A stretch of DNA of 15,801 nt from the NCBI RefSeq assembly GCF_006345805.1, contig NW_021825340.1, forward strand, positions 1 through 15,801. The letters are read 5' to 3'. Position numbers and translations under genes: made by a program. Origin of the DNA: Octopus sinensis (Eukaryota). How positions within the stretch are numbered: position 1 is the stretch's first letter; the number at the start of each line of letters is the position of its first letter. This document shows, in pieces, positions 1 through 15,801 of the stretch. Below the pieces are notes generated by a model. That model had not been told where the DNA came from. It was given only the letters and a program-made list of their open reading frames with translations, and ran no database searches.

Positions 1-323
1 AAACACGATAGTATGTATTAATTACAAACTGGAAAAATCATTTCGGTGATAAGCTATAAATTTAACGGTCCAAAATTCATATTCCAGCAGTAATGCTTAC
101 ACTAATTACATTGGTGCTATTTACTAATAAAGAGACAGCAACGGATGATAGCTTCACTTAATTTTGAAGAGAAGACTGCTTAGACCTAGCCTAGGAACTA
201 TGATTGATGGATTTGCAAAGGCTGCGACTCCAATCACAAAGCGACGAACACACATGGCAATACAGAGAACAAAATGAACAGAAAAGTAAAACACACCAAC
301 AAAATATCTTGATAAATAATATA

Positions 324-706
324 TACTCTTTTACTCTTTTACATGTTACATGTTTAGTCGAGCAAATCGACCCCAGGACTTATTCTTTGTAAGCCTAGTA
401 CTTATTCTATCGGTCTCTTTTGCCGAACCGCTAAGTTACGGGGACGTAAACACACCAGCACCGGTTGTCAAGCGATGTTGGGAGGACAAACACAGACACA
501 CAAACACATACACACATACATATATATATATATACATATATAAGATGGGCTTCTTTCAGTTCCCATCTACCAAATCCACTCACAAGGCTTTGGTCGGCCC
601 GAGACTATAGTAAAAGACACTTGCCCAAGGTGCTACGTAGTGGGACTGAACCCTGAACCATGTGGTCGATAATCAAGCTACTTACCACACAGCCACTCCT
701 ACGCCT
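324..706 (-). mobile_element. tRNA-derived SINE, family A, copy 1 (near full length)
   Basis: Reverse complement matches the copies at 3863, 13551 and 14196. Minus-strand head AGGCGTAGGAGTGGCTGTGTGG (A box), GGTTCAGTCCC (B box), internal (TA)n(TG)n, (TAAAAGAG)n tail. About 38 bp near the tail is replaced by a short TTACATG duplication. Confidence 0.93.
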
Positions 707-916
707 TCCTATGGCAAGAAAAAGTTGTGTTTTGAAATATGACTTTGTTGCCCACTCTATCTCTGCCAGTCAGAGCCCTCATTTAAGCAATGTCTGAACA
801 ACCACAGTTCTTCTTTAGGGTAACAGATTGGCACAGCACGTATGACTCTGAAAAGAGGAAAGGGCCCAATACATAATTAAATGAAAACTTTTTAAACAAC
901 TGGGTAATTATATTAT

Positions 917-1201
917 TGTAGTATCGCCACTGTTTATGACGATACTTGTTTACACTATAACCGTGTAATAACAATAAAATAAAATAACAATAATATATAT
1001 AACGAAGCAGGGTAACAACATAACAATCCAACAAACTTTCCACGAACTATACACGAACGATATTCCAACCAACTACCAAAGCAGCACCTTACGACTTCCC
1101 GCGATTAACGCCTACTTTCTCTGTTTCTCACTCAGACCGCCACTATTTAGAATCGTTCGGTCAAGCCAATTCTCGCAAGGGGTGCCGTGACTCTCACCAC
1201 A
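917..1201 (-). mobile_element. possible solo LTR
   Basis: 285-bp segment reading TGTGGT...ACTACA on the minus strand (TG..CA ends, 5/6 inverted match), with TATA-like TAAATA and poly(A)-signal-like CATAAA in the expected order. No target-site duplication and no second copy. Confidence 0.25.
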
Positions 1202-1305
1202 GCTTTGCAAGCTTTGTTTGGCAGGAAGTGCAAGAATCCTAAAAAATATGTTCCACCCGGGACCTTATTAAACTCCAGGAGAGAAGTATTTAGTCAATGA
1301 CCTCA

Positions 1306-1679
1306 TCTCTCTATATATAAACGGCAGTTTGTCTGTGTGTCTGTCAGGTTGTACCCTCACCCTGACCACGGCTTTCAACCGATTCTGATGAAACTTGACA
1401 CACACATAGCCCAATATCATAATTCAAAACTAACGCAGCGAAAATTTTGAAAAGTTCCCCCAGTTCTGAAAAAAATCGATAAATTCGACATGGGGTCGAG
1501 ATTCAGAAACACAAACCACAGATGGTCTAGGATACGCAACTCGACCTTTTTAACTATCAAAAAAAAATTTACCATCATTTTTTTTCCCATTTTTTTGCTA
1601 TTTTTTGGCTATAACTCTCTAAAAATGCTTTATAGTTATTTCCCTTACAAACCTGAGCAACGCCGGGCGATACTGCTAG
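1306..1679 (+). mobile_element. non-autonomous Helitron, both termini intact
   Basis: 5' TCTCTCTATATATAA, 3' CTAG (1676-1679), inserted between A1305 and T1680 with no TSD. GC-rich hairpin CCTGAGC-AAC-GCCGGG (1652-1667) ends 8 nt before CTAG. Short (TGTC)-like tract and CCGATTCTGATGAAACTTG motif near the 5' end, as in many invertebrate non-autonomous Helitrons. Confidence 0.9.
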
Positions 1680-2104
1680 TCTGATATATTTTCTACTACA
1701 AACTTGGAATTCCCAATTCATTGAATAGGCTCACAGCAGCTTCTTCCAATATCACCACGGCTGTAACCAATGTAAGGAGGATAACTCCGTCCCGCCTGCG
1801 ACACCTACGCTGACAATTTCTTTTTGGTTTACAAACCTAACTGACCGTGATGTATATTTTTCCTCAACCAGAAGAAGAGGGTATGTGCTTTCAGCCATTT
1901 GAGTCTCATTAGTGGCATATACGGCTAAGCGCTTTATAGGTACGAAACCAATGTACACTCTATGACCGGCCATAACGATTAAATTCCTAAAAAAAACAAT
2001 ATTACTGCTCTAATGTTTTAGAGTGTGCTTCCTTTTCGGATATATGAACTACAGATGATGTATAAATATATGTGTGTGTGTGTATGTATGTATATAATAT
2101 CCGT

Positions 2105-2459
2105 AGCCATTTTAACATGCCTGTCCGATCGAACGGACTCTACTACGATTTTTAATCCCAAGGGGACATCTCCTCCGGCTGGTTTACGATGCACAGCTTC
2201 ATCCCATAAATTGAGAGCAGGGGAGCGAACCCCTACCATCTCTAGGAGATGAGGTGTCCAGTATTGAGGAGTGGTAGAAATAGCCCGAAACCAGAACTGA
2301 TCTACCGGTCCTGTCACTAAAAGGTGGTAGGGATTCGCTCCCCTGCTCGCATGTTATCGAATGCGGCTGTGCATCGTTAACCAGCTAGAGAAGATGTCCT
2401 CTTGGAGTTAAAAAATCGCAGTAGAGTCAATTCGAACGGACAGCCATGTTAAAGTGGCT
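2105..2459. mobile_element. foldback / MITE-like element with ~140-bp imperfect inverted arms
   Basis: 2105-2245 aligns to the reverse complement of 2317-2459 at roughly 80-85% by hand (e.g. GAGCAGGGGAGCGAA / TTCGCTCCCCTGCTC). Spacer ~71 bp, non-coding, GC-richer than flanks. TSD unclear. Confidence 0.7.
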
Positions 2460-2542
2460 TAATATTATATTATGGTTGCAAAACGAAATATAGAGTCCCA
2501 ACCGAAAATTAATATTTATGTACCGGTTGCCAGGAATGTGTT

Positions 2543-2621
2543 TTATATATATATAGATATAAACACATATGTGTATGTATGTTTGTATTTGTGTACATAT
2601 ATATATATATATATATATGTA

Positions 2622-2653
<32 letters not shown>

Positions 2654-2801
2654 CTGTGTCTGTGTCTGTGTATGTGTGTGTCTGTGTGTGTGTCTGTGTG
2701 TGTGTCTGTGTGTGCGCGTGTGTTTGTGTCTGTGTGTGTCTCTGTGTGTGTCTCTGTGTGTGTGTGTGTGTGTCTGTGTCTGTGTCTGTGTCTGTGTGTC
2801 T

Positions 2802-2849
<48 letters not shown>

Positions 2850-2870
2850 TGTATGTGTGTGTGTGTGTGT
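2543..2870. repeat. compound (AT)n/(GT)n/(GTGTCT)n microsatellite
   Basis: Directly visible; explains the VCVC and HTHT ORFs. Confidence 0.97.
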
Positions 2871-3042
2871 GAGGAGAGAGAATATGAGCTAATGCGATAA
2901 ATGATAATCGGCAATGAAAAATTTCAGCTATGTCATGATTTCAAGAGAAAATACTATAAAACACATGGACTGGAGTGGCTGATATGGAGAGGCAGCTGAA
3001 GTATATAATTAATACTATCAATCTTCATTCCATCACTACTGT

Positions 3043-3250
3043 CACCACCACCACCATCGCCGTCGCCGTCGCCACCGCCACCGCCGCCGCCTTTTCCTTA
3101 TTGTATGCGTAGATGTTAATGTCCTTTATTCTGAGGCAGTTGATTTAAACAATCCCTACCACCCACTACCACCACTAACACCACCAACACCATCACTACT
3201 ACCACAATCACCTCTACCATCGCCTTCATCGCCAGCCAGTGCCTACCACC
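3043..3250. repeat. degenerate (CAC)n/(CGC)n trinucleotide tracts
   Basis: Visible CACCAC/CGCCGC runs in two blocks separated by unique sequence. Confidence 0.8.
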
Positions 3251-3732
3251 ATTAGCACTACCCCTTCAGCACGTTTTGAAATTATGGTGGGTGGAGAGGA
3301 ATACACACACAGAGTCACCTGCTGCATTAAATACCAATAAAACAGAAGTAATATTTAGATAAGAACGACATGGGCTATAGGCGCTCTGTGAATGAATACA
3401 GAGAGTCGTCATAAAATATTAAAAAATCAGAGTTTTCTCCCTTACCTTCTTTGATCAGAAAATGTTTGTCCTTACCAATAAGTTTCTATTTTGTATATTC
3501 TGCTCAACTTTACTACTATGTATAAATCTAGAATACTCGAATCGTCAATACTAACGGCGATTGCTTTACTTAAACATTGTGATATTCACATTTTGCCTTG
3601 TATGCAGAAATATTCGATTTTTCCAAATTAAGGTATTAAAAGATATGTATGATGAATGAGGATGTAAACAGAAATACCAAAATAACAGAAAAATGAAGTT
3701 ATATTAATCATACCCCGAAAGGTAATTATTAA

Positions 3733-3786
3733 TATTGATACCACCCAGAGGTGGTATCCTTATTGATACCACCCAGAGATGGTATC
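3733..3786. repeat. 28-bp tandem duplication in which each unit is a hairpin, at the mariner end
   Basis: TATTGATACCACCCAGAG(G/A)TGGTATC at 3733 and 3761. Unit 1 contains GATACCACC-CAGA-GGTGGTATC (9-bp stem, 4-nt loop). Confidence 0.9.
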
Positions 3787-3862
3787 AAAAGGTTCCTAGG
3801 GTAGTTATATTTAATTAAAAAAATAACTCATGTATCTAACTTTTAACATAATCTTTTAACAT

Positions 3863-4277
3863 AGGCGCAGGAGTGGCTGTGTGGTAAGTAGCTTGCTAAC
3901 CAGCCACATGGTTCCGGGTTCAGTCCCACTGCGTGGCATCTTGGGCAAGTGTCTTCTGCTATAGCCCCGGGTCGACCAATGCCTTATGAGTGGATTTGGT
4001 AGACGGAAACTGAAAGAAGCCTGCCGTATATATGTATATATATATGTGTGTGTATATGTTTGTGTGTCTGTGTTTGTCCCCCTAGCATTGCTTGACAACC
4101 GATGCTGGTGTGTTTACGTCCTCGTTACTTAGCGGTTCGGCAAAACAGACCGATAGAAAAAGTACTGGGCTTACAAAGAATAAGTCCCGGGGTCGATTTG
4201 CTCGACTAAAGGCGGTGCTCCAGCATGGCCGCAGTCAAATGACTGAAACAAGTAAAAGAGTAAAAGAGAGAAAAGAG
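3863..4277 (+). mobile_element. tRNA-derived SINE, family A, copy 2 (full length)
   Basis: A box TGGCTGTGTGG (from 3874), B box GGTTCAGTCCC (3917-3927), internal (TA)n(TG)n, 3' hairpin CAGTCA-AA-TGACTG, (TAAAAGAG)n tail. TAATCT occurs at 3849-3854 and 4278-4283. Confidence 0.95.
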
Positions 4278-4283
4278 TAATCT

Positions 4284-4590
4284 GATTCGAAACAGTCACA
4301 TTGCGCGGCAATATACGTGTCCCAGTGTTCCTGCCACTTTTAGAATCCGGTCTGGAAGTCGTTTTTCAGTAAGGGAGTTGAAGACCTTCTGCGATTCGTT
4401 CTGGATCTCGACAACGGTGTTAAAACGGTGGGTTTTGAACTGCATATTCATCTTAGGGAAGTCCACAGATGCTAAATCTGGCGAATAGGGCGCGAGTAGA
4501 AGCGGTACCATGTTCTTTTAGGCGAGAAACTCGCGAGTGAGGAGAGCTCAGTGACAGAGTACATTGTCGTCGAGAAGAAACCAATTCTTC
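4284..4590 (-). pseudogene. mariner transposase C-terminal fragment
   Basis: KNWFLLDDNVLCH*ALLTREFLA*KNMVPLLLAPYSPDLASVDF-PKM...; exactly 34 residues between DN and DF, YSPDLA motif. After a frameshift NDFQTGF*KWQEHWDTYIAAQCDCFESD resembles the mariner W..C....GDYFEGD end. Three stops and one frameshift. Confidence 0.92.
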
Positions 4591-4744
4591 GAATATATGT
4601 TTGATTACTTTTAACATGTACTATATTGAGTTGTACTATTTCCCTCATATCTCTGAAACAGCTGCAAGTCTACCTTTCTCTTTATAAATGTCCAGAAATT
4701 TCACATGCCTGGCTTTGCTGTCTCGTTTCATTTAACACCCATAC

Positions 4745-4769
4745 GTGTGTGTGTGTGTTTGTGTGTGTA

Positions 4770-4821
<52 letters not shown>

Positions 4822-4841
4822 ATATAATATATATATATATA
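4745..4841. repeat. (GT)n(AT)n microsatellite
   Basis: Directly visible. Confidence 0.95.
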
Positions 4842-4986
4842 GAGAAGAAAAATGAAATATCTTTTTATGGATAATTCGTTTAACCGATACCTGGGTAGCA
4901 AATTCACATCACAAATAACAAGGTTGAAGTTACGTGTCTAGGGCAGAGACTACGTGTTTTCGTGTGGAAATTTTTGTGTATTTTTG

Positions 4987-5214
4987 TAAAATTTATGAAT
5001 AAATGAAAGAATGGAGTTGAACGACAAATTAACAAATTTCCTTTATTTTCGACATATGTTTCGAAGGCTGCATATTCCTAATTGTGAAGCGGCATAATGT
5101 ACTCCTTATTCCTTCACAATTAGGAATATGCAGCCTTCGAAACATATGTCGAAAATAAAGGAAATTTGTTAATTTGTCGTTCAACTCCATTCTTTCATTT
5201 ATTCATAAATTTTA
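4987..5214. repeat. perfect inverted repeat (103-bp arms, 22-bp spacer), probable Penelope-like inverted pseudo-LTR remnant
   Basis: 4987-5089 is the exact reverse complement of 5112-5214. The right arm carries CGAAACATATGTC followed by AATAAA, the 3' half of a minimal hammerhead and a typical Penelope pLTR arrangement. The palindrome is certain; the Penelope assignment is inferred. Confidence 0.8.
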
Positions 5215-5236
5215 TAAATATATATATATATATATA

Positions 5237-5515
5237 CATTTATCGAGTGAAAAAAACGGTATGGACGATTTGTTTTGGAGTCTCGCAATACCATGTACGC
5301 CTATGAGGATTTACTTTCCCAATGAAACTCGGTTTTTTCTCAAACTTATTCTCAAACCTGTTATAATGTGATACATGTCTTTGGTGTGGTAATTGTACGC
5401 GGCTGAAGAAGGCTTTTGATCTACCTGTTATATCAATTATGCATTGATATAAGTCGTTCAATAAAGCCCGAAACATATGTACCGCAAAATCCCTTACGTC
5501 CTGTTTTTATTTTGA
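5237..5515 (+). mobile_element. Penelope-like element 3'/pseudo-LTR remnant
   Basis: Unique block bounded by (TA)n and (TACATA)n tracts, containing a minimal type I hammerhead near its 3' end. No RT or GIY-YIG motifs recognisable. Confidence 0.6.
5399..5485 (+). ncRNA. type I hammerhead ribozyme motif (minimal, Penelope-type)
   Basis: Stem I GCGG (5399-5402) / CCGC (5482-5485); core CUGAAGA (5403-5409); stem II GGCUUU/AAAGCC plus distal UUAUAUCAAU/AUUGAUAUAA; GAAA (5470-5473); palindromic stem III ACAUAUGU; cleavage triplet GUA (5479-5481). Confidence 0.85.
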
Positions 5516-5690
5516 TACATATACATATACATATACATATACTGGATAATCATCATAATCATAATCATCATTATCATCATTATCCAGTATATTGTATATG
5601 TGTATGTGTATATATGTTTATATATATATATATATATAACGGGAAGCTTTATGAAAATAAACAAAAGACGAAGGCAGTGGAAAAAACAAA

Positions 5691-5728
<38 letters not shown>

Positions 5729-5909
5729 TAGATATATATATATATAATATATATATAATATATATATATATATGCATATACACATACATATACATATGCA
5801 TATACATATACTGGATAATGATATATATTCAGTATTAATTACAGGTGTAATTGTTTTTATTCTGAAATCTTTCAACAATAATGTTTGTATTGTTTTATAG
5901 ACACATACA

Positions 5910-5951
<42 letters not shown>

Positions 5952-6004
5952 GGTGTGTGTGTGTGTGTCTGTGTCTGTGTGTTTGTGTGCGTGTGTGTGT
6001 GTGT
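5516..6004. repeat. compound (TACATA)n/(CAT)n/(TA)n/(GT)n microsatellite region with short unique islands
   Basis: Directly visible; includes a ~55-bp unique island at 5637-5692. Confidence 0.85.
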
Positions 6005-6401
6005 GGAGGAAGAGCATTTAGCAATTCAATTAGAGATTTTAAAAAGTAAACAATAATACGTGTAGCGTAATGGATTTTGATAATTTATTGAGCAGAATTA
6101 AGCCAAAGGGGATTTTAGATACAGTTATAATGTTTATTTGTGTGTTTTCAACAAATGGTTTTTGATCGATATCAGAGCAGCATCTTCATCATTATCATTG
6201 TTATCATCATTATGAGCATTACTTTCATTCTCTTCGTCTCGATGTATTCGCCATGATCATCATCATCATCATCATCGTCGTTGTCGTCGTTGTCATTTTT
6301 TTTTCATCTTTATAAACGTTGTCATCATCATCATAGTCATCACAAAACAATCATCATCATCATCATCATCATTATTATTATTGTTATTATTATCGGTACA
6401 T

Positions 6402-6470
6402 CGGTATTTCGTCCCGTTACTGCGTTCTGTGTTCAAATTCTGCCGAGGTCGACTTTGCCTTTCATCCTTC
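6402..6470 (+). mobile_element. SINE family B internal fragment
   Basis: CGGTATTTCGTC...GTTCAAATTCTGCCGAGGTCGACTTTGCCTTTCATCCTT matches 9720-9788. Confidence 0.85.
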
Positions 6471-6484
6471 ATAATAACAAAATA

Positions 6485-6538
<54 letters not shown>

Positions 6539-6925
6539 GTATAAAAGATGGGCTACAGCAAATATTCTGCTCATACCACAGATTTGCTTGTCAGTTTGCT
6601 TGACCTTAACCAGTTGAGCATGTCCCTTAGTGGCTGACGATATGTGCATCTCTGATCACGAGCAGAAGTAGTGGGGGAGCATCATAGCCATGTGTTGAGA
6701 GGAATTCTTTGGGGTTTGAATAGTTCACCTCTGGAAACATGGGTGGTTCTTTCAACATCCTTAAACAATCCTTATTCAGGGACCGTTTGAGCGGGATGGG
6801 CTACTCAACCTGAAGAAAATTCTAACTGGGCCCCACCTGCAAGGTCATGTGCTGTTTATCTTGATATGAGATCACCATGTCGCGCACATATGGTTGTGAT
6901 GCATGTGCCTAGTGTACCTTTATCA
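6539..6925 (+). mobile_element. repeat family C, copy 1 (3'-truncated duplicate of copy 2)
   Basis: Near-identical to 7284-7668 with the same start GTATAAAAGATGGG after (AAT)n. Confidence 0.9.
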
Positions 6926-6953
6926 TTACTATTATTATTACTATTATTATTGT

Positions 6954-7113
6954 TATTTCTTTATTGTCCACAAGGGGCTAAACGCAGGGGACAAAGAAGG
7001 ACAGATAAAGGGATTAAGTCGATTACATCGACCCCAGTGCGTAACTGGTACTTATTCAATCAACCCCCGAAAGGAAGAAAGTAAAGTCGGCCTCGGTGGA
7101 ATTCGAACTCAGA
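6954..7113 (-). mobile_element. SINE family B monomer (part of inverted duplication)
   Basis: Reverse complement of 7900-8060; homologous to 9744-9903. Confidence 0.9.
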
Positions 7114-7283
7114 TAACAATGGCACTCTTCTTTTTTTTTTGCTTCTATTTTCTGGAGGAGTCACCGCAATCCTATAAATGTTAATAATAATAATAATAAT
7201 AATAATAACAATAATAATAATAATAATAATAATATAATAATAATAATATAATAATAATAATAATAATAATAATATAATAATAA

Positions 7284-7749
7284 GTATAAAAGATGGGCTA
7301 CAGCAAATATTCTGCTCAATACCACAGATTTGCTTGTCAGTTGTTTGACCTAACCAGTTGAGCATGTCCCTTAGTGGCTGACGATATGTGCATCTCTGAT
7401 CACGAGCAGAAGTAGTGGGGGAGCATCATAGCCATGTGTTGAGAGGGATTTTTGGGGTTTGAATAGTTCACCTCTGGAAACATGGGTGGTTCTTTCAACA
7501 TCCTTAAACAATCCTTATTCAGGGACGGTTTGAGCGGGATGGGCTACTCAACCTGAAGAAAATTCTAACTGGGCCCCACCTGCAAGGTCATGTGCTGTTT
7601 TCTTGATATGAGATCACCATGTTGCGCACATATGGTTGTGATGCATGTGCCTAGTGTACCTTTATCAGACGGGTAGTCATGATGGGTATATTGGGCTTCG
7701 TATATTTTACCCCAGTGTCACTTTGATGGCATGAACTGCTCTCTCACTC

Positions 7750-7750
<1 letters not shown>
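7284..7750 (+). mobile_element. repeat family C, copy 2; probable non-LTR 3' end or non-autonomous retroelement with (AAT)n tail
   Basis: Homologous to 6539-6925 and, inverted, to 9161-9623. Fixed end CTCTCTCACTCA followed by (ATA)n, variable opposite end, no coding motif. Class assignment is inferred. Confidence 0.75.
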
Positions 7751-7803
<53 letters not shown>

Positions 7804-7899
7804 GTTATTATTATTATTATTATTATTAACATTTATAGGATTGCGGTGACTCCTCCAGAAAATATAGAAGCAAAAAAAAAAAGAAGAGTGCCATTGTTA

Positions 7900-8060
7900 T
7901 CTGAGTTCGAATTCCACCGAGGCCGACTTTACCTTTCTTCCTTTCGGGGGTTGATTGAATAAGTACCAGTTACGCACTGGGGTCGATGTAATCGACTTAA
8001 TCCCTTTATCTGTCCTTCTTTGTCCCCTGCGTTTAGCCCCTTGTGGACAATAAAGAAATA
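7900..8060 (+). mobile_element. SINE family B monomer
   Basis: B-box-like GAGTTCGAATTCC, CCTTTCGGGGGTTGAT...AAGTACCAG core, ends TAAAGAAATA like 9903. Confidence 0.9.
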
Positions 8061-8069
8061 ACAATAATA

Positions 8070-8159
<90 letters not shown>

Positions 8160-8302
8160 GTTGTTGTTCTTCTTCTTCTTCTTCTTCTTCTTGTTCTTGT
8201 TCTTATATTATTATTATTATTATTATTATATTATTATTATTATTATCATTATTATTATTATTATTGTTGTTGTTGTTGTTCTTCTTCTTCTTCTTCTTCT
8301 TC

Positions 8303-8333
<31 letters not shown>

Positions 8334-8380
8334 CATTATTATTATTATTATTATTATTATTTATTATTATTATTATTATT
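8061..8380. repeat. compound (AAT)n/(ATT)n/(GTT)n/(CTT)n microsatellite
   Basis: Directly visible; the ATT-GTT-CTT block occurs twice. Explains the poly-I/L/Y/N ORFs. Confidence 0.97.
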
Positions 8381-8463
8381 TTATATTGTCTTTGCACAGC
8401 TTCTAACGCTGGAGATGTACTACGGTGTCAGCTGTTCACTAGCAGTGAACTAAGGTAAAACCT

Positions 8464-8672
8464 ATTATTATTATAATTATGATTATTATTATTATTATCA
8501 TTTGTTTGGTTTTTGCTTTGTATTTGTGCAAGTTGACTCCAAGTCTCATCCAGAGACCTCAGGGGACACTAAATAAGAAGTTCAAGCTGATGTTATGACT
8601 AGGGTGCCATATTTTTGGTTATTCTGAAGGATGTCTGTCAAAATATAAGAAAATTATAAGATCGTTTTAACA
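8464..8672 (-). mobile_element. possible R4/Dong-clade LINE 3' UTR with (TAA)n tail
   Basis: Minus strand CCCTGAGGTCTCTGGATGAGACTTGGAG (GTCTC/GAGAC stem-loop), then an A-rich stretch and (TAA)n. Resembles R4/Dong 3' ends as I recall them; no ORF. Confidence 0.45.
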
Positions 8673-8984
8673 GTAATTTGATCATAAGATGATAGTGTGA
8701 CCTTGAGATGACAGTTAAAGGTATTTTCTACTACGTACATTAAAAGTACTTTTGGTAATGTTTACAAATTAAAATGTTTTTGAGATTACATAGACAATAT
8801 TTTTCGTAGGATAATAAGCTCCCATGGGCATTATCTTTTTCTTTTCTTCCATTTTTTTTTATTTCGTGGTATCTGAGACAGGTAGCAATCAGCTCCTTTT
8901 GCTATCATTCCTGGGTACTTATGATAAAAGGTATTGTTTTAGTCTTGAGGTTGCACAATTTGCCAATTTCCATTTCAAGGTCTA

Positions 8985-9146
8985 TATTTTCGGCCGTCTT
9001 TTACGCTCTGAATTTAAATTCCGCCGAGCTCGACTTTGCCTTCATCCTTTCGGGGTCGAAATATTAAGTACCAGTTGCATACTGAGGGAGATCTAGCCGA
9101 CTGGCCTCCTCCCAAAATTCCAGGCCTTGTGCCTATAGTAGAAAGA
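8985..9146 (+). mobile_element. SINE family B, diverged 5'-truncated terminal monomer
   Basis: Matches 9904-10070 including CAGGCCTTGTGCCTATAGTAGAAA and a following (ATT)n tail. Confidence 0.85.
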
Positions 9147-9160
9147 ATTAATATTATTAT

Positions 9161-9675
9161 TGAGTGAGAGAGCAGTGCATGTCATCAAAGTGACACTGGG
9201 ATAAAATATACGAAGCCCAGTATACCCATCATGACTACTCGTCTGATAAGGGTACACTAGGCACATGCATCACAACCATATGTGCGCAACATGGTGATCT
9301 CATATCAAGATAAACAGCACATGGCCTTGCAGATGGGGCCTAGTTAGAATTTTCTTCTGGTTAAGTAGCCCATCCCGCTCAAAAGGTCCCTGAATAAGGG
9401 TTGTTAAAGGATGTTGAACGAAACACCCATGTTTCCAGAGGTGAATTAATCAAACCCCAAGAAGCCACTCTCAACACATGGCTATGATTTCTCCCCCCTA
9501 CTTCTGTTCGTGATCAGAGATACACATATCGTCAGCCACTAAGGGACATGCTCAACTGGTTAAGGTCAGACAAGCAAATCTGTGGTGTTGCGCAGAATAT
9601 TTGCTGTAGCCCATCTTTTATACCAAAACAAAACAATGTACATCATAACGCTTCCGGTTAGTTAATATCAGAAGC
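9161..9675 (-). mobile_element. repeat family C, copy 3
   Basis: Reverse complement of 7284-7750, more diverged, ~50 bp longer at its 5' side, abutting (ATT)n at the same fixed end. Confidence 0.9.
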
Positions 9676-9676
9676 T

Positions 9677-10070
9677 GGCGAGCTGGCAGAATCGTTAGCA
9701 TGCCGGGCGAAATGCATAGCGGTATTTCGTCTGCCATTACGTTCTGAGTTCAAAGTCCGCCGATGTCGACTTTTCCTTTCATCCTTTCGGGGTCGATAAA
9801 TTAAGTACCAGTTACGCACTGGGTCGATGTAATTGACTTAATCCGTTTGTTTGTCCTTGTTTGTCCTCTCTGTGTTTAACCCCTTGTGGGTAGTAAAGAA
9901 ATAGGTATTTCGTCTGCCGCTACGTTCTGAGTTCAAATTCCACCAAGATCGACTTTTCCTTTCATCCTTTCGGGGTCGATAAATTAAGTACCAGTTGCGT
10001 TTTGGGGTCGATCTAATCGACTTAGCCCCCCCAAAAAAAAAAATTTCAGGTCTTGTGCCTAGAGTAGAAA
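9677..10070 (+). mobile_element. SINE family B, full-length dimeric copy
   Basis: Head GGCGAGCTGGCAGAATCGTTAG (A-box-like), GAGTTCAAAGTCC (B-box-like). GGTATTTCGTCTGCC recurs at 9721 and 9904 (183-bp period). Core TTTCATCCTTTCGGGGTCGATAAATTAAGTACCAG resembles the Meta/MESC-type conserved SINE domain from memory. (ATT)n tail 10071-10152. Confidence 0.9.
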
Positions 10071-10083
10071 ATATTATTATTAC

Positions 10084-10139
<56 letters not shown>

Positions 10140-10152
10140 TATTATTATTATT

Positions 10153-10243
10153 GATGACGCATGGCCTAGTGGTTAGGGTGTTACACTCGTGATCACGAGA
10201 TCGTGGTTTCAATTTCTAGACCGGATAGTGCGTTTGTGTTCTT
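10153..10243 (+). mobile_element. isolated tRNA-like SINE head related to family D
   Basis: A box TGGCCTAGTGG (10162-10172), TTAGGG, GATCGTGGTTTCAATTTCTAGACCGG aligns to the head of 11905-12290. Confidence 0.8.
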
Positions 10244-10739
10244 CTTATTAATAATTTATATTATTGCCATTATTTCATCTAAGTCCAATTGAATAAAAAC
10301 ATCAGTCAAGTACAAATGTCAGAGTATTCAGCTATGTACCATTATGCTTTTGTTAGCAATTATTTATTACCAATTCTCGGTGTTCTCATATTCTTAATGA
10401 ATACAAAAACAAACATATTTTATAAAAACAGCATCGGCAATTGGCCAATTATTGAGAATAATAAAGGCAGTGTTTCAATTGTGATGAATAATTATTTCGC
10501 CCTTCAACTGTCAGATATAATATTCATTTTACATGCTGGTGATTAATATTCAATCGACGATTTAATCTGTGTTTAAATTTGTAATTATTAATGATAATGA
10601 ATAATAATTGCAAAATGGCGCAAAGTAAAAATTGTATTCACGGCAGTGGAAACAGGAGTTTATTCGATGTTCAGACATTAATAAGGAAATACATTTTATG
10701 TGTGAACACACACACACACACTGAGAGAGAGGGGGGAGA

Positions 10740-11791
10740 GAAATAGTGAAGGACAGAGAGAGAAAGAGTGAAAGACAGAGAGAGAAAAAGTGAAAGACAG
10801 AGAGAGGAAGAGTGAAAGACAGAGAGAGGAAGAGTGAAAGACAGAGAGAGAAAGAGGGAAAGACAGCGAGAGAAAGAGGGAAAGACAGAGAGAGAAAGAG
10901 GGAAAGACAGAGAGAGAAAGAGGGAAAGACAGAGAGAGAGGGAAGACGGAGAGAGAAAGAGTGAAAGACAGAGAGAGAAAGAGTGAAAGACAGAGAGAGG
11001 AAGAGTGAAAGACAGAGAGAGGAAGAGTGAAAGACAGAGAGAGAAAGAGTGAAAGACAGAGAGAGGAAGAGGGAAAGACAGAGAGAGAAAGAGTGAAAGA
11101 CAGAGAGAGGAAGAGTGAAAGTCAGAGAGAGAAAGAGTGAAAGATAGAGAGAGGAAGAGTGAAAGACAGAGAGAGAAAGAGGGAAAGACAGAGAGAGAAA
11201 GAGTGAAAGACAGAGAGAGAAAGAGTGAAAGACAGAGAGAGAAAGAGTGAAAGACAGAGAGAGAAAGAGGGAAAGACACAGAGAGAAAGAGGGAAAGACA
11301 GAGAGAGAAAGAGTGAAAGACAGAGAGAAAGTGTGAAAGACAGAGAGAGAAAGTGTGAAAGACAGAGAGAGAAAGAGTGAAAAAGAGAGAGAGAAAGAGT
11401 GAAAGACAGAGAGAGAAAGAGTGAAAGACAGAGAGAGAAAGAGTGAAAGACAGGGAGAGAAAGAGTGAAAGACAGAGAGAGAAAGAGGGAAAGACAGAGA
11501 GAGAAAGAGGGAAAGACAGAGAGAGAAAGAGTGAAAGACAGAGAGAGAAAGAGGGAAAGACAGAGAGAGAAAGAGTGAAAGACAGAGAGAGAAAGAGTGA
11601 AAGACAGAGAGAGAAAGAGTGAAAGACAGAGAGAAAGAGTGAAAGACAGAGAGAGAAAGAGGGAAAGACAGAGAGAGAAAGAGGGAAAGACAGAGAGAGA
11701 AAGAGTGAAAGACAGAGAGAGAAAGAGTGAAAGACAGAGAGAAAGAGTGAGAGACAGAGAGAGGAAGAGTGAAAGACAGAGAGAGAAAGAG
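10740..11791. repeat. 22-bp purine-rich minisatellite, ~48 copies
   Basis: Unit GAAAGAGTGAAAGACAGAGAGA with recurrent T/G and A/G variants and occasional 20-bp units. Confidence 0.97.
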
Positions 11792-11904
11792 AGGGAGGGA
11801 AAGAGAGCGGGGAAACTAATAAGTAGGTAGACAGAGAACTCAAATAGTGAGAGAATAAGAAATTATACCCTGGACATCATTAGCTTACAACTGTTTCTAC
11901 TATA

Positions 11905-12290
11905 GTGGAAGCACTCCGTCGGTTACGACGACGAGGGTTCCGGTTGATCCGATCAACGGAACAGCCTGCTCGTGAAATTAACGTGTAAGTGGCTGAGCAC
12001 TCCACAGACACGTGTACCCTTAACGTAGTATCTTGGGGATATTCAACGTGACACAGAGAGTGACAAGGCCGGCCCTTTGAAATACAGGTACAACAGAAAC
12101 AGGAAGTAAGAGTGAGAGAAAGTTGTGGTGAAAGAGTACAACAGGGATCACCACCATCCCCTGCCGGAGCCTCGTGGAGCTTTAGGTGTTTTCGCTCAAT
12201 AAACACTCACAACGCCCGGTCTGGGAATCGAAACCGCGATCCTACGACCGCGAGTCCGCTGCCCTAACCACTGGGCCATTGCGCCTCCAC
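11905..12290 (-). mobile_element. tRNA-derived SINE, family D, full length (possibly octopus OR-type, tRNA-Arg-like)
   Basis: Minus-strand head GTGGAGGCGCAATGGCCCAGTGGTTAGGGCAGCGGACTCGCGGTCGTAGGATCGCGGTTTCGATTCC (A and B boxes). Strong hairpin near the 3' end (plus strand GTTCCGGTTGATCCGATCAACGGAAC). CpGs well preserved. Family name is tentative. Confidence 0.88.
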
Positions 12291-13550
12291 TAGATGCATA
12301 TAGGTATACAGATAAATAGATATACATATTAGGGTTACGACTTTTTCACACCCTAATAACCCTATACTGGAATTCGATGAATAATTTTATAAAAGTCAGG
12401 AAACTAATATTTATTTTGCTTTATTTGCAAAAAAATGACCCCCTCACAACTTAAGAAATCTATCACCACTTTTGACCCAAATCAAGCAAAATTCTAGAGG
12501 GCTTCATAACGCCTGCTCAAGTGTTTACCAAACTTGGTGTACTGACTCAATGCAATGCAGAAATAATATATCTGAAATTTCAGCTTTCTAGTTGAAATAG
12601 TTTCGGAGTTATGGGCTTTGCGAACTATAATCACTAGATGGCAATAGATTCCCACTTCAGTATTTCTGCAACCAAAACCCTTGTAAACGCAAGAGAAATG
12701 TGGAATAAAAGTGTATTTAAACATTTTTACGATCACTGAATTGAAATTGCTCTATGCAAAGGTTCAAGACTAGGCTATTTTAAGACAGAGGCCACTACAA
12801 GCATTCGATAACATACAAAATTAAAAACAATACATATTTTTTACTTTATAGGTTTAATTTCAATTTGAATAACTATAAGAAAAAGGATGCTGAATGTTAG
12901 CAAATTTTTAAACATAAAGAATTAATATGTTTTATTTGAGAAAATAAATCGAAGCTGAAGCTTCTCCTTCCTTTTACAAACATCATAAAGATCTTGAAGA
13001 CACTTGATTGCCCGTTCTGCACGCTGATTTGTTCTGGGAATTTCCAGTTTTGATGATTCTCGACTCCGGACGTTTTTTACAAAGTTCAAAGCTTTTTGAT
13101 GAACTTGCAGGCTACCACATAACTTCTGATAATCGTGTGCATTGAACATTTGGTCAGTAAACCAAAAATCTGCCCAGCTGTAAGAGATGAATCAACAAAC
13201 ATTGAGAAGCAAAACTCTTTTCTCTGGTAGAAGAATAAATGCCAAAAGAGCTAGTATTGCTCGAGAATTCCATCTTGCATTACTTAAGTTGGGTACTTTT
13301 TGAAACTTTGCAATAGGAAATTCGTCGGTTTTTCAAAGAAACGAAATATTCTGGTCAAATGAAATAAAAATTTCATGTCATCTCGCCATCTTACGGATTC
13401 AGTAATCTTTTCTTCACTTTTATTGAAATTAACCTGGAGTTTCTCGTAATTACTTAGAAGCTCTGGGATGAATGTATATTCAATATTGGGGTATAACTTT
13501 TTTCTCCACGTTCGTTATCTATTACAACACGAAAAATTCTATCAAGGATA

Positions 13551-13965
13551 TACTCTTACTCTTTACTCTTTTACTTGTTTCAGTCATTTGACTGCGGCCA
13601 TGCTGGAGCACCGCCTTTAATCCAGCAACTCGACCCCGGGACTTATTCTTTTGTAAGCCCAGTACTTATTCTATCGGTCTCTTTTGCCGAACCGCTAAGT
13701 AACGGGGACATAAACAAACCAGCATCGGTTGTCAAGAAATGCAAGGGGGACAAACAGACACACAAACACACACATGCATAGATATATATATACATATATA
13801 CGACGGGCTTCTTTTCAGTTTCCGTCTACCAAATCCACTCACAAGGCTTTGGTCGGCCCGAGGCTATAGTAGAGGACACTTGCCCAAGGTGCCACGCAGT
13901 GGGACTGAACCCGGAACCATGTGGTTGGTAAACATGCTACTTACCACACAGCCACTCCTGCGCCT
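13551..13965 (-). mobile_element. tRNA-derived SINE, family A, copy 3
   Basis: Full-length match to copy 2; inserted immediately after the CQHH codons of the transposase. Confidence 0.95.
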
Positions 13966-14195
13966 ATGATGCTGACAACCAATAAGTTGCGGTTCTTTCA
14001 AACCCTTTTGAGCAAACAGTCTTTGCAACTGAATGACAATGGCATTTCTTTTCCCAGTGTTCATACTCGTTGTATCAGCGGCAATCATCTTTACACAGCT
14101 ACATAAATTGTATTCATCTGAAACAGCTGTTATTCCTTTCACAACAGTATCGGCTTTTCTCTTTGGTAATCGGAGTCCTTCTAACTTACCTTCTC

Positions 14196-14427
14196 CTTTA
14201 CTCTTTTACTCTTTTACTTGTTTCAGTCATTTGACTGCGGCCATGCTGGAGCACCGCCTTTAGTCGAGCAAATCGACCCCGGGACTTATTCTTTGTAAGC
14301 CCAGTACTTATTCTATCGGTCTCTCTTGCCGAACCGCTAAGTGACGGGGACGTAAACACACCAGCATCGGTTGTCAAGCAATACTAGGGGGACAAACACA
14401 GAACACAAAACATACACACACATATAG

Positions 14428-14477
<50 letters not shown>

Positions 14478-14629
14478 TACGACAGGCTTCTACCAAATCT
14501 ACTCACAAGGCTTTGGTCGGCCCGAGGCTATAGCAGAAGACACTTGCCCAAGGTGCCACGCAGTGGGACTGAACCCGTAACCATGTGGTTGGTTAGCAAG
14601 CTACTTACCACACAGCCACTCCTGCACCT
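14196..14629 (-). mobile_element. tRNA-derived SINE, family A, copy 4
   Basis: Full-length match with expanded internal (TA)n and a ~14-bp deletion beside it; inserted between the first and second catalytic aspartates of the transposase. Confidence 0.95.
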
Positions 14630-14859
14630 TGTTCATTCTTTAAAACTAACACTTGGTATTCTTGGTCATCAATATATTTACCATCAAAATGCAATGACGA
14701 GTAGGGGTGATTAGGTGATGGTCTAGGGCTTAGGGGCGGGAGACCCCAAACCTTGGAAAAAAAACTAGGGTTAGGGTTCCACTGGGAGGCGGCCCTCGAA
14801 GTCGCTGGAAATGGAGATCTCCAGGTCCAAATTCTTGGACGGCGCTGCTGGTTGTGGAG

Positions 14860-15500
14860 TAGGTGGTGATGGTTATATTAGTACTGGTAGTGGTTGTAGT
14901 GGTGGTAATGTTAGTAGTAGTATTTGTAGCGCTGGTGGTGATAATGATGAGGAAAATAATGATACTGATGATGGGGACGAGTGTTGTCGCAGTTCAGTCA
15001 AATTTGTTCGAGTAGACAGATGTATGAGGATGGTGATGATGATGACGATGGTGGTGGTGGTGGTGGTGGTGGGGTCGTCGTCGTCGTCGTCGTAATGATG
15101 ATAGAGATGATGATGATGGTGATGATGGTGATAATGGTGATGGTGATGATCATTAAAGTGATACAAAACGATCGAGCTGATGACAACGATTTAGAAGAAG
15201 AAGGAGAAGAAGAAGGAGGAGGAGGAGGAGGAGGAGGAGATGATGAACAAGAAGAAGAAGAAGAAGAAGAAGGAAACGAAGAAGAAGAAGAAGGGGAGGA
15301 GGAGGAGGAGGAGGAGAAGATGATGAACAAGAAGAAGAAGAAGAAGAAGAAGGAAAGAAGAAGAAGAAGAAGAAGAAGAAGAAGAAGGGGAGGAGGAGGA
15401 GGAGGAGGAGGAGAAGATGATGAACAAGAAGAAGAAGAGGAAGAAGAAGAAGAACAACAACAACAACAGCAACAACAACAAGACAAGGAGGAAGAGGACG
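14860..15500. repeat. compound trinucleotide microsatellite (GGT/GAT/GTC/GAA/GGA/CAA)
   Basis: Directly visible; homopolymeric ORFs in several frames on both strands. Confidence 0.92.
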
Positions 15501-15766
15501 GAGGTGAAGCACACGCCAAAAAATCGAAGTATTCCAATTACGTTGTTCAGTAAAATACATTAGAAAGTAATTCTGAGGTAAGGAATCAGCCAAGCCATAG
15601 AAATTGGATGGAGGAGATATAACTGGCATATAATTGATATGGCGGTGGTGGGGGTTGGGGGGGCGGTGATGGTGGCGACGGCAACAGTGGCGGTGACGGC
15701 AGCGGCGGTGGCAGTAGTGGTGGGGTGGTGGTGGTGTATGGTGCCTGCTGCAGTAGGGGTGATGGC

Positions 15767-15801
15767 CCGATAGAATAAACCCTGGGGGTCGATTTCGTCG
15801 A
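15767..15801 (+). mobile_element. SINE family A-related core fragment running off the window
   Basis: CCGATAGAATAAACCCTGGGGGTCGATTTCGTCGA resembles 4150-4205 with the segment between the two AGAATAA-like repeats missing. Confidence 0.6.

What the first reader, a model, noticed from the sequence alone, without database searches (positions are those of the whole stretch)
5399..5485. Hammerhead ribozyme with minimal palindromic stem III and a greatly extended stem II
Seen: complete core in type I order - GCGG, CUGAAGA, a 60-nt stem II region (5410-5469: 6-bp basal helix, internal loop, perfect 10-bp distal helix, 5-nt loop), GAAA, C-AUAU-G, UA, CCGC. Predicted cut after A5481. An A-C apposition closes the base of stem II. 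Established: Penelope-like elements carry minimal type I hammerheads with palindromic stem III thought to cleave as dimers. Inference: the long two-part stem II is atypical of these usually compact motifs and may mark a lineage-specific variant or a small non-autonomous ribozyme retroelement. No compatible second copy lies in the window, so activity may need a partner in trans.
Basis: partly seen in the sequence, partly recalled or inferred. Interest (0 to 1): 0.75.

Follow-up and report, generated by a model that had tools for sequence, protein, structure and literature searches.

The report
Long-armed hammerhead of Hydra-type retrotransposon
This is the cut-off tail end of an abundant Penelope-like jumping gene, carrying an intact hammerhead (self-cutting RNA) motif with a side arm two to five times longer than in its relatives; matched changes in its palindromic stem suggest it likely cuts only when two copies pair, but cutting is untested.

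Summary
The motif is real. Core, stem I, a 60-nt stem II and an 8-nt palindromic stem III lie at 5399-5485, and the predicted cut is after A5481. It is not a stand-alone mini-retroelement. It is the 5'-truncated 3' end (about 5239-5523, in a TA microsatellite) of a Hydra-type Penelope-like retrotransposon. The genome holds at least 1,802 exact-core copies (control 0), 118 of this subtype. Nineteen of 20 stretches picked by the endonuclease alone carry this hammerhead downstream. A young sister subfamily has an intact 836-aa RT-endonuclease ORF between two direct hammerheads 4.4 kb apart, so a dimer partner exists in cis. Across subfamilies the palindrome centre shifts UA - UG - CG, keeping pairs that can form only between two molecules. 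Stem II is 51-70 nt here against 10-29 nt in 40 Hydra-like hammerheads from metagenomes, and Rfam misses it. Only the basal 4 bp are conserved family-wide; the 10-bp distal helix is subfamily-specific. Cleavage and expression are untested. The scan already reported this kind on other DNA of this genome. Verdict: new variant of a known kind.

The parts
5239..5523 (+). 5'-truncated solo 3' end (pseudo-LTR) of a Hydra-type Penelope-like element, between TA-type microsatellites
   Evidence: Shared with 40 scored genomic places at 91-97% identity; boundaries
5399..5402 (+). Stem I, 5' strand (GCGG)
   Evidence: pair probability 0.92-0.94; 94.9% of cells paired in 49 sequences
5403..5409 (+). Catalytic core, 5' part (CUGAAGA)
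   Evidence: identical in the sister subfamily found by protein search alone
5410..5469 (+). 60-nt stem II arm: A.C apposition at its base, basal helix 5411-5416/5463-5468, short middle helix, distal helix 5428-5437/5443-5452, loop 5438-5442
   Evidence: only the 4 basal pairs are family-wide
5460..5465 (+). AATAAA in the 3' arm of stem II (possible poly(A) signal; TATAAA in two older subfamilies)
   Evidence: Sequence; census by subfamily; function untested
5470..5481 (+). GAAA core, palindromic stem III ACAUAUGU (5473-5480) and cleavage-site A5481; predicted cut 5481/5482
   Evidence: palindrome variants counted genome-wide
5482..5485 (+). Stem I, 3' strand (CCGC)
5486..5523 (+). Short 3' extension ending at the first of the family's two common end points (in full elements this is the start of the 5' UTR of the next unit)
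   Evidence: 3' ends of 45 copies cluster at about +30-45 (17) and +95-125 (27), 1 between; in the young subfamily it runs on to the ORF start

Best explanation
This is the 5'-truncated terminal repeat of a Hydra-type Penelope-like retrotransposon, and its hammerhead likely self-cleaves after A5481 only as a dimer, two copies pairing through the 8-nt palindrome. In intact elements the repeat flanks the RT-endonuclease ORF in direct orientation (shown). A read-through transcript would carry two hammerheads that swap stem I strands and form an 8-bp intermolecular stem III (predicted). Cutting at both would release a unit-length RNA of about 4.4 kb that starts about 200 nt before the ORF start codon (inferred). 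The long stem II is most likely a tolerated, lineage-wide extension: selection keeps the basal pairs and a closed arm, not a particular distal helix (inferred from subfamily comparison). The window copy is a dead-on-arrival end fragment dropped into a TA microsatellite; it has no partner in cis and is probably silent or slow.
For: Copy number and pattern: 1,217 first-look candidates; 1,802 exact-core matches, control 0; variable 5' truncation, two shared 3' end points, TA flanks and inverted 5' copies. Parent: walking upstream from the hammerhead reaches an ORF end with a Hydra-type endonuclease. In one search, 8 of the 12 stretches (of 18) that hold the endonuclease have the family repeat downstream on the same strand, 7 with a whole hammerhead, including window-type copies L156 and L076. 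Of 20 stretches picked by the endonuclease alone, 19 carry this hammerhead downstream (L201 and L202 overlap). Intact 836-aa ORF between direct hammerheads 4,440-4,769 nt apart; direct pairs also in the older subfamilies (3,179 and 3,851 nt) and in the window's own subtype (590 and 2,979 nt). Selection on the motif: the young subfamily is identical to the window over core and stems I/III but only 59-71% alike in flanks and stem II; the consensus fold recovers the hammerhead junction with two-sided changes at 4 of 10 pairs; covariation score reached by 0 of 500 shuffles; no variant above 10% at 5393-5414 or 5470-5499 in contigs of 4 runs from 4 organism labels, while 28 variants are listed elsewhere. 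Dimer: stem III centre is UA in 1,802, CG in 223, wobble UG in 105 and non-pairing CA in 25 matches; the UG form is its own lineage (about 64 of 100 listed rows begin stem II with GG, against 4 of 100 for CG and 1 of 25 for CA, counted by eye). Monomer stem III pair probability 0.25; a tandem dimer is 8 kcal/mol more stable than two monomers and is the minimum-energy fold. Dimer use by such motifs is established (PMC4209133, PMC7229834).
Against: No cleavage or transcript-end data. The window-type base of stem II is A.C (A.A in a sister lineage), not the G10.1-C11.1 pair that PMC4209133 calls highly conserved, and no loop-loop contact with stem I was found, so activity may be low. PMC4209133 reports low in vitro activity of metazoan PLE hammerheads even as dimers. 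PMC11167929 found that hammerhead mutants of a lizard PLE still insert in vitro and saw no RNA-seq reads ending at the cut site. The palindrome path is one evolutionary path, not many independent events, and part of the UG class is CpG decay of the CG class. Shuffle controls ignore relatedness, and 'pairs with a two-sided change' was not above shuffles (163 of 500). The most common neighbour arrangement is inverted, not direct (19 of 25 pairs). Core identity is partly built in by the search pattern.
Confidence: 0.75

Rival explanations
1. Same element, but the hammerhead is kept mainly as a fold or a very slow cutter. Its job would be to help translation of the ORF 200 nt downstream or to present the RNA to the element's RT, not to release unit-length RNA.
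For: Hammerhead sits about 200 nt upstream of the start codon; non-canonical A.C/A.A base of stem II; insertion without cleavage in vitro for another PLE (PMC11167929); hammerhead-dependent cap-independent translation in fungal viruses (PMC13725137).
Against: All catalytic residues and the UH site are kept across lineages whose flanks are 55-70% alike; the viral case itself needed the catalytic G.
Confidence: 0.12
2. The long arm is a selected regulatory module: it carries the element's poly(A) signal 16 nt before the ribozyme cut, so folding of the hammerhead competes with polyadenylation and decides between terminated mRNA and read-through tandem RNA.
For: AATAAA in the 3' arm in 38 of 42 window-type, 24 of 24 D/D2 and 35 of 37 young copies, with a U-rich tract downstream; 4 of 12 other hammerhead types in the fetched loci have A[AT]TAAA inside stems of 57-59 nt.
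Against: Two older subfamilies have TATAAA instead (0 of 11 and 0 of 15 with AATAAA); the sequence is AT-rich; genomic copies end 35-120 nt further on, in TA repeats, without poly(A).
Confidence: 0.08
3. An independent small non-coding retrozyme that merely resembles PLE ends.
For: Most copies are short and non-coding; retrozymes derive from PLE ends (bioRxiv 10.64898/2026.07.22.740005); one direct pair only 590 nt apart and one 891 nt apart.
Against: Copies have no fixed 5' end and extend continuously into the ORF; no short head-to-tail array in the window or in the 25 neighbour pairs examined.
Confidence: 0.04
4. Chance match in AT-rich repeat DNA.
For: Whole-motif folding z only -1.49; no Rfam match.
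Against: 1,802 matches against 0 control; conserved position in a retroelement end; compensatory changes.
Confidence: 0.01

Closest known systems
Hydra-clade Penelope-like elements and their hammerheads (Craig et al. 2021, PMC8557442; seen: passages, section 11, supplement parts 2 and 24 and search hits; includes Hydra-1_Obim)
   Same: C-terminal GIY-YIG endonuclease without CCHH, DKT, CxCX5C linker, CxxC and CxH around E and N, (TA)n targets, partial tandems and inverted 5' copies, type I hammerhead with palindromic stem III and often a 1x1 apposition (mostly U.U) at the base of stem II.
   Different: Stem II 51-70 nt against short hairpins in all listed Hydra entries (File S2) and 10-29 nt in 40 metagenomic relatives; unit about 4.4 kb or more with a 1.6-3.9 kb microsatellite-rich 3' UTR against under 3 kb; RWA in place of RWK; Asn-rich insertions in the ORF. 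The hammerhead listed for Hydra-1_Obim is a different sequence.
Minimal type I hammerheads of metazoan PLEs (Cervera and De la Pena 2014, PMC4209133; seen: parts 1-2 of 4)
   Same: Type I order, 4-bp stem I, palindromic short stem III, extra nucleotide after A9, dimer model, many solo copies from truncated elements.
   Different: Helix II there is 6-8 bp; here a 51-70 nt multi-part arm. G10.1-C11.1 is present only in one subfamily in the homologous register.
PLE-X1 hammerheads of spike mosses (PMC8557442 File S2, marked as deviating)
   Same: Published PLE hammerheads with a large stem II loop (about 30-35 nt), so long arms are not without precedent among PLEs.
   Different: Plant, endonuclease-lacking, rDNA-targeting clade; unrelated sequence.
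Metazoan non-LTR retrozymes (PMC7229834, passages; bioRxiv 10.64898/2026.07.22.740005, part 1 of 5)
   Same: Type I hammerhead; dimer-dependent cleavage and a U.U at the base of helix II in axolotl motifs.
   Different: Those are 150-450 bp non-coding tandem arrays with loop 1-loop 2 contacts; this motif is the end of a coding element.

Membership tests
Type I hammerhead ribozyme | Core CUGANGA...GAAA...UH in type I order | tested here: met
Type I hammerhead ribozyme | Three helices around the core, supported by variation | tested here: met
   Consensus fold of 49 sequences gives stems I, basal II, III; two-sided changes at 4 of 10 pairs; slid controls 23-39% paired against 85%
Type I hammerhead ribozyme | G10.1-C11.1 pair closing stem II | tested here: inconclusive
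   A.C in the homologous register in the window type; G-C, G.U or A.A in sister subfamilies. A slipped register G5411-C5469 is possible for this copy only. U.U at this place is common in Hydra relatives
Type I hammerhead ribozyme | Loop 1-loop 2 tertiary contact | tested here: inconclusive
   No conserved extension of stem I or partner for the stem II loops in constrained folds of six subfamilies; non-canonical contacts cannot be seen this way
Type I hammerhead ribozyme | Site-specific self-cleavage | not testable with these tools
   Needs an in vitro assay; only assembled contigs, no raw reads, were offered
Rfam hammerhead families | Match to a covariance model | tested here: not met
   No hammerhead family at E<=1 in the window
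PLE minimal/dimeric hammerhead | Palindromic stem III, weak as monomer | tested here: met
   ACAUAUGU; monomer pair probability 0.25; dimer 8 kcal/mol better; centre UA/UG/CG lineages
PLE minimal/dimeric hammerhead | Location in the pseudo-LTR of a PLE | tested here: met
PLE minimal/dimeric hammerhead | Compact helix II (up to about 8 bp) | tested here: not met
   51-70 nt
Hydra clade of PLEs | Single ORF, RT followed by C-terminal GIY-YIG endonuclease | tested here: met
   836-aa ORF with FDI, YRDD and VIY...YIG motifs. Pfam names no RT or endonuclease domain in it; 573 homologues at E<=0.001
Hydra clade of PLEs | DKT in place of DKG; CxCX5C linker; CxxC and CxH around E and N; no CCHH | tested here: met
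   PADKTG, CNCRCASEC / CNCADASAC, CQLC..E, NKRSE....C.H; 119 of 120 listed homologues have DKT/DKS, 0 ADKG
Hydra clade of PLEs | RWK motif | tested here: not met
   RIRWAA in the young ORF; RWK in 79 of 120 homologues, so the motif varies within the group
Hydra clade of PLEs | Insertion into (TA)n | tested here: met
Hydra clade of PLEs | Generally under 3 kb with canonical hammerhead | tested here: not met
   Unit 4.4-4.8 kb in the young subfamily; long stem II
Hydra clade of PLEs | Placement in an RT tree with named Hydra families | not tested
   No named reference proteins were available to the tools; hence 'Hydra-type', not a formal assignment
Naiad clade of PLEs | N-terminal endonuclease; published octopus Naiad 3' ends | tested here: not met
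   Endonuclease is C-terminal; the published Naiad_Obim and Naiad_Ovul ends do not hold this motif (read by eye)
Neptune-like PLE | ORF with CX2-5CxxC finger linked to this end | tested here: not met
   Such an ORF is nested in one copy (L075), but 0 of 20 other stretches of that family carry this hammerhead
Non-LTR retrozyme | Short non-coding unit in head-to-tail arrays | tested here: not met

The most novel reading that the evidence does not exclude
Octopod Hydra-type retrotransposons have turned hammerhead stem II into a modular 50-70 nt platform that carries the element's poly(A) signal or a protein-binding site, making the dimer-dependent ribozyme a switch between terminated mRNA and cleaved unit-length template RNA; the UA-UG-CG walk of the palindrome centre would be natural covariation evidence for intermolecular pairing.
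Probability: 0.12. Interest if true: 0.72.

Novelty: new variant of a known kind. Interest (0 to 1): 0.42.

Why it matters
What PLE hammerheads do is still open (PMC8557442, PMC11167929). This family gives a ready test system: a young subfamily with intact ORFs and two hammerheads in cis, plus natural variants at the base of stem II (G.U, G-C, A.C, A.A) and at the palindrome centre (CG, UG, UA) that predict which heterodimers should cut. It also shows that Rfam and short-stem descriptors miss thousands of hammerheads in this genome, so elements reported as lacking one may hide a long-armed form. The window copy itself is an ordinary dead fragment.

Tried and rejected
1) Neptune-like ORF in L075 as parent: rejected, nested insertion with its own 3' end; 0 of 20 other stretches carry this hammerhead. 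2) Naiad 'half-core' as source: rejected, endonuclease is C-terminal and published octopus Naiad ends differ. 3) Upstream half-hammerhead in the window as partner: rejected, no CUGANGA and non-matching stem I. 4) Kissing loop through AUGCAU in the distal loop: not conserved (0 of 15 in one subfamily, 6 of 11 in another). 5) Conserved extension of stem I or loop-loop pairing: none found. 6) Distal 10-bp helix as family feature: absent from the consensus fold; 10 of 49 rows have gaps there; where present it changes only on one side (G.U). 7) Expression: no RNA holder listed on record, only contigs; contigs show presence in 4 organism labels but cannot show ends, strand or level; transcription of the full element remains unexamined. 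8) Rows left out: 51 representatives at under 95.5% identity were taken from 102 distinct motifs, and 3 with large internal deletions (L050, L161, L216) were dropped before the 49-row alignment, which adds the window; 34 of 78 metagenomic loci gave no hammerhead and are not in the length count. 9) Literature: 4 full-text searches showed no paper on long-stem-II hammerheads in cephalopod or Hydra PLEs; subscription journals, Repbase and Dfam were not searched, and only 3 views of the 59-part supplement of PMC8557442 were read. 10) Sequence look-up in the scan's own findings gave nothing.

Full report
Observation. The window is a whole 15.8-kb contig of a 2.7-Gb animal genome, rich in microsatellites. 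The nearest named protein relatives of the parent element are from Argonauta hians, so the host is probably an octopod (inference). The motif is as described: stem I 5399-5402/5482-5485, CUGAAGA 5403-5409, a 60-nt stem II, GAAA, the palindrome ACAUAUGU 5473-5480 and A5481. The whole fold is unremarkable by energy (z -1.49), stem II alone is not (z -4.0), and Rfam has no hammerhead match.

It is a repeat end. The 271 nt around it have 1,217 first-look candidates; the 40 scored are 91-97% identical apart from the window itself. Copies start at many different 5' points, often have an inverted 5' copy, sit in TA repeats and end at two places, about 30-45 nt (17 of 45) or 95-125 nt (27 of 45) after the cut site. 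The window copy (about 5239-5523) ends at the first. Two end points fit the two internal RT start sites reported for a lizard PLE (PMC11167929, passages). The exact core pattern has 1,802 matches (control 0), 118 of the window subtype.

Finding the parent. A first candidate, a Neptune-like ORF in L075, failed: its family has its own 3' end and 0 of 20 other stretches carry this hammerhead. Walking upstream through a long microsatellite-rich 3' UTR led to an ORF end with a different endonuclease. In 18 stretches, 12 held that endonuclease and 8 of these had the family repeat downstream on the same strand, including window-type copies. The reverse test was stronger: of 20 stretches chosen by the endonuclease alone, 19 carry this hammerhead downstream (two stretches overlap). 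A young sister subfamily has an intact 836-aa ORF, 55-89% identical to window-lineage fragments, arranged hammerhead - 200-nt leader - ORF - 1.7-kb 3' UTR - hammerhead. Its motifs match the published Hydra definition (section 11 of PMC8557442): DKT, CxCX5C linker, CxxC and CxH, no CCHH, TA targets. It departs in RWA for RWK and in size. I call it Hydra-type; no tree with named references was possible.

What is conserved. The young subfamily, found through the protein, is identical to the window over core, stem I and stem III, while flanks and stem II are 59-71% alike. Contigs from 4 runs of 4 organism labels show no variant above 10% at 5393-5414 and 5470-5499, against 28 listed elsewhere. The consensus fold of 49 motifs gives exactly stems I, III and 4 basal pairs of stem II, with two-sided changes at 4 of 10 pairs. 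For the window's full structure 85% of cells pair against 23-39% when slid; the covariation score beats all 500 shuffles, but the count of covarying pairs does not, and the shuffles ignore relatedness. The distal 10-bp helix is not family-wide: the young subfamily lacks 11 nt of it. Every subfamily still keeps a 51-70 nt arm that folds better than shuffles (median z -1.4 to -3.5).

How unusual the arm is. Of 78 Hydra-like loci from metagenomes, 44 gave a hammerhead on the coding strand (0 on the other strand, 0 in reversed sequence), and the 40 distinct stem II segments are 10-29 nt. Published Hydra entries are short as well; only two spike-moss PLE-X entries have large loops. In this genome the long arm is not unique: 9 of 12 other hammerhead types in my loci have 43-59 nt.

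Mechanism. As a monomer stem III has only 2 pairs (probability 0.25); a tandem dimer with an 8-bp intermolecular stem III is 8 kcal/mol better and is the minimum-energy fold for the window and young motifs. The two central bases are adjacent, so they can pair only between molecules. They read UA in 1,802, CG in 223, UG in 105 and CA in 25 matches (the UA pattern is slightly stricter). CA copies are scattered over backgrounds, as decay would give, whereas UG is largely one lineage lying between the CG and UA lineages (about 64 of 100 listed rows, by eye). This is one compensatory path through a wobble, suggestive rather than proof. Direct tandem pairs exist in young, older and window-type lineages, although inverted pairs are commoner (19 of 25). 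The best model is dimer-dependent cleavage that trims tandem transcripts to unit length. Against it stand the low activity of such motifs in vitro (PMC4209133) and insertion without cleavage in another PLE. The AAUAAA in the arm and the position 200 nt before the start codon (cf. PMC13725137, passages) give two weaker rivals.

Earlier scan findings (seen after I had reached this reading) describe the same kind on other DNA of this genome, among them the 51-nt young motif. They are not independent support. This report adds the link for the 60-nt subtype, the palindrome-centre path and the metagenomic length baseline. An octopus repeat annotation that I searched mentions neither Hydra nor ribozymes (PMC13282606, term search).

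Verdict. Observation confirmed; interpretation partly supported; new variant of a known kind; interest 0.42.

Noticed in passing
window 4843-5238: Fold-back (127-nt arms, 93%) of the 3' end of a second PLE-like family: both arms hold the 3' half of a hammerhead with the same palindrome but no CUGANGA. The complete form (54-nt stem II, AATAAA right after the cut site) is in L209 near 7897, minus strand.
   Followed up: partly
window 5230-5245 and L030: The 5' junction reads like a piece of the family's tail joined to the repeat through a 6-nt shared word, the same in the window and in L030; possibly a template switch.
   Followed up: no
L004, L019, L023, L117, L119, L206, L209, L216, L219, L015: Several unrelated hammerhead types with 43-68 nt stem II and palindromic stem III; long arms recur across PLE-like families in this genome.
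   Followed up: partly
L075 (ORF 4957-7150, minus) and L109-L128: Abundant Neptune-like PLE family (RT, CxxxxCxxC finger, GIY-YIG; open frames to 776 aa) with a microsatellite-rich 3' UTR; its end may hold a hammerhead with a U3-A8 core (read by eye, untested).
   Followed up: partly
L156, L076, L157: The window lineage's ORF has about 200 residues of Asn-rich low-complexity sequence between RT and endonuclease, longer than in the young subfamily, and a 3' UTR of up to about 4 kb with built-in microsatellite tracts that later insertions target.
   Followed up: partly
window 353-706, 3860-4268, 13562-13968, 14201-14629: Four copies of a roughly 400-nt SINE-like repeat in both orientations.
   Followed up: no
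window 6596-7140, 7351-8094, 9147-9573: Several direct and inverted copies of another interspersed repeat, with inverted arms up to 330 nt.
   Followed up: no
window 10736-11815: 22-bp purine-rich minisatellite, about 48 copies.
   Followed up: no
window 4296-4517, 12922-13514, 13864-14205 (minus): Short frames that look like decayed DNA-transposon pieces (recalled resemblance only); Pfam gave nothing above cut-off.
   Followed up: partly
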